From: Candidatus Thorarchaeota archaeon
Lineage (GTDB): Archaea; Asgardarchaeota; Thorarchaeia; Thorarchaeales; Thorarchaeaceae
Length of the DNA stretch: 64,000 nt
Direction of reading: 5' to 3'
Assembly (NCBI GenBank): GCA_963726195.1
Contig: CAVSBO010000016.1
Location: 192,001 to 256,000, forward strand
Both the position numbers and the translations under genes were made by a program. Shown here piece by piece: positions 1 through 64,000 of this stretch; positions within the stretch are counted from its first letter, which is position 1; every line of letters starts with the position of its first letter. A model generated the notes under the pieces. It did not search any database. It had not been told where the DNA came from and was given only the letters and a program-made list of their open reading frames with translations.

Positions 1-265
1 GAGAGTGAAGAAAGGAAAGACTGTGTGGATTACAACGGCCCGGCCGACGAAGGACCTAGCGATTAGAATGGGCTACTATGACAAAATAGAGAAGGCCGGC
101 GCATTCCTCGTGAGCGACGCATGCTGTGCAGTCGCACCCTTGAAAGGACGCTTTACGGGTTTGATGACTGACTCCGCAAAGGCCTGCTTCTATGCGCGCG
201 GCAAAAACAAGTTCAAGACGGAAATACGGACAATCGACGAGTGCATCAAGGAGGCGGTAGTGTGA
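1..265 (+). CDS. Aconitase X catalytic subunit (DUF521; phosphomevalonate dehydratase large subunit-like), 3' part only
   Basis: C-terminal motifs 'IEKAGA..VSDAC..VAPL' and 'LMTDSAKACFY' typical of AcnX; overlaps the start of a swivel-subunit gene; truncated by window edge. Confidence 0.8.
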   Translation, partial: RVKKGKTVWITTARPTKDLAIRMGYYDKIEKAGAFLVSDACCAVAPLKGRFTGLMTDSAKACFYARGKNKFKTEIRTIDECIKEAVV

Positions 266-655
266 AACTCCAAGGGAGAAAGGTCTTCAGGGGAAAGGTT
301 GCGGGCGAAGTCTCTGGTGACCACTCAGGATATCTCGTTCTACGGAGGATGCGATCCGCAAACAGGGCAAATCGTGGAGAAGGGGCACGAGCTTGAAGGA
401 AAATCCGTCGCTGGCAAGGTCCTTGTTTTTCCAACTGGCAAGGGTTCAACTGTGGGTTCATACGTACTCTATGCCCTCCGCAAGAACGGAAAAGCGCCCC
501 TTGCGATTGTAAACAAGACAGTGGACCCTGTCATCGCTGTGGGTTGTATAATATCCGAGATTCCCGCGGTTGACCAAGTGCAGATTGACAAGCTGCGCTC
601 AGGTCAGAAAGTTGAGGTAGACGCCGATCACGGCGTCGTGTCAACTTCTGGCTAG
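262..655 (+). CDS. Aconitase X swivel subunit (DUF126), one +1 indel near 311
   Basis: GTG at 262 reads MKLQGRKVFRGKVAGE, then shifts into ORF 299..655 'ISFYGGCDPQTG...GKGSTVGSYVLY'. Confidence 0.85.
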
Positions 656-664
656 TGAGAGCTG

Positions 665-1300
665 CTAGAACCGTTGGACCTGAGGTTCAAAGTCCTCGGG
701 TGTGAATGAGGGTTCAGCATCAGCGGCTAGGTCGCCTTTTTCCCTGAGAACTTGCCTTGTGACGAGGTAATAAACGAGAGCAAGTGCCTTCCTTCCACGG
801 TTGTTGGAAGGAATGACGAGGTCGATGTTCGTGGTGACATTATCTGTGTCACAAAGAGCAATGACGGGAATGCCAATCCTCGCGGCTTCAGACAGCGCTT
901 GTTGGTCAGTACGAGGATCGGTCAATATCAGGAGTTCGGGCTCCACGTAGCTCCTCGGGCCAGCAATGTTGGGATTTGTGAGTGTGCCAGGAACAAAGCG
1001 CTCAGTGAATGCATGTGCTCCGATATATCCTGCAAACGACTCAACGGGTCTCTTTCCGTACACACGGCCGGAGACAGCAACTACCCGCTCAGCGTTGAAT
1101 CTGTTTATGAACTTGCCAGCAGTCCTGATTCTTTCGTCAGTCTTTCTCACATCTAGGACGTAGAGACCGATTGGGCGTTGTCTGTAGACAAATGGTTCCA
1201 TATCCTGTGTCTTGACCTGTGTCCCAATATGGCAACCTGCTGCAAGATACTTGTCCATCGGGGTCAGAAGCTCGACCTCAGATACTTCAGCATCGCTCAC
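665..1300 (-). CDS. rps2: 30S ribosomal protein uS2
   Basis: 'YLAAGCHIGT', 'RFVPGTLTN', 'IPSNNRGRKAL'. Confidence 0.97.
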   Translation of the reverse strand: MSDAEVSEVELLTPMDKYLAAGCHIGTQVKTQDMEPFVYRQRPIGLYVLDVRKTDERIRTAGKFINRFNAERVVAVSGRVYGKRPVESFAGYIGAHAFTERFVPGTLTNPNIAGPRSYVEPELLILTDPRTDQQALSEAARIGIPVIALCDTDNVTTNIDLVIPSNNRGRKALALVYYLVTRQVLREKGDLAADAEPSFTPEDFEPQVQRF

Positions 1301-1321
1301 GACTGCTTAGCCTCCGGAGTT

Positions 1322-1519
1322 TCAGATGTTGAAAACGCCATGAAGTCTGTCTATCACATCCACGTGTGAGAGCAACATTCTCCTGCAACAATATCTATGC
1401 AGGCCTAGTCTGTCCAATACTACAGCGGGATCCTCGCCTTGGCGAACCTCGCGCTTGAACTGCTCGTACTTGTCCGCCACAACTTTCCCACATGTGAAGC
1501 ATCTTACCGGAATTATCAT
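1322..1519 (-). CDS. rpoN: RNA polymerase subunit N (Rpo10)
   Basis: '[12 protein letters not shown]...[13 protein letters not shown]'. Confidence 0.97.
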
Positions 1520-1531
1520 CTTATGATCACA

Positions 1532-1930
1532 TCACCTGTATGATTTCTGGAAACGGCTTCTCGCCGACGGGCCACCAAACTTCTTTGGCTCGGTGCGCCT
1601 AGGATCGCCCACAAGCATGGTCCTGTCATGCTCAAGCATTCGAGAACGTGCTTCGAAATCTTGACTCATCTCGATGAGACCGGTGGCTATTGCCATTCTG
1701 GCAGCGTCTGCTTGGCCCATGAAGCCACCGCCTCGAACAATAACCCTTATGTCATACTTGGCCCAACCATCGCCAAACAGCAGAAGCGGTTCTTGTATTC
1801 TCAGTCGTGCAATATCTGGTTGCACGATTTCAAGTGGCTGTCCGTTGATTCGGATTCTTCCATTGCCTTCTCTAACGGTTGCCTTTGCCAAGGATGTCTT
1901 TCTCTTACCGGCAGTCACGACAATGCGCAC
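1532..1930 (-). CDS. rps9: 30S ribosomal protein uS9
   Basis: 'GKRKTS', 'GGGFMGQA', 'PKKFGGPSARSRFQKSYR'. Confidence 0.97.
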   Translation of the reverse strand: MRIVVTAGKRKTSLAKATVREGNGRIRINGQPLEIVQPDIARLRIQEPLLLFGDGWAKYDIRVIVRGGGFMGQADAARMAIATGLIEMSQDFEARSRMLEHDRTMLVGDPRRTEPKKFGGPSARSRFQKSYR

Positions 1931-1931
1931 T

Positions 1932-2384
1932 TCATTTCACCTCCAGCATCCTCCAACCAAGCTCATGGCTGAGGTCTCCAATGGTCACGCGCTTACGCCG
2001 AGGACTGTTGTAACGCGACTTCTCGACCACTATCTTCTCGTTTTCGGCATACTCTTTGGGAATGCCCATGAAAACTTTGACACGCCTATACGCGTCCATA
2101 GCCCGTGATGTGGGCCAAGGAAGCATCCCGCGCACCATTCTGCGAAACATCTTGTCGGGACGCTTCTGATGAAGCGGGCCCTTCTCTGGTTTTGTTGAAG
2201 TCTTAATCTTGCGTCTCTGTTTGTAAGCGTTGATTACCGTTTTCCTGTCACCAGTGATTACGGCCTTCTCCACATTGACAACCACAACCCGCTCTCCCTT
2301 CAGAGCAGCCTTTGCCACAATCGCTCCGAGTCTCCCAGCGATCATGTTCTCGGCATCAAAAACCTTCAATCTCTGCTCGCTCAT
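1932..2384 (-). CDS. rpl13: 50S ribosomal protein uL13
   Basis: 'DAENMIAGRL', 'RRMVRGMLP'; position in the rpl18e-rpl13-rps9 cluster. Confidence 0.95.
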   Translation of the reverse strand: MSEQRLKVFDAENMIAGRLGAIVAKAALKGERVVVVNVEKAVITGDRKTVINAYKQRRKIKTSTKPEKGPLHQKRPDKMFRRMVRGMLPWPTSRAMDAYRRVKVFMGIPKEYAENEKIVVEKSRYNSPRRKRVTIGDLSHELGWRMLEVK

Positions 2385-2395
2385 AGTAACCGCCT

Positions 2396-2758
2396 TCATG
2401 TGATTATCAATACTCCTGTTCCCTTGGGAACTCTATCAAGCAGCTCATCAATTGAAATCAGTGCGCCGCCCGCGTCGACTATCACCGACCGTGCCGAGAC
2501 TGAGGCGTTCAGAGCAGCAACGGTAACCTTGTGCGTAAGACTACCTGAGCCCAAAACCTTGCCCGGTACGACCACTACGTCACCATCACTCGTATAGCGA
2601 CCAATCTTGCCGACGTTCACCGCCGCACGCATCCGAGCTGGGCGAGATATCAACTCAGCGACTCGCTTCCATATTCCGGCATCATTCTTGTTGGATGTAG
2701 TTCTGAGCGCATTAATGAGCGCGCGCGTATTGGGGTCTGTTGGTCCAGTTCTAACCAC
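2396..2758 (-). CDS. rpl18e: 50S ribosomal protein eL18
   Basis: 'VNVGKI', 'VVVPGKVLGSG'. Confidence 0.95.
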   Translation of the reverse strand: MVRTGPTDPNTRALINALRTTSNKNDAGIWKRVAELISRPARMRAAVNVGKIGRYTSDGDVVVVPGKVLGSGSLTHKVTVAALNASVSARSVIVDAGGALISIDELLDRVPKGTGVLIIT

Positions 2759-2769
2759 CTATAGCCACC

Positions 2770-3570
2770 TCACAGTGTGCCTGCAAACTCAAGGGCCTCC
2801 CGAACTCGTTCCTTAAGCATATCAGCTGCTCTCTCTACTATCTCATCGGGAGGGAGTGCCCCTGACGACTCCACCTTGAATAGAAAACTGTCCTTCTTGG
2901 AATCAATTGTAATGGCGCCTGACTCGCACTCCTGAACACACGCTTCGCACATACTACAGTCTAAAGTGTTCTGAGTGGAGACTTTGTCGCCGTCAAGCTT
3001 GAGTATATTCTTCGGGCAGATTTCCACACATGCGCCGCAGCGGTCGCACTTCGTCTTGTCTATGCTGACAACTGGCACATATTTGTACGCCACCGTTGCG
3101 ACGGGCTGGAACTTGGCGTTCTCTATGCCAGTCCCAAGACGTGCATATGCTTCCACTATCAGCCTCTGATGTGGAGCCAACTTCACAATGGGTATGTCTC
3201 CTGAAGCCGGGACCACTTTCGGATCCTGTGATGAGAGGTCTCGGGAGTAAACAACTGTCTCTTGGTCACCAGCCTCTTTCTCAAGAGTGAGTGTGCATTG
3301 GCACAGACTACAGCCCTTTCCCTCGCAGTCGCATTCCTGAGGGAGATTGTAGTCGTCGAGCCTAGTTACTAGCGGTATGAGCCCGAGTCTATGAGCCAAC
3401 ATCTCATCGTACATCACGCTCGTGTTTTCGATTACAATTACTTCATCGATGGCCATCGCAGGTAACCGTATGAGCATAGTGCGCCGGAGCGCATTCGCAA
3501 ACGCGATATCCACGCCTTCCACTAGGAAATGGATTGCATCACTTTGCTTATGGATAATCGTGATTTCCAT
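2770..3570 (-). CDS. rpoD: RNA polymerase subunit D (Rpo3) with ferredoxin-like domain
   Basis: 'FANALRR', 'NTSVMYDEMLAHRLGLIP', two CxxCxxCxxxC motifs; start placed at MEIT. Confidence 0.96.
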   Translation of the reverse strand: MEITIIHKQSDAIHFLVEGVDIAFANALRRTMLIRLPAMAIDEVIVIENTSVMYDEMLAHRLGLIPLVTRLDDYNLPQECDCEGKGCSLCQCTLTLEKEAGDQETVVYSRDLSSQDPKVVPASGDIPIVKLAPHQRLIVEAYARLGTGIENAKFQPVATVAYKYVPVVSIDKTKCDRCGACVEICPKNILKLDGDKVSTQNTLDCSMCEACVQECESGAITIDSKKDSFLFKVESSGALPPDEIVERAADMLKERVREALEFAGTL

Positions 3571-3737
3571 CTTCTCACCTGAGAGCGGAGGCCTTCCGTT
3601 ACCCAAAAGACACTGTTCCCGGACGGACTCGCTTGAGAACCTCAAGGATCCTCTAGCTCACTCGCCCGTGCCTTGGGTGTCCAAAACGGGAATTGGCTTC
3701 GTATAAAAGTGTTGCTCTAAAGCCGCAGGACAACTTC

Positions 3738-4236
3738 TCAGGAAGCGACACGGCACATATTCCTGAGCTCGTTGATTATCATTCTGTAACCATTGACCCT
3801 TTGCTTGGGATCAATTGCAACCATTCCATACGTCGGTGAGCCCAGCAGGTCCTGTACCGACTCGGGTTTCATGGCGCCGGGTAGGTCTTGCTTGTTTGCA
3901 ATGATAATAATCTGCATCCCCGCGAGGAGATCTTTATACTTCTCAAGGAGTCTGTCGCGTCCGCAGGACTTCCTTGGGCGTACTATCGGTCACCACTACA
4001 ACCATCGTGCTGCCTTTCAAGAGGTCAGGCCACAGGAATTCGAAATGCGACTGACCAGCCATCTCAACGAGTGATACCTTAGTCGTGCTATCGATGGTTA
4101 TTGTGCCGCAGTCCATTCCTGCGGTAGGCACATAATTGGAGTCCAGTATCGCCGTTTTGTCGGTGAGCAACTTTATCAGAGTGGACTTGCCAGCGTACCC
4201 CGATCCAATTAGAGCAACCTTCACATACTGAGTCAT
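3738..4236 (-). CDS. Arf-like small GTPase, one indel near 3950
   Basis: G1 GSGYAGKST, G2 PT, G3 EMAGQ; the shifted frame continues LLEKYKDLLAGMQIIIIANKQDLPGA (G4 NKQD) to a stop at 3738. Confidence 0.85.
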
Positions 4237-4432
4237 CCGACGCGGCTCCGATTAGTCTTAAGTCAAACAGGCTTCGTTTGACATATCAGCTGTCGTGTTA
4301 CTGTTGTATCACTCGCAGTGCAGCCTCTTAGCACCCTCTTAACCTGAGTGGTGAGGGTGAGTTCCGGGCTGGTCTAACCTCGACAGAAGCGCTTAACTAT
4401 GAGGAATAGGTCCCCCCTGGAGAGCTAGCGAA

Positions 4433-5423
4433 ATGACGCTCTTGTGCCCCTCTACGGTCATTGTGGCGAAGAATGCAATAGAGAGGCTCAGCGAGCTCTT
4501 TGCGCCCGTATCAGCACATAATCTGTGTAACGGACGAGGTCATTCAGTCGGACTATGGCGAGAAGCTGAGGGGAATCATAGGCTTTGACCCGCAATGGGT
4601 GATGGCATCAACCTACCAAGATAGTACACCCGTCAAAGAGAGTGCCCAAATCATAGTAGGATTCGGGGGAGGACGAAGCCTAGATGTTGCGAAACTCATA
4701 GCCGCTCGGATAGGACTTGACTGGATCTCTGTGCCCACTGCCGCATCACACGATGGCATCGCAAGCGATGTGGCATCTGTCACTCAAGACGGTTATAGGT
4801 ATTCCAAGAGATGCAGAAGACCTAGTGCAATCGTTGCGGACTTGTCCATCATGTCACGGGCACCACCTAGGCTGAAGCTCGCAGGAACTGGCGACATCCT
4901 CTCCAAGGCATCGAGCCTAGCAGAATGGCGATTGGGCAATCAGAAGAACGGCGAACCGCTTAACGAAGAAGCCTTCGCTCTGGTCAGTTCCGCCCTAGAG
5001 TCGGTTCTGAAGAATAGCAGCCTAGAAACTCTGGTAAAGGCTGAGATAGATGCAGGAAAGGCAATGTGTATTGTGGGTAACTCAAGGCCCTGCTCTGGAA
5101 CTGAACATGCGATTTCCCACGCCATGGAAAGGCGATGCCAAGAACTGCACGGACTTCAGGTGGCTTTTGCAACGCCGCTTTGTCTTCACTACCTAAGGGA
5201 ACTTGGGTACACAAAACATAGGCCGATTGATTTGCTTCGCATAATGCAAAAGAGAGGCCTGCCTACCACCCTTGGCGGAATGAATGCAACCGCCGACTTG
5301 CTCATTGATGATATCCATCATGCTTTGGAGATAATGAAGAAGAGAGACAGGTATTCTGTCTTGAAGGGCATTGACGACAAGGATCTCATGAAGGTTATCA
5401 CTGAGTTGTATGAAGTGCCTTAG
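4433..5423 (+). CDS. egsA: Glycerol-1-phosphate dehydrogenase, one indel near 4505
   Basis: 'GFGGGRSLDVAK', 'SVPTAASHDGIAS', 'SRPCSGTEHAISHA', 'LHGLQVA'. Confidence 0.88.
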
Positions 5424-5534
5424 ACTCCGAGACTGGTTCGACAGTTTTAAAAGAGGTCGTCATGACAACGACCGGGACGGCCTAGGAAAGGGGTCGTCTG
5501 GATTACCAATGAAGTGCTAACAGAGGTATACTGG

Positions 5535-5906
5535 ATGCCAAAACCAAGTTTCGTAGAATGGGAAGCTACTGAAGAGCTTCAGAAGAAAGCCCTAGAAGCC
5601 GTAGAGATCGCGAAGGACAGTGGCAGAATCAAGAAGGGAATCAATGAAACCACAAAATCCATTGAACGCGGCATAGCGCGCTTGGTGCTTGTCGCCGAGG
5701 ACGTTGAGCCGCCCGAAGTGATCATGTATCTGCCCGGTCTGTGCGATGACAAGAAGACTCCTTACATCTTTGTGAAGAGCAAGAAAGATCTTGGCAATGC
5801 AGCAGGCATTGAACGTCCCACTGCCGCAATAGCAATCGTCGTCGAAGGAAAGTCAAAAGACCTAGTCACGGACATTGTCGGGAAGATTGCCGCCCTGCGA
5901 AAGTAG
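5535..5906 (+). CDS. rpl7ae: Ribosomal protein L7Ae (eL8)
   Basis: 'IKKGINETTKSIERG', 'AEDVEPPE'. Confidence 0.97.
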   Translation: MPKPSFVEWEATEELQKKALEAVEIAKDSGRIKKGINETTKSIERGIARLVLVAEDVEPPEVIMYLPGLCDDKKTPYIFVKSKKDLGNAAGIERPTAAIAIVVEGKSKDLVTDIVGKIAALRK

Positions 5907-5928
5907 ACCTGCAAGGTGATATCGTTCA

Positions 5929-6150
5929 ATGAGCAAAGAAGAGGAAGCTCTATCGATTCCTGCCGAGGTTATTCAACTACTGGGCAGGACTGGCGTAACC
6001 GGAGAGATAACTCAAGTAAGAGTCAAGATACTTGAGGGTCGTGACAAAGGGCGAGTTCTGACCCGAAACGTCAAGGGTCCGGTTCGTATGGGAGATGTCC
6101 TGATTCTCCGTGAGACCGAACGCGAAGCTCGTAAGATGAGGAGGCGTTAG
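5929..6150 (+). CDS. rps28e: 30S ribosomal protein eS28
   Basis: 'GRTGVTG', '[21 protein letters not shown]'. Confidence 0.97.
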
Positions 6151-6152
6151 CC

Positions 6153-6350
6153 GTGGTCGGCATACAGAAATGCGTGTTCTGTGGAAAGGACATTGAGCCG
6201 GGCACAGGCATGGCCTATGTGCAGACAAAAGACGGAACTGTTCTGTGGTTCTGTTCAAACAAATGCAAGGTCAGTCGGATTCGGCGAAAGATGAAGCCAA
6301 GACAGACCAAGTGGACCGCAGGCTACGAAAAAGGCGGAAAGCCGAAGTAG
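6153..6350 (+). CDS. rpl24e: 50S ribosomal protein eL24
   Basis: 'CVFCGKDIEPGTG', 'FCSNKC', 'PRQTKWT'. Confidence 0.97.
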   Translation: MVGIQKCVFCGKDIEPGTGMAYVQTKDGTVLWFCSNKCKVSRIRRKMKPRQTKWTAGYEKGGKPK

Positions 6351-6580
6351 GTGACGTGTAGAGTCTTTGTCTTGCCAACCACGCCATACTCTAAAGAATC
6401 ATCAGGTAGAGCTCGTTTTGCAGCGACCTAGGTGATGAGTTCAAACATGAGGGGCAGCGGCTTTTAACGAACTGCGGCCTGCTCCTCTCTGCTAATTCCT
6501 TGAGACTATCCCATCCAGTTCATAGAGACGTTCTGTGCTAACAGTCCCGCCACCTATGCACGAGCCAAGGGCTGCGAACT

Positions 6581-7252
6581 CTAAGCTTTCGCTATTTCGT
6601 CCTGAATGAAGCTTTGAATAGATCGCGCAAGAGCAGATATCTCACTCTGGCGAACACCCTCTGCGTCCTTCGAAAGCAGCTTTTCCAGCGATGGGACAAT
6701 GTTGGGCGAAGAACGCTTCTGTTCAATCGCAGTTCGTACAAGCTTTCGAAGATCTGCAGTGTAGTCGGCGTCGCCGGCCTTGTATTTCGTGATGTAAGCT
6801 CTCGCTTTGGCTTCTGCATCTGCCGACTGGACGAGACCGCCTTCCTTGGTCCAGAGTGCAATCTCAGCGGCAGCCGTATCAGGAGCATCGGACGCATGTG
6901 CAACATTGATACCGGCCCAGATTCCGTAGCGGCCTCTCAAAGAATCTGGTGTGGCCTTTTGCACGAAGGTGGCGCCCAGCGCATCACGAATTCCTTGAAT
7001 CACGTTGTCTCCTCCGAACACCATTGCCAAGACACGGGCAGAAGTTATGAAGTCGACAAGCCAACCGAAGAACGGTTTGTCTTTGTGAACTGTATAGTGC
7101 TTCTTTGCTAGGGGAACCGGGACTTTCATTTCCCGGAAGGCTTCAATCTTGTAGCCCTTTGCCAGAAGAGCATCTAAGACAAGTGCGCTGACTCTTCTTC
7201 GGATTGCGCTATCGGGCTTAATCAGCACGAGGGACTGCTCCAATTCGTACAC
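6581..7252 (-). CDS. ndk: Nucleoside diphosphate kinase with C-terminal extension
   Basis: 'LVLIKPD', 'HKDKPFF', 'SLRGRYG', 'NVAHASD' (catalytic His). Confidence 0.9.
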   Translation of the reverse strand: MYELEQSLVLIKPDSAIRRRVSALVLDALLAKGYKIEAFREMKVPVPLAKKHYTVHKDKPFFGWLVDFITSARVLAMVFGGDNVIQGIRDALGATFVQKATPDSLRGRYGIWAGINVAHASDAPDTAAAEIALWTKEGGLVQSADAEAKARAYITKYKAGDADYTADLRKLVRTAIEQKRSSPNIVPSLEKLLSKDAEGVRQSEISALARSIQSFIQDEIAKA

Positions 7253-7429
7253 CGGTCCTTTTGTAATCTGAAGATGAGGACATCTTCAGTTCGTTCTCGT
7301 TTCTCAGGCAGGAGGAGGTTATTTTAGTGTTTTGAAAACGGAGACTGCCGCTTGGACAGAAGATTAAGCTTGAAACAAACGACAGTTTCATAAACACAGC
7401 TCAGGTGTTCGCGGGAAGTCTTCTGTGAG

Positions 7430-9236
7430 GTGTCGCCAATGGCACAGGCTGAATCAGGAGGGAAAACTCGACTTCGCTCCCCCATCGTAACTGTCCTCGG
7501 TCACATCGACCACGGCAAGACCTCTTTGCTTGACAAGATGCGTGGAACTGCCGTCCAAGAACGAGAGACAGGGGGAATGACTCAGCATATTGGTGCATCA
7601 TTCTTTCCAACAGAGACCATCCTCTCAATATGCGGGGACCTCCTGAAGACTGTGAAGACGGACCTCACAATAGACGGTCTCCTGTTCATAGACACCCCCG
7701 GGCACGAAGCATACCTGAATCTCAGAAGAAGGGGCGGTGCGGTTGCTGATATTGCAGTACTTGTCATTGATATCAACGAAGGAGCCATGTCCCAAACTTA
7801 CGAATCCCTGAATATCCTGCGAACAGGACGAACTCCGTTCGTAGTCGCAGCAAACAAGCTAGACAAGGTGCCGGGTTGGAAAACGAAACCGGGATTCACA
7901 CTGGTTCAGACAATCAAAGCGCAGAAGGCGAGTACCCAAACTGAGATTGACAAGCGCCTGTACGACATCGTTGGTGCGCTCTCGGCCAACGGCATCGACT
8001 CTGAACGTTTTGACCGTGTGACGGACTTCACCAAGACCGTCACAATCGTGCCCACGAGCGCTAAGACGGGCGAAGGCATTCCGGAACTCCTCATGGTCCT
8101 CGCCGGCCTCACCCAGCAATTCATGAAAGACAGGTTGAAGATTGTGACGGGGCCTGCAAAGGGGACTGTCTTGGAGGTCAGAGAGGAGACGGGTCTCGGC
8201 TTGACTCTTGACACAATCATCTACGAAGGTACGCTGAAGAAGACCGACACAATCGTGGTCGGCGGTCTCGATGATGTCATTGTGGCCAAAATCAGAGCAC
8301 TGCTTTTGCCCAAACCGCTTGATGAGATTCGTGATCCTAGAGAAAAATTCAGCAGCGTTTCAGAGGTCAGTGCTGCAGCCGGAATCAAGATAGTCGCTCC
8401 AGATATTGCGGGCGCCATGTCCGGAGCCCCGCTCTACGCCTTGGACAAGCCCGAGAATCTGGAGGCTTACAAGAACAAAGTGCGCGAGGAACTCAGGTCG
8501 ATTCGAATCCAGAAGGACTCTTCAGGGATTGTACTGAAGGCTGACACACTGGGGTCACTAGAGGCTGTTACGCAGTACCTGCAGGAACGCAAGGTTCCAG
8601 TTAGGATGGCAGATGTCGGACCGATAGTCAAGCGCGATATTCTGGAGGCAAGAGCTGCTGGGGAGACAGAACTTCTGAACGCAGTGGTACTCGGGTTCAA
8701 CGTAAAGACTGCACCTGAGATTCCCGATTTGGCTGCAGAGTACGGGGTTGAGGTCTTCCAGAACGATGTTATCTACCGCCTCTTCGATGAATACAACGCA
8801 TGGCTAATCGTTAAGAGAGAACAAGCCAAGGCAGAGTCGCTCAGCTCAATAATCAGACCCGGAAAGGTCGAAGTCATGCCTGAGTACATTTTCAGACGAA
8901 GCAATCCGGCAGTTGTTGGTGTGAAAGTCTCTGGCATAATCAGACCCAAGGTGGGCCTAATCAACTCCGCTGGCAAGCGAGTGGGATCGATTATACAGAT
9001 ACAGGATAGGAACGTGACTATAGATGAGGCCACTGACGGCATGGAGGTGGCGATATCCATCAGAGGACCCACCGTTGGTCGCCAAGTCAAGGAAGACGAT
9101 GTGCTCTACGTTGACATGCCTGACAAGCACGTTATCGTGGCCCGGACGAAGTTTGCAGGCGGACCTCTCTCGACAGGAGCTTGATGTTCTTGAAGAGATT
9201 GTTCAGGCTAAACGAGCAAGTGGTTCCTTCGTCTAG
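7430..9236 (+). CDS. infB: Translation initiation factor aIF5B/IF-2, indel near 9160
   Basis: 'GHIDHGKT', 'TQHIGA', 'DTPGHEAY', 'NKLD'; C-terminus continues in the shifted frame 'LSRQELDVLEEIVQAKR'. Confidence 0.96.
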
Positions 9237-9350
9237 GGTGGGCTTGATAGGCGACTTGTGCACAGGTTCGCATGATCAGAGTGATAACAGTGTCAAGTTC
9301 AATCGGTGGCCATTGATAACGTTTTTAGGCGTTCCTTGAGCTTGTGACGC

Positions 9351-9663
9351 GTGCAGCGGGTAGGGCGACTCGTTTGCCGCGAGCGAGACCACATGGCAAT
9401 AGTGGCGTCAGTAACCCGGCAGAGTGTGAAACCCAACCCCCTCAGTATTCGTCGAAGGACTATGACGAGTAGTCTCTGAAGTCTATCACGGCCACAGCAA
9501 CAATCGTAGGATTGTTGTGAGTGGATTAGATTGTCGAACCGGGTCAGGCCCTGGCGGGAACAGCCCTAAGGCTAGGTGATGGAGCCTCAGAGGAAACTGC
9601 TCCGAGGAGAGCGACGAGAGACTGCCTGGGAAGGGACAGACGAAACCTAAGGAGCCGCTGCAC
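9351..9663 (+). ncRNA. ffs: Archaeal SRP (7S) RNA
   Basis: 313 nt closed by GTGCAGCGG/CCGCTGCAC; helix 6 CAACAATC-GTAG-GATTGTTG; helix 8 GGGTCAGGCCC-TGGC-GGGAACAGCCC; followed by a T-tract. Confidence 0.9.
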
Positions 9664-9687
9664 CTCCTACTGTTCTTTTTCCACCAT

Positions 9688-10125
9688 TCGACAGGAATAG
9701 GCAAGTGGGCTAGCGCCGCAACCGCGACGCACACAGTCGAAAGCCCGAGGGAGAAAATCCTCTCAAGGGATATCCTTACTCCCCAAGAAGAATGCAGTAT
9801 TACATTCCCGGGAGTCTGCGGTGGTTCACGCCGCTCAAACGAGCCTTCCCGATTTCAGCGATGAAATTGGGATGAGTGATCATGACCCCACCGTGGTAAG
9901 AACTGTGGAAGGCCTCTCTGCCGTCGGGCACGATACACCGACATCACGACAGGAGAAAAAGGCCAGGTCTGTAGGAGGGATTCCATCTCAGTGATTACAG
10001 ACGAAGCCTCTGCTAACCCCGCGCCATCAGCAGTCGGGGGGCGGCGACGCCAGACAGAGGAAGGGCAGAACACAGAAGTTTCTTGCAGTTGAGCTTCACT
10101 CACATCAGAGAAACAGCGTCAGAGC
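9688..10125 (+). ncRNA. Stand-alone omega-RNA-like structured RNA homologous to the 3' end of the TnpB gene at 29692-31424 (putative guide from ~10104)
   Basis: 29/38 ungapped identity between 9884-9921 and 31198-31235; shared 3' block GAAGGG..GAACACAGAAG..GTTGAG..CACTCAC ending at 10103 and 31424; compensatory stems; many hairpins, e.g. a GCGA-capped one at 9847-9872. Confidence 0.75.
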
Positions 10126-10206
10126 AGGCTGGCTCCTTGCGCGCCGGCCTGTTTCCTTCGCAATGTTTATGAGAACACCTGTACGCTCTTGTTTCTCGCT
10201 AGAACA

Positions 10207-10381
10207 GCCGGGGTTTCCTAGACCGGTCGGGGCGCCTTTTTTGACGCCACGGGGCGCTATGGAGCCAGCCTGCTAACATTTGAGCATTATGTGTGCTTGC
10301 AGATAGTTGGTGTCGAAAGACTCGAGGGTTCAAAGGGTCTCACGGTTTTCGTGAGGCCGGAAAGTCCCTCCCCCGGCGCCA
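10207..10381 (+). tRNA. tRNA-Ser(GCT) with three introns (~10227-10257 D-loop; 10276-10304 at 37/38; 10335-10364 at 59/60)
   Basis: Acceptor GCCGGGG/CCCCGGC-G-CCA, anticodon arm CCAGC-CTGCTAA-GTTGG, variable arm, T-arm GAGGG-TTCAAAT-CCCTC after intron removal; BHB-like junctions. Confidence 0.88.
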
Positions 10382-10445
10382 CTTCTTTTCCATTACGCGA
10401 GCAAGCGACTAACACTGAAGCCTGTAGTCATAATCCTAGGCTAAT

Positions 10446-10847
10446 TCATCCTACGAACAATCGAGTCCTGCAGCTCGGGCAAAGCACGACCTCATCCTCG
10501 ACCGGCGTCGCATTCGTGATTTCAAATGAGAACCCGCACTGCGGGCATCGGAGCGTGTCCAGACCGGCCACGTGCTCGGCCGGAAGTGCATGGCGTGTCA
10601 TCGAGTCGAATATCCTCCTCTCGCTGCTCTCGTCGACGGGAGAGATGGGGCGGCCCTGTGCCCAGCGAAATGCTGCAAACAGCATAAGAAGAACCATCGG
10701 CACAATCAGAAACGTTGAGAGCAGACCGGAATCGGAAGTGGAGTAGAGCAGAGTGCCGTAGGTTATAAGAATCGCGAGAATGGCAAGGACAGAGAAGACA
10801 ATCCAACGGCCAGTGTTGCTGCTTTGAGAGGATTCTGGTGCCATCAT
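10446..10847 (-). CDS. Small membrane protein with two TM helices and a C-terminal Zn-ribbon
   Basis: Two hydrophobic segments; CPQC...CPSC. Confidence 0.65.
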   Translation of the reverse strand: MMAPESSQSSNTGRWIVFSVLAILAILITYGTLLYSTSDSGLLSTFLIVPMVLLMLFAAFRWAQGRPISPVDESSERRIFDSMTRHALPAEHVAGLDTLRCPQCGFSFEITNATPVEDEVVLCPSCRTRLFVG

Positions 10848-10938
10848 AGCGATTCGTTCACTGCGAAGTTGGATCATGATAATCAGTCTTGCGTCTGAGG
10901 CTATTCGTGCTGTGGTCTAGACTAGTAAAGGCGAACGC

Positions 10939-10977
10939 AAAAAGAGAGAAAAGAACGCGGGCCGTGCGGCCCGGTTC
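10939..10977 (-). terminator. Hairpin plus T-tract after tuf
   Basis: Minus strand GAACCGGGCCG-CA-CGGCCCGCGTTC followed by TTTTCTCTCTTTTT. Confidence 0.55.
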
Positions 10978-10994
10978 AATCGACTGTTGTTCGA

Positions 10995-12431
10995 CTACTT
11001 GACAGTGCTCATGTCTCTTGGGGTGACATCAAGAACGATTCCGACAGCCACCGTGATGCCCATGTCACGCACTGCGAATCTTCCCAGCTGCGGGATGTCT
11101 TTGTACTTCTCGATTGCTAGGGGCTTGAGTGGAACGAGTTTAGCAATCATGCTCTCACCCCTCTTCACGAACTCGGGGTTCTCCTGAATGACCTGGTTTG
11201 TACGCTGGTCGATTTTCTTCGTGATCTCGTCGAATCTGCAGGCTACTTGGGCCGTGTGAGCGTGCACGACGGGAGTGTAACCCACTGTGATTGCCGTCGG
11301 ATGCTGGATGACCATCACCTGGCCTTGGAAGTCCTGTGCGACAGTAGGTGGTTTCTCAGCTGGTCCAGCAACATCTCCTCGGGTCAAATCCTTCCTTTCG
11401 ATGCCTCGGACGTTGAATCCTATGTTATCACCTGGCACTGCCTGTGTGAGCTGCTCGTGGTGCATCTCAATCGTCTTCACCTCACCGGTCTTGTTGGCGG
11501 GCATGAAGCTGATCTTTTGCCCCGGCTTCATAACTCCGGTCTCGACACGACCAACCGGCACAGTGCCAACTCCCTTAATCGAATAGACGTCGTTGATTGG
11601 CACTCTCAACGGCTTGTCTAATGGCTTTGGTGGAAGTGTGACGGCGTCCAGAGCCTCAAGCAAGCATGGCCCAGTGTACCATGGGGTCTTGGCCGGAGTC
11701 TTCGTCTTCAGATTGACAGCCTCAAGTGCGGATGTTGGAATGAATGGGATCTGATCGACCTTGTAGCCAATGCTCTTAAGGAAGTCAGCGAGTTCTTCCT
11801 TAACTTCCTTGTATCGAGCTTCACTGTACTTGACTTCATCCATTTTGTTGATGCAGACAATAAGAGTCGGAACGCCCAGAGTCATCGCAAGGTATGCATG
11901 CTCCTTTGTCTGACCGCCTACACCAACGCCTGCCTCGAACTCACCGGTCTTAGCAGACACGACTAGCATCGCGACATCGGCTTGCGACGCGCCTGTAATC
12001 ATGTTCTTGACGAAGTCCCTGTGGCCCGGTGCGTCAATGACTGTGTAGTAGTACTTTGGTGTCATGAACTTGAAGAACGCGATATCGATTGTGATGCCAC
12101 GCTCTCGCTCTTCTTTCAGACGGTCCAGTGCAAAGGCCCATGCCTGCTCAGGACGACCGAGTCGTTCTGCTTCGGCCCTGTTGGCTGCGACTGTCCTCTC
12201 GTCAAGGGCACCGGCCTCGTAGAGAAGTCGCCCCGTGAGAGTGCTCTTCCCGTGATCTATGTGTCCAATCACAACGAGGTTGAGGTGCTCCTTTCCCTTT
12301 TCTTTACCCGCTGCAGGAGCGGCCGCCGGTGCGGGTGCTGCTCCAGCCTTTGGCTTTTCAGCTGCAGGCTTCGGCTTTTCAGCTGCAGGCTTTGCCTTTT
12401 CTGCTGCGGGCTTTGTTTCTTTCTTACTCAA
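10995..12431 (-). CDS. tuf: Elongation factor 1-alpha with a Lys/Pro/Ala-rich N-terminal extension
   Basis: 'GHIDHGKST', 'ERERGITID', '[20 protein letters not shown]', 'NKMD', 'LGRFAVRDM'. Confidence 0.98.
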
Positions 12432-12510
12432 TGTGCTGACCTCAACTCAGACTAGGTTAAACTGAGCGCGAAAGGGCGGGTGTGTCTTTAAACCTTACGG
12501 AATCAATCAC

Positions 12511-13692
12511 TGACATACTCCTATGACCTAAGTCAAGGGGTTCTAGCGTCGGTTGCATTCATGACCGTTGCGCCTCTGGGGGTGCCAGTGCTCCCCTCCT
12601 CTGCATCCCTTTCTGCAAAGGATTGACTCACGCCCGATGATGCCTCTGCAATATTGAATGCCGCATTGGCATCGGCATGGTCAACGTGCCCGCAAACGGG
12701 ACACCTAAACTCCTTCTTGTTCCTGTCACCAATCGAGCCACACATGCTGCAAGTCTTGGACGTATATGCAGGATTGACGTATTCGACCTCTACTCCGAGC
12801 AGCCCGGCCTTGTATTCTATCATCTTTCTCAACTGATAGAACGACCAGCTGTGCAGGGAGTATCTGAACGTTCGAGTCGTTCTTGCGGTACCTCTGATAC
12901 CGCTCAGGTCTTCTAGTCGTATCCCACATCTGTGTTCGACAGCCGTATCCACGATCTTTCGGCTCATCTGGTGGTTGAGTTCTCTGACAATCATCGATTC
13001 CCTGTTCTTTATTCTCTTCAGTTTCCGGTGCTTTCCCATCCGTTGAAGTCTTCTTCTCATCTCCTTGTACTTCTTGTGAATATGATATGCCTTCCTTCCG
13101 AGTTTCAGGACCTTTCCTGTGGCAGGAATTGCGGCCACCATCGCATGGCCCGTTGCATTCAGATCGATACCGATGTATCCGTCCGGAGGGAATGGCTCTG
13201 CTTCCTTTACAGTCACGGAGACATACAGGTGTCTCCTGTCAACCTCTATCTGGTTGATCTTAGCAAAATCGCACCTGAACCCGTACGCGAACTGCACTCT
13301 TAGAGAAGGAATCCTTATTGTTCTCTTCTCGCGATTGCACTGTATGCCTTGGGACGGAATCGTTAGCTTGACAGAACGTACTTTCTTGGTCCGCCTGTTT
13401 CGTCCGTACTTCCTGAGTACCTGGTTCGCTATCACCGAGTTCAGGCCAATGTGTTTCACGATGGGAGTCGTTAATTGAACAGGCGAATTTACTGCAATCT
13501 CTGCAATTGCTTTCGCCTTTCTCAGCTCTTCGGAGAAGTCGTGGTCGTGCCGAAGCTTGTACGTCAGTATCACTGATTCTTCTCCTCCCTGATGTACTTC
13601 TTAATGCATACTATACGAATATACGCTCCTTCTGTACATCGACTGGGTGTATGGATTCATCCCACGGCTCAAGTCGTGGGCGTTCTCTCACT
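12511..13692 (-). mobile_element. IS200/IS605-family (IS1341-like, tnpB only) element
   Basis: Subterminal hairpins CCCACGGC-TCAA-GTCGTGGG (~13660-13680) and AGAACCCCTTGACTTAGGTCATAGGAGTATGTCA (~12511-12544) flank tnpB; no tnpA. Confidence 0.8.
12533..13573 (-). CDS. tnpB: TnpB RNA-guided nuclease, canonical RuvC
   Basis: GIDLN (RuvC-I), RLEDL (RuvC-II), CSMC/CPVC Zn finger, HADANAA (RuvC-III). Confidence 0.92.
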   Translation of the reverse strand: MILTYKLRHDHDFSEELRKAKAIAEIAVNSPVQLTTPIVKHIGLNSVIANQVLRKYGRNRRTKKVRSVKLTIPSQGIQCNREKRTIRIPSLRVQFAYGFRCDFAKINQIEVDRRHLYVSVTVKEAEPFPPDGYIGIDLNATGHAMVAAIPATGKVLKLGRKAYHIHKKYKEMRRRLQRMGKHRKLKRIKNRESMIVRELNHQMSRKIVDTAVEHRCGIRLEDLSGIRGTARTTRTFRYSLHSWSFYQLRKMIEYKAGLLGVEVEYVNPAYTSKTCSMCGSIGDRNKKEFRCPVCGHVDHADANAAFNIAEASSGVSQSFAERDAEEGSTGTPRGATVMNATDARTP

Positions 13693-13696
13693 TCAA

Positions 13697-14203
13697 TCAG
13701 TAGTCGAATTCGTACTCGCCAACTTGGACCTTGGTTGTTAGTCTCTCGCCTTTTCTGGGTCTGCGAATCTCGACCAGATTGAGCACATTGTAGCCCCGCT
13801 TTCGAAGGAACGGGATGATAGCGCTGTTGTTCGGATTAATCCAGTTGTAAACCGTGTCTCCACCCAAGGACTCCGCTAGACGTTCTGCCTCGGAGCACAA
13901 TAGCGAGCCTATCCCTCTCCATCGAGCACGCGGAGGCACGTAGAGTGACTCGGCCCATACTACGTCCTCATCCACCCGACAGACCATATGGCCAAGTACC
14001 TTGTTCTTGTCGTCCTCTGCAACGAAAATCGGGAATCCCTTATCCAGATACTCGTGCAGTTCTTGTCTTGCTGAATCATTGTTGGGAAGAACACCCGACT
14101 GCTTTAGAGCATTCAGTGCTAGTCTGAATTCCGCAATGAGCTGAACGACCTGATGCTCATCGTTTAACTCGTACTTCCTGACTCTCGCTGTCTGTGTCGT
14201 CAA
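13697..14203 (-). CDS. GNAT-family N-acetyltransferase
   Basis: 'SLYVPPRARWRGIGSLL', 'NNSAIIPFLRKRGY'. Confidence 0.85.
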   Translation of the reverse strand: MTTQTARVRKYELNDEHQVVQLIAEFRLALNALKQSGVLPNNDSARQELHEYLDKGFPIFVAEDDKNKVLGHMVCRVDEDVVWAESLYVPPRARWRGIGSLLCSEAERLAESLGGDTVYNWINPNNSAIIPFLRKRGYNVLNLVEIRRPRKGERLTTKVQVGEYEFDY

Positions 14204-14341
14204 CTAACGAAACGCCTCCCTTGAGACAGAACTTGCACTTTCCTGGATTGCAGGTGCAGAGCCCTGAAGAAGCTTGCAGTCCTGATGGGAAATATGCTGA
14301 CAGGAGTTGTCACATACCAGGAGATTGATGACCAGTCTCCT

Positions 14342-15019
14342 CTACCTTGCGGATCGTGCTATTCTCTCGCGCTCTTCCTTCCTTGAAATGGCGAAGCTTC
14401 CAGCATCACCCTTGTACGCGAGCAGAATCTCGTCAACCAAACACTCTTCGAGTGACTTCGCGCTCTTGTGTGATGACCTGACGGCCCCGACGACAAGATG
14501 CCTCAGCGCGAGGTCCACCCTTCTTTGCGGACCAATGTCTACGGAACGTGGATAGGCCATGCCACCATAGGAGATACGTGTGGTCTCTTCAGAAGGAGCC
14601 GCGTTCTCTATCGCAGTCACGAGCACCTGTATCGGATTCATTCCGGTCCTGAAGTCAATCATTTCAAACACACGACGAACGAAACCGATCGCTCTGACCT
14701 TCTTGCCAGCGTTCTTGCCAGTCCGCGTCTTCTTCTCGTGTCGGTCCCCTGCATTGAGAACCTTGTTGACGAACCTTTCAACAATAGGTACGGTAGACTT
14801 GTGGAATCGCTTGCCTGCATGTCTGCCTGATGTGTGCGGTATCAGTATCGGTTTCAGGGTTATGTACCTCTGAAGACCAACGTCCTTGACTTGGACTTCT
14901 GTGGAATCCCATCTGCCAAAGAGCAACAATCTGGGGGGAGCACGAGGGACAGGAACCTCAGCTGGAGCCTCGGGTGCTGGTCCTTGTTCTGTGTTCTCTT
15001 CTTCTGTCACCGGTACCAC
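14342..15019 (-). CDS. rps7: 30S ribosomal protein uS7
   Basis: 'PIVERFVN', 'NPIQVLV.AIENAAP', 'ERERIARSAR'. Confidence 0.97.
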   Translation of the reverse strand: MVPVTEEENTEQGPAPEAPAEVPVPRAPPRLLLFGRWDSTEVQVKDVGLQRYITLKPILIPHTSGRHAGKRFHKSTVPIVERFVNKVLNAGDRHEKKTRTGKNAGKKVRAIGFVRRVFEMIDFRTGMNPIQVLVTAIENAAPSEETTRISYGGMAYPRSVDIGPQRRVDLALRHLVVGAVRSSHKSAKSLEECLVDEILLAYKGDAGSFAISRKEERERIARSAR

Positions 15020-15463
15020 CTAGCGTATTGGCTTCTCCACTCTACCATAGATGAGTGACTCAAGACAGACCCCATTGACCTTGACGACACGCCACCGCAC
15101 TCCAGGCAGGTCTCCGAAGGCCCCACCCATAGCACCACCTATGCCCTCGACAATGACTGCATCGTGCTCGTCAATGAACTTCAGCCCACCGTCACCAGGT
15201 ATGAATGCCGTGATCTGCTTTCCATTCTTGGAAAGCTGAACTCTCACTGCCTTCCTTATACCTGAGTTAGGTTGCTTGCATTCAACGCCGACCTTCTCAA
15301 GGACTATGCCACGAGCCTGAGGAGCACCTTCCAAGGGATCGGTTTTCTCCTTCAGTTTCAGCACCATGGACTTGTACGTGGATTTCTTCCACTGGAACCG
15401 CTTTCGCCTGGCCTTGAGAGGCCTAGCGGCGAACTCACCGAGTGGGGATTTGGAGTGAGTCAA
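15020..15463 (-). CDS. rps12: 30S ribosomal protein uS12
   Basis: '[15 protein letters not shown]', 'GDLPGVRW'. Confidence 0.97.
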
Positions 15464-15602
15464 GTTCTCTACCTCTTACCATCAGGAAGATGACACAGAT
15501 GGTCCATCCTGAGGGAATTCAGGCCATCGGCCGAGTGTTTCCTTAAAAGCGTATCTCAAGGACAGCAGTGAATGCACATCCAAGTCTCGATACGTGAAAG
15601 GC

Positions 15603-16037
15603 TCAGGCTATCACAACGTTGTCTACGTCGAAGTGTCGTCTGACTAGTATCCTTGCGCGAGCCACATTCTTGCCGTCTCGACCTATGGCTATTCCTCTAT
15701 CCTCTGCCTTGACGGTCACACTCGCGACGAGGCTTCCATCCCTGTGCTCTACTATCTTCACATGTTCAACCCGAGCGGGAGCAAGAGCGCTCTTCACAAA
15801 ATCCTCCGCGGAGTCTGCCATCTCAACAACATCAATAGGCCGGCCAAAAGCATCCGCCGCCGTCTTGACCCTGATTCCGTCGCGACCAATTGCTTTGCCG
15901 AGCTGTTTCGCGCGCACTACGAAAATCAGGCGTTCACTCTCATCATCGCGGACAACGTCTACGGCAGAAACGCCAGTGATGCTCTCAAATGTGGCTATGA
16001 GACCCATGTCATCCATTGAGAGTTTGAACCGGGGCAA
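15603..16037 (-). CDS. nusA: Archaeal NusA
   Basis: Two KH motifs 'GKAIGRDG' and 'GIAIGRDGKN'. Confidence 0.93.
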   Translation of the reverse strand: MPRFKLSMDDMGLIATFESITGVSAVDVVRDDESERLIFVVRAKQLGKAIGRDGIRVKTAADAFGRPIDVVEMADSAEDFVKSALAPARVEHVKIVEHRDGSLVASVTVKAEDRGIAIGRDGKNVARARILVRRHFDVDNVVIA

Positions 16038-16048
16038 GAAATCTCTCC

Positions 16049-16342
16049 TCATACCAGTTTCAGGATGTTGGAGTCGCCGGGTTTAATCACAGCGATGGCT
16101 GAGACCATGAAAGGCTTTCCAGCAACCTCACCGAGATCCCAAGATGATCCTTCGAACTTGTGTATCTTGGTTCCGGTTAACTTAGCAAAATGCACGATAT
16201 CTTCGTAATCTTCCTTTGGGCAGTTGGCAGCTACCACGACGAGTTTTGCAATACCTGTCCGGATAGCGTTCATGGATGACTTTGCACCTATTCTGCAGTC
16301 ACCCGTGCTAACTGCACTTGCGATTGGCTGATTCAGGCTCAA
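16049..16342 (-). CDS. rpl30e: 50S ribosomal protein eL30
   Basis: 'AKLVVVAANCP', 'DLGEVAGKPF'. Confidence 0.95.
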   Translation of the reverse strand: MSLNQPIASAVSTGDCRIGAKSSMNAIRTGIAKLVVVAANCPKEDYEDIVHFAKLTGTKIHKFEGSSWDLGEVAGKPFMVSAIAVIKPGDSNILKLV

Positions 16343-16448
16343 TCTTGACGACCTCGTTGAATGTCATGTTGTTTGTGTTTGAGTCTTCCCAGACTATTTG
16401 TGCCATGCGCCCATCAGTTTTAATGCTTATCCCATAGGTTATGCCGGA

Positions 16449-20308
<3,860 letters not shown>

Positions 20309-20309
20309 T

Positions 20310-23300
20310 TCATATCATCTCCTTCAGTCGAAGTCTGCAGGCCAGGCCCAGAGACATCATTTCTTGTAGGAGGAGCTTGAACGCGTATGACACGACAACG
20401 GTGCTGATTTTCGCATTAGCGCCGCAAATCGGACAGTAGTAGATATCCTTGTTACGGTCATAAACACCAATCAGTCCACAGTTCTCGCAAACAAGCATGT
20501 TGCTCTTGTCGGATTCATCAAGCAGTCTGCCCTTGAGTAACATTGCTGCCCCGTGACCAATGAGCACATCCCGCTCCATTTCACCGAATCTCAGGCCACC
20601 CTCACGCGCTCTGCCCTCCGTTGGCTGTCGGGTAAGAATCTGCACAGGGCCGCGTGCACGCGCGTGTATCTTGTCAGCCACCATGTGATGCAGCTTCTGA
20701 TACATGATGCAGCCTATGAAAATGTCAGTCTTGAGCTTCTCACCCGTGATGCCTGAATACATGATCTCACGGCCGTTGTGTTTGAGACCGTGACTCTTGA
20801 GAATCTCAAACAGTTCCTCTTCCGTGACTCCACAGAAGGGAGTGGCATCCTGTTGCCGACCAACCATCGACGCGGCCTTCCCGGCAATCATCTCAAGAAT
20901 CTGACCGATTGTCATCCTACTGGGTATGGCATGCGGATTGATTACCAGGTCCGGAACAACTCCGTCCTCGGTGAAAGGTAGGTCCTGTTGGGGAGCAACG
21001 TAGCCAATGACACCTTTCTGCCCGTGACGCGATGCGTACTTGTCACCAAGTTCTGGAATCCTGAGGTCTCTGACCTTGACTTTCACTAGGCGGTTGCCAT
21101 CGATTGTTTCTGTCAATATCACACTGTCTACTACGCCCGACTCACCGTGACGGACTGCCACGGAAGTCTCACGCCTATTGGGTGACTGAATTTCGAACTC
21201 CGAGTACTCCTCAAGGAATCGCGGAGGAGAAGTGCGTCCGATGAGTACGTCTCCGCCCTGTACCTCGACCTCGGTCTCTATTATGCCATCCTCACCCAGA
21301 TTGCGGTAGGACTCGGATGCTCTGTAACCACGGACGCTTCTGTCAGGAACCTCGAACTTGTCTTCTTGCCCACCAGGGTACTTGCGTTCCTCGCTCTCAT
21401 ATACTCGCATGAAAGTGCTTCGACCCAGTCCTCTCTCGATTGACGCCTTGTTCATAATCAACGCGTCTTCTATGTTGTAACCCTCAAAAGATAGAATCGC
21501 AACGACGAAGTTCTGCCCTGCAGGACGGTCCTCATATCCTATGGAATCCATTGCGCGCGTCTTAACTAGGGGCTTCTGTGGGTAATGGAAGAAATGTCCG
21601 CGCGTGTCAGCTCTGAACTTGAAATTCGAAGAGGGCACACCCACGGATTGCTTTGCCATTCCGGCCATGTAGACATTACGTGGCGATTGGTTCCGCTCCG
21701 GAAAAGGAATGAGCGCGGCAGAGATGCCGAGTATCGTTGATGGGGCAATCTCAAGATGTGTGGTGTGGGTGCCGATCTCGCCAGCATACATGGCTATGAG
21801 GGTATTCTCTTCTTCTTCGGCGTCGAGGAACTCCACGAGACCGTTCCTCAGAAGGTCGACAAAGGTCCATTCACCATCTTTGATCATGCGAAGATGCTCG
21901 TCGGTCAATCGGCTCCGACCGTTTTCCGCCACGATTAGCGGACGCCTGACTCTTCCTGCGTCACTGTTCGCCTGAACTTCGCGAGTATCCTCATAATAAG
22001 CGATATTCACTTCGTGGTCAATCTCACCTGCACGACGCTTCTGACGTATGGTCTTCACTAACACTTGAGGCGCGGCGTGAATACCGACCAGCCGTCCATT
22101 TAGAAAGACGTCTGCGCCCTTTGTTCCACGCTTTCCCTTCAGGCGCTCAATTGGCTCGACTTCGGCCTTCAGCAAAGCCCGTTCAACAGACTCCTCGTCC
22201 GTTCCCACGGAGATGTATGCCATCATGGCGATGTTCTTGACCAGACCACAGTTCGGTCCCTCGGGAGTCTCGTTTGGACATATCTTGCCCCAGTGTGTAC
22301 AGTGAAGGTCTCGTGCTTCAAAGTGCGGCTGCGATCGTGAAAGAGGTGAAACAACTCTCCTGAGATGGGACAAGGAGGAAATGTAGTTGGTACGGTCGAG
22401 CAACTGCGATACTCCAGCCTTTCCGCCGACCCAGTTTCCAGTTGCAAGGGCATGCTTGAGTCTCTGAGTTATGACATCAGCCCTGACAGCAGTGCGAATG
22501 TTGGGCTTTCGGCCACGCACCGCGGTTCGCTCGAGCTGATACTTGATATCGCGCGTGAGAGAGTAGAGTGCCACTCTGAAGAGTGACATGAGAAGGTCTC
22601 CAGATAGCTTAAGTCTCTTGTTTGCGTAATGGTCCTTGTCATCTGCCTGGCGCTTGTACAGCACGAGCTCCAACAAACGCTCAACCATCTGCCCGAGATA
22701 GTATGCTTTCTGGAGTCTATGCTTTTCTTCAGTCCCGATATGGGGCAGTAGATATCTGTCCAATACCTTCTCGGCTCTAGCCAGACGATACTCTTTGGTC
22801 TGTCCAACCGCCACTCGTTTACCAATGAAGTCCAGTGCGTTAATCCGTGTAGATGTTTCACCTTCGTTCTGTGTAGCGTTTATCGGGGCGGACTGCTCTA
22901 TCGTGACTATGAGTTCGTTGCGGATTTCCTCGTCGTCAGAGACCACATCAGTCTATTTCCCTGTCCGACTCCAAGCCTAGCGCTTTCAGAAGTATTGCGA
23001 GGGGAATCTTGCCTGGTACCGAAGGAAACGAAACGCGTAGCTCGCCCGTACGCTTTCTCTCGATTGTGACTGGAGCTCTGAACCCACGGGAGGTTGAGAA
23101 TACCTTTGCTATGTGGGTATAGCTCGAGCTCTTGCTGGCTTCCTCGATGAGAATTCGGTTGGGGGCCAAGTCTTCCTGCGTAACTAGGACACGCTCAGAG
23201 CCATTGATAATGAAGTATCCACCAGGGTCCTTGGGATCTTCGCCGTGGAGAATGAGCCATCCATCATAACTCGTGTCAACTGTTTTGCCTGCTTCACGTT

Positions 23301-23734
23301 GTCTCTTTAGCCAGTCGTCATAGTTTGACCGGTGTAGCAGACAACTCTCGCTGCGCAACATGATAGGCAAATCGCCTATGTAAATCCTGAGAGTTTCCAT
23401 CCGTGTCGTGACGGACCCTTCTTTCCGAACAGGTGTGCATTCCAGGTACATCTTGCTGGCATAAGTCAGGTTTCTGATTCTTGCCTCGTTCGGATAGAGC
23501 GGGTGCTCACTGCCGTCAGCCTCTCTGACTGTTGGCCGCTCCACAGTAATAGCACCGAGGTCAACGAAATAGTCCTCGACCTTGGGACTCAGCCTGCCGA
23601 CGCTCTCAACAATCTCCTGTCAGCTCTTCACGTACGAATCTGTTGAATGAATCGAGATGCTGACCCACGAGCCCAAACTCAGAAAAGAAGGCCTCTATCA
23701 CTGGCCAGTACTTGTCTTTTTCTTCCGCGGCCAA
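20310..23734 (-). CDS. rpoB: RNA polymerase subunit B (Rpo2), single chain, indels near 22950 and 23605
   Basis: Fragments 'QHLDSFNRF', 'GGYFIINGSERV', 'GDKYASRHGQKG' and 'GGLRFGEMERD' are collinear across three frames. Confidence 0.96.
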
Positions 23735-23800
23735 CTTATTACCACACCTTGACATAGGATTCGGGGCAACCACTGTCAGCGTATGCGCTTCCCAATGCAT

Positions 23801-23892
23801 GAACTCAGAAAAACCGAGTTTGCCGTTGCGGTAGTCGCCCCGTGTTTTTTCTTGACTCAGCAGTTGTCAGCTGCCCACTTCTCATCATGCCC
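23801..23892 (-). ncRNA. Candidate box C/D sRNA directly 3' of tRNA-Lys
   Basis: Minus strand GGGC-ATGATGA(C)-GAAGTGGGCAG-CTGA(D')-CAA-CTGCTGA(C')-~48 nt with hairpin-CTGA(D)-GTTC. Confidence 0.65.
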
Positions 23893-23893
23893 G

Positions 23894-23999
23894 TGGCGGG
23901 CTAGGCGGGATTTTCAAGCGCCACGGAATGTCTGCGCCGTTCGAACCCGCGAGCTTCAGGTTAAAAGCCTGCCGCGCTACCTGGCTGCGCTACTAGCCC
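23894..23999 (-). tRNA. tRNA-Lys(TTT) with T-loop intron (23911-23939, position 59/60)
   Basis: GGGCTAG/CTAGCCC-G-CCA, anticodon loop CTTTTAA, BHB TTCG-AAC...TGAA-AAT. Confidence 0.88.
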
Positions 24000-24334
24000 A
24001 TGTTGGTGTCTGTGCGCCAGATGGAACATGCTCTGCATGAAGTCTTCATGCCGGACATGATGCGCACCGAGCAACACACACGGTCATGCATTAGTGGGAA
24101 GCTGCTCTGCCTGAGCCTTCGAATCGGACTTCTGAGGCCATAAAAGCGTTTTGATAAAACACAGAATTGCCCTGCAGTGTTGTGATGATTGCCTCATCGA
24201 GCACTATGTTTCAGTAGATCTTGAACGTATCTGTATGCCTCTCTTTGAAGTCGGTCCTGTTGGGGCCTTACCTTCGCACCGCATGACCGATTAGTTGGGA
24301 CATCTCCGAAGAGATATTCATTGGCGCCGATGTG

Positions 24335-27300
24335 TCACTCGGAGATTTCGATGCCCTCTTTTCTGAGTGCTTCGACTGCAAACTCAATGGTTTTGCTTAC
24401 GGTATCATCACTAACATTCAGAACACTGAGAACGTTCAACGACCTCCCCCGCGACAGACTCGTAGTCTAAGACGTGTGCCTTCAGCTGTTTCTTTCAGTA
24501 ATTCAATCACGACAACGCCCGTGGACGGCTCCGTGTCGCCCGTTTCGCCGAAACCTGCTGTCACAGTCAACACATACCCTTTGCTCCTTGTCCCAAACTC
24601 CACGCCGAACAGTTTCAGCTCAGGCCCACTTGGTCTCTCAACCTTTGTGGTCTTCGTCAGCGGAGATTCTTCGGATGCTTCTTCGTAGCTCTCTTCGATT
24701 TCCTCAGTGATTGCATTACTGAGTCGCTCATACTCCTCAATGCCAGGCGGCAACGGGACATCCCTAAGATCCCTGACATCGATATTGAGCTGATGACGGG
24801 TCTTCATACTAATATCCACCAGCTGTTCACACTCTGCTAGGAGCGCAACATCGTATATCCCCAGAGGACTGCGTTCAATGCAATGAAGTGCTGACTTCTT
24901 GACCAGTCCGTCCAAGACTACTGTCAAGTGCTTTTTTACACCCAGTTTCTTCAATCGTTCATTGACTTTGACCACAAGTGTGACGTCGTCGGCCTCCTTA
25001 GTCTCCAGCAGCTCTCGACAGGTGGCGGGCAAGACATAGCAGCCAAGAAGAAAGAATCGCCTATGTACCAAGGGTTTGAGACAGGTTGTGCCAACCCATT
25101 CATTCTTGCCCCTCGGTCTCTTGATTACGATGTCACCGTATTCTACGTCTTTGATGGGGTCCCACCTGAGAAGCGTGCCATCATCGGTTACAGGATACTT
25201 CCCTGACATACTGGGCTCTTTCAGCCATCCGACCACTTCATCGGTGTCTGGAGTTGTTCGAACGACGAACGGCTCGACATCCGATTCTGTCGCGTCTCGA
25301 TATTCCACTCTATACACTTGTTGTTTGACATCAATAGAGAACAACACACTTGACATCTTTTGCGGTTCCCTCCCACGCCTTGACTTCTTTCAATAGTCTT
25401 TTGACTGACTCACTGAGACCCGAGGGTTCGGGACCCGGTCTCAGATGCTGAATGGCACTATAGGCTTCAGGGCTCGGCTCAGAGAGCTTGAACCAGCGAA
25501 TTGGGAATGTTCTTGCCTCCGGCGGGGCACCATACTCAAGCATACCCATGCACGACCAACCTTCTCCCTCTTCCTCTTGAGTCTTCATCCATAGGAACTC
25601 CTGTTCCTCAAGAGAAGCAACAATGATTGGCATTCTGTTCCAGCTCTTCTGTGCAGTCTCGGCCGCTTGGCTCAAACGTTCAGGGTCTATCATACATCTG
25701 TACCAACTCAGCCGAAGGTCTAATGACTCCTGTCCCATGACCAGAGCCCCGAGCAATCTCCCTGTCGTCCTTTCAGGAAAAACGAGCCATATGTTGTAGC
25801 CGTCCTCCTGCTCTTCCCATAGCGCCTGCCCATAACGCTGAATCATTTGAACCGGCTTGTGTCTTGGAAGATTCTTCATACCGTTTGCCCTCCGGAGAAG
25901 GTTTGAGTAGATTGCTTGGTAATCATATCTTGAAACGAATTTCTGCCCGGGAGTCTTCTGTGGCTTGAAACCCATCTGGTAAAGCTGCCACTCTGCTACG
26001 GCCGACCAGAGCTGTGCCATCAACTGTGAGGCCGTGCCTTCGGTGGCTTTCTCCGCGGCTGCAAATACTGCGAGGAACAGGTTGTTGCCGTACAGGGAGA
26101 GAATGTCCTGATTGGCATTCACAACTTTCCATAGCGTTTCTCGGCTTTCCGAGTCAAGCACGTCAGCCAGATTCTGCCTTCTCTGGTTGAGCATCCGCCA
26201 TGCAAATTCTCGCTCGGTGTTGCTAAGAATGAGTCTCTTGATATCTCGTAAGTCCTCAAGAAGAGTGTTTTCTCCGGCGGGTACTGAGAGTGCCTTCCGG
26301 CAACTCCTGACAATGTCATTGCAGCAAATCTGCAGGTCACTCTTTGGCGAAACGACCCTCCTGAGGAAGTCAGCTGCGGATAACAGCCTTCTCAGTTCGC
26401 TTCTTCGGGTCTGGAGGGAATCAACTGCCGATTGGTCTGTCGGACCAGTCAACGGGGGCCTGCGACTGAAGCTGCGCCAGTCTTTGGATTTCTCGCAGGG
26501 TGGTGGAACGCTCCCGTACTCCCACCCCCTTGTTGCTTTACTCAGTTCGAAGTATGCTTTTTCAGATCGGCTTGGCTGAGGAGGGGGAAGCTCGGGTCGC
26601 AGGTGAAGCCTATCGCTCATGGGCCAACCGACCCTCGGTGACATCTTGGCGCCTATGACTCGCCACGCCGGTCTCTCAGAGCCCATTGGCTCAGCCACAG
26701 CCGCCCCAGCCCTTGGCCGGCCCAGACTGGGAATGAGAGTCATTGCACCACCCAGCATATCGGCAGCCTGTTCTTTAGTGACAGAAAGCGGGCCAAGACC
26801 CGAATCGGACGACAAGCCGAGACGATTGTACATCGGTATCGAAACCATGGTGGCTTCTAGCATCTCCAGTTTTCCAACTGTCTTCTTGCCCTTGGACAGT
26901 CCTCGAAATCTGCGTGCCCAATCGCTGAGATGAGGAACTAGGATTGTTTCTGAAAAGGGCGCTGCACTCGTGGGAGTGTCGTGTATAATCGAGCCGCATA
27001 TCAGTCCTACGCGGAGACTCTCCACCCGTAACCCGGGGAGCCATCGGCAGGTTCCATATTATCTCATCAATCTGCGAGCTTCTTGGGGAATCATAAGGTA
27101 GCGGCCTGACACAGCGACACTGGTACAGTGAACTCATTCCTGTGCGAGGTGTGCTTTCGTCAGTCCATATGATGCTTGTATTGCTCTTGGGGAGAACGCC
27201 GAGGAGCGTGTCCTCCATCATTGCAGTCAGGTGTTGGCGATGTCTTGGGACAAGCTGAGCCATCTCTGCCCAGCCACCTATGACGAACACGGTCTCGCCT

Positions 27301-29448
27301 GTACTGGCGTTCTTCACTTCTGACTTCACTGCATCAAACTCTGGCACTTTGCCACTGAGGATACACCCTGCGACTTCCGAATCGAGCCTCACAAATACAA
27401 TGCTCCGCAGAAGATGTCTCATATCCTTGTACTGTATTGGAGCAATCTTCCTCTTCTTGTTCAGGGTTTCCATGCCGAATCTTGCTTTGACGAGCTCGGT
27501 CGTGGGGAAGTCGCCGAGAATATTCAGCCAGACAATCCTCGGGCTACTATGTGATGCCATTATGGAATCGTTCAGATGATTCAACAGGTGCCAGTTCATA
27601 GAGATCCATGCCGCTGCCCGCCCGAATCCTGCTGGCGATGAAACAGGTATGTAGAGTGCTAGGTGCCTATCGTCTTTGACCCTGAACTGGAACGGGTTCT
27701 CGACTGAAACGCTGTCCAGTGGTGAGACCTTGTTCGGTGAATATGATGGTCGTTTTGAAGGGCAGAGAACGACTGCGATTCTCGGTGGTCTCTCAAGGTC
27801 ATCCTGTCTAGCTTCGGGTGCATACCAGACCCACCCGGATGCTTTCGATTCAGGTGATTGCAGATTGGCTTTGAGATAATCAATCAGCTCCTCGAACGCA
27901 CGAAGGACCCTTGATTGGCTCTGATGCGTATCTATGAGGATTACCCCTTTCTGAAGGAACTCGGGAGGGGCACTGTCCTCTGGAACCAAAGCGTAGTACT
28001 CTCGGAGCAGGCCACGTTCGTATGTGTCAAGCTGATTAAGTGTCGTGTTGGGCAGGATGGAGCCGACCGCCTCGTTCCACTCCTTTTCACTGAGGGTTGT
28101 CTTCCATAAGTAGGGAACAGGCAGCATGTCCCGTTTGCTCTTGCTCTCCTGTGAATAGAAATTGAAACTGATGGATGTTCTCGTCTTGAGCTCCAGAACC
28201 GTCACAGGTGTCCATATGGCCCCCCCAGAGACTCTCCTCCTGACGAAGAATGCGAGGTCTACCTGACCACCACCTTGTGGTGTCACAAGCGGAAGCTCCG
28301 CCACCACTATGATATGACCTGGTTTCTCCAGCATCGTGTCTCCGGAGAAGACTACGGACCTGACCGACGGTGGATGGTGAAGCCCCGAGAATAGGACCCT
28401 GTGCCAGTCGTTTCCCTCTTTCTGAATAAGGGTCGTCATCTTGCCCATGAGTTTCGTAACGTCTCTCATCAACAATTATCGCTTGGTCAATCATCTTGGC
28501 GATACGGGCACACTGCTTCTTGGCTTCTTCATCGTCTGTCGCGCTGATGACTTCAGTCGCCTTGGTTTTGAGCCAGCACGCATTCTGTGGGAGGAGTGCT
28601 TCATCAAGCATTTCGGTCGCACGCTTGCGTTTTCCTATGTTGCTCCCGTAGAGCGTGCGTATCTCGCGGGCGAGCCTGCGTAGCTCCTTGTCCGCATCTG
28701 GCCAGAAGTCTTTGCGCCCCGTTCTTTCTCCCGTATATACCCAATCGAGGAACGGCTTCAGCCTGTGAACGAGAAAGCGGATATACCCGTGGGCATCTGC
28801 AGAAGGAACATTGTAGATGAAGCACTGGCGGCAGAGTTCAATGACGTGCGCACGGATCATGTCGACAAAGTCCATCTCAGGAAGCGTCGGGTGCGAGAGT
28901 AGGTATGTGGGCCGCTTGGCGCTGCCCTTGTATCCCGCACGCCAGTAGACCTTCTTGACGACGTCAAGAGGCGTTCTTTCCGCCTCAAGATGCGGCAATA
29001 TTCTGACATTGTCGTGCCGGTACTCCCGGACCTGAAAGAACACTGGCTCAGGAAACGGATATCTCGTCACGGCCAACTCGCGCAGTACCGCACCAGCGAA
29101 GTTGATCAGCTCGTTCAGGGGGCCTATCGCGCCTTGTCGCCAGCTGTAGACCCGCTTGTGCTCATGGTTGCCGTATGGTTCTGTACTGTACCATACTATG
29201 TCGAGGTACAAGTGCCTCAAGTTAGGCTCAGCGTTCTGGAGCAGGGCGACTCCCTCAGAGGTGCGCGGGCCTACTGTTTTCAGTTGCTGTCCCAGCTGGG
29301 CCCACATGCGCAGTATGGCCTCGCAAAAGAACTTGGTTCGCTCGTTCTTCCTCCTGTTGGCCAGTTTGACAAGTGCAGACAGACCTGCATACAGGGCCTT
29401 CGCTTGGACTACTGACGGGCTGAATCTCGTCCTCTTGGCGTCCATCAA
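24335..29448 (-). CDS. Giant (~1,700 aa) hypothetical protein with a PD-(D/E)XK nuclease domain and a degenerate P-loop-like region; broken by about 5 indels
   Basis: Four overlapping ORFs (28087-29448, 26775-28475, 25331-27025, 24436-25356) join at single-base shifts; E..GQVDL..VLELKT..QLDTY motif; true C-terminus (..EALRKEGIEISE*) is supported by the paralogous fragment at 63390. Confidence 0.7.
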
Positions 29449-29691
29449 AGATGAGTTGAAAAGCAGCTTTATAAAGAAACCGACATTTTTTGGATTTCTC
29501 CGTTTGACAATCGTGGGCCTTATAATATCCCGATTGTCGGAAAACGCATGGATAATCTTGTTGGCTTAATAACTTTAAATAAACTAGTAACACAGCATGA
29601 ATACGAGTTCAAAACCTCCGGTAGAGACAGAAAAGCGAGTGAACTCATCCAAGGCGCACGTCTCAACTTTAAATAAACAGGGCGGTCGGCG
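29449..29691. promoter_or_regulatory. AT-rich divergent promoter region
   Basis: TATA-like TTTATAAA at 29468; duplicated AACTTTAAATAAAC at 29571 and 29665; inverted repeat GACAATCG/CGATTGTC at 29506-29538. Confidence 0.6.
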
Positions 29692-31383
29692 ATGAAAGAA
29701 TTCGGGCCAATCATCACGAGTGTGAAAATCCCCATACACAGGGACGACATGACACCTGTTCAGATGACGCGATTGTCACAGATTACAGGCCGTGACACTC
29801 GCGTAATCAAGGCCTACCTAGGCGTAATCGAACGCAACCAATCGCAACTGCGCACCGGCAGAAGAACTCGGCTCGACAGAGGAACACTCGACGAACTCAC
29901 ACTGACAACACGGCAATGCAAGAACAACAGAACATCAGTTCCTCATGATTTCAAAGCAAGATTTCCCAGAATGTCCACTAATGAGTTTGGACAGTGTCGT
30001 GACACAGCAATAGCGATGTGGACAAGCTATCTCGAACTCGGGGGCGCAAGGCCTCTAACCTCAAAGAACTACAAGCCCCGTAAGATCCCACGGTGCGTAT
30101 TCCCAAATTGCTTCAGTCTTGTCCGCGATTCATCGACAAGTAAGTACACACTCGAACTGCGCGATTCGCTTGACTCGACACGCAAAGGCTCCCGACAACA
30201 CGACAAGCTTTGCATACCTCTCTCTGTTTCGGATTACCATGAGACAAGACTCGGAGAGGGCGAAGTCAAGTCCGTCAGAGTAGTCAAAGACTCTCTCCAC
30301 AAGTGGTGGGCCGTCTTCTCAGTAAACCTCGAACCAGAACCACAGGATTCCCGCGGAAAGCAACCGGCAGTCTTGGCCATAGACTTGGGCATAAAGAAAG
30401 CAGCAACAACAGTGCTCCTTACGCAGAACGGCATCAAAGAAGTACGCTACTGGAAAGGAACCGAAAAGCTCCAACACATGGCCGCATATGATGCTGCAGT
30501 TGGAGCGCTCCAGAGAGCTAAAACACAGCCGTCTGACCATAACAACGTCCCGCCATCGCTAACCGAGAAGCTCTCCAAGTTGCGTCACAAGCGGGCGAAC
30601 ATCAGCAGAGAGTACGACCGGAAGCTGGTCAAAGACATATCCCAATACGCCCTTGAGCTGAACAAGACATACAATCTATACGTTGCCATAGGCCGCCTTT
30701 CTGGAATCAGGAACCGAGCTCGAAAAGGAAACTTCCAAGGGCCTCGCTTTCGAGGCATGATTCACCGATGGTCGTTTGCCAGAGTCAGTGACTCATTTGA
30801 GCATAAACTCGCAACCCTCGGACTTAGTACACGAAGATTCCGCCGCGTTGCTGAGACCTGGACCAGCCGTGTGTGTCACAGGTGCGGGCATGTCGGCTAC
30901 AGACCTAAGCAGAGTCTCTTCATATGCGGCACCTGTGGGCTCCATACCAACGCAGACCTGAATGCTGCCGTCAACATTGGACGACGGCTTATCATGCTCA
31001 TTCCCGCTCTGCGGGATGAGACCAAGGGACTAGGAATGTCGCTTCCTCCTTGGAGGAAAGCTGCGCCAAAAGCCCCAAGGGGCAGAAACCCTAAGGGGAA
31101 GTCCCTGCCCTCCCAGAGGTCGCCCGCCTCGTTCAAAGGAGGGCCCGTGGCTGCCGACCGTGCTCAAATGCATTTGATAATGCCTGAGTGCGGCGAAGAC
31201 CCCGCCATGGAAAAGACTGTGGAAAGACCGTCTGCTCCCGGATCCACCGGCGATTCCGGGACGAATCAGCAGCAGAAGGAAACCACGCACCGGGAGAGGA
31301 ACAAAGTTCCAGAAATCTCGGGCAAAGCTCACGCACAGGCATTGGGACAACTCCCATTGTCAGACTGGCGACAGCCGTCATGA
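29692..31383 (+). CDS. tnpB: TnpB-family nuclease with rearranged (Fanzor-type) RuvC-II and a long C-terminal tail
   Basis: AIDLG (RuvC-I D at 30382), VAIGRL (G in place of E, 30691), VAETWTSRVC (alternative E, 30853), CHRC/CGTC, NADLNAA (RuvC-III D at 30955). Confidence 0.88.
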   Translation: MKEFGPIITSVKIPIHRDDMTPVQMTRLSQITGRDTRVIKAYLGVIERNQSQLRTGRRTRLDRGTLDELTLTTRQCKNNRTSVPHDFKARFPRMSTNEFGQCRDTAIAMWTSYLELGGARPLTSKNYKPRKIPRCVFPNCFSLVRDSSTSKYTLELRDSLDSTRKGSRQHDKLCIPLSVSDYHETRLGEGEVKSVRVVKDSLHKWWAVFSVNLEPEPQDSRGKQPAVLAIDLGIKKAATTVLLTQNGIKEVRYWKGTEKLQHMAAYDAAVGALQRAKTQPSDHNNVPPSLTEKLSKLRHKRANISREYDRKLVKDISQYALELNKTYNLYVAIGRLSGIRNRARKGNFQGPRFRGMIHRWSFARVSDSFEHKLATLGLSTRRFRRVAETWTSRVCHRCGHVGYRPKQSLFICGTCGLHTNADLNAAVNIGRRLIMLIPALRDETKGLGMSLPPWRKAAPKAPRGRNPKGKSLPSQRSPASFKGGPVAADRAQMHLIMPECGEDPAMEKTVERPSAPGSTGDSGTNQQQKETTHRERNKVPEISGKAHAQALGQLPLSDWRQPS

Positions 31384-31445
31384 GAAGGGTGGAACACAGA
31401 AGCATCTATGTTGAGTCCACTCACCCAACAAAAGCAGAGTCTTCG
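31025..31445 (+). ncRNA. Putative omega-RNA overlapping the tnpB 3' end (scaffold to 31424, then putative guide)
   Basis: Homologous and covarying with 9688-10103; homology stops at CACTCAC 31424. Confidence 0.7.
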
Positions 31446-31508
31446 ACAACTTTAATAGAAAACGTCCGAGGGGTCGTTTCGCGCGAGGACTACGGTGTAT
31501 GTTCGAAC

Positions 31509-31586
31509 GCCCCTGTAGTGTAGTCCGGTCTAGCATAGGCGACTGTCACTCGTCTAACCCGGGTTCAAATCCCGGCGGGGGCGCCA
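31509..31586 (+). tRNA. tRNA-Asp(GTC)
   Basis: GCCCCTG acceptor, GGCGA-CTGTCAC-TCGTC, GGTTCAAATCC, CCA. Confidence 0.95.
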
Positions 31587-31646
31587 CTTCTTCTGGGCCG
31601 CAAGCGACAAGTGAGCGATGACTACGTCATTTCGGTGTGATATTCT

Positions 31647-32650
31647 GTGACTCAGTTCCTAGATGCTTGTTACCATGCGATAGCAAAACAGGCGACATCA
31701 ATACCAGATACCATTAGGGCTGTGAAAGATGACGACCTTCGGCCTCTATCTGGTAAGCAATTCGTCCTGCTGCTTGGATGTGGCGATTCCTATGCGGTCG
31801 CTGAGTATGGTAAATGGGCACTTCTAATGTCTGGATTCAACGCGGTTTCTATCTCGCCTCCCGAGCTACATAGACTCTATATGAAACCGAATTGTGCAGT
31901 CATAGGAGTGAGCGCCTCGGGCCGCAGTCTCGTGACGATTGAGGCGCTGGAGTTTGCTAGGTCATTGAGTGCTACAACCGTCGCACTGACTGATAATCCA
32001 ACTGGAAAAGTCGCTCAAACTGCAGATGTACTTTGGCAGACTCGATCAGGCATGGAATCTTACAATATCAGCCCGTCTGCCCCCACTACTGCAGCACTGG
32101 CGTATCTTCTCGCCCTCGCCTCAAGGCTTCCAAGTCCCATTCAGAATAATCTTCAGCACGATTGCCATATTCTGGAGTCTAGAGCAGAAGAAATCATTCG
32201 CTGGTCGGAACAGCAGGGCATTGCCATCTCCAAGCTGAGCTCAACGAGGCGGTCTCCTGTACATAGTCTCAGATGGACCAAACTACGTCGCTGCTCAGAT
32301 TGGCATGATGAAATTCGATGAATTCTCAATCGTGAAGGGTCTTGCAGTCTTGAAGGAGGAGTTTCAGCACCATTACAACCTCTCGATTAAGAAGGATGAA
32401 CGGGCAGTTCTTGTTCTCGACAACCCTGTCTCGTCCAAAGACGAAAGCTTCTCGGCGGTCATCCAAAGCAAATTGGAAATGAAGACATACCTCCTGCATA
32501 CCGGTACGCTGGGCCTTGTGACGCCCCTTGCACAGGCAATCCCGAATACGATTGCGTTACAGATGGCTTCGTACCATGTCGTACGGAAGGCATGACCCAA
32601 AGAAGAGCGGCTTCAAACAACCACATGCTGATGCGTTCAAGATTTATTGA
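31647..32650 (+). CDS. Double SIS-domain sugar isomerase/aminotransferase-like protein (indels near 32250 and 32590)
   Basis: 'LLGCGDSYA', 'GVSASGRS', 'GPNYVAAQIGMMKFDE', 'EEFQH'. Confidence 0.75.
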
Positions 32651-32674
32651 AGGCATGCCGCGCCTATGAGTGTA

Positions 32675-33436
32675 CTACATCATGCCCCTGTAAAGCCCGC
32701 CGTCAACGAGTATCAGGGCCCCGTGAATGTAGCCTGCAACCGGGCTCAGGAGAAATGCGCATACGGGGCCAAACTCGTCCGGTTGGCCCATTCTCCGCAG
32801 AGGGATCACGGCTTTGATGCTCTCCTCTGATTGAGCACCCTTCGACTTTGACATGATTTCCTCAACGCGCTTGGTGTAGATATAACCGGGGCAGACAGCA
32901 TTCACTCGAACTCCGTCAGGGCCAAACTCGTCGGCTAATGTACGCATCGTACCGACTACTGCTGGTCGCAATGCGTTTGAGAGAAGGAGATTCTCAAGGG
33001 GCTGCTTTACTGAGATGGAGGTGCTGTACAGAACGGATGGGCTATCAGACTTACGTAGAAGAGGCAGTGCATATCTGGTGAGTCGTACTGCACTCATCAC
33101 TGTCAGGTCGAAGGACGAGTACCAATCCCGATCAGATAACTCTGCGAAGGTTCCAGGGGGAGGACCACCTGCGTTCACAAATAGACCATCGAGCCGGGCG
33201 TTGACGGATTGAACGTGCCCAATCAGTGCTTTCACGTCCTTTTCAGATGAAACATCTGAAACAACATACTGCACTCGCTGACCTAGGCTGGAGACTGCCT
33301 TCTTCAAAGACTCTTCAGTACGGCCACAGATGGTAACATCTGCCCCCTCCTGTACGAGTGACTTTGCAACGCTGAAGCCGAGGCCACGAGAGGCAGCTGT
33401 GACAAGGAATCTCCGGCTCTTGAGCTTGAGATCCAT
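32675..33436 (-). CDS. Short-chain dehydrogenase/reductase
   Basis: 'VTAASRGLG', 'NAGGPPPG', 'VRVNAVCPG'. Confidence 0.9.
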   Translation of the reverse strand: MDLKLKSRRFLVTAASRGLGFSVAKSLVQEGADVTICGRTEESLKKAVSSLGQRVQYVVSDVSSEKDVKALIGHVQSVNARLDGLFVNAGGPPPGTFAELSDRDWYSSFDLTVMSAVRLTRYALPLLRKSDSPSVLYSTSISVKQPLENLLLSNALRPAVVGTMRTLADEFGPDGVRVNAVCPGYIYTKRVEEIMSKSKGAQSEESIKAVIPLRRMGQPDEFGPVCAFLLSPVAGYIHGALILVDGGLYRGMM

Positions 33437-33459
33437 GATGCTGCAATCACCATCCAAGA

Positions 33460-34905
33460 GTTCTACTCGGGTTTCAACCTATAGTAGGCACAGGTAGGTA
33501 TGCGTCAGCATACCTATCGTATCCCACATAGATCTGGGGCTTCACCGCATCATCTAGGAGCCTCACGAGTTCATCGGCTCCTTTCCGCTCCGCCCCCGTC
33601 AGGACGTACCCACCCACGTGCAGTGTCGGCAGGATGTTTGCATCCCACCGCTCCTTCTCATGGGGAACGCCCTCCATCCTCAGGTAGAGGTTAATCGCTG
33701 CGTTGAGCTGCCTGTCTATCTTCAGCCCACAGTTCCCGCACTCGAAGACCGCTCCTGTTCTTAGGTCTTTGTTTACCCACCCGCATCTGGAGCACTTCTT
33801 CGAGGTAAACTGCGGAGACAACTCTTCAACAGCGCCACCTTCCGCAACCCGTTCTCATGATCCCGCGCCAGTCCGTTCTCGCCAACCTACGGTTCCACGT
33901 TCTCGAACGCGTGTATATCTTCTCCTTTCTCAGTGCCTCGAAGCCGCTCCTCCTCGAGAACACACGAATCGCTCTCGCAATCTCAACCTGATGCTTCCTC
34001 GCACGGTTCCTTTCCCTTCTCGCTGTATTTTGTGAGGACTCTCTTCATCCTCTTACACTTCGAAGCCTTTCTCTGCACGCTGCGCCTTTTCTCGAAGCTC
34101 GATATGTGGGTCGACACGAGTCTCCTCGTGTCTATCTTCACCCACCCTGTCTCAGGGCTGTAACCATCCAGGGATAGCATGTTCGAGTCCCAAGCTACCG
34201 CCTCAGCAGTTTTTTTCTCCTCCTCTTCTGCCACATGGATGGGCAGGTATATTCTATCGGGCGTGATGACGGGTTCGCCCAAGCCCACGGAGGATACATT
34301 GTCGGGCAGCTTGAAGTAACGTCGGGAGAGGTCGATATAGGCGAACTCGCGTGGCCTCAGGGTGATCCTGAGTGTGTCCCCCTCAAGTTTGAGAAGGGTC
34401 TGCTTGACCCGCAAAAAGAATCTCCCCGAATGTGGACATTCCCTTCTTCTCTCGCCCTTGTCATAGTTTCTTTTCCACGAAGCCATAATACTGAAGGCGG
34501 TCTTCATGGCGGAGTCAATCCAGTGAGCGGCATAGCGCCACTCTTCCAAGCATTTGTTTCTCAGCTCCCGCTTGAAGGCGTTGTCCTTCCTGTACTTGGG
34601 GTAGAGCCTGTACTGCTTCTTTCCTTTGATCTGGTGCTTCTTCCACTCTGTCGTCTGCCAGATGCACTGCAGCATAGTGTTGAGGATGGTATTGTAGCCA
34701 GCCATTAGACCGTTGAGTGCTTCGCCCTGGTTATGGCTGAGTGAATAGGTCTTTAGCGCTTTCAACGACCTCCTCGTACTCGTGGCTCCTGAGACCGTAG
34801 GGTGCACACCTGAGAGAATACAGGCTTCTTTCAGTGTGTAAAGTCTTCCAGGTCTACCTGAATTTGTATGACCTATACCTATGTAAACCCATATAGACCG
34901 GAACT
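33460..34905 (-). mobile_element. IS607-like element: internally deleted tnpA remnant plus frameshifted tnpB (33474-34765)
   Basis: HTH start 'RLYTLKEACILSGVHP' joined to the TnpA C-terminus 'YGLRSHEYEEVV'; tnpB motifs VAWDSN, GFEAL, CSRC/CGNC, DRQLNAA; short spaced repeats at 34850-34900; ends approximate. Confidence 0.75.
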
Positions 34906-34907
34906 GT

Positions 34908-35207
34908 TTACGAGGCGTCCTTAGAGACCGGGGCTTCTGTTCGAGCGCCCAACACGACCTCCAAGTGCAGAAAGCTTGCACTCAAGCGCTCAAAGTTGGT
35001 CGGAACAGTAAACTCGCCTACCCCCAACGAGTTCAATGCGGTTTCAACTTTGGCTGTGGTCAGCTTGAAGTTATCCTCGGATTTGAAAGCGATTAGAACT
35101 CGCTCGTGCTCCTGATCGGGCATCTTGAAGACTGAGTGTACGGGAATGCCGAGGTCTCTCAGGCCAGACTTGATCTTGGACTCGATTGCATCCATTTCTG
35201 TAACCAT
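34908..35207 (-). CDS. Hypothetical protein (~99 aa)
   Basis: Plausible globular ORF downstream of tRNA-Tyr; the upstream part of the computed ORF overlaps the tRNA and was discarded. Confidence 0.55.
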   Translation of the reverse strand: MVTEMDAIESKIKSGLRDLGIPVHSVFKMPDQEHERVLIAFKSEDNFKLTTAKVETALNSLGVGEFTVPTNFERLSASFLHLEVVLGARTEAPVSKDAS

Positions 35208-35292
35208 CCGGTATGCAGTACGGTAAGAAGACACTAAAACTGCTGTAATAGTAGTGTAATACTCTAGGCCAAGTCTGAAGAAACAGAAATCG

Positions 35293-35369
35293 TGGTCGGG
35301 ATGGCCGGATTTGAACCGGCAACCAATGGATCTACAGTCCATAGCTCTGCCAGATTGAGCTACATCCCG
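35293..35369 (-). tRNA. tRNA-Tyr(GTA)
   Basis: CGGGATG acceptor (C1-G72), ATGGA-CTGTAGA-TCCAT, CCA. Confidence 0.95.
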
Positions 35370-35519
35370 TCAATGGATAGCCGGCCTCGGTGCGGATAAA
35401 AACGTTACTCAGTCGACTGCCACTTTGCCAGCAGCATCTTCAGTACATGACATGTTTTCGGAATCTTTGAAAGGTGCAACATATCAATTGGCAACAGAGC
35501 GAGCCAAGGAGGTGCGTCT

Positions 35520-37712
35520 CTGCCATCAAGACCGATTGAAGTCTTCTTTCCAATCGTTGAAATCAACAAGATTGCGGAAAGGGAGTCAACGGGCTTCGGC
35601 AGACGACACTATCGCCCTGTGTACGTAATACACAAGTGGTGGGCGCGAAGACTTGGCTCCGTCTTCCGTGCAATACTTCTGTATTCTCTTGCAGACAGCA
35701 GGTTGACAGAGTGGAATCAGAACCCCAGTGACCTGTGGGCATTCTATTCCCGTGACACACGTTTGAGCGGAAAGGTCGTTCTTGACCCGATGATGGGCGG
35801 AGGCACAACTGTCGTCGAAGCACTCAGGCTAGGATGCAAAGTCATAGGAGGAGACTTGAACCCCGTCTCTTGGTTTGTGGTGAAGAAGGAGATTGAGCAA
35901 ATTGATACGAAGGTACTCAGGGACAGTCTCGTGAAGCTGGACAATGACCTCGGAAGTGAACTCCGTAAATACTACAGGACTACGTGTCCTGAATGCGGCG
36001 GCAGTGCGGAAGCAATCTATTACTTCCATTGCAAAGAACTCGAGTGTGCAAATTGCAGCTCGAAGATTCCTTTAATGCGAGATTTCTTTCTGACAAGATC
36101 CTCTAGGAGGACAGGGGACATCGTAGTCTGTCCAAACTGTTGGAGCGTCTTCGAAACGGCTGATGCATCGGCACCGGCCAGATGCGCGAAATGCGGAACC
36201 CGATTCACTGCAAGAGGGATATCTTTCACTTCGGGACAGGAGTTCCTTTGTCCTAAACCAGGTTGTAGACCCACACGAATCGTCGAGGCCATTAGACGAC
36301 AAGGTCGGCCTAAGGAACGAATGTATGCTATCGAGTTCTATTGCAGCGTATGTGATCAGACTGACAACCCAAGACTGATGCACGGTAGAGGATACAAGGC
36401 TCCTGATGCTGCTGACCAAAGACTCTTGAAAGAAGCAGAAAGGGAGTTCGAAAGCGAAGCAGACCGACTGCCAATCCCCGATGTTCTCATCCCCCAAGGA
36501 GTAGAGACCAGACGTGTCTTGAACCATGGATATGTGAGATTCAATGATCTGTTTAATGCAAGACAACTGCTCAATCTCGGAAAGATATACAGGTGGATTC
36601 TGAGTGTTGAAGACTGGAATCTCAAAGAGTTTCTTGTACTGGCTTTCTCAAATTGCCTGAAGTACAACAATATGTTGTGCAAGTTCAATGGAACTAGGGG
36701 CTTCATAACCGACATCTTCAGAACTCACTCCTATTCTCCTTCGATGACTCCGGTTGAGAGCAACTGTTATGATACAGCAAAAGGACGGGGGCCCTTCACG
36801 GCTTTCGTCAGGCTTGTAATTGAAGGAAAGGACTACTGCGCGGCCCCGTTTGAAAGGATAGTTGAAGGTGCTACCATGAAAACGGTCCACTTCAGCACGC
36901 CGATTAAGAGCGAACTGGCGTTGGACTACAATGATTTTCGGGAGAATAAGCAGGCAATGTTGATTTGCGGCTCCTCAGTGAATATCGCCATTCCGGACAG
37001 CGCCGTAGATGCTGTTGTCACAGACCCTCCGTATGCGGGTAACGTGATGTATTCAGAGCTATCGAATTTCTTCTATGTATGGTTGCGCATGGCTCTAAAA
37101 TCCAAGTATCCTTGGTTCGAAAGTGAGACAGTTCCATGGGAAGAAGAAGTGATCTCTAACAAGATTCAGCAAAAGGGAGAGAAGGAGTTTCTTCGAGGAC
37201 TCACTGGCGTCCTTGCTGAGGCCAACCGTACTCTGAAATCGGACGGTGTTCTCGTTTTCACATTTCATCACAGAAATCTCAACGAATGGGTTTCGGTGCT
37301 TCAGGCTGTGTTAGATTCTGGCTTCTCCGTGACTGCAGCATACCCGGTGAGAAGCGAGATGGAAGCCTCTACTCACTTACGGCTAACCAACAGCATCAAG
37401 TATGATATTATTCTCGTATGCCGGAAAAGAGAGATGCAAAGCTATTCCAAGACTTGGTCTTCAGTGAAAAAGTCCATCGACAGAGCATCGAAAGAGGTTG
37501 TGACTATGCTCAAGACAGGAGGGGAGAAACCAACCCCGCTTGAGATACACATAATGACACTTGGAAAGTGTCTGGAGTGCTACTCGAAGTACTATCCTAA
37601 TGTGTTCCATAACGGAAACAAAGTCACTGCAGAGGAAACTCTTCGTTCAATCAGTGCTGCTTCGGAATTGACTACTCTGCACAATGGACTTCAAAGGAAT
37701 GCGGAGACCTGA
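35520..37712 (+). CDS. DUF1156/COG1743-type adenine DNA methyltransferase with Zn-ribbons
   Basis: 'HKWWARR', 'LDPMMGGGT', 'TDPPY', several CxxC; the family-like N-terminus extends in frame to CTG at 35520. Confidence 0.85.
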   Translation: MPSRPIEVFFPIVEINKIAERESTGFGRRHYRPVYVIHKWWARRLGSVFRAILLYSLADSRLTEWNQNPSDLWAFYSRDTRLSGKVVLDPMMGGGTTVVEALRLGCKVIGGDLNPVSWFVVKKEIEQIDTKVLRDSLVKLDNDLGSELRKYYRTTCPECGGSAEAIYYFHCKELECANCSSKIPLMRDFFLTRSSRRTGDIVVCPNCWSVFETADASAPARCAKCGTRFTARGISFTSGQEFLCPKPGCRPTRIVEAIRRQGRPKERMYAIEFYCSVCDQTDNPRLMHGRGYKAPDAADQRLLKEAEREFESEADRLPIPDVLIPQGVETRRVLNHGYVRFNDLFNARQLLNLGKIYRWILSVEDWNLKEFLVLAFSNCLKYNNMLCKFNGTRGFITDIFRTHSYSPSMTPVESNCYDTAKGRGPFTAFVRLVIEGKDYCAAPFERIVEGATMKTVHFSTPIKSELALDYNDFRENKQAMLICGSSVNIAIPDSAVDAVVTDPPYAGNVMYSELSNFFYVWLRMALKSKYPWFESETVPWEEEVISNKIQQKGEKEFLRGLTGVLAEANRTLKSDGVLVFTFHHRNLNEWVSVLQAVLDSGFSVTAAYPVRSEMEASTHLRLTNSIKYDIILVCRKREMQSYSKTWSSVKKSIDRASKEVVTMLKTGGEKPTPLEIHIMTLGKCLECYSKYYPNVFHNGNKVTAEETLRSISAASELTTLHNGLQRNAET

Positions 37713-38509
37713 GGAAGTAAGCCGAGTGCCAGTGCAAAGCAGAGGATAGTGAAGCCTGCCGAGATGATGAGCAACGCCCAGTCGCTTGGACGCCAGCGCG
37801 TGGTGCGCAGGTACGTTCTCTTATCACTATAGCCAAAACCTCTACCGGTCATTGAGAGAGAGAGACTGTCAACCCTTGACAGGGCCGACACGAGTAGAGG
37901 AAAGAAAGTGTAACGTACGCTTCTGAGTATCTTGTGAATGCCGCCCACCTCAAGCGAAATACCTCTGGATTGCTGAGCCATCCGAACGATATTGTTCTCA
38001 GAATCGAATAGCGGGAGAAACCTTAGCGCTATGACCAGTGAGAATGAATACCTGTAGGGAATCCCAATCTTGGTCAGAGAGTAAGCAAGCAGCGTCGGGT
38101 CCGTGACCGAGACGAAGAGCATGCTGGAGAACACGATTACGAGAAATCTCACTACTATGTCTAAACCTCTTTCCATGCCGAAATCGGTCACCGGGAAGAA
38201 TGGACCAAAACTGCCTATTTGAGGCAACAGATAGAAGAGCGTTGAGCCATTTGCTATCACAACAATCTGTAGCAAGAACATCAGCGCCGCGAATGTGAGA
38301 ATGAACTTCGTCCGACCTCTTGTCACCTTAAGCGGAACGTGCGAGAGCTTGAAACACACGAGAATGGAGAGAAGCACAAGTGCACTTAGTCGCCAGCTCG
38401 GGTAAACTACGATAGCAACTGCTAGAAATATGAGCGCACAAAGCTTCATCGCCGGATTCAAACGGTGAAGTGCTGTGTTCCTTTCGACGTATCCGATGCG
38501 TGAAGCCAA
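37691..38509 (-). CDS. ECF transporter T component
   Basis: 'LHRLNP', 'ALRFLP', 'AQQSRG', 'MTGRGF'. Confidence 0.9.
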   Translation of the reverse strand: MASRIGYVERNTALHRLNPAMKLCALIFLAVAIVVYPSWRLSALVLLSILVCFKLSHVPLKVTRGRTKFILTFAALMFLLQIVVIANGSTLFYLLPQIGSFGPFFPVTDFGMERGLDIVVRFLVIVFSSMLFVSVTDPTLLAYSLTKIGIPYRYSFSLVIALRFLPLFDSENNIVRMAQQSRGISLEVGGIHKILRSVRYTFFPLLVSALSRVDSLSLSMTGRGFGYSDKRTYLRTTRWRPSDWALLIISAGFTILCFALALGLLPQVSAFL

Positions 38510-39964
38510 TTAGGATGCCACCTCGTCAAGACTGTATTCATGTCGTCCAATTTGCTCAAGTCTGCGAAAGACCGACTCGGGGCGACCGTCCAACAACAAC
38601 AAGCCATTGTCTAAGAAGATCACTCGGTTGCAATACTGTGCTGTGAAAGAGAGATTGTGAGTTGCCACGACACAGGCCCCACCTGTCTGGGCCCTTTCCG
38701 TGATCGTATTCGTGATGAACCTTCTGCCATGCTCGTCCTGTCCTATGAAAGGCTCATCAAACAAATACAGCTCGGGATCATGAATAACGGCCGAGCAGAC
38801 GTTGAGACGCCGTTTCTGCCCGTGACTCAACGCGAAAGGGTTTCTATACTTCAGTTCTGCAAGACCGGCCTCGTCCAGACGTTTCTCATCGCGCTCGGTT
38901 GAATGACTCCGATTGAGACCCAGAACATCGAGCGTGAGAAGATACTCCTTCGAGACAGTCTGCTCGAATATCTGGTTGTTCGGGTTTTGAAATACTACTG
39001 CGACTCTTTTGGCCACGCCTTTCTTCGAAAGCCCATTGACTGGATTGGTTCCCAAGCAAACCTGTCCCTCCGATGGATTGAGTAATCCACCCAATAGATA
39101 AAGAAGTGTTGTCTTCCCGGAGCCGTTGTCGCCCATCAGCGCGACTACCTCTCCACGATGGACTGCCAAAGTGACTCTCTGAATCACTCGCCTGTCTGTG
39201 TAAGCGAAACTGACATTGGTCATTGAAGCGATGACTTCGGTCTCGATTGGTGCAGAGGAACGGTCCACGGGCTGGCCAGCTCCTTGGACAGTGTCTTTCG
39301 CCCATGGAGACAATCTGCCCTCGGACAACGATAGAACGCGATCCACTACTGGCAGGAATGCCCCAAGATTGTGCTCAATGCATAAGACACCGAGGTTCTT
39401 TTTCTTCAGCTCGACCAGTATCTGCCTGAGCTGAAGAATGCCTTTCGGATCGAGACTTGATGAGGGCTCATCTAGGATTAGATAATCAGGCTGACATGCA
39501 AGCATCGAAGCTATTACAATCCGCTGTTTCTCTCCGCCAGACAAAGCGTAAGTTTGACGCCCAGCAAGATGTGTTGAACCGATTGAAGCGAGGGATGAAT
39601 CAACCAAACGGGTCATGGTTTCAGGGTCGACTAGGTAGTTCTCAGGTCCGAAAGCTATCTCGTCATTGACAGTGAGAGCGCAGATTTGGCTCTCGGGATC
39701 CTGCTGAATGAGCGCAACCTTCCGAGCAATCTCGGCCATCGGGAGAGAATCGGCATCGTTGCCGTCAATGGACAGGCTACCAGAGCACTCGCCACGAATG
39801 AGTCTTGGTATGAACCCGCAGAGGAACTTCACTAATGTTGACTTTCCAGAACCGGTTGGGCCCGTAACCAAGAGTATTTCGCCCGGTCGAAGTGTCAAGT
39901 CTACAGAACGAAGCACTGGTTGTACTCCATCATAGGAAAAGGTGATACGACGCGCTTCAAGCAT
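38510..39964 (-). CDS. ECF transporter duplicated ATPase
   Basis: Two Walker A (GPTGSGKST, GDNGSGKTT); LSGGEKQ and LSHGQK signatures. Confidence 0.9.
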   Translation of the reverse strand: MLEARRITFSYDGVQPVLRSVDLTLRPGEILLVTGPTGSGKSTLVKFLCGFIPRLIRGECSGSLSIDGNDADSLPMAEIARKVALIQQDPESQICALTVNDEIAFGPENYLVDPETMTRLVDSSLASIGSTHLAGRQTYALSGGEKQRIVIASMLACQPDYLILDEPSSSLDPKGILQLRQILVELKKKNLGVLCIEHNLGAFLPVVDRVLSLSEGRLSPWAKDTVQGAGQPVDRSSAPIETEVIASMTNVSFAYTDRRVIQRVTLAVHRGEVVALMGDNGSGKTTLLYLLGGLLNPSEGQVCLGTNPVNGLSKKGVAKRVAVVFQNPNNQIFEQTVSKEYLLTLDVLGLNRSHSTERDEKRLDEAGLAELKYRNPFALSHGQKRRLNVCSAVIHDPELYLFDEPFIGQDEHGRRFITNTITERAQTGGACVVATHNLSFTAQYCNRVIFLDNGLLLLDGRPESVFRRLEQIGRHEYSLDEVAS

Positions 39965-39976
39965 GGACGTTCTCGC

Positions 39977-41041
39977 CTAGTACACTCTAAGAGTGACGAC
40001 TTGTTTCACCCACATCGAACCTGCATAGTTCCCGGCTATTAGCCAGAGACCAGTCTCGCCCTTTGACAGTAACAGGTGCGTGTCAGCAAGGACCGCACTT
40101 AAGTTGAAATTCACAGTATAGCCGTCGTGCGCAATTACGGTCAACATGGAAGCCGCCGACTCAGGACTGGCTTTGGCTAAGATTAAGCTCAAAAGAACCC
40201 CTGTGTAGTTCGCGGGACCTATGTGGGTTGATGTGCCATTCAGCTCCGCTACTATCGTAACCTGCTGGTTGGTGAACGCAGAGTATGTGAAGGTGTATGG
40301 ATTTGCAACGAGCCCAGTGACATCACATGAGTATGGGTCTGGCAGTGTCTTCATCACAAACACGACATAGAATGTCGAACCAACGGTCAGGAAGAGAATC
40401 ATTGCTATGGCTGGAAGATTCCGAATCCTTCTCTTCGGCGTGGGCGTTAGAGCCGGTATCACAGATTCAGACACAGGAACAATGACGCTCGTATCATAGA
40501 GGAACTGCATAGTCTCCCACGCAAAATAGCCGCCGAAGATAACGCCAGAACAGAAGGCCAGTACTGTGATGAGGAACAGATAGATTGGGGGAACGACTGA
40601 GAAATAGAGGAATTGCAGTACCCATACATTGGAGGCGGAGGAGATACCAGCAAAAAGCCACCACGTAAGCTTCGATCCGACTCCTGCACGGGATGGGCTT
40701 CCTCCAAAGGTGGCACCCACGTCAACAATCGCTCCTTGGATGAGAGACACTAACACAACAACAATACCATGTGTACTGCCCGTGAGAAACTCGACAAAGC
40801 CCTTGAGAAGACCTCCTGCCGTTCCGACTCCTTTCTTCGGTACCGCCAGTCTGATTAATGCTATCCAGAAAACGTGGAGCCCCGCCATGAACTGACCCGC
40901 TCCAAATGGTACTCCTAGGCCGGCGTTTATGAGATTGCCAAGATAGCCTACGAATGTGCTCAGAGCACCGCCGAGAGAGGCCAGAACAGCGACCATGACG
41001 ATTTCACGGGTCATCTGCGCAGTTGAACGGTCGAGAATCAC
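39977..41041 (-). CDS. ECF S component fused to a C-terminal molybdopterin-oxidoreductase-like domain
   Basis: About 7 TM helices with 'PKKGVGT..GLLKGFVE'; soluble tail 'YTGVLL..IL...AHDGY....WVKQV'. Confidence 0.7.
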   Translation of the reverse strand: MILDRSTAQMTREIVMVAVLASLGGALSTFVGYLGNLINAGLGVPFGAGQFMAGLHVFWIALIRLAVPKKGVGTAGGLLKGFVEFLTGSTHGIVVVLVSLIQGAIVDVGATFGGSPSRAGVGSKLTWWLFAGISSASNVWVLQFLYFSVVPPIYLFLITVLAFCSGVIFGGYFAWETMQFLYDTSVIVPVSESVIPALTPTPKRRIRNLPAIAMILFLTVGSTFYVVFVMKTLPDPYSCDVTGLVANPYTFTYSAFTNQQVTIVAELNGTSTHIGPANYTGVLLSLILAKASPESAASMLTVIAHDGYTVNFNLSAVLADTHLLLSKGETGLWLIAGNYAGSMWVKQVVTLRVY

Positions 41042-42585
41042 CCTTGGATCACCTCGATCAGTATTACATATCTCACCCAGAGCGAACCTGCGGACGGGTA
41101 GTAATGAAAGCCTAGTCCCGGAACCGAAGTGGCTAAGCAGTCATCGTTACCATAAGCACCATCGGGTGCAAGCATTACGATTCTCGGACCGTCTTGCCAA
41201 GTTGGAACCGATGTCCCGTTGAACTCATACGCGAGTATCATGTCTCCCTGCAGTGCGTGCCAAGAACCATTAGGAAAGACATTCCAGTAGGAGTACTGTC
41301 TCTCGTAGCCATCATATGCTGATACAGAAAGCAATTCGCTGGTTGTCATCCCACCAATGATGTCGAGCAAATCAGCTACTCTGACCCCCTTGTATGAGCC
41401 TTGCCCGCCCCAGTTGCCATATTGATTTTGGAACGACGACAAACCCGTAATGCTTGGTAGTCCTGCCAAATCCTCGACCGAAACCGTTACGCTCTCTGAA
41501 GTACCTTCGACCGTGACAGTACCAAGGCCTAGAACTGGAGGACTCAGCTGCACAACATTCGTCGTGAGATTAGACCCTTGGAGCGTGACGTTGATGAAAT
41601 GATACAATCCTCCTTGCGAGCTAGGAGATATGCCCGCGCCGGCACCTCCTGTTATTACGTAGCGCACACCGTTGCGAATGGTTTCGTTAAATATGTGAAT
41701 GTGACCAGCGAATACTATGTTAACACCTGAAGTCTCGAACAGATTCATCAACCGTTCTGCTGTCGTGCTGTTGGATAGCGTATGATTCTCCCCGGGACGG
41801 GGGTCAAACGGAGGAATATGCGTGAATACTATTTTCCATTCTGCTGAGGATCCAGTGATGTCCTTGGCTAGCCAACTCAGGGCCTCCTCCGAAACATTAC
41901 CCCTAGAAGTGTCGAGGATTGTAAAGTGTGCAGGACCAGAATCAAATGAATAACTGGACGGACCAAAGTGTCGAAGATATCTCACGTCACCGCCCATTCG
42001 TATGTCGTGGTTTCCAGCAGTAGCGAGCAAAGGTATCGTCAGGTTGTGAAGTGCCTGTACGAAACTGACATACTGTGTTTCTTGGCCAAAGGGCGTAATA
42101 TCTCCGCAGTGGAACAGGAAATCGGGTCTGTCCTTATTGGCAGAGGACACAATCCGTTCTACTCCGCCTTGATAGCCCTGCGAATCACCGAAGACGTAGA
42201 ATCTAACGGAATCTGACGGAGTGTGACGTAGATTCAACTGAGCTTGGAGCGCGGTCGTACGTATTTCGAAGATTTCAGAACTATATCCGACCGCAACAGC
42301 AGTGACTTGCGCATCTGATTCTGCGACCGCTCTCTCAGTGTCTATGTTGGTGATGTTGATTCTGAACAAGCCAACGCCGGACTGGGAGTTCCACACCAGC
42401 GTAATGTTCACGCTGAGGCCCATAGCGCGGACAACCGCAGAATCGCTTGAGTTTTCAACCAAGTACCCCCCTTTGACCGAGATGGTAGGGGGTTCCCTTA
42501 TGTTTTGAAGAAGAGATACGCCGACTGCGAAGCCTGCGGCTATTAGTACCAACGAGAGTGCAAGCACTGTCGCTCTACGATTCAT
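41038..42585 (-). CDS. Membrane-anchored calcineurin-like metallophosphoesterase with a C-terminal molybdopterin-oxidoreductase-like domain
   Basis: N-terminal TM/signal; GDSQ, GDIT, GNHD, THIPP, GHIH; tail 'YKGVRVADLL...AYDGY...ILAYEFNG...GPRIV...WVRYV'. Confidence 0.78.
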   Translation of the reverse strand: MNRRATVLALSLVLIAAGFAVGVSLLQNIREPPTISVKGGYLVENSSDSAVVRAMGLSVNITLVWNSQSGVGLFRINITNIDTERAVAESDAQVTAVAVGYSSEIFEIRTTALQAQLNLRHTPSDSVRFYVFGDSQGYQGGVERIVSSANKDRPDFLFHCGDITPFGQETQYVSFVQALHNLTIPLLATAGNHDIRMGGDVRYLRHFGPSSYSFDSGPAHFTILDTSRGNVSEEALSWLAKDITGSSAEWKIVFTHIPPFDPRPGENHTLSNSTTAERLMNLFETSGVNIVFAGHIHIFNETIRNGVRYVITGGAGAGISPSSQGGLYHFINVTLQGSNLTTNVVQLSPPVLGLGTVTVEGTSESVTVSVEDLAGLPSITGLSSFQNQYGNWGGQGSYKGVRVADLLDIIGGMTTSELLSVSAYDGYERQYSYWNVFPNGSWHALQGDMILAYEFNGTSVPTWQDGPRIVMLAPDGAYGNDDCLATSVPGLGFHYYPSAGSLWVRYVILIEVIQG

Positions 42586-42696
42586 CCAAGGCGGTCTCCG
42601 TTAGCCTTACTGATATGCTCAACCGAACATATCAGTGCGGAGATGGTAATAAGAAGATTAGGGAGAGGCAGCCAAAGACCATCTGATGGCAGTGAC

Positions 42697-43482
42697 TCAG
42701 TCAATGGGAATCCCAAACTGAGAGACCTTCTTCGCAAGAAGAAGGAGGCTGTCGTCTCTGCGCCAGCGAGCAGTTTCCTTCAGGGCACTAGAAACTGTTT
42801 GAGCGAATAATCCATCAATACCTGTGCTGCGAGCCTCGCCCTTGAGAGCCAAGTAGTGCTCAAGTAAGCGCCAAGCCAATGCCCTCTTTCTATTGTCAAA
42901 GATCGGTGCCGTGTCGAGCAGACTGGCCGCGATACCACCTATATCTAAAACCCATTCGCCGGGTCGGGACTCTTCGAAGTCTAGACCGTAGAGTTCTGCG
43001 TCGCTATAGATGAAGTTTCTAAGCTTTGCATCGCCCTTGATGAGGTTGTTTGCAGTGTGATACTTGTAATACCACTGAGCCAGTGCATCAATTAGTCCGG
43101 GGTCGAAGGTCCGGTTAATTCTTTCAACCAGAAGCTCCCCTGATATGAACGACATCAGTATCACGCCTTGTTCGCCAGCAAGAACCTCTGGCACATTGAG
43201 GCCACGATCACGACAGGTTCTGAGAATTTGCAGCTCTTTTTCAAAGCGGTCAGTGACAAACAGCTTTGCGACCACGTCAATTGGAGGAGTTCTTCTCCTG
43301 CCTCCGATTCTGAGTTGAAGAACGACGTTCTTTCTGCTTTCGAAACGTCGGGCAACTCCCACCTTGATGGTGGCACCGAACTCGTGCTTCAAGAGAATCT
43401 CAAGCGTAGTTAGACGGCCCGGGTCAAGCTTGGTGCCGTCGACCCCCGTCAAGTCGCCGTTCAATCCCTTTAGGAGACTCAT
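42697..43482 (-). CDS. Atypical protein-kinase-like (Bud32/RIO/APH-fold) protein
   Basis: VVAK, 'GLNVPEV', 'KGDAKLRNF', 'GLDFEE'. Confidence 0.7.
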   Translation of the reverse strand: MSLLKGLNGDLTGVDGTKLDPGRLTTLEILLKHEFGATIKVGVARRFESRKNVVLQLRIGGRRRTPPIDVVAKLFVTDRFEKELQILRTCRDRGLNVPEVLAGEQGVILMSFISGELLVERINRTFDPGLIDALAQWYYKYHTANNLIKGDAKLRNFIYSDAELYGLDFEESRPGEWVLDIGGIAASLLDTAPIFDNRKRALAWRLLEHYLALKGEARSTGIDGLFAQTVSSALKETARWRRDDSLLLLAKKVSQFGIPID

Positions 43483-43567
43483 AGCGCATGGCCATCACTT
43501 CCCCGCGTCTATTAGCGTATCGACTGGACCAAACAGGTTTAATGGTCAATGCCAAGCAACCGACAAC

Positions 43568-43789
43568 ATGAAAATGACGGACGGAGTCCGCAATTCGGAA
43601 AGGAGCAAGCAGCGCTGCACATGCACGTATACGGGCTGTCCAAGACAAGGCTATTGCTGTGATTGCCTTCAGTATCACTAGAAGAATCATGAACTTCCGG
43701 GATGTCTCTTCCCGCCTGAAGCTGAGAAAACCTACGACCGCTCCCTCGAACATTTCCTAGAAATCTGGGGAAGGAAATCTAAGAAATGA
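43568..43789 (+). CDS. Small Cys-rich protein (DUF6485-like) with in-frame TAG at 43679
   Basis: 'CTCTYTGCPRQGYCCDCLQYH*KNHELPGCLFPPEAEKTYDRS'. Confidence 0.65.
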
Positions 43790-43861
43790 AACATGTGCTT
43801 CCGGTTCTTCGGGGAATCAGGTGTAAAAGCCTTAAGGAGCTGGTTTTCATGAACCACAAAG

Positions 43862-43939
43862 GGGCGCGTAGTCTAGCCTGGACAAGGCACGAGCCTTCGG
43901 AGTTCGATGTCGCCGGTTCAAATCCGGCCGCGCCCGCCA
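43862..43939 (+). tRNA. tRNA-Arg(TCG)
   Basis: GGGCGCG acceptor, CGAGC-CTTCGGA-GTTCG, CCA. Confidence 0.95.
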
Positions 43940-44001
43940 CTCACTCCTCAGCCTATTGGACCTTTCTGTAGATTCTGCCTTGAAACGTACAACCCAAACT
44001 G

Positions 44002-45069
44002 CTAATCGCACGAAATTGGTCTCGCGCTCCTTGAGGCCTGTGTTCCGAAGAGTCGTTTCATCTTTTCTTCGTTCGGTCTACGTAAAACTCCCCTGTCAGT
44101 GATTATTGCCGAGATGAGTTCGGGAGGCGTTATGTCGAATGCAGGATTGTATACCTTCGCTGTCGGTACAGTCACATACTGACCGTTTATTATGCGAACC
44201 TCGTCCGGGTGGCGCTCCTCAATCTTCACATCTTCGGTTCTGCTGGCCATATCAACTGTCGAGCTCGGAGCTGCCACGTAGAAAGGTATCTTGTGATAGT
44301 TGGCAGTGATTGCCATTGTGTAGGTGCCAATCTTGTTTGTCACATGACCTGTTCTCAGTATCCGATCCGCACCTACAACACAACAGTTCACTCGTCTTTG
44401 CTGAAACACTGTACCAATCATTCCATCAGTAATCAAAGTGGTGTCTATGCCGTCTTGCATGAATTCGAAGACTGTCAGCCTCGCACCCTGTTGCCTTGGA
44501 CGCGTTTCTGCAGCATAGACCTTGATGTTCCCGTACTTCTCATTTGCAACTCGGATGACAGCACCGACAGTGCCAAGGTGAACAGTTGCCAGCGATCCTG
44601 CATTGCAGATGGTCTGAATCGTCCAGCCCGATTTGATGAGCGGGAGCGCATTCTCGCCAATGCGTCTGCACATTCGTATGTCTTCTTCGGCAATCTCTTT
44701 TGCCTCATCTATTAGGACCTTGATTATGTCATCCACACTCCCCTTCACTGTCTCTGCAAGTTGCAGCATTCGATTCGTTGCCCAAGTCAGGTTCACAGCA
44801 GTCGGACGTACATTCAACGTCGAAGCTGCATGCTTCAGGAACCTAACCAATTCTGCTTTCGAATCTGCGTGGCTTTCTAGTGCGGCCAGTGCCATTCCCA
44901 TGCCTGCCGCCGCGCCGATAGCAGGCGCGCCCCTAATCTCCATGACCTGAATCGCCTGCGCTATCCGTTCATGCTCCGAGGTGGTTATGTGCTCTATCAC
45001 TAGAGGAAGCTTCGTCTGGTCTACGTAGCGGACCGTGTTATCATCTAGCCACTCTATCGTTCGAAACAT
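44002..45069 (-). CDS. mtnA: Methylthioribose-1-phosphate isomerase (eIF2B-like family)
   Basis: 'VDQTKLP', 'IRGAPAIG', 'RPTAVNL', 'CNAGSLAT', 'ETRPRQQGARLT', 'NPAFDITP'. Confidence 0.88.
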   Translation of the reverse strand: MFRTIEWLDDNTVRYVDQTKLPLVIEHITTSEHERIAQAIQVMEIRGAPAIGAAAGMGMALAALESHADSKAELVRFLKHAASTLNVRPTAVNLTWATNRMLQLAETVKGSVDDIIKVLIDEAKEIAEEDIRMCRRIGENALPLIKSGWTIQTICNAGSLATVHLGTVGAVIRVANEKYGNIKVYAAETRPRQQGARLTVFEFMQDGIDTTLITDGMIGTVFQQRRVNCCVVGADRILRTGHVTNKIGTYTMAITANYHKIPFYVAAPSSTVDMASRTEDVKIEERHPDEVRIINGQYVTVPTAKVYNPAFDITPPELISAIITDRGVLRRPNEEKMKRLFGTQASRSARPISCD

Positions 45070-45571
45070 CTCTGGAGTCTCCCAAGTGCTGTTGCAGAAC
45101 TCTTCTGAGGATTCTAATAACTCTCTGAGCAGCGTCATGTATCTCCGGAGTCAACCCTTCACCAAAGGCAATGCTCTTTGGCTGCACACCCAGAAGGATT
45201 GTCTTACCTCGAGTCTCCTGCTCCAAGTACATCATCAGCAACGACAAAGGCATACTGTGTGTGCTTATGGCAACGCCACCTATTCTCTCCTTTGTAATTA
45301 AATCAATGTGAGCTGCAGGCTTGCCCATGTCAGCCGCATCCACCATTATTACCCGCTCGGCGCCGAACTCAGCCAAGGGATGTGCAAAAGCTTCCGGAAC
45401 AGAGCCGACATTCTCCACCATCAGGTCAGGATGGTTTATGTTCAATTCTTCGGTAACGAATGGACCTAGGCCATCATCTGTTCTCAAGTCATTTCCTATC
45501 CCGAGGACTGCCACACGTCTGGCCCCGGAGATGAACTTCCTGAGGCCTTCTTCTAGCGCGCTTTCTGTCAC
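45041..45571 (-). CDS. Hydrogenase maturation protease (HycI-like)
   Basis: 'LGIGNDLRTDDGLG', 'VPE', 'VDAAD', 'STHSMPL'. Confidence 0.88.
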   Translation of the reverse strand: MTESALEEGLRKFISGARRVAVLGIGNDLRTDDGLGPFVTEELNINHPDLMVENVGSVPEAFAHPLAEFGAERVIMVDAADMGKPAAHIDLITKERIGGVAISTHSMPLSLLMMYLEQETRGKTILLGVQPKSIAFGEGLTPEIHDAAQRVIRILRRVLQQHLGDSRDVSNDRVAR

Positions 45572-45634
45572 AGACTCACTGGCCCGGAGACTAACTTGGA
45601 TCCCTGATATGTGCCTCGACGAAGTACAACGAAC

Positions 45635-47205
45635 TGTTCCGATAGAACATATAACTATGTGTAGTTACATATAGATGAACATGGAACGCCTTTACTCTCC
45701 TAGACAAGCATCCAAGTTGCTCGGGGTCTGCGTTTGGATTTGACCTCATTCAACTTGTCTTCAAGAACTGTGGGACCGACGTCGAAACGATGTTTGAGGG
45801 GAGAGTATATGGACGGAGGAGTCACAAGACTAAGGAACTCATCCAAGCAGTTAGGGAGGTGGTACAATCACCGCCACGATGATGGCCACCCGCCTTGGGA
45901 AGCATCATAGGTGGAAGACCAAAGAAGCCGAGAAGAGAACTATCGCAGTGAAGTACCAGCCCTCGGACAACATTCTCAAGTACCTCCGAGATATGAGAGA
46001 AGCTTTGACGGGGCCTTGGCCCACGCATACGCCTTGGCTCGAAGCGACAACAACCTACTTGTGCCGAATCCAGTCGCACTAAGAAGAAAGGTAAAGCCGT
46101 GGTTCGACTTGCAGTACGGACAGTACGCGAAGCACCACGTTAACCCAGTGTGCAGAACTGCTGTGGCTCTGCTCAGGTCGTATAGGAAGAAACACAAGAA
46201 GCTCGCTGTACCTCGAGTCAGGAGGCTCGCCATGAGGATTGACTCGGAGTTATTCCGTGTCTGCGAGACTCGTGATGGGACTGTGACTGTGAGGTTGACC
46301 TTGAAGCCCTTCACCTACGAGTATATCACGTTCACCCCAAGCCACAAGAAGTGGGGCGAATACAGCAAAGGGGGCGGTAAGCGAGCTCCTGCTGACCGAC
46401 AGAAGGCTCTGCATCACCTTCACCGTGGGGTCTGATGGCGGGAAGCCTCTCGGAAGGCGGTTCGCGGGCTCAGACCTCAACTTCCAAAGCGTAGACTCCA
46501 CGGCCTTCAGCGACGGCAAATTGGAGCCGCTCCGCACCGAGTTCCTCACCAGGATAGTCAGAGTTCAGAACGACTTCTCAAGAAGACGTAGAAGACTCCA
46601 GCTGCATGTCAAGAACCCGAAGAAGAGGGTAAGGAAGCTGAAGTGAGACGAGGGGCAGACAGAGAAACAGGGTCAGAGACATCCTTCAGAAGATGTCGAC
46701 CAAGATCGTCCGAGAGAACCCTGACATATCATTCGTCTTCGAGGATCTGAAAGGCATAAGGAGAGGCGGAGAGAAGCAGGATACGACGAGAAGCAGCAGA
46801 AAGCTAAGGACCTATTTGAACCGATGGCCATACAGAATGTTCCAAAACATGGTAGAATACAAGAGCCAGTGCAGACCGATTTACGTTAGCCCGAGAGGGA
46901 CCTCTTCGAAGTGTCCTGTCTGCGGTGGAGAATTAAAGCACCCAGCTTGGGCTATGAGTCGCTGCAGCACCTGTGGCGTGGACTACGACAGAGACAGGCT
47001 CGCCAGCTTGGCGATACTCCAACGTGGCCTGCACCTTTGCGGCCAACCGTTTGCCGTAAGTGCGGGTGCCTCTTGGCAGCACATGAGGAATGAATACCTG
47101 TACACTCCCAGAGAGACCAAGGCTGGAAGAGCAGGTGGGACTGAACAGGCTGCCAACGTACCGAATAGAAGCGCGGACAACTTTCATGATTTTCCACGTT
47201 TCTAG
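45635..47205 (+). mobile_element. IS607-like element: doubly deleted tnpA remnant (45681-45881) plus frameshifted tnpB (~45880-47205)
   Basis: TnpA pieces 'MERLYSPRQASKLLGV' / 'RFGFDLI' / 'GRVYGRRSHK'; TnpB motifs GSDLN, FVFEDL, CPVC/CSTC, DRDRLAS; ends approximate. Confidence 0.75.
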
Positions 47206-47650
47206 AAACGGTTTTTCTCGAATCGGCGGAGGTCCTGCCTTACTAGGGTTGTTGTCTGCATAGTCCTTGATAGGCAATAGGACTTGAGGCTTCATCAGTT
47301 CATCGAGATGACTCACGAGTTCATCGATATCTCGGGTCTCCGCCCCTATCAAGGGCAACCCAGCCGGGAGCACCACAGCATCGAACCACGACACTTCCAG
47401 TGAAACTCCTCTCTTCTTTGGGTAGACCTGAAGTCGATTGCCAACCCGCATGGGCACCCAAAGGCTTCTCAGCTCTAAGGGACCTGTTGGTTGCCCCGTA
47501 CGTGCTGTAGTGCTTCGTTGCCCATGCCGGGTTCACTTCGATTGTTTTGGTCTTATTCTTCGCGAGCTTGTGGAGCCATGCCCGTCCTAATCACGATGCG
47601 CGACTATTTATGCCACTCGCAAAAAAGAGCTGTTACGAAGGCGAGACTGG

Positions 47651-48283
47651 TTGCCCGATAAAGATGGCGAGAACCCAGAGTCTGAGGACACGGAAAACGC
47701 CGAAGACGAGGAAGTCGCAGAGGAGCCCGCGGAACTGCAGGAAGAACCAGCGGAAGCCATATTCTATGATGGATACGGCTGCATTTCTGGTGGTGATGCC
47801 GATAGAATATCGCAGGAAGGCTTCTACGGCACCAGATTAGATGATGGCAGACTACAACTTGACCCTGTTGAAATGCTTCATCTTCTCGAAAGGAAGAGAA
47901 TTATCATGAAGTCGGCTGCTGGGGAACTGATTGAAGCGAGACAGATAGTGGACGAACTCACGAAAGGCGATCCTGACCTCTGGACCCGCTATCTCGTTTT
48001 TAGGGACCTTAGAAGCAGAGGCTATGCAGTACGCCAAGGTTTCGGTGGCGGAATCGGTTTCAGGGTCTATGCAAGAGGCGACAGGCCGAGCACAGCTACG
48101 GCCAATCAGCTTGTGTACGTTCTTAAAGAAGGAGAACCGATATCGCTTCAGGACTTGGACATGGTCACTGAAGCAGCCTCCGCTGCACGCAAGAAGCTCG
48201 TGTTTGCGCTTGTCGACCAGAATGGTGAAGTGAATTTCTATAAGGTATCACGCGCGACCTTACGAAATCGAGCCGGTGATTAG
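47651..48283 (+). CDS. endA: tRNA-splicing endonuclease subunit, probably the non-catalytic (structural) subunit
   Basis: 'YLVFRDLRSRGY', 'FRVY', 'RKKLVFALVD'; the KYG catalytic Tyr is replaced by GGG and no catalytic His is evident. Confidence 0.8.
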   Translation: MPDKDGENPESEDTENAEDEEVAEEPAELQEEPAEAIFYDGYGCISGGDADRISQEGFYGTRLDDGRLQLDPVEMLHLLERKRIIMKSAAGELIEARQIVDELTKGDPDLWTRYLVFRDLRSRGYAVRQGFGGGIGFRVYARGDRPSTATANQLVYVLKEGEPISLQDLDMVTEAASAARKKLVFALVDQNGEVNFYKVSRATLRNRAGD

Positions 48284-49952
48284 TGATGTCGAATAACGTC
48301 ATTGTACTTGATACTAGCGTGGTCATAGACGGGTGGGTATCGCACCAAGTAGAATCAGGGGACTACAAGGGATACCGGATCGTGGTCCCGAACGTTGTGC
48401 TCGCCGAGATTGAGCACATGGCGAACCAGAAAAGAGACGTAGGGAAACTTGGGCTCAATGAACTCGAACGGCTCAGATCTCTCGCTGATAATGGTACCAT
48501 TACGCTGGAATTCATGGGTGATAGACCGTCTGTTGGCCAAGTCCATGATGCAGACAGAGGAGAACTGGATGCGTTGGTTCGCGATACTGCCTCAGAGCTT
48601 GGAGCAACCTTGGTGACTTCGGACAATGTCCAAGCAGCCGCAGGCCGCGTCATGGGACTTGAGGTAGTCGTGATTGCTAAGAAGCGTTCTGTTTCCATAG
48701 TTACGCTTGAGGAATTCTTCGATGATCGCACTATGAGCGTTCATCTCGTGGAGAACAATCCGCCTCGAGCAAAAAGAGGGGAACCCGGAGATTGGGAATT
48801 GGTCGACTTGTCAGACCATGTTCTCACCTTCGAAGAACTGGATCAACTCAGCTAACACAATTCTCGAAAGGGCACGGCAGGACAGAGCATCATTCATAGA
48901 AATCGAGGAATTCGGTGCGACCGTCGTTCAGCTCAGAAACTATCGTATCGCCATTGCTCGTCCGCCTTTCAGTGACAAGATGGAGATATCGGCGATTCGT
49001 CCTATTACTAAGCTCGACATCGACTATTACGATCTGAGTCCGAAACTCATGAATAGGCTAGAAAGCCGTGCCGAAGGCATTCTCATCTCGGGCTCGCCTG
49101 GATCTGGAAAGAGTACGTTTGCAGCTGCACTCGCGGAATTCTACAGTAAGAAGGGAAATGTTGTCAAAACGTTGGAGCAGCCTCGAGACCTTCAGGTATC
49201 TGATGATATTGTTCAGTATGCACCACTTGATAGGAGTATGGAGAAGACTGCAGACATCCTTTTGTTAGTTCGGCCAGACTATGTCGTATACGACGAATTG
49301 CGCAAGAGACTCTGACTTTGAAGTGTACTCGGACCTCAGGTCCGCAGGCGTTGGCATGGTGGGAGTAGTACACGCTGGATCTGCTATCGACGCGATACAG
49401 CGTCTGATACTTGGAGGGCGAGTTGAGCTGGGCCAACTTCCAAGCACTGTGGACACTGTTTTGCATATAGAGGCGGGACGTATCGCGAAGGTTGCCTCTC
49501 TGTCTCTGAAAGTCAAGCTTCCAACAGGCATGAGCAGCCAACAGAGAGACCTAGCTAGACCCGTCGTCGAAGTCCGTGATTTTGAGCATGGAGTCCTCGA
49601 GTACGAGATATTCACTTTCGGTGGAGAGAAAGTGGTTGTTCCCGTCCACGCCGAGACTCGGCCTGTCGCAGGTCGACCGAGAGGGACGTATGAACGTGGA
49701 ACACCGGGAGAGAGCGTACCAATACAAGTAAGCTACTCACACAAGAAAGTGACAGTGTACGTGGGAAAGAAATACATCAAGACGCGGCTGGATATCTTTG
49801 CTAATGACCAGTACCTTCTCACAACCGTCACGGGGAGGAATGGCGAGGCATCAATACGAATCAAGACGAGACAGGGTAGCGCGTTGGTAGATGCCTTGGA
49901 AGAGAATGCAACACTCACAGCCAAGGTGGCGCCGCCAGCAGAAATCGAGTAG
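48283..49952 (+). CDS. PINA-type PIN-domain/ATPase/KH protein (indels near 48850 and 49305)
   Basis: 'VLDTSVVIDG', 'GSPGSGKST', 'KTLEQPRDL', 'LLVRPDY', 'DLARPVVEV'. Confidence 0.88.
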
Positions 49953-50036
49953 GATTGCGACTTAACTGGTTTTCTGCCTCAATATCCATCTAGGACTTCA
50001 AAAGCTTTAACAGTCTGCCACAAGCTCAGTCGCTTT

Positions 50037-50147
50037 GGGCCCGTGGCTTAGCATGGACTCGCAAGGATTCGTAGTCCTCTGAGATGCTCATAAAGCACCA
50101 GCCTCCTAAGTTGGTTATCGCGCGTTCGAATCGCGCCGGGCCCGCCA
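50037..50147 (+). tRNA. tRNA-Arg(CCT) with D-loop intron (50057-50089)
   Basis: GGGCCCG acceptor, CCAGC-CTCCTAA-GTTGG; BHB GCAT-GGA...ATGC-TCA. Confidence 0.9.
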
Positions 50148-50840
50148 CTACTTGGACTGTTTCTTCAACACGTAGGATTTGGTTGCTGTGCCGACATGCA
50201 CTTCGTTGGCCATACCCACGAAAAGACCGGTCTCTACAACACCAGGAATCATCTTCAGATCTCTCGACATACCTGCCAAATCGCTAACGGGTTTCGAGAA
50301 CTTGAGGTCAAGAATGAAATTGCCATTGTCGGTCACGACTGGGCCAATCTTGCCTTGGGATTCACGCACCGATGAGGCTATACCCATCTTGTCAATCCTC
50401 TTTCTGACGAACCCAAGCGAAAAAGGCAAGACTTCAATTGGAACTGGAAACTTGACTCCAAGATTATCCACCAGCTTCGACTCGTCAACGATTATCACGA
50501 GTTTCTCGGAGGCTGCGGCGACTATTTTCTCCTGAAAGAGAGCTCCTCCACCGCCTTTCGTGAGGTTCAGTTGTTTATCAACCTCGTCAGCTCCGTCAAC
50601 AGTAAGCAACAGCTCGGGATAGAGATCGAGATTGGTCAGAGGTATTCTGTATTCGACCGCAAGTCGGTAGGCTTGATATGAAGTCGGGACAACTGATACC
50701 TTCGTCTTCCCTTCGGAGACTTGACGACCGAGCTCCTTCGCAAAGAGAGCTACGGTTGAGCCACTCCCAAGCCCCATTGCACCTTCCTTTGGAACTAGTT
50801 TCAGTGCGCTCCTAGCCGCATTCGCCTTTGCCTCTGACAA
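50148..50840 (-). CDS. rpiA: Ribose-5-phosphate isomerase A
   Basis: 'GLGSGST', 'DGADE', 'KGGGGALFQEK', 'TDNGN'. Confidence 0.95.
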   Translation of the reverse strand: MSEAKANAARSALKLVPKEGAMGLGSGSTVALFAKELGRQVSEGKTKVSVVPTSYQAYRLAVEYRIPLTNLDLYPELLLTVDGADEVDKQLNLTKGGGGALFQEKIVAAASEKLVIIVDESKLVDNLGVKFPVPIEVLPFSLGFVRKRIDKMGIASSVRESQGKIGPVVTDNGNFILDLKFSKPVSDLAGMSRDLKMIPGVVETGLFVGMANEVHVGTATKSYVLKKQSK

Positions 50841-50945
50841 TTCCGTTCGGATGTCTCCACAGGCTGTAAAGACCACACTTGCCCATCCGCTCAATAAGGC
50901 TTCCGAGAGGGCCAGTTTCAGCCCTAGGCGAACAGATGTCACACG

Positions 50946-51158
50946 CTAAGTGGTCCCACAACATTCTGTCGCGCACTCGGAGGAATTGTTCTTTGGTCGC
51001 CAGTAGACGGCCCATAGACCTTCATCGTCTCTGGAGATAACCACATGTAGGCGGCTCCTTAACGATCGTGCCATCATGACGGCTTCTCTGCTGGTCGCAA
51101 ATACGTTGGCTAGTCTGTAGACTTGACCGCCTACTATGTGCCATTTCTCAGCATGCAT
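50946..51158 (-). CDS. Hypothetical protein (70 aa)
   Basis: ATG-started ORF co-oriented with its neighbours. Confidence 0.45.
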   Translation of the reverse strand: MHAEKWHIVGGQVYRLANVFATSREAVMMARSLRSRLHVVISRDDEGLWAVYWRPKNNSSECATECCGTT

Positions 51159-51333
51159 GCTATAATGTGGCTCATTTGCCTAATAACCGGGCAAGACCGG
51201 TTTTGTGCGAATACCCGTCGTCTATTATTAGAAAAGCTGCAATCACAGTCTTTCGATTCTCGGTCAATTGAAGAGCCGAAATCACCAGTATCCGGTCTCT
51301 CCAGTTGCTTCGCAAGTGCCCGAAACAGACTGT

Positions 51334-52308
51334 CTATTCGCCCATGAGGGCCCTTAGCCGCTCCATCTCGGCCAGCATCTCGGACTGAAGCGAACTCTTG
51401 GCAGCTCCTGCAGCTGCAGGTGGTCGACTGCTCGGGGCAGTGCTAGGACCAGCAGCTTGAGACGCAGCACCTGGAGGACCAGCTGGCATTGTCGGTGCCC
51501 CAGAGGGTGGGCCACCTGCGCTAGGAACTGCAGCTGGCGAAACTCCCACCGGCGGACCTCCCATTGGCGGACCTCCTGCTGGGGCGCCTCCCGAAGGTGC
51601 GCCTCCTGATGGCGGACCACCAGATGGTGGACCTCCTGCTGGGGGACCTCCCGAAGACGGGCCTCCCGATGGCGGACCACCGGATGGTGGACCTCCCGAG
51701 GGCGGACCTGCAGGAACCTTAGATCCGAGCTTTGGGCCTGATGGCCGACCCGGGGCGGGCATTCCCACATTTGTCGGTCCTGCGGTCTCTGTTTCTGCTT
51801 CTACGGTCGTGCCAGACATGGCCTCTAGTTTTCTCAGATAATCGGAACGAGCCTTGTCCACAGCCGACGATGTTGCCATCACTTCTCTAAGCTCTTCATC
51901 TTTCGCAATTGCCGTCCGCACGGCATCAAGTCTGGCTTGGTAGACTTCGGCTATCTTGCTCTTTGTTGCTTCGTCAATCTCGCCCTGCTGAACGAAGTAA
52001 TCGGCTGCAGATATCGCCTGCTGAATTGCGTTCTCTTCGATTTTCAGGAATACAAGAGCAGTGGCGGGCGTTTTGATGAACTTGAGCTTCTTTGCCCCTG
52101 CAATCCCCGCCGATACGTCACCTGTGGATGCAATGATTCTTGTGGCACCATCAGGTAGTCCCTTGCCGCCCGTTTGCATACGACGTATTAGAAACAGGAT
52201 GATACCGACAAAAATCACCGTGTAGATTATGAAGAATACTCCTGTACCTATGGGATCTATTAGATAGTTGAAGATGTCATCAATCCATGTCAGGATTACG
52301 CTCTGCAT
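51334..52308 (-). CDS. Single-pass membrane protein with GGPP-repeat region and C-terminal amphipathic helix
   Basis: TM 'GVFFIIYTVIFVGIILFLI', helical core, (S/A)GGPP repeats, C-terminus SLQSEMLAEMERLRALMGE. Confidence 0.75.
   Translation of the reverse strand: MQSVILTWIDDIFNYLIDPIGTGVFFIIYTVIFVGIILFLIRRMQTGGKGLPDGATRIIASTGDVSAGIAGAKKLKFIKTPATALVFLKIEENAIQQAISAADYFVQQGEIDEATKSKIAEVYQARLDAVRTAIAKDEELREVMATSSAVDKARSDYLRKLEAMSGTTVEAETETAGPTNVGMPAPGRPSGPKLGSKVPAGPPSGGPPSGGPPSGGPSSGGPPAGGPPSGGPPSGGAPSGGAPAGGPPMGGPPVGVSPAAVPSAGGPPSGAPTMPAGPPGAASQAAGPSTAPSSRPPAAAGAAKSSLQSEMLAEMERLRALMGE
51551..51715. repeat. 15-bp-period coding tandem repeat (~11 units) encoding xGGPP
   Basis: Units such as GGCGGACCTCCTGCT and GGTGGACCTCCCGAG. 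Confidence 0.85.
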
Positions 52309-52623
52309 CCGGTATCACCTTGTGGCAGCTGTTCAGGGCAGCCGTATTCTGTGTGATATTTGAGTCTTCTCTTGAATATTGTTTCTTTGTATCACACACG
52401 TGACGCTGCCTGTTTCTGGCCAAGCAGCGTCAATTCCTTATGTCTACATGAGGACTCATAAAGATGTTCTTGATGTGCATCGGTCGGACGGCCGTTATCG
52501 ACCAGTAAACCGGACTATTGTCTGAGCAGTACGGCTGCCACAAGAACGTTCTCGTCCAGAATGCCTTAAATCTGGGACAAGAAGCCGTCAAGAAGGGATT
52601 GTATTACGAGCCTGCTTGACCCG

Positions 52624-53148
52624 TTGACAACGCACTACACTCTGAGCGGGAAGGTGTGGAAAGTCGGAATTGGTGACATGACAGACCAGACGGGAAATAT
52701 AGTCGGGTCTGTTAAACGAAAGACGCTGCCCACGGGAGCTAAGATTCAACTCACTGATTCCGACAATGCCGTTCTTTGTGAGATGCGTAGAAGAACCTTG
52801 GGCTTGAGTTCTGTCTATGATATTACAGATGCAGCTAGAAGCCAGTTGGCCAGAGTGAGGAAAACAGCAGTCGAGCTGAACGGTTCCACGAGAATGTACA
52901 ATCCAAGTCGCAAGGAACTGCTCAAAGCGACAGGCGGTACAATGAGGTGGGAGTTCATCATAAGCAACTCCAAGAAAAAGAATAGAATCTGTGCGACCAT
53001 TAGAAAAGTTGGCAATTGGGAACGGACGCCCGTATCCCGCCCGGATTTGGATGAAAGATACGTTATCGATATTGAGGATCTTGAGGCGGATAGACTCCTG
53101 CTACTTGCTTATGCCATAGTGATCACTGATGACAGTCACACTGTGTAG
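52624..53148 (+). CDS. LURP-one/tubby C-terminal/scramblase-like protein
   Basis: Repeated 'D..G..+G.V++K' beta-hairpin pattern; C-terminal 'DRLLLLAYAIVI' helix. Confidence 0.6.
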   Translation: MTTHYTLSGKVWKVGIGDMTDQTGNIVGSVKRKTLPTGAKIQLTDSDNAVLCEMRRRTLGLSSVYDITDAARSQLARVRKTAVELNGSTRMYNPSRKELLKATGGTMRWEFIISNSKKKNRICATIRKVGNWERTPVSRPDLDERYVIDIEDLEADRLLLLAYAIVITDDSHTV

Positions 53149-53316
53149 AACAACGGTGACTGTATGAGAATTCGTGAAGTGAATTGAGGTGAACTTCCGA
53201 AGGAACGAAGCGTAAGAACATAGATGTCATGCGTTCTCATTGGCGAAAACTCCAGTCATTCCTGTAATCATGATAAACGTTTATTAGAGAACTTGGTCGG
53301 CTTTCAGCCAAGTCAA

Positions 53317-53428
53317 GCCTCGGTGGCTTAGGGGTTATAGCATCCGCCTTGTAAGCTTCGCAGCAGGAGTACAACCTGCAAGCCAGAAAAGCGGAAGGTC
53401 GCGAGTTCAAGACTCGCCCGAGGCTCCA
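53317..53428 (+). tRNA. tRNA-Thr(TGT) with 37/38 intron (~53354-53389)
   Basis: GCCTCGG/CCGAGGC-T-CCA, TCCGC-CTTGTAA-GCGGA. Confidence 0.9.
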
Positions 53429-53533
53429 CTTCTTCTTGTGCACGAGCTAGACTCGTTGAACATATCACTCTTAGAAAAAGGCTGGAGACCGGAGGGAGAG
53501 CACTGTCAGCCCATCCGGCCTAAGATAAGGCAA

Positions 53534-54742
53534 TCACTTCATTCTCTTTGCTGCGGCCTCGAGTGCAGCAACGAGTTCAAGCTTTTTGCCCGTCAGGAAA
53601 TTGATGGTTGCACCGCCGCCGGTGCTTATGTGTGTGATTTTGCCTGCGACACCCTTCATCTGTGCAACGGCTCCCATGTGACCTCCGCCAACTATTGTGA
53701 CACCTTTGCACTTTACGATCGCGTCGAGTACTCTCTCAGTACCAGCAGCGAAGAGTGCTTTCTCGAAGTATCCCATAGGTCCGTTGGCGAAGACGACAGC
53801 CGACTGTGTAATCGTCTTGCCAAACTTGTCAGTTGTTAGGGACCCAATGTCCAAGAAAGGAGCACCCTTCATCTGATCAAGTTTGCATTCAACACGCTTT
53901 CCATCCCTCTCGACAGCGGCGTCAACTGGCAGACCTATGACCTTCGGATACTTGTCAAGAAGCTGCTTGGCGATTGTTAGTGATGATTCATAGCCTTTGA
54001 CTGATGACACGTAATCCTTTGGTATGCTTCCCTGTGCAACAAGGAACAGTGTTCCAACGAGACCGCCCAGAAGCGCATTGTCCACTCGATTGGTAGCGAG
54101 CAGCTTCTGGAGTGTCTGGACCTTATCTTCCACTTTTGCTCCACCAAGGACCAGAGTCCATGGGTGCTTGTCTGTTGCAGTGGCAGCGGTCAGGGTGCGT
54201 ATCTCCTTCTCCACTAGTCGTCCTGCGACTGAAGGAAGAACCGCGGTGAAGCCGACAATCGATGGCTGAGCCCTGTGTGCTGCACCAAAGGCATCGTTGA
54301 CAAAGAGATCGAAGAGAGGGTAGAGCTCCTGTACGATTGGTTCCTTTGCCATCTCCTCAGGAGTACCTGTTTTCATCTCACCTTCGAAGTATCGTGTGTT
54401 CTGCAGAACAAGCACTTCACCGACCTTCACCTTCTTGATTGCATCTTTTGCCTTCTGACCGAAGATGTCATCGACGAAGCTTGCTTTGAGTCCGTTCTTT
54501 TTCAGAACGTCTGTATGCTTCTCCAACGAAGTGAAGTCCTCATCACCAGGACGACCTTGGTGTGCCATGAGGACGACCTTGCTTTTGGCTAACTCTTTCA
54601 GCGTTGGAAGAGCGGCGATTATTCTTGAATCATCAAGGATTGCTTTCGTCTTCGGGTCCAAGGAGGAATTGAGGTCGGCGCGCACGAGCACGCGCTTCCC
54701 TGCATACTGTACGTCGTTAAGAGTCTTGAATGGCAGTGACAA
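53534..54742 (-). CDS. pgk: Phosphoglycerate kinase
   Basis: 'RADLNS', 'AHQGRPG', 'NDAFGAAHRA', 'LGGAKV', 'STGGGA'. Confidence 0.96.
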   Translation of the reverse strand: MSLPFKTLNDVQYAGKRVLVRADLNSSLDPKTKAILDDSRIIAALPTLKELAKSKVVLMAHQGRPGDEDFTSLEKHTDVLKKNGLKASFVDDIFGQKAKDAIKKVKVGEVLVLQNTRYFEGEMKTGTPEEMAKEPIVQELYPLFDLFVNDAFGAAHRAQPSIVGFTAVLPSVAGRLVEKEIRTLTAATATDKHPWTLVLGGAKVEDKVQTLQKLLATNRVDNALLGGLVGTLFLVAQGSIPKDYVSSVKGYESSLTIAKQLLDKYPKVIGLPVDAAVERDGKRVECKLDQMKGAPFLDIGSLTTDKFGKTITQSAVVFANGPMGYFEKALFAAGTERVLDAIVKCKGVTIVGGGHMGAVAQMKGVAGKITHISTGGGATINFLTGKKLELVAALEAAAKRMK

Positions 54743-54850
54743 TTCTGTTTCCCCAAGAGCCTTGTTAGTTACTCGGAATATAGATATTGCCATAAGAACG
54801 GAGTGCTTGGCTGAGTCCGAGATTCCCAGCCTGTTGGAATAGTCCTGTCG

Positions 54851-54992
54851 TGGTGCCGCAGGGGGGATTCGAGCCCCCGACTTCGAGATTGCTCAACTGG
54901 CTTGGGGGTTGAGACTTGATGACCCCATGTGTACCCCGATTAGTTCGGGGAGATTATGAGTCTCGCGCCCTAGCCGACTAGGCCACTGCGGC
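54851..54992 (-). tRNA. tRNA-Met(CAT), elongator type, with 65-nt 37/38 intron (54890-54954)
   Basis: GCCGCAG acceptor, CGAGA-CTCATAA-TCTCG, BHB CTCA-TAA...TGAG-CAA; T-loop reads CTCGAAT. Confidence 0.88.
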
Positions 54993-55157
54993 ATGGCTTT
55001 TCATTTGGTTGGTTCGGCAAGCATTTGTGATTCATTATTAAACCTAGCTGGAAGGACAGGATTCTGTGATAAGCTGAATGACTCTGCGGTCTTCTAAGCA
55101 AACACGTGAATGACTAGGTGAGAAATCATGTCACCAATCTTTGTCAGTAAATGACTG

Positions 55158-57074
55158 CTATTCCCTGAGTACTCGCTTGACTTCTACAGAGAGTAGCTCT
55201 TTGACCATCTTCCCGTCAAGGCGTCCTCGAATTTCCTTCATTGCGATGCCCATGAGACCGCTAATCGAGTCCTCACCCTGTTCCCTAACGAAGTCGCGCC
55301 GCTCGTTGACAATGCGTTGGATAGTCGATCGGGCCTCCTTTTGGCTCATCGTACCCATTCGAGAGGTAGCGAGCAACTCTTCAAGACTGAGTTTGGTGTT
55401 GCTAGCGAGTTCCGTCAAGAGCGCAGGAATTCCTTCTGGTGCTATCTTGCCCTCTGATACCGCTTGAAAAACAGACTGTAGATGCCCTTCATCAAGACCA
55501 TCGACAGCTACACCGTCCCTCTGAAGGCTCACCATTGTATTCTCTAGTGTGGTTGCAACCAGCTTGGGAGAAACCGAAGAGCCCTTTACAATCTTCTCGA
55601 ACAAATCGAGATTAGTTGATCGTACCATCTGTGAGGCCATCTCTCCACTAAGAGAATAGTCTCTCACGAATCTTTGCTCTTTGCTCTCTAGGGTCTCGGG
55701 CATATTCTGGGCGATTGTCTTAAGGTGTGACACAGCGATTTTGACTGGTCGTACATCGGTCTCGGGGTACATCCTCTGCGCCCCGGGCCGCGGCCGGGCG
55801 TACTTCGATGTTCCAGCTGGAAGAGGCATTCGAGTCTCAGGGATTACTCCGTCTAGGGCTGCGCGAGCTCGCTCGATAACTGCTTTCAGAGCGTCAATAC
55901 AGTTCTTCTTGGAAGCCGCAACAATGACGACTGCATCAACGTTGTCTGCATTCAGAGACTCTCGCAGTTTTGCAACATCAGAAGATGTGATTCCGTAATT
56001 GGGCAATTCATCTGTGTGAAAAATGCCTCCGACCCCGCCCCAAAACTTGGCATAGTCGGATAGTTCCGTACCGAATCTCCGCTCTGGCTGCAGCTCCTGT
56101 CCAACCAAGCCAGCGAAGCCAGGAAGTACGACTCCAAGAACGACGCCGCCAGACGCGAGAGCACTCTTGATAACCTTGGATTCGGTATTGACAAAGATTT
56201 TGCTGATATCTTTGGGTGTCTGCTCAAACCTGTCAGAAGTGATGTCTCTCTGATGAAGCGTCTCCTGTATTCTCACTAGCCCTTCTTGTCTCTGGACCTC
56301 ATATTGAACAAGCGCGCTAAGCATATCGAGCTGCTGGAACCCCTTGATTTCAATCACTTTTCCGCCTTTGATTGACACGTTGACATCTTGTCTGATAGAA
56401 CCCAGGCCACGCTTTACCCGACCAGTGGACCTTAGGAGCATACCAATGGCAAGGGCTACTTCTTGGGCTTCTCTGGGTGAGCCTATGTCAGGGGCTGTCG
56501 CGATTTCGATTAGTGGAACGCCGAGACGATCGAGACGGTATACTGTAGTGTTAGCCTTGTCGTCGTCTGCTATCTTCCTTGCTGCATCCTCCTCAAGACA
56601 AATGGTCTGAATGCCAATTGTCTTCTCGCCCACAATGATGCCGCCACCATTCGCTACCACCGCAGTGCGCTGGAAACCGGTTGTATTGCTTCCGTCTATC
56701 ACAATCTTTCTCATCGTGTGCACTTCATGGACAGGGACCGACTTCAGAAGACTCGCCATTGTCAGACATATGTCGATAGCTTCCGGGTTCAGGTCATGAG
56801 GCGGCTCCTCATCAGCCTCAACAAGACACGTGGTCGTATCGTAATACTCGTAATAGAAGCTCTTCTGCTTTTGAAACTCGAAGAGCGCCGCTGGGTCGAT
56901 TTCGCCCATTTCACTCCTTGCAGGTCTCAATCGTCTGACTAAACGTCCGTTGGGCTCGTCCTCCCGCACAACAGGGGGACAACTACAGAACAGCTTCCGG
57001 TTGCTCTCAAGCTGCTGGTGTAACTCCAGACCAACCTTCAAACCGATTGCTCTGTAATGATCCTGAGACTCCAG
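55158..57074 (-). CDS. gatE: Glutamyl-tRNA(Gln) amidotransferase subunit E
   Basis: 'GLELHQQL', 'MRKIVIDGSNTTGFQRT', 'LDRLGVPLIEIAT', 'RMYPETD'. Confidence 0.96.
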   Translation of the reverse strand: MESQDHYRAIGLKVGLELHQQLESNRKLFCSCPPVVREDEPNGRLVRRLRPARSEMGEIDPAALFEFQKQKSFYYEYYDTTTCLVEADEEPPHDLNPEAIDICLTMASLLKSVPVHEVHTMRKIVIDGSNTTGFQRTAVVANGGGIIVGEKTIGIQTICLEEDAARKIADDDKANTTVYRLDRLGVPLIEIATAPDIGSPREAQEVALAIGMLLRSTGRVKRGLGSIRQDVNVSIKGGKVIEIKGFQQLDMLSALVQYEVQRQEGLVRIQETLHQRDITSDRFEQTPKDISKIFVNTESKVIKSALASGGVVLGVVLPGFAGLVGQELQPERRFGTELSDYAKFWGGVGGIFHTDELPNYGITSSDVAKLRESLNADNVDAVVIVAASKKNCIDALKAVIERARAALDGVIPETRMPLPAGTSKYARPRPGAQRMYPETDVRPVKIAVSHLKTIAQNMPETLESKEQRFVRDYSLSGEMASQMVRSTNLDLFEKIVKGSSVSPKLVATTLENTMVSLQRDGVAVDGLDEGHLQSVFQAVSEGKIAPEGIPALLTELASNTKLSLEELLATSRMGTMSQKEARSTIQRIVNERRDFVREQGEDSISGLMGIAMKEIRGRLDGKMVKELLSVEVKRVLRE

Positions 57075-57075
57075 C

Positions 57076-58461
57076 TCAATCGACCTCCTTGCGGCCGACT
57101 TCCGCGGAGAGTTCTGTTCTCGTTCCAATTTCTCCAGCAATGTTTTGCGTCATTGCCGCCTTGACCTCTTCAGAATCCTTCTTGTTTGCTAGAAGCCACA
57201 TCAGTTTGGCAAGGGCGGTCTCAGACAGCATGTCTTCACAGGGTATTACTCCCATCTGCAACATCTCGACGCCGGGACGATATACATTCATGTTCACTCG
57301 TCCCCAAATGCATTGACTTGTCATGACAATGACGACTCCGGCATCAATTGCCTTCTTCAGAGATGGATGAATTCGTTCGGGTGCATGGCCGAGACCAGTC
57401 CCCTCTATTACAATCCCTCTGTATTCCGTATCTACCAGACTATCGATAATACCAGTGCTGATTCCCGGATAGGTCTTGACAAGTGCTACTTTGTCGTCGA
57501 AGCTCGGCTTCAAGCGGAGCTTTCTCTTTGTATCACGACGAGAGATTGGAGGAGATATCTCTGTGATTCCTGTAGAATCGAATTTGAACAAGGGTGGACA
57601 GTTGACCGACTGGAATGCGTCTCGTCTGCTCGTATGGCATTTGCGCACACGAGTGCCCCTGTGGGCAAGAATGTAACTATCGTCCGATTCGCCATGCATT
57701 GCAAGCATGACCTCAGCTGCGTCAGTCCTGCACGCCAGCTCTGTCGCACCTATAAGATTCAACGCAGCGTCGGATGATGGTCTGTCTGATGATCTCTGTG
57801 AGCCCACTAGTACAATTGGCACCGGCAGCTCTTGTAGAGCGAATGCCATTGCAGCGGAAGTCACTCCAAGTGTGTCTGTCCCATGAGGTATGACTACTCC
57901 ATCGACTCCTTGCTTAATCTCTGAGGCAATGGCCTTCGCGATTGCTGTCCAGTCCTGCGGGTGAATATTCTCGGAAAGAACGCTCATGACTACTTTCGCA
58001 CGAACGTTTGCGTGATTCTTCAGTTCTGGTACTGTATCGTACAAATCGTCTGCAGTGAGCGCGGGATTGACGGCACCGGTGACGTAGTCAACTCTGCTCG
58101 CGATAGTTCCTCCTGTACTTAGAACGGCCACAGTAGGAAGACTTGGCGTGTCAGTTATTGCGGTCCTCTGGACAGGGCGGCCTCGTGCCGGCGCTTTCTG
58201 AACTAAGCGAACCTTTGCTTGGGCGTCAATGCGAACTCCGACATTGTACCCACTGTCTAGTTTGATCACAGCATGGTCGACGTCGGTCCCAATCTGCGCA
58301 CGAGGCATGAGTATGCCAGAGACTTCCCTGTCCTTCAGGGAAACCGTGATTCTGTCTCCAATCTGAGCATTAACTTCAGAGAGTTTACTAAGAACAAGAC
58401 CGCTATATCCAGAGTCCTGCAAGCTCAATGCTGGCTCACCTTCAGTCGTAGCACCTGACAC
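57076..58461 (-). CDS. gatD: Glutamyl-tRNA(Gln) amidotransferase subunit D
   Basis: 'IKLDSGYNVG', 'TGGTIASRVDY', 'HGTDT', 'GSQRSSDRPSSD'. Confidence 0.96.
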   Translation of the reverse strand: MSGATTEGEPALSLQDSGYSGLVLSKLSEVNAQIGDRITVSLKDREVSGILMPRAQIGTDVDHAVIKLDSGYNVGVRIDAQAKVRLVQKAPARGRPVQRTAITDTPSLPTVAVLSTGGTIASRVDYVTGAVNPALTADDLYDTVPELKNHANVRAKVVMSVLSENIHPQDWTAIAKAIASEIKQGVDGVVIPHGTDTLGVTSAAMAFALQELPVPIVLVGSQRSSDRPSSDAALNLIGATELACRTDAAEVMLAMHGESDDSYILAHRGTRVRKCHTSRRDAFQSVNCPPLFKFDSTGITEISPPISRRDTKRKLRLKPSFDDKVALVKTYPGISTGIIDSLVDTEYRGIVIEGTGLGHAPERIHPSLKKAIDAGVVIVMTSQCIWGRVNMNVYRPGVEMLQMGVIPCEDMLSETALAKLMWLLANKKDSEEVKAAMTQNIAGEIGTRTELSAEVGRKEVD

Positions 58462-58667
58462 CTCGTGGCAGTCATAAATCTTCGCTCTCGAGCTGCAATC
58501 TCACGGACATCTGAGTGCTTGGTTGGGAAAGGTGGATGCTTATACAATACGCAAGACAGCGTGTTCTTATGATGACGATTCCCGCAGAGGATGCCATTGC
58601 TTCGATTAGCGTGTTTGCACATTTCTCACTCGGAAGACCGAGGAATGCTTTGTCAGAAGAGTCCGCC

Positions 58668-59996
58668 CTAAGATTGCTGTTTCAGATACTTTTCCTGCAG
58701 GGCTCTGCTTATCCCGTTCTTCTTGATGATTTCACGATATATGTAGGCGCTCTCGCGAGGAGTCCGTCTGAGAGTTGAGTAGTCCACTCCAACTAGCCCA
58801 AAATGACTGCTTAGCCCTTCAGCCCATTCAAAGTTGTCAGTCAGACTCCAGACTATGTAACCTTGGACATTAACCCCATCCTGGATTGCACGATGAACCT
58901 GTTGAAGATGAGTTACGATATACCTGCATCGGAGGGAATCGTCCAAAGTGCCAATCCCATTCTCTGTCATAAACAGGGGCTTTTTCCACCTGTCCCAGAA
59001 GGACTTGATTACCGGATAGTAGCCCTGCGGATAGACCTCCCAATCAAGACCCTCACATCTTTCCAAGTTTGGATCCTTGGGCGGCATCTCGCCGGCCATG
59101 AAGTCAAGCTCCGAAGATACACGCATACGGCTGTAATAGTTGACACCGATGAAATCTGCAGAATTCTCAAGAGGCGCATAATGGCTGCCGTCACCAGCTG
59201 GCTCAGGAATTGTCGCGGTCACGACACCCTTCAGCCACATTTGGTTGTACAGGTCATCTAGGTAATGAGCAAGTTCAATGTCTGCAGTATTTCTCGGATT
59301 GTAGGGCTCAAAGCATGATACGCTTAGAACTGGGGCAATCTGAGGCTGCGGCACGCCGAGGTCGGTGTACGCGTCACGAATACTCGTTGCAGTTAGCCCA
59401 TGGGCCATGAGTAGATGTTTCCCCGCTGTGAGAGCCTTGCCATAGTCGGTTATACCGGGAGGAAACCCGCCAAACAAGTAGCCATCAGCCACGACCACCA
59501 TGGGTTCATTTATGACGTTCCAGATGACGTCATATTCTGACAATGCGGCTGCAATCTTGCGACAGTATGGGACAAATTCCTCAGGGCTCTTAGGATTGAG
59601 CCAAGCATCAGCATCGCGGAACCAGATAGGATTGGTGAAATGGTGGAGGGTCACCATTGGTCGAATGCCACGATCTACAAGTGCCTTTGTCACGGCACGA
59701 TAGTGATCTATCTCTCTTTCATTCCATTTCCCGCGCTGTGGTTCAACTCTGCTCCATTCAACAGAAAAACGATGAACTTGGTGACCTAGCTCCTTTGCAA
59801 GGTCGAAATCCTCTTCATACAAGTGATAGTGGTCGCAAGCCACACTTGAATTCGTGCCATCCTTAATCTTTCCTGGTATCTTCTCCCAATCGGTCCAATC
59901 GTTGTGATTTCCGCCCTCAGTTTGATGAGCCGAGGCGGCACTACCCCAGAGAAATCCCTTTGGAAACTTGAGAGTGCTGTATCCCATGTATGTCAC
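58668..59996 (-). CDS. Glycoside hydrolase family 1 (beta-glucosidase/galactosidase)
   Basis: 'RFSVEWSR', 'INEP', 'TENG', 'DNFEW'. Confidence 0.93.
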   Translation of the reverse strand: MTYMGYSTLKFPKGFLWGSAASAHQTEGGNHNDWTDWEKIPGKIKDGTNSSVACDHYHLYEEDFDLAKELGHQVHRFSVEWSRVEPQRGKWNEREIDHYRAVTKALVDRGIRPMVTLHHFTNPIWFRDADAWLNPKSPEEFVPYCRKIAAALSEYDVIWNVINEPMVVVADGYLFGGFPPGITDYGKALTAGKHLLMAHGLTATSIRDAYTDLGVPQPQIAPVLSVSCFEPYNPRNTADIELAHYLDDLYNQMWLKGVVTATIPEPAGDGSHYAPLENSADFIGVNYYSRMRVSSELDFMAGEMPPKDPNLERCEGLDWEVYPQGYYPVIKSFWDRWKKPLFMTENGIGTLDDSLRCRYIVTHLQQVHRAIQDGVNVQGYIVWSLTDNFEWAEGLSSHFGLVGVDYSTLRRTPRESAYIYREIIKKNGISRALQEKYLKQQS

Positions 59997-60059
59997 AACA
60001 AGTGACCAACATAGGACATGATGATAACTCTATCCAGACCTTCGCCGTCAGCAAGAGGT

Positions 60060-60181
60060 TGGTGCGGGAGGTGGGATTCGAACCCACGAACCCCTTCGGG
60101 AGAGGATGTCCTATGGCATGACCCCATGTCTTTGGCGCGATCTTAAGTCCTCCGCCTTTGACCTAACTTGGCAACTCCCGC
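60060..60181 (-). tRNA. tRNA-Leu(TAA) with 37/38 intron (60108-60141)
   Basis: GCGGGAG acceptor, GAGGA-CTTAAGA-TCCTC, variable arm, BHB CTTA-AGA...TAGG-ACA. Confidence 0.9.
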
Positions 60182-60262
60182 ACTGCGGATTCGTAGCCGT
60201 TCGGCAACGGAAATGCATCCAGTTATAATCTTAAGGTACCGAATAAAGAAAGCGTACGTGCA

Positions 60263-60340
60263 TGGTGGGGCGGACGAGGTTTGAACTCGTGACCTACTCG
60301 GTGTAAGCGAGTCATCATGGCCGGGCTAGACTACCGCCCC
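60263..60340 (-). tRNA. tRNA-Val(TAC)
   Basis: GGGGCGG acceptor, ACTCG-CTTACAC-CGAGT, CCA. Confidence 0.93.
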
Positions 60341-60473
60341 GCAAGCCAGTCATCTTAGCATTGCGATTAAAAACGTTGTGAGAACTTGATTTCTAAAGAT
60401 TCGAACTTGGATTCCCCTTTGGCGGAGTTCTCTCGGTAACTCTAGTTGGAAAGGTCCGTATTCCGCCAGCAGT

Positions 60474-61147
60474 TCAGATGCGTATTGCCGTCACATGAAA
60501 TTCCTGGCGAGAATCATCGAGAACCACAGAACCCACATCTGTGAATCCCAGATTGCAAACACGGTCCGTTAGTAGTGACATAGCAGAGGGCGTAGTCTTC
60601 GATTTGAAGGCCGCAATCAATCGCCCACCATGTCTGAGGAGAGGGGAGAACCTTTCAATCAGAAATGCTGTTCCCTGTGGGTCCGTGGTCACGTCAACCA
60701 AAAGCAAATCTAGTTCGCTCTTGCCGAAGAGAGAGAAGGGTCGATCTTGAAGGCGTCTTCCATTACTATAGATAGATTCGAGTTGGCACTGGCCAGCAGC
60801 AGAAGCGCATCTTTGAACCGCTCAGAGATTTCGATGCCCTTCGCGATAGCGCCTTTTTCAAGTACGTATTCGAGAAAACCTCCTGCTGAGCTCCCAATGT
60901 CTAGTACGGTCTTACCACTGGAGACCAGATTTCCCCCAAGAAGATTGTCGAGATGACTTAGCTTGTCGTAGCCCATCAGAACGTCTGAGACTCCGGAAAC
61001 GGTTATTGACTCCGTGCCGTTCACTTGGGTTGAGGGCTTGGCCAACTTTCCATTGACAGTGATGAGGCCTTCACGAATGGCCCTTTTCGCTGTCTGCCGA
61101 GATCGGAATCGTCCGGTCTCGACAAGCCATACATCAAGTCTCGGCAT
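60474..61147 (-). CDS. S4-domain RNA methyltransferase (TlyA/FtsJ-like), indel near 60740
   Basis: 'RLDVWLV...SRQTAKRAI..G.ITVNG', 'LDIGSSAGGF'. Confidence 0.8.
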
Positions 61148-61907
61148 GTGCTTTTCCTCGGACCTCTCGCGGTATGAACAAGTGCATAGGCACGCCTCTC
61201 AGATAGGGACCAATGGCTGCAACTATGCCTGATGCGCGTGTCGACCGTTTGCAGACCAGGGAATACTCAAACTTACCAAGTTGCTCGACAGCGAAGATGT
61301 CCTGCGCATGCCCGGATTTTGACAAGCTTCTATCAATCATTTCTCTGCTTGAGCCCAACAGAATCAGACGCTCATGGTCGTCAGATATCCATTTCTCAAC
61401 GCGTTGTAGAAATGATTCATGGAACTCAGCCTCGATCGTGAGAGCAGTAATGTCAGATTTAGCTATGAGTATACTGACAGGCAGGTTGTCTACGAGAAGA
61501 AGTGCGTCTCCTATTGCCCTAGCAGGTCTCTTTTGCATGTTGAACTGTGAACGAACACGGAAGAGCGGAACGAGAGCGTCTACTCTTTGAGGTTGACGTA
61601 TGCCTAGGTCTACGTAGACGCCATAGCCCACCTTACCTACGTCAACAAGCCACCCTTGGTAAGGAGTTCCAATAGTTAGATTCTGTAGTCTCGGAACGAG
61701 CCCGTACTCCTTCGCCAAGACGTTAGCAAGAAAGTCCTGATCTTCCCCTGCAAAGTCTACGGTGACTAAGCCGGTCTCGTCCTTATCTAGTGCTCTGAAA
61801 GTGACATTGAGACCCTTTGCTAAGTCGGAGACCTCTGTCGACAACGCATTCAAGAGCCTCTGTCTATACGGGCCATATACTCTGACAGGCAAGGTCACTC
61901 GTGTCAA
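61134..61907 (-). CDS. DUF2110-family protein
   Basis: 'LVDVGKVGYGVYVDLG', 'GIVAAIGPYL'; neighbour of tfe. Confidence 0.75.
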   Translation of the reverse strand: MTRVTLPVRVYGPYRQRLLNALSTEVSDLAKGLNVTFRALDKDETGLVTVDFAGEDQDFLANVLAKEYGLVPRLQNLTIGTPYQGWLVDVGKVGYGVYVDLGIRQPQRVDALVPLFRVRSQFNMQKRPARAIGDALLLVDNLPVSILIAKSDITALTIEAEFHESFLQRVEKWISDDHERLILLGSSREMIDRSLSKSGHAQDIFAVEQLGKFEYSLVCKRSTRASGIVAAIGPYLRGVPMHLFIPREVRGKAHAET

Positions 61908-62000
61908 TCAATTACCTCCGCAGTTATGGTTGCAAAACGGAAATCAATGAATAGTTGGCAAAACGTCCATGGCAATCAGCCTCGTTTTTGAAGTGAGATT

Positions 62001-62537
62001 CTACGTTGGAGTACTAGCCTCAAGATCGGCCTTCAGCTCCTCTACCCGCTTCCGCAGGAAGCTGATTGCTCTTGCATTATCTACGTACTCAAGTTGCTGG
62101 TTGCATGCTGGACATCGAAAAGAGAGATTCATCGCTTCCTCGAACGGGACCGGGGAAGAATCGCGATTCACGCATGCATAGAGGTCGTTGTTTGTCTCGT
62201 GTTCCAATCTCTGTTCGAGAAGACTGAGAACAAGCCTCTTCTTGTGGTTAACTAGGGCCTGCGCCTTTTTCGGGTCAATACGCCAGTAGTACAGGAACCA
62301 GCCCGTATTCGTGTCACGAATCCTTCGGTAGGACGCCAAGTGATTATCGTGAAGCTTGTAGAGAATCCTGCGTACGACATTGAGTTTCAGACCTGTCTTT
62401 GTGGCTATTTCTTCGTCTGTGGTCTCATCGGCATTCACAAGAACCGTCGCCACATCTACTCCTTCCTTGCCTGCAATCTCTTCAACCACAAGACGGAACA
62501 AGTCATGATTGATTGATTGTGTCATCGAAGCGGTCAC
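62001..62537 (-). CDS. tfe: Transcription factor E (TFE alpha)
   Basis: 'TDEEIA....LNVVRRILYKL', 'TGWFLYYW', Zn-ribbon FRCPAC. Confidence 0.93.
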   Translation of the reverse strand: MTASMTQSINHDLFRLVVEEIAGKEGVDVATVLVNADETTDEEIATKTGLKLNVVRRILYKLHDNHLASYRRIRDTNTGWFLYYWRIDPKKAQALVNHKKRLVLSLLEQRLEHETNNDLYACVNRDSSPVPFEEAMNLSFRCPACNQQLEYVDNARAISFLRKRVEELKADLEASTPT

Positions 62538-62733
62538 CCAGTGGAGAGACTAGCTGGTTGAATGGAGTATTGAAAAGATACACGAATTAACCTGTACAAT
62601 ACTATTATAGTACATATTCTATATATTAGCTTCGTGTTGAAGATGCTGCTGCCCGTTCGGCGGATGAATGTGCCCAATTCTGAAGGCTACTATTCTTGAG
62701 GCTTAACACAGCAAGACTCTGTTTTGAGGCCCC

Positions 62734-63324
62734 TCATGCCTTTTGCGATTTCTTGCGTTTTACCTTCACGACATCGCCCAGTGTTGCGGTATCCTGAGAC
62801 CTGTCCTGATCGTGCACAACGGGGGCCGCGCCGATGGGCTCTAGGAGAGAAATGCCAAGCTCCCGTTCCAAGCCTCTGATGACCTTCTCTACGGGTTTCA
62901 GACGACCGGCTTCTATGCTTTGGAGCGTTGAGATGCGTTCTCCGACTTTCTGAGCGAGCTGTTCTTGCGATATCTTCGCCTTTTGTCTCGCCGTACGTAT
63001 TATGACGGCATAGTTCTCCACAAGTATCATTTCGTCCAAGGTCACTGGGCGCTTCGGCGGCGGCTTGGGCTTCGGAGGTACAAATACGGGCTGTTTGCGT
63101 GCCGGAACAGTCGTAGGACGAACTGTAGGTGCAGGCCGTTCTGGACTAGGCAACCAGGAGGGCCTCACGGCCATCTTGCTGGCTCTTGCACTCTTTGCCG
63201 TGCTCTCAGTTTTGCTTCCAAAGCGATCCGCACACTCAGGACATAGAACCATTGACGCTCCTTCTATTGTGACGCTCCTGCCCGGTCCCTTCATGTCCCG
63301 ACCACAGAGTTCGCAGCTTGGCAG
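62734..63324 (-). CDS. mbf1: Multiprotein bridging factor aMBF1
   Basis: In-frame upstream PSCELCG Zn-ribbon, 'IEGASMVLCPEC', HTH 'SQEQLA', 'TLGDVV'. Confidence 0.9.
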   Translation of the reverse strand: MPSCELCGRDMKGPGRSVTIEGASMVLCPECADRFGSKTESTAKSARASKMAVRPSWLPSPERPAPTVRPTTVPARKQPVFVPPKPKPPPKRPVTLDEMILVENYAVIIRTARQKAKISQEQLAQKVGERISTLQSIEAGRLKPVEKVIRGLERELGISLLEPIGAAPVVHDQDRSQDTATLGDVVKVKRKKSQKA

Positions 63325-63389
63325 AGGAATCCCTCATTACGCACAAGACCTGTTCCGACTTGATAAAGATTGCCGACTGACGATAGCAA

Positions 63390-63617
63390 GTGACAGCGAA
63401 CTTCGGCGAAACAGGCGACACGGAGCCGTCCAAGGATACTGTCGTGATTGAAGTATCAAAGGAAACAGCCAAGGCACATACCCTAGACTACGGGTCTGTG
63501 GCCAGGGAGGTTGTTGAACGTCTAAGCGGTTTGAACGTCAGTGACGATACGATAAACAGAACCATTGACCTCGCAATTGAGGCCCTGAGAAAAGAGGACT
63601 TCGACGTCTCTGAATGA
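63390..63617 (+). pseudogene. 3'-terminal fragment of a paralog of the giant gene at 24335-29448
   Basis: FGETGDTEPS..VVIE..KETAKAH.LDY.SVA.EVVERLS.LNVSDDT...EALRKE shared with 24335-24565. Confidence 0.8.
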
Positions 63618-63735
63618 CAGAATCGCGCTAAAGACCATCTTCCATGCCAAAGGCAACTTGCTAGCCACTTATGACAGGGAGGGGTCAAGAATGCTTAAAA
63701 CCGGAGCAGCCTATCTCTGTCCGAGGTGTCTTTGA

Positions 63736-64000
63736 TTGCCAGGGAGCACGGAGGCGAAAAAGGAAGAAACCATTGATGACAGCACTTATGCACAGACATA
63801 TACGAGACATCTAGAACGCCGGCTTCGAGCATTGGATACCGAGAAGCAGATACTTCAGGCGGAACGTAGTAGGCTGGAGAAAGAGGCCCAAACGCTCAGG
63901 ACGGAACTCGAGAAGCTCAGGCAGTCGCCCCTGATAACTGCCACTGTGCTTGAGATGCTAGAAGATGGGAGAGCCGTTGTAAGGAGCTCCACCGGACCAA
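63736..64000 (+). CDS. pan: Proteasome-activating nucleotidase, 5' part
   Basis: Coiled coil then 'LRQSPLITATV.E..EDGRAVVRSSTGP'; truncated by window edge. Confidence 0.88.
   Translation, partial: MPGSTEAKKEETIDDSTYAQTYTRHLERRLRALDTEKQILQAERSRLEKEAQTLRTELEKLRQSPLITATVLEMLEDGRAVVRSSTGP

Follow-up and report, generated by a model that had tools for sequence, protein, structure and literature searches.

The window, that is, the whole stretch of 64,000 nucleotides analyzed here, corresponds to positions 192001 to 256000 of contig C16, in an assembly of 2.9 Mb and 19 contigs that is 88.9% complete. The closest relatives of its TnpB protein in public records were all found in MAGs named "Candidatus Thorarchaeota archaeon." Two loci of the window were compared (Table 1). 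In one of them, an SRP RNA gene is followed by an omega-RNA scaffold with no tnpB gene of its own (referred to below as the orphan), a hairpin, and a tRNA-Ser gene. The other is a complete IS1341-type element (the resident element), whose omega-RNA scaffold overlaps the end of its tnpB gene.

TABLE 1 Features of the orphan locus and of the resident element (positions are those of the window)
Feature	Position	Strand	Basis or remark
aIF5B-like GTPase	7430-9184	+	
Archaeal SRP RNA gene	9353-9661	+	Rfam RF01857, full-length match, 66.6 bits, E 2.6e-14
T-rich terminator TTCTTTTT (T5) of the SRP RNA	9675-9682	+	
Orphan omega-RNA scaffold/right end (RE) of an IS1341-type TnpB element, sister subfamily	~9683-10122	+	
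Guide position (first 16 nt past the orphan RE)	10123-10138	+	
9-bp hairpin CAGGCTGGC/GCCGGCCTG, then T/C tract	10124-10152	+	Read directly
TATA-like box of tRNA-Ser	~10163-10172	+	
tRNA-Ser(GCU), three introns (D-loop, 37/38, T-loop)	10208-10381	+	Alignment with G009 and G006 orthologues
Small membrane ORF	10446-10877	-	
EF-1alpha	10995-12431	-	
Resident complete IS1341-type element	29571-31443	+	Left-end alignment, 14-mer repeat, RE end
tnpB (P0001), 563 aa	29692-31383	+	Pfam PF07282 and PF01385; PDB Cas12f/TnpB matches
Resident omega-RNA scaffold	31015-31443	+	nhmmer E 8.1e-23; overlaps last ~120 tnpB codons

Though full-length, the Rfam match of the SRP RNA gene scored well below the gathering score of the family (96.5 bits), and standard annotation would overlook the gene. 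When positions 9300 to 10300 were compared by BLAST with 40 relatives, this gene was found to be 72 to 80% identical in 23 of the 24 family genomes. The tRNA-Ser(GCU) gene was likewise overlooked, both by Rfam at the gathering score and by ARAGORN; its orthologues in the related genomes G009 and G006 contain fewer introns. On the reverse strand, 2.4 kb from the orphan, a 346-amino-acid ORF (12533 to 13573) has a distant TnpB-like C-terminal region, with ∼33% identity to P0001 over residues 293 to 430. About 20 distant TnpB homologs of that kind are present in the genome.

Judged by alignment and profile scores, the orphan is truly homologous to the omega-RNA/right-end module of ∼440 nt that lies at the resident tnpB 3′ end. 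Local alignment of both RNAs gave z values of ∼9 to 11 over dinucleotide shuffles and random genomic controls, and the 29/38 identity that the sequence-only reading had reported between 9884 to 9921 and 31198 to 31235 was exact. An nhmmer profile built exclusively from copies in other genomes recognized the orphan with an E value of 1.7e-98 (330 bits, profile positions 5 to 435) and also the 3′ region of the resident tnpB; nothing else was detected with it in the whole 2.9-Mb genome, and thus no second orphan copy was found in the assembly. The profile was needed because a BLAST search of the orphan against its own genome did not recover the resident copy. A search of positions 9000 to 10600 against Rfam rendered nothing but the SRP RNA at an E value of ≤1, and over the whole window, searched at the gathering score, the omega-RNA had no family match; apart from the SRP RNA, only tRNA families matched.

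In the comparison with the 40 relatives, positions 9690 to 10105 were present in up to 13 copies per genome, with identities of 68 to 76%. About 20 of these copies overlap tnpB 3′ ends and reach the right end of the element, the conserved block opening just past the RuvC-III motif (NADxNxAxNI) and running to the transposon end. The orphan had been described as having no nuclease-coding part. The tnpB gene is indeed absent, but former codons of the C-terminal tail, downstream of RuvC-III, are present; their frame is open for 86 codons up to the same stop as in the full element L057, with one frameshift near its start. The corresponding frame of the resident tnpB (31000 to 31383), like that of nearly all full-length members, remains open across the omega-RNA region, over ∼115 codons, and the open frames of the full-length family members encode 558 to 628 amino acids or more. 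In intact elements the same DNA thus serves as a structured RNA and as a low-complexity protein tail.

The secondary structure was derived from an alignment of 23 sequences, which rendered a consensus of 100 pairs, and its support was assessed by counting pairs. The covariation that had been put forward as a check on the structure was strong. Double changes were observed in 59 of the 100 pairs, compared with 17 to 24 when the partners were slid, and 94.8% of the cells were paired, compared with 40 to 45% in the slid controls; none of 500 shuffles attained the observed values. One helix had been singled out from the two window copies for its three double changes (ACTCCCC at 9778 and GGGAGT at 9810 versus GCCCTCC at 31107 and GGAGGGC at 31138), and these were borne out. 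The RNA is therefore a large (∼440-nt) structured omega-RNA family that is absent from Rfam. The ISDra2 scaffold is several times shorter.

The orphan forms 91 of the 100 consensus pairs, within the range of the other copies (88 to 97), and three of its pairs are private double-compensatory changes. Nine pairs are broken, two of which are invariant elsewhere, and 8 of the 90 otherwise invariant positions are changed (0 to 5 in most copies, 7 to 11 in the most divergent TnpB-linked ones). Among its private substitutions, 6 of the 10 that fall at stem positions break a pair, a share similar to that of the long branches linked to TnpB. TnpB-linked copies outside the profile scored 328 to 393 bits, so that the score of the orphan is similar to those of many of them. 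For its part, the resident RNA forms 69 of the 100 pairs of the family consensus. Twenty pairs differ on both sides between the orphan and the resident RNA yet stay paired, and the most conserved core, ACTGTGGAA...GAACACAGAAG, is common to both.

The sequence-only reading was thus correct in describing a nuclease-less omega-RNA module with a conserved, covarying structure, but not in taking it for a copy of the resident RNA. With RNAs attached to sister-subfamily TnpBs the orphan shares 68 to 76% identity, compared with 48% for the resident RNA. The TnpBs with orphan-like RNAs are only 41 to 46% identical to P0001, whose own nearest relatives reach 51 to 56% and have RNAs that score only 48 to 127 bits on the profile. 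Since the orphan is closer to the RNAs of these more distant TnpBs, it does not duplicate the resident RNA, and sequence identity assigns it to the right end of a sister subfamily of the resident element. A tblastn search of the assembled genome (88.9% complete) for a cognate TnpB of that subfamily found, besides the resident protein, only distant homologs of ∼30% identity, although a cognate tnpB could lie in the unassembled part. No orphan-type RNA was found by BLAST in genomes of the same genus.

More than 60 copies of the family share the right-end motif ...AAAYRGGTYAK|, directly after which their flanks diverge (63 copies). The orphan aligns with this end and terminates in ...AAACAGCGTCAG| at 10122; the resident element terminates in ...GCAGAGTCTT| at 31443. 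Both copies contain the CACTCAC noted previously, but they do not diverge straight after it: conservation runs ∼20 nt further, through a terminal hairpin of the TTTCTTGCA...TGTAAGAAA type followed by the end motif. Consequently, the segments proposed as guides (10104 to 10123 and 31425 to 31444) correspond to the conserved transposon end, and the guide positions start at 10123 and 31444. A genomic search with the proposed guides gave no other match, as expected for sequence belonging to the element. At its 5′ side the homology of the orphan begins at ∼9683, ∼15 nt ahead of the first helix. Its placement behind the SRP RNA gene was confirmed, the gap being ∼21 nt instead of the ∼25 nt given before.

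The left end was defined from an alignment of 23 elements. The order found was flank, YTTMAT (predicted TAM), a 13- to 14-nt box containing TATA, the hairpin GAGTTCAAAACC...GAGTGAACTC, an RE-like tail (AAACAGGTCAG), the box again, and the ATG. In the resident element the predicted TAM is TTAAT (29566 to 29570). The 21 nt that separate the orphan from the SRP RNA contain the SRP terminator only, with no left-end hairpin, 14-mer, or TAM. Neither was a TATA-like box found upstream of the orphan, unlike in TnpB-less classes of the relatives.

The box that opens the left end is an element-specific direct repeat of 13 to 14 nt in all full elements, namely, the resident one (29571 to 29584 and 29665 to 29678) and 22 related ones (L057, L039, and L048 among them). 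One copy follows YTTMAT, and the other lies 92 to 101 nt further on, after the RE-like hairpin and the AAACAGGTCAG tail. Identity between the two copies averaged 11.95/13 within an element and 6.82/13 between elements. The inner junction resembles an RE-to-LE circle junction, or a built-in pair of TAM plus target and end plus guide.

Comparison with the relatives indicates that the orphan, together with the hairpin that follows it, is a lineage-specific insertion. In G009 only ∼57 nt separate the SRP RNA end from the tRNA-Ser promoter, and in G006 the same two genes are ∼900 nt apart, with unrelated DNA in between. The 9-bp hairpin is absent from both spacers. Linkage of the SRP RNA and tRNA-Ser genes was observed in several further genera. 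In G001 and G003, which belong to the same genus, the DNA past the SRP RNA was unrelated and no tRNA-Ser pattern was detected in it.

A core 16-mer of the RNA had ∼210 occurrences, spread over 37 of the 86 family genomes, and none in the reversed control. Copies of the omega-RNA exceed tnpB genes severalfold in many Thorarchaeota genomes (G014, G006, G004, G045, and G046, among others); in G014 there were 42 core-motif matches for 7 tnpB matches. At least three classes can be distinguished among the TnpB-less copies by their upstream parts, all of them converging no more than ∼25 nt from the start of the RNA. In class A, a left-end hairpin of its own stands ∼200 nt upstream and is followed by the RNA and the RE; the left part of this class showed no similarity to the left end of the full element. 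In class B, a TTAAATAG box lies ∼20 nt ahead of the RNA (from the box end to GGACTAGG). The TATA-like boxes upstream of some TnpB-less classes suggest independent transcription units. One TnpB-less copy, L102 (G046:C244, ∼1030 to 1150), lies ∼60 nt behind a tRNA-Arg(CCG) gene and ∼330 nt before a tRNA-Arg(GCG) gene, with a TTTATAA box; the sequence past its RE (GTAGTTTAAAAG) resembles its upstream box (GTAGTTTATAAG).

Such copies resemble the PATEs, palindrome-associated transposase-free derivatives of IS605-type elements that have been described in Haloquadratum, where they derive from IS1341-type elements (PMC3119063), and in Geobacillus (PMC10055086). PATEs often encode omega-RNAs that would need TnpB in trans (PMC10055086). 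The TnpB-less copies of the relatives, in multiple dispersed positions, fit this class, and class A is PATE-like in its organization. The orphan shares with PATEs the lack of an ORF, a subterminal hairpin at the right end, and the omega-RNA that it carries. It differs in having no left end, in being single copy, and in that no cognate TnpB was found; it would not be mobilizable.

The reading that we favor, with a probability of about 60%, is that the orphan is a solo right end, or 5′ truncation, stranded from an IS1341-type transposon (a TnpB-only member of the IS200/IS605 family). The short spacer between the genes for SRP RNA and tRNA-Ser would have received either an element from a subfamily with abundant members in other genera of Thorarchaeota or a PATE-like, TnpB-less derivative of such an element; the left end and tnpB would have been lost later or never brought along. 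By analogy with established IS200/IS605 biology, the RNA of the intact element would be made from the 3′ part of tnpB and would bind TnpB; the ∼16 nt past the RE would direct the cut to the empty donor site, beside a TTMAT-type motif, and the cut would lead to restoration of the transposon by recombination. Given that no cognate nuclease, left end, or promoter was found, the orphan should be able neither to move nor to home, and any transcription of it would be read-through of the SRP RNA terminator. Of the two possibilities offered by the sequence-only reading, an element with a deletion comes closer to the truth than a stand-alone guide; the deletion, however, would not have been internal, since the left end is missing as well.

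Most likely, the stranded right end is by now an inert, slowly decaying remnant. From the features of the locus we infer both the order of events and this lack of function. The nine broken pairs, the eight changed invariant positions, and the frameshift in the tail frame are signs of decay. Against inertness, the bit score of the orphan and its retained pairs are on a par with those of TnpB-linked copies, and its share of pair-breaking substitutions is no worse than that of their long branches. Moreover, a 5′ boundary so close to the first helix, recurring in at least three independent TnpB-less classes, is unlikely to result from random deletion; its coincidence with the RNA start hints at selection for a complete RNA, which counts against a mere remnant.

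The sequence at the guide position has to be considered here. The 14 nt from 10123 onward form a perfect inverted repeat of positions 10261 to 10274, that is, of exon 2 of the tRNA-Ser up to the anticodon. Positions 10123 to 10138 are antisense to positions ∼36 to 21 of tRNA-Ser(GCU), with 14 matches out of 16 to the tRNA of the window itself, while 10124 to 10138 match the tRNA-Ser of five other genomes at 15/15. Similar tails were found in other copies. In the full element L012 of G011, the next 18 nt past the RE are antisense to positions 38 to 21 of tRNA-Arg(GCG); in L051, the next 14 nt are antisense to positions 14 to 1 of tRNA-Asp, ending exactly at nucleotide 1; and L048, L079, L120, L126, and L129 carry comparable pieces from T arms, D arms, or anticodon arms. 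Among the 63 copies with a definable end, 7 had an antisense tRNA match of at least 13/15 anchored at the RE end, against a downstream background of 1.56% (binomial P value of 5.8e-5, scored with the tRNAs of this genome only), and sense matches showed no enrichment in these copies. The antisense-tRNA tendency at the guide position is thus statistically supported, but unexplained.

Several explanations of these tails were discarded. Simple insertion into tRNA genes fails, because L012, L048, and L051 have AT-rich, non-tRNA left flanks, the matches stop after the guide length, and the tRNA sites have no TTMAT. The tRNA-Ser gene of the window cannot be a TAM-flanked target, as AATGTT is found where TTMAT would be required. 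A guide common to the window and L012 was rejected as well, the L012 flank being antisense to a tRNA-Arg(GCG) with a similar anticodon stem. That the guide is aimed at a downstream tRNA as a rule is contradicted by the G046 copy between two tRNA-Arg genes, which has an unrelated flank. Nor was there a preference for tRNA-adjacent sites: ARAGORN, which misses intron-rich tRNAs, placed a tRNA beside 1 of 51 loci, that of the resident element.

These tails bear on an origin other than the stranding of a transposon end, namely, that the orphan was produced as a DNA copy of a mature omega-RNA, the copied unit spanning the RNA from its 5′ end through the ∼16-nt guide, or by aberrant repair at a cut right end, with a tail copied from a tRNA and a snap-back hairpin. 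We consider this origin unlikely. It would account for two boundaries that coincide with the expected RNA ends, for the missing left end and TAM, and for the 16 nt antisense to tRNA-Ser that are followed by a second hairpin arm; antisense is the orientation that a cDNA would give, and the second arm resembles a snap-back. The enrichment of antisense but not sense pieces is in agreement with it, as are the piece of L051, which stops at the first nucleotide of the tRNA, and the left flanks of L012, L048, and L051, which show that these were not insertions into tRNA genes. However, it lacks an identified reverse transcriptase or mechanism, the cases are few and were scored on the tRNAs of a single genome, and the full-length elements L012, L048, and L051 have the same tails next to intact left ends, so that copying of the whole unit is not needed. 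Fill-in templated by a tRNA at the cut right end is put forward as a hypothesis only.

The sequence-only reading had proposed instead that the orphan acts in trans to reprogram the resident TnpB. On this view, read-through from the SRP RNA gene would yield a functional guide RNA that stands alone; once its 5′ end had been trimmed, it would associate in trans with the resident TnpB and offer that nuclease a second guide (10123 to 10138). Nothing shows such use, and we find it quite improbable. The retention of the whole scaffold, including 91 of 100 pairs and compensatory changes of its own, and the 5′ boundary at the RNA start speak for it, and the two window RNAs agree in their fold, with 69 of 100 pairs formed by the resident one, and in the most conserved core. 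The resident TnpB keeps D231, E388, and D422. Omega-RNAs supplied in trans are functional in E. coli assays (10.1101/2023.11.20.567912), and those borne by PATEs are thought to use TnpB in trans (PMC10055086). On the other hand, the two RNAs are only 48% identical, with cognate proteins that share 41 to 46% identity with the resident one; the orphan has no TATA box, and immediately before it stands a T5 terminator; invariant positions are altered, including two pairs invariant elsewhere. The sole genomic match of the guide, in tRNA-Ser, has AATGTT and not TTMAT, and the orphan is single copy and was not found in genomes of the same genus.

Very doubtful, in turn, is a combination of both ideas, in which the guide position of the family is recurrently rewritten with 13- to 18-nt antisense copies of tRNAs, likely by tRNA-templated synthesis at the cut RE, and the orphan is in addition a live RNA, nuclease independent or loaded in trans, with a tRNA-Ser guide. 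If true, it would represent a primitive, template-copied acquisition of guides in a Cas12 ancestor. Finally, a host-domesticated, TnpB-independent function, for instance in regulating the three-intron pre-tRNA-Ser as an antisense RNA or in taking part in its processing, within a read-through transcript of the SRP RNA and tRNA-Ser genes, is highly improbable: a 14-nt perfect antisense to exon 2, anticodon included, does lie 124 nt upstream on the same strand, and the SRP RNA-tRNA-Ser synteny is conserved in the family, but the G009 and G006 spacers contain neither the orphan nor the antisense piece, the match to its own tRNA is 14/16 whereas the tRNA of other genera fits better, and similar tails occur elsewhere without a neighboring tRNA.

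As a stranded transposon end, the orphan is ordinary, TnpB-less carriers of omega-RNAs being already known. It resembles the omega-RNA (reRNA) of IS200/IS605 TnpB and the sotRNA of archaeal IS1341-type tnpB in being a structured RNA of the tnpB 3′ end that overlaps the end of the ORF, reaches the right end, and takes its guide from the flank (PMC4615843), and it differs from them in the absence of tnpB and in a scaffold of ∼440 nt with no Rfam family. With the guide RNAs of TldR it shares a TnpB-type guide that matches a host gene and not the donor site (10.1101/2023.11.30.569447). Unlike in those systems, no nuclease-dead partner is adjacent (the resident TnpB retains the three residues named above), the guide matches the body of a tRNA without TTMAT and not a promoter, and the locus is not conserved across genera. 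The homing guides of type V-K CASTs (∼17 nt), a system descended from TnpB, target tRNA genes near the element; here there is no such transposase machinery and no TAM at the tRNA site, and the geometry is not conserved in other copies.

The structure of a ∼440-nt omega-RNA for a TnpB family of Asgard archaea (Thorarchaeota) with a relocated glutamate should be useful for annotation and for the mining of editors, and exact element boundaries and a predicted TTMAT motif were gained with it. The antisense-tRNA tendency, should it prove mechanistic, bears on how RNA-guided nucleases first acquired guides. In the resident TnpB the RuvC-I (D231) and RuvC-III (D422) residues are kept, whereas the canonical RuvC-II glutamate (motif VAIGRLxxIR) is absent across the family (P0001 and 27 homologs). 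Just before the TWTS/zinc-finger region, E388 is invariant in the family and is predicted to be the relocated catalytic residue. A relocated catalytic glutamate is known for Fanzor-like clades.

Follow-up and report, generated by a model that had tools for sequence, protein, structure and literature searches.

Among the closest described systems are TnpBs with an alternative glutamate (Ealt), for which the published position is ExxxxxxCxxC and the layout is captured by the regular expression D{P}G-x(120-160)-ExxxxxxCxxC-x(12-18)-CxxC-x(4-8)-D (Yoon 2023, PMC10711439). In the solved ApmFz2, the triad is D324-E467-D501 (PMC11832414), and Ealt enzymes cleave DNA, as activity is lost in the E467A mutant of ApmFz and is present in TvTnpB, an archaeal enzyme (PMC10530073); the statement in a preliminary description of the present locus that enzymes of this layout stay active is consistent with this work. 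Archaeal Ealt TnpBs have also been catalogued already, TvTnpB being an active example (PMC10691335, PMC10530073). We analyzed a stretch of 64,000 nucleotides (hereafter the window) from a Candidatus Thorarchaeota archaeon (contig CAVSBO010000016.1, positions 192,001 to 256,000), in which the ORF at 29692-31383 encodes an intact and probably active TnpB, i.e., an RNA-guided DNA nuclease. An intact Ealt TnpB with the triad D231-E388-D422 and a large omega-RNA, carried by a family of elements that move slowly and are confined to Thorarchaeota, is a likely explanation of the locus as a whole, and one that we hold with good confidence.

The tnpB ORF (29692-31383, + strand) encodes 563 aa and is free of internal stops, and its product matched the Pfam TNB domain PF07282 at 4.8e-12. 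The NCBIfam guided_TnpB score was 95 bits, slightly below the curated cut-off of 100, and this was counted against the assignment. The AF2 model of the protein had a pLDDT of 84.2 and a pTM of 0.78, with pLDDT values above 90 up to approximately residue 450 and below 50 beyond residue 470. Residues 1-450 could be aligned structurally, over approximately 455 columns, to AsCas12f, OsCas12f, ISFba1 TnpB, ISDra2 TnpB, and ApmFanzor2, and a Foldseek search with the model gave full-length alignments to Cas12f, TnpB, and Fanzor2 structures with E-values of 1e-18 to 1e-8; by AF2 and Foldseek, the protein has the WED/REC/RuvC/TNB fold of a TnpB. Across residues 1-420, identity by codon position was approximately 0.6/0.7/0.35, indicating purifying selection on the TnpB protein, and this codon periodicity disappeared past residue ~450. 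Both pLDDT and codon periodicity therefore divide the ORF into a folded WED/REC/RuvC/TNB nuclease (residues 1 to ~450) and a read-through of the omega-RNA gene (residues ~451-563). The N-terminal ~200 aa had been called unlike ordinary TnpB; this holds for the divergence of the sequence, but not for the architecture, because this part of the model has pLDDT values above 90 and lies within the structural alignment to Cas12f, TnpB, and Fanzor2, which identifies it as ordinary WED/REC.

The catalytic residues were located by comparison with canonical enzymes. BLASTP against the window's own canonical TnpB (12533-13573, - strand) paired VAIGRLSGIR with IRLEDLSGIR, placing Gly334 (codon 30691-30693, +) on the canonical RuvC-II Glu, and paired VAETWTS with VNPAYTS; a profile alignment of the protein to solved Cas12f chains gave the identical register, and the homologs agreed. 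The alternative glutamate, Glu388 (VAETWTSRVC; codon 30853-30855, +), lies 54 residues past Gly334 and six residues N-terminal of Cys395, the first cysteine of a CxxC-13 residues-CxxC Zn finger (C395, C398, C412, and C415; 30874-30936, +) that falls in the Pfam TNB domain. RuvC-I provides Asp231 in the motif AIDLGIKK (D-L-G; codon 30382-30384, +), and RuvC-III provides Asp422 in NADLN, which is of the NADxN type (codon 30955-30957, +). In an alignment of 30 full-length homologs with 48-68% identity, D231, G334, E388, D422, and all four cysteines were invariant; D231 was also invariant in a further alignment, A3. L232 of the D-L-G motif is at least 90% conserved. The protein accordingly carries the RuvC residues and the C4 Zn finger of a TnpB (D231, E388, D422, four Cys, and PF07282), as well as the Ealt signature of a non-acidic residue, G334, at the canonical position combined with E388-x6-C395. 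The measured gaps of 154, 13, and 6 residues match the published Ealt regular expression, and 34 residues separate E388 from D422. Three observations of the preliminary description are borne out by these data, namely that the aspartates of RuvC-I and of RuvC-III are intact, that Gly replaces the RuvC-II Glu, and that a Glu follows 54 residues later just before the Zn finger. This Glu is invariant in the 30 sequences and near-universal in approximately 100 distant relatives.

In the AF2 model, Gly334 sits at the end of the beta-strand 327-335 and Glu388 comes directly after the beta-strand 383-387, in agreement with what has been published for the clade. This strand topology points to a RuvC triad of D231-E388-D422, in which the glutamate would be supplied after the fifth RNase H strand and before the Zn finger, with the canonical fourth-strand site now occupied by Gly334. 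Because an invariant glutamate is present at the Ealt position, the 34-residue spacing equals that of ApmFz2, and the codons show protein-type constraint, the enzyme is likely to be an active nuclease.

To place the protein among TnpBs, a family profile was used that yielded 6,203 matches at E<=1e-3, and the layout was inspected in the best 150 of these. Nearly all of the site-covering sequences among the best 150 of the 6,203 matches had G (or S, H, or another residue) where the canonical Glu would be, together with E six residues ahead of the CxxC, and only P0292 and P0312 in this set had the canonical layout. On this layout, the TnpB is a member of the large, known Ealt/TnpB2/RIIr clade. 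Since the G/alternative-E layout is common to approximately 100 ever more distant representatives, it appears to have been inherited, with no independent rearrangement. The earlier proposal of an active, divergent clade is thus upheld for activity, which is likely given the conserved residues, the codon constraint, and the active enzymes of the same layout, and otherwise gives way to membership of a large clade already described.

The 3' end of the ORF overlaps a multi-helix omega-RNA scaffold (31073-31399, +), for which RNAalifold, applied to 37 loci, found 68 pairs with compensatory double changes in 56 of them; a long-range helix joins CUGUG at 31217-31221 to CACAG at 31395-31399 (+). The last ~110 codons of the ORF show conservation of the RNA type and not of the protein type, and the position of the stop codon with respect to the conserved RNA block varies among loci. 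Covariation and the lost codon periodicity together indicate a structured omega-RNA at and past the 3' end of the gene, and no Rfam family was matched in a search with it. Downstream of the scaffold, a terminal hairpin (31404-31432, +) forms around a conserved GTCCACTCAC (31415-31424; family consensus GTTCACTCAC); in an arm-swap test, z was -5.7 and none of 2000 permutations was equally stable. The stretch before GTTCACTCA had been considered as a hypervariable spacer, and this reading was rejected because its bases pair with those that follow the motif. In three genomes of the same genus, the empty sites become homologous to the window from 31444 onward, and by analogy with the canonical TnpB model the predicted guide segment is 31444-31463 (+), the host DNA directly to the right of the element, which here is the tRNA-Asp promoter (CGACAACTTTAATAG...). 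In the proposed mechanism, TnpB would be guided by a large omega-RNA of ~330-370 nt, which would be transcribed from the tnpB 3' end, through the terminal hairpin with its GTTCACTCAC loop, and on into the adjoining DNA, so that the tRNA-Asp promoter may serve as the guide at this locus.

Together with a giant divergent gene, the tnpB unit makes up a 7.3-kb island (24164-31443) that separates a tRNA-Lys region from tRNA-Asp (31509-31586). The left boundary of the island is placed only to between 24164 and 24436. The island is an insertion that is missing from three same-genus genomes (G001, G002, and G003), where 112-207 nt separate the two flanks; in a search for the left junction, the spacer of G002, 112 nt long, had no significant match in 24164-24520. 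Neither terminal repeats of the 7.3-kb island nor end motifs beyond the giant gene were found, and a downstream array of repeated RE-like termini was not general across loci. The giant gene (24436-29448, -) is head-to-head with tnpB and is split in the window into four overlapping ORFs (24436-25356, 25331-27025, 26775-28475, and 28087-29448), all of which fall in one cluster (c1); intact homologs exist, homologs measure 1,410-1,880 aa, and the protein is one of ~1,700 aa. The SIS gene at 31647-32595 is broken up as well, and either genuine frameshifts or indels of the assembly may lie behind both splits. No match to the giant protein, Cas1 included, was obtained from Pfam, PDB profiles, or PADLOC. 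In models of its first 1,000 aa, there are helical, PD-(D/E)xK-like, and RecA-like domains, and Cas1 was absent from the top 50 fold matches for residues 1-1000. Within 7 kb on either side of tnpB at 21 loci, the giant protein was the sole recurrent neighbor of the family; a Y1 or serine-recombinase TnpA was not recurrent at these loci, which was counted against the assignment, although most TnpBs are solo and a missing TnpA therefore does not exclude membership of TnpB.

The tnpB family is restricted to Thorarchaeota, multi-copy, and patchy, with 1-10 copies per genome, presence in 21 of 41 relatives, and fragments; it occurs solo (~1.9 kb) or head-to-head with the ~1,700-aa protein, and copies with shared ends but different flanks exist. 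A domesticated single-copy host gene was rejected for the family as a whole on account of the copy number, the patchy presence, and the fragments. Two observations were counted against the favored explanation: the host genome holds a single copy of the family and, in other genomes, even the most similar pairs of copies are just 78-89% identical, and one subgroup of the family resides at a conserved host locus across six genera. The latter pattern fits long vertical retention over active transposition. The family would be slowly mobile, and TnpB would have its usual role, in which cutting of the empty or rejoined site would lead to retention of the element.

The alternative that survives best adds to an active nuclease a second built-in guide, and concerns a block (29565-29678, +) that is followed by the tnpB ATG at 29692. 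This block consists of CTTAAT (29565-29570, +), a first repeat, DR1, AACTTTAAATAAAC (29571-29584, +), GAGTTCAAAACC (29605-29616, +), an inverted motif GAGTGAAC (29637-29644), and a second repeat, DR2, AACTTTAAATAAAC (29665-29678, +); in 24000-32600, the DR pair is the only direct repeat of at least 14 nt within 400 nt. In this alternative, an RNA ending in the RE-like motif ...CAGGTCRG plus DR2, located immediately inside the left end of the tnpB unit, would direct TnpB to the conserved CTT(A/C)AT plus DR1, immediately outside that end, for autoregulation or for docking of the unit next to the giant-gene element. We consider it rather unlikely, and the evidence is divided. At 33 loci, DR1 and DR2 are exact copies of 9-15 nt that lie 92-105 nt apart and change faster than their surroundings; the repeats vary between loci and match within them (longest common substring 12.7 for native pairs versus 6.3 across loci), and begin sharply after CTTMAT and after GGTCRG. 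Furthermore, two loci with 88% identity have repeats that differ from one locus to the other at 3-4 of 12 positions, the two copies of each having changed together; copies with different flanks place DR1 outside the ~1.9-kb unit and DR2 within it, and the pair is the island's only direct repeat of such length. However, both copies resemble BRE/TATA promoters, and a duplicated promoter would be simpler, although it leaves the concerted change unaccounted for. In addition, only ~80 nt precede DR2 in the block, not a 330-nt scaffold, the single empty site that was reconstructed has TAGTC/TACTC, not CTTMAT, 5' of the real target, and the motif before DR2 is degenerate in the window (CACGTCTC). Duplication of a target site by the whole unit was rejected separately, as other loci have no further copy of the DR on their right flank, and the likeness in the window is to the tRNA-Asp promoter, which is present at the empty sites too. 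If the repeats were a true guide-target pair, an intact TnpB would use a truncated self-match with which it could repress a promoter at its own locus or dock the unit next to the giant-gene element, and a transposon nuclease with RNA-guided self-regulation or targeting would be coupled to a 1,700-aa partner without a described homolog.

It is considerably less probable that the protein is a nuclease-dead, binding-only derivative of TnpB, similar to TldR, which acts as an RNA-guided regulator. The canonical RuvC-II Glu is indeed gone, one subgroup has persisted in several genera at a host locus that is syntenic among them, and DR1/DR2 are arranged as a guide and its target would be, with a short match (10-15 nt) on promoter-like sequence, a length that would favor binding over cutting. 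Inactivated TnpB branches, however, lose the triad (Altae-Tran 2023), and here the 30 homologs show no change in D231, E388, D422, or the Zn finger, with none of the catalytic residues lost; moreover, the family is multi-copy and patchy and includes fragments, like a mobile element, and enzymes of the same layout cleave DNA (PMC10530073).

The suggestion of the preliminary description that the protein is a Fanzor progenitor, or an independent Asgard-specific RuvC rearrangement with implications for how eukaryotic Fanzors arose, is barely tenable: the Asgard host, the Glu position and E-to-D spacing shared with ApmFz2 (PMC11832414), and a Foldseek match to ApmFz2 at E 5.9e-13 speak for it, but Fanzors and pro-Fanzors are near-exclusively D-P-G whereas motif I here is D-L-G, pro-Fanzors are cyanobacterial IS607 elements (PMC10711439), a serine recombinase was never a recurrent neighbor within 7 kb at 21 loci, the profile reached E 3.5e-14 for Cas12f chains versus 1.2e-6 for Fanzor2 and did not match SpuFz1 at E<=1, and the layout is found in approximately 100 increasingly distant representatives of a very large clade. 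The host lineage is close to eukaryotes, as had been pointed out, and all named homologs come from MAGs annotated as Thorarchaeota or Promethearchaeota, which is not a Fanzor context. Because archaeal TnpBs with the alternative glutamate are catalogued and one of them cuts DNA, the family appears to inform neither the origin of Fanzors nor a new rearrangement.

The rearranged RuvC site thus adds little value alone, and the value of the intact Ealt TnpB lies in the system that surrounds it: a compact core of ~450 aa with a strongly covarying scaffold of ~330 nt, a family-specific partner of ~1,700 aa that no database recognizes, clean empty sites that delimit a 7.3-kb insertion, and two co-varying repeats arranged like a guide and its target. 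With these features, the locus is tractable for studying how TnpB elements move without TnpA, and whether transposon nucleases regulate or target themselves.

Compared with known systems, the best matches in both sequence and structure across the whole ~450-aa core are Cas12f proteins (AsCas12f, 8J3R; OsCas12f, 9NZQ); these have the canonical RuvC-II Glu and a CRISPR array, and neither is found here, as no array was present in 24000-32600, where the two-copy DR pair is the only direct repeat of at least 14 nt within 400 nt. Fanzor2 (ApmFz2, PDB 9B0L) and the pro-Fanzor IS607 TnpBs share with the protein the relocated Glu, a distance of 34 residues between this Glu and the Asp of RuvC-III, and the TnpB fold; however, RuvC-I is D-L-G here and not D-P-G, the IS607 serine recombinase is missing, the element comes from neither a eukaryote, a virus, nor a cyanobacterium, and the profile similarity is far weaker than to Cas12f. 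The Cas1H-Asgard-1/2 TnpB groups (Altae-Tran et al. 2023, PMC10691335) are likewise restricted to Asgard archaea, have repeat-flanked loci, and carry 3' of tnpB a variable stretch and then a conserved GTTCACTCA; the same arrangement downstream of tnpB in Asgard genomes was found for this family (GTCCACTCA in the window and GTTCACTCAC in 37 loci). In contrast to these groups, no sign of the Asgard Cas1 partner that defines them was found with Pfam, PDB profiles, or PADLOC, or in the fold of residues 1-1000 of the giant protein, and the "hypervariable" stretch acts here as the 5' arm of a hairpin and not as a spacer. Finally, TnpB2 (Jiang et al. 2023, e.g., TvTnpB of Thermoplasma volcanium), Ealt TnpBs (Yoon et al. 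2023), and RIIr (Altae-Tran et al. 2023) likewise have Gly in place of the canonical Glu, an alternative Glu six residues ahead of the first CxxC, RuvC-III of the NADxN type, a C4 Zn finger, an omega-RNA that overlaps the 3' end of the gene, and archaeal hosts. In contrast to these proteins, the family described here has a giant-protein partner with no adjoining Y1 or serine TnpA, its protein is longer (563 aa, including a read-through of ~110 codons into the RNA), and its covarying scaffold is larger, at ~330 nt.

The tnpB reading frame at 29692-31383 (+) is open throughout and encodes a product of 563 aa, most plausibly an intact and probably active TnpB of the Ealt type (carrying an alternative glutamate before the Zn finger) from a Thorarchaeota-specific mobile family. 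Pfam placed PF07282 (Cas12f1-like TNB domain) on residues 381-429 (4.8e-12), and the NCBIfam guided_TnpB model scored 95 bits over residues 181-432, just missing its cut-off of 100. BLASTP against the canonical TnpB of the window (12533-13573, -) set VAIGRLSGIR opposite IRLEDLSGIR and VAETWTS opposite VNPAYTS, and the same residue register was obtained when the family profile was aligned to solved Cas12f chains; thus, the preliminary description was correct in its coordinates, in placing a Gly where the canonical RuvC-II Glu would be, and in the Glu 54 residues on.

A word-indexed search recovered more than 120 full-length homologs of about 560-600 aa with 48-68% identity, and those with source names derive from Thorarchaeota or Promethearchaeota MAGs, both within the Asgard kingdom Promethearchaeati. 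When 30 of these homologs are aligned, D231, G334, E388, D422 and all four cysteines of the Zn finger show no variation; the alternative Glu, for which conservation in close homologs had been raised as a check, is therefore kept in 30/30. A profile search across 1.84 billion representatives yielded 6,203 matches at E<=1e-3, and the best 150 of these were aligned to the family HMM. Among these 150, nearly every sequence covering the relevant site has a non-acidic residue, in most cases Gly, in place of the canonical RuvC-II Glu, nearly every one carries 'xxExxTSxxC' before the Zn finger, and only two (P0292 and P0312) have the canonical layout. Because the G/alternative-E arrangement is near-universal among these representatives, it is an inheritance from a large clade, not an innovation of this Asgard family.

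An AlphaFold2 model of the product, built from an 85-sequence alignment (pLDDT 84.2, pTM 0.78), has a per-residue pLDDT mostly above 90 over residues 1-450 and below 50 over residues 471-563. Beta-strand 327-335 ends with G334, and E388 stands directly after strand 383-387; as modelled, the shift of the Glu would match the beta-4 to beta-5 relocation reported in the Ealt clade. Foldseek aligned the model, over about 455 columns, with AsCas12f and OsCas12f (E near 1e-18), ISFba1 TnpB, ApmFanzor2 (5.9e-13) and ISDra2 TnpB; the N-terminal ~200 aa, at first considered unlike ordinary TnpB, are therefore predicted to be ordinary WED/REC domains by fold.

The C-terminal tail of the tnpB ORF, in contrast to the body of the protein, is predicted from its pattern of variation to be RNA, not protein. 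Among 43 codon-aligned ORFs, identity at codon positions 1/2/3 is about 0.6/0.7/0.35 across residues 1-420, and about 0.53-0.60 at all three positions across residues 451-563. A nucleotide block (...CTGGTGACAGCAGTCATGAGGAGGGTGGAACACAGAAGT) is conserved in 19 loci, with the ORF stop codon falling before, inside or after it. RNAalifold analysis of 37 loci predicted 68 pairs between 31073 and 31399 of the window, with compensatory double changes in 56/68, and in many of these scaffold pairs both sides are changed in 10-20 sequences. The scaffold of the putative omega-RNA (guide RNA) is followed on its 3' side by a hairpin with variable, mutually pairing arms around a conserved GTTCACTCAC, and with swapped arms the hairpin is less stable than with the native combination (z = -5.7; 0/2000 permutations). 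No Rfam family matches the omega-RNA region. In three homologs (P0054, P0087 and P0100) the C-terminal 'tail' (DLAMEKTMExPSA...AGDSSHEEG; columns 640-804 of the 30-homolog alignment) occurs twice, which would amount to a tandem duplication within the omega-RNA region.

The source genome holds one copy of the family, and 21/41 relatives hold 1-10 copies each, some being fragments or having in-frame stops. A ~1.9-kb unit is delimited by copies with common ends and differing flanks (L039/L058, 93.8% identity; L043/L063, 82.5%). A distant subfamily in genome G028 (~35% identity, ~490 aa) has three ~1.78-kb copies (L047, L048 and L049), mutually 88-89% identical and edged by ~28-nt terminal inverted repeats (CATGGTAAATTTTCCCCGCTTTCCCCAC and complement), with neither the upstream block described below nor an obvious target-site duplication. 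At L058 and L037, a second fragment of the element's right-end (RE) terminus (GAAAYGGRTYGGTGCATRCATCC) lies 45-50 nt right of the element right end, and may be an earlier copy's remnant or a preferred target. At six loci in different genera (L037-L042; genomes G005, G019, G006, G004, G011 and G012), one element subgroup precedes a common set of host genes, which encode a FlpD/MvhD-like protein, an RHH-PIN toxin-antitoxin pair, an HD-domain protein and an FTR1 permease; this shared position suggests that the subgroup was either retained vertically over a long time or inserted site-specifically.

Adjacency of family copies to tRNA genes looks enriched over chance. In four genomes (L046, L064, L066 and also L050) the element right end adjoins tRNA-Gly(TCC) on the 3' side of the tRNA gene, the copies at L053 and L059 have tRNA-Val or tRNA-Leu a few hundred nt upstream, and tRNA-Asp (31509-31586) lies 65 nt downstream of the element in the window. 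A second TnpB-like gene of the window (33474-34981, -) is split into an N-terminal ORF of 332 aa without a Pfam match and a C-terminal ORF of 115 aa with a TNB domain (PF07282, 1.3e-12), and is either frameshifted or decayed; tRNA-Tyr (35293-35369, -) lies just past it.

In 13/21 loci, a giant gene encoding 1,410-1,880 aa is arranged head-to-head with tnpB at a distance of about 250 nt upstream; the window copy (24436-29448, -) is split into four overlapping ORFs. Its homologs are all 'hypothetical' and from Thorarchaeota only, and the protein and homologs have no Pfam, PDB or PADLOC match. A conserved PD-(D/E)xK-like motif, E...GRADLVVF...D.KTK, corresponds to E321/D334/K364 in the intact homolog P0122 (L035:1483-6564:-). 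In a model of residues 1-1,000 (pLDDT 84.7), Foldseek found a RecA/RAD51-paralog/RadA/KaiC-like domain, whose P-loop position reads SASxSGxTAA and lacks Lys; no Cas1 is among the top structural matches of this model. A SIS-domain gene at 31647-32595 (+) is also apparently split, into overlapping ORFs of 224 aa and 96 aa, and the two split genes hint at assembly indels in this genome, with real decay equally compatible.

The segment 24164-31443, comprising the giant gene and the tnpB unit, is a 7.3-kb insertion that immediately precedes the tRNA-Asp promoter and has its left edge between 24164 and 24436, since the left flank (to 24163) and the right flank (from 31444) are just 112-207 nt apart in three same-genus genomes (G002:C63, G003:C52 and G001:C35; L072-L074). 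In these genomes that interval is all that stands between the tRNA-Lys/sRNA region and the tRNA-Asp promoter, and the whole island is absent. No terminal repeats were found at the level of the 7.3-kb island.

A ~95-nt block upstream of tnpB (29565-29678 in the window) is common to nearly all loci. It runs from CTT(A/C)AT through a BRE/TATA-like direct repeat of 9-15 nt (DR1) and about 20 nt to GTRYGAGTTCAAAACC, an inverted RE-motif copy (GAGTGAAC) that resembles the RE hairpin as an inverted repeat over about 15-25 nt, an RE-like ...CAGGTCRG and DR2, an exact repeat of DR1, with the tnpB start 15-30 nt further on. DR1 equals DR2 exactly in 33 loci, the pair co-varying from locus to locus, with a spacing of 92-105 nt and a mean longest common substring of 12.7 within a locus versus 6.3 between loci. 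Even in one pair of loci sharing 88% identity, 3-4 of 12 repeat positions differ, both copies being altered in concert. DR1 (29571-29584) and DR2 (29665-29678) are the island's only direct repeat of at least 14 nt, and DR2 lies inside and DR1 outside the ~1.9-kb unit. This geometry resembles that of a TAM plus protospacer (DR1) versus a scaffold end plus guide (DR2). However, DR1 and DR2 are both promoter-like too, and the single reconstructed empty site lacks CTTMAT on the 5' side of its real target; a self-targeting or autoregulatory guide is a possible but unlikely reading of the pair.

Several RuvC-II-rearranged branches, some archaeal only, were catalogued by Altae-Tran et al. (PMC10691335), who described two Asgard-linked TnpB groups with a variable stretch downstream of tnpB followed by GTTCACTCA. 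In the window, GTCCACTCA stands at 31415-31423, 32 nt past the tnpB stop, and the family consensus of this downstream motif over 37 loci is GTTCACTCAC; given this match, the family is most likely already among those listed. Yoon et al. (PMC10711439) defined Ealt as a Glu six residues upstream of the first CxxC, and the product fits their search pattern, D{P}G-x(120-160)-ExxxxxxCxxC-x(12-18)-CxxC-x(4-8)-D, with gaps of 154, 13 and 6 residues. In ApmFanzor the alternative Glu is essential, E467A being inactive, and the archaeal Ealt protein TvTnpB performs TAM-dependent DNA cleavage without collateral activity (Jiang et al., PMC10530073). In the solved structure of ApmFz2 the triad is D324-E467-D501 (PMC11832414), with an E-to-D spacing of 34 residues, equal to that of E388 to D422. 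However, Fanzors and their cyanobacterial IS607 'pro-Fanzor' ancestors are defined by Ealt plus a D-P-G RuvC-I motif (PMC10711439), whereas the product has D-L-G, with the Leu at least 90% conserved; this difference, together with large-clade inheritance of the layout, speaks against the initial proposal of relevance to Fanzor origins or an independent rearrangement.
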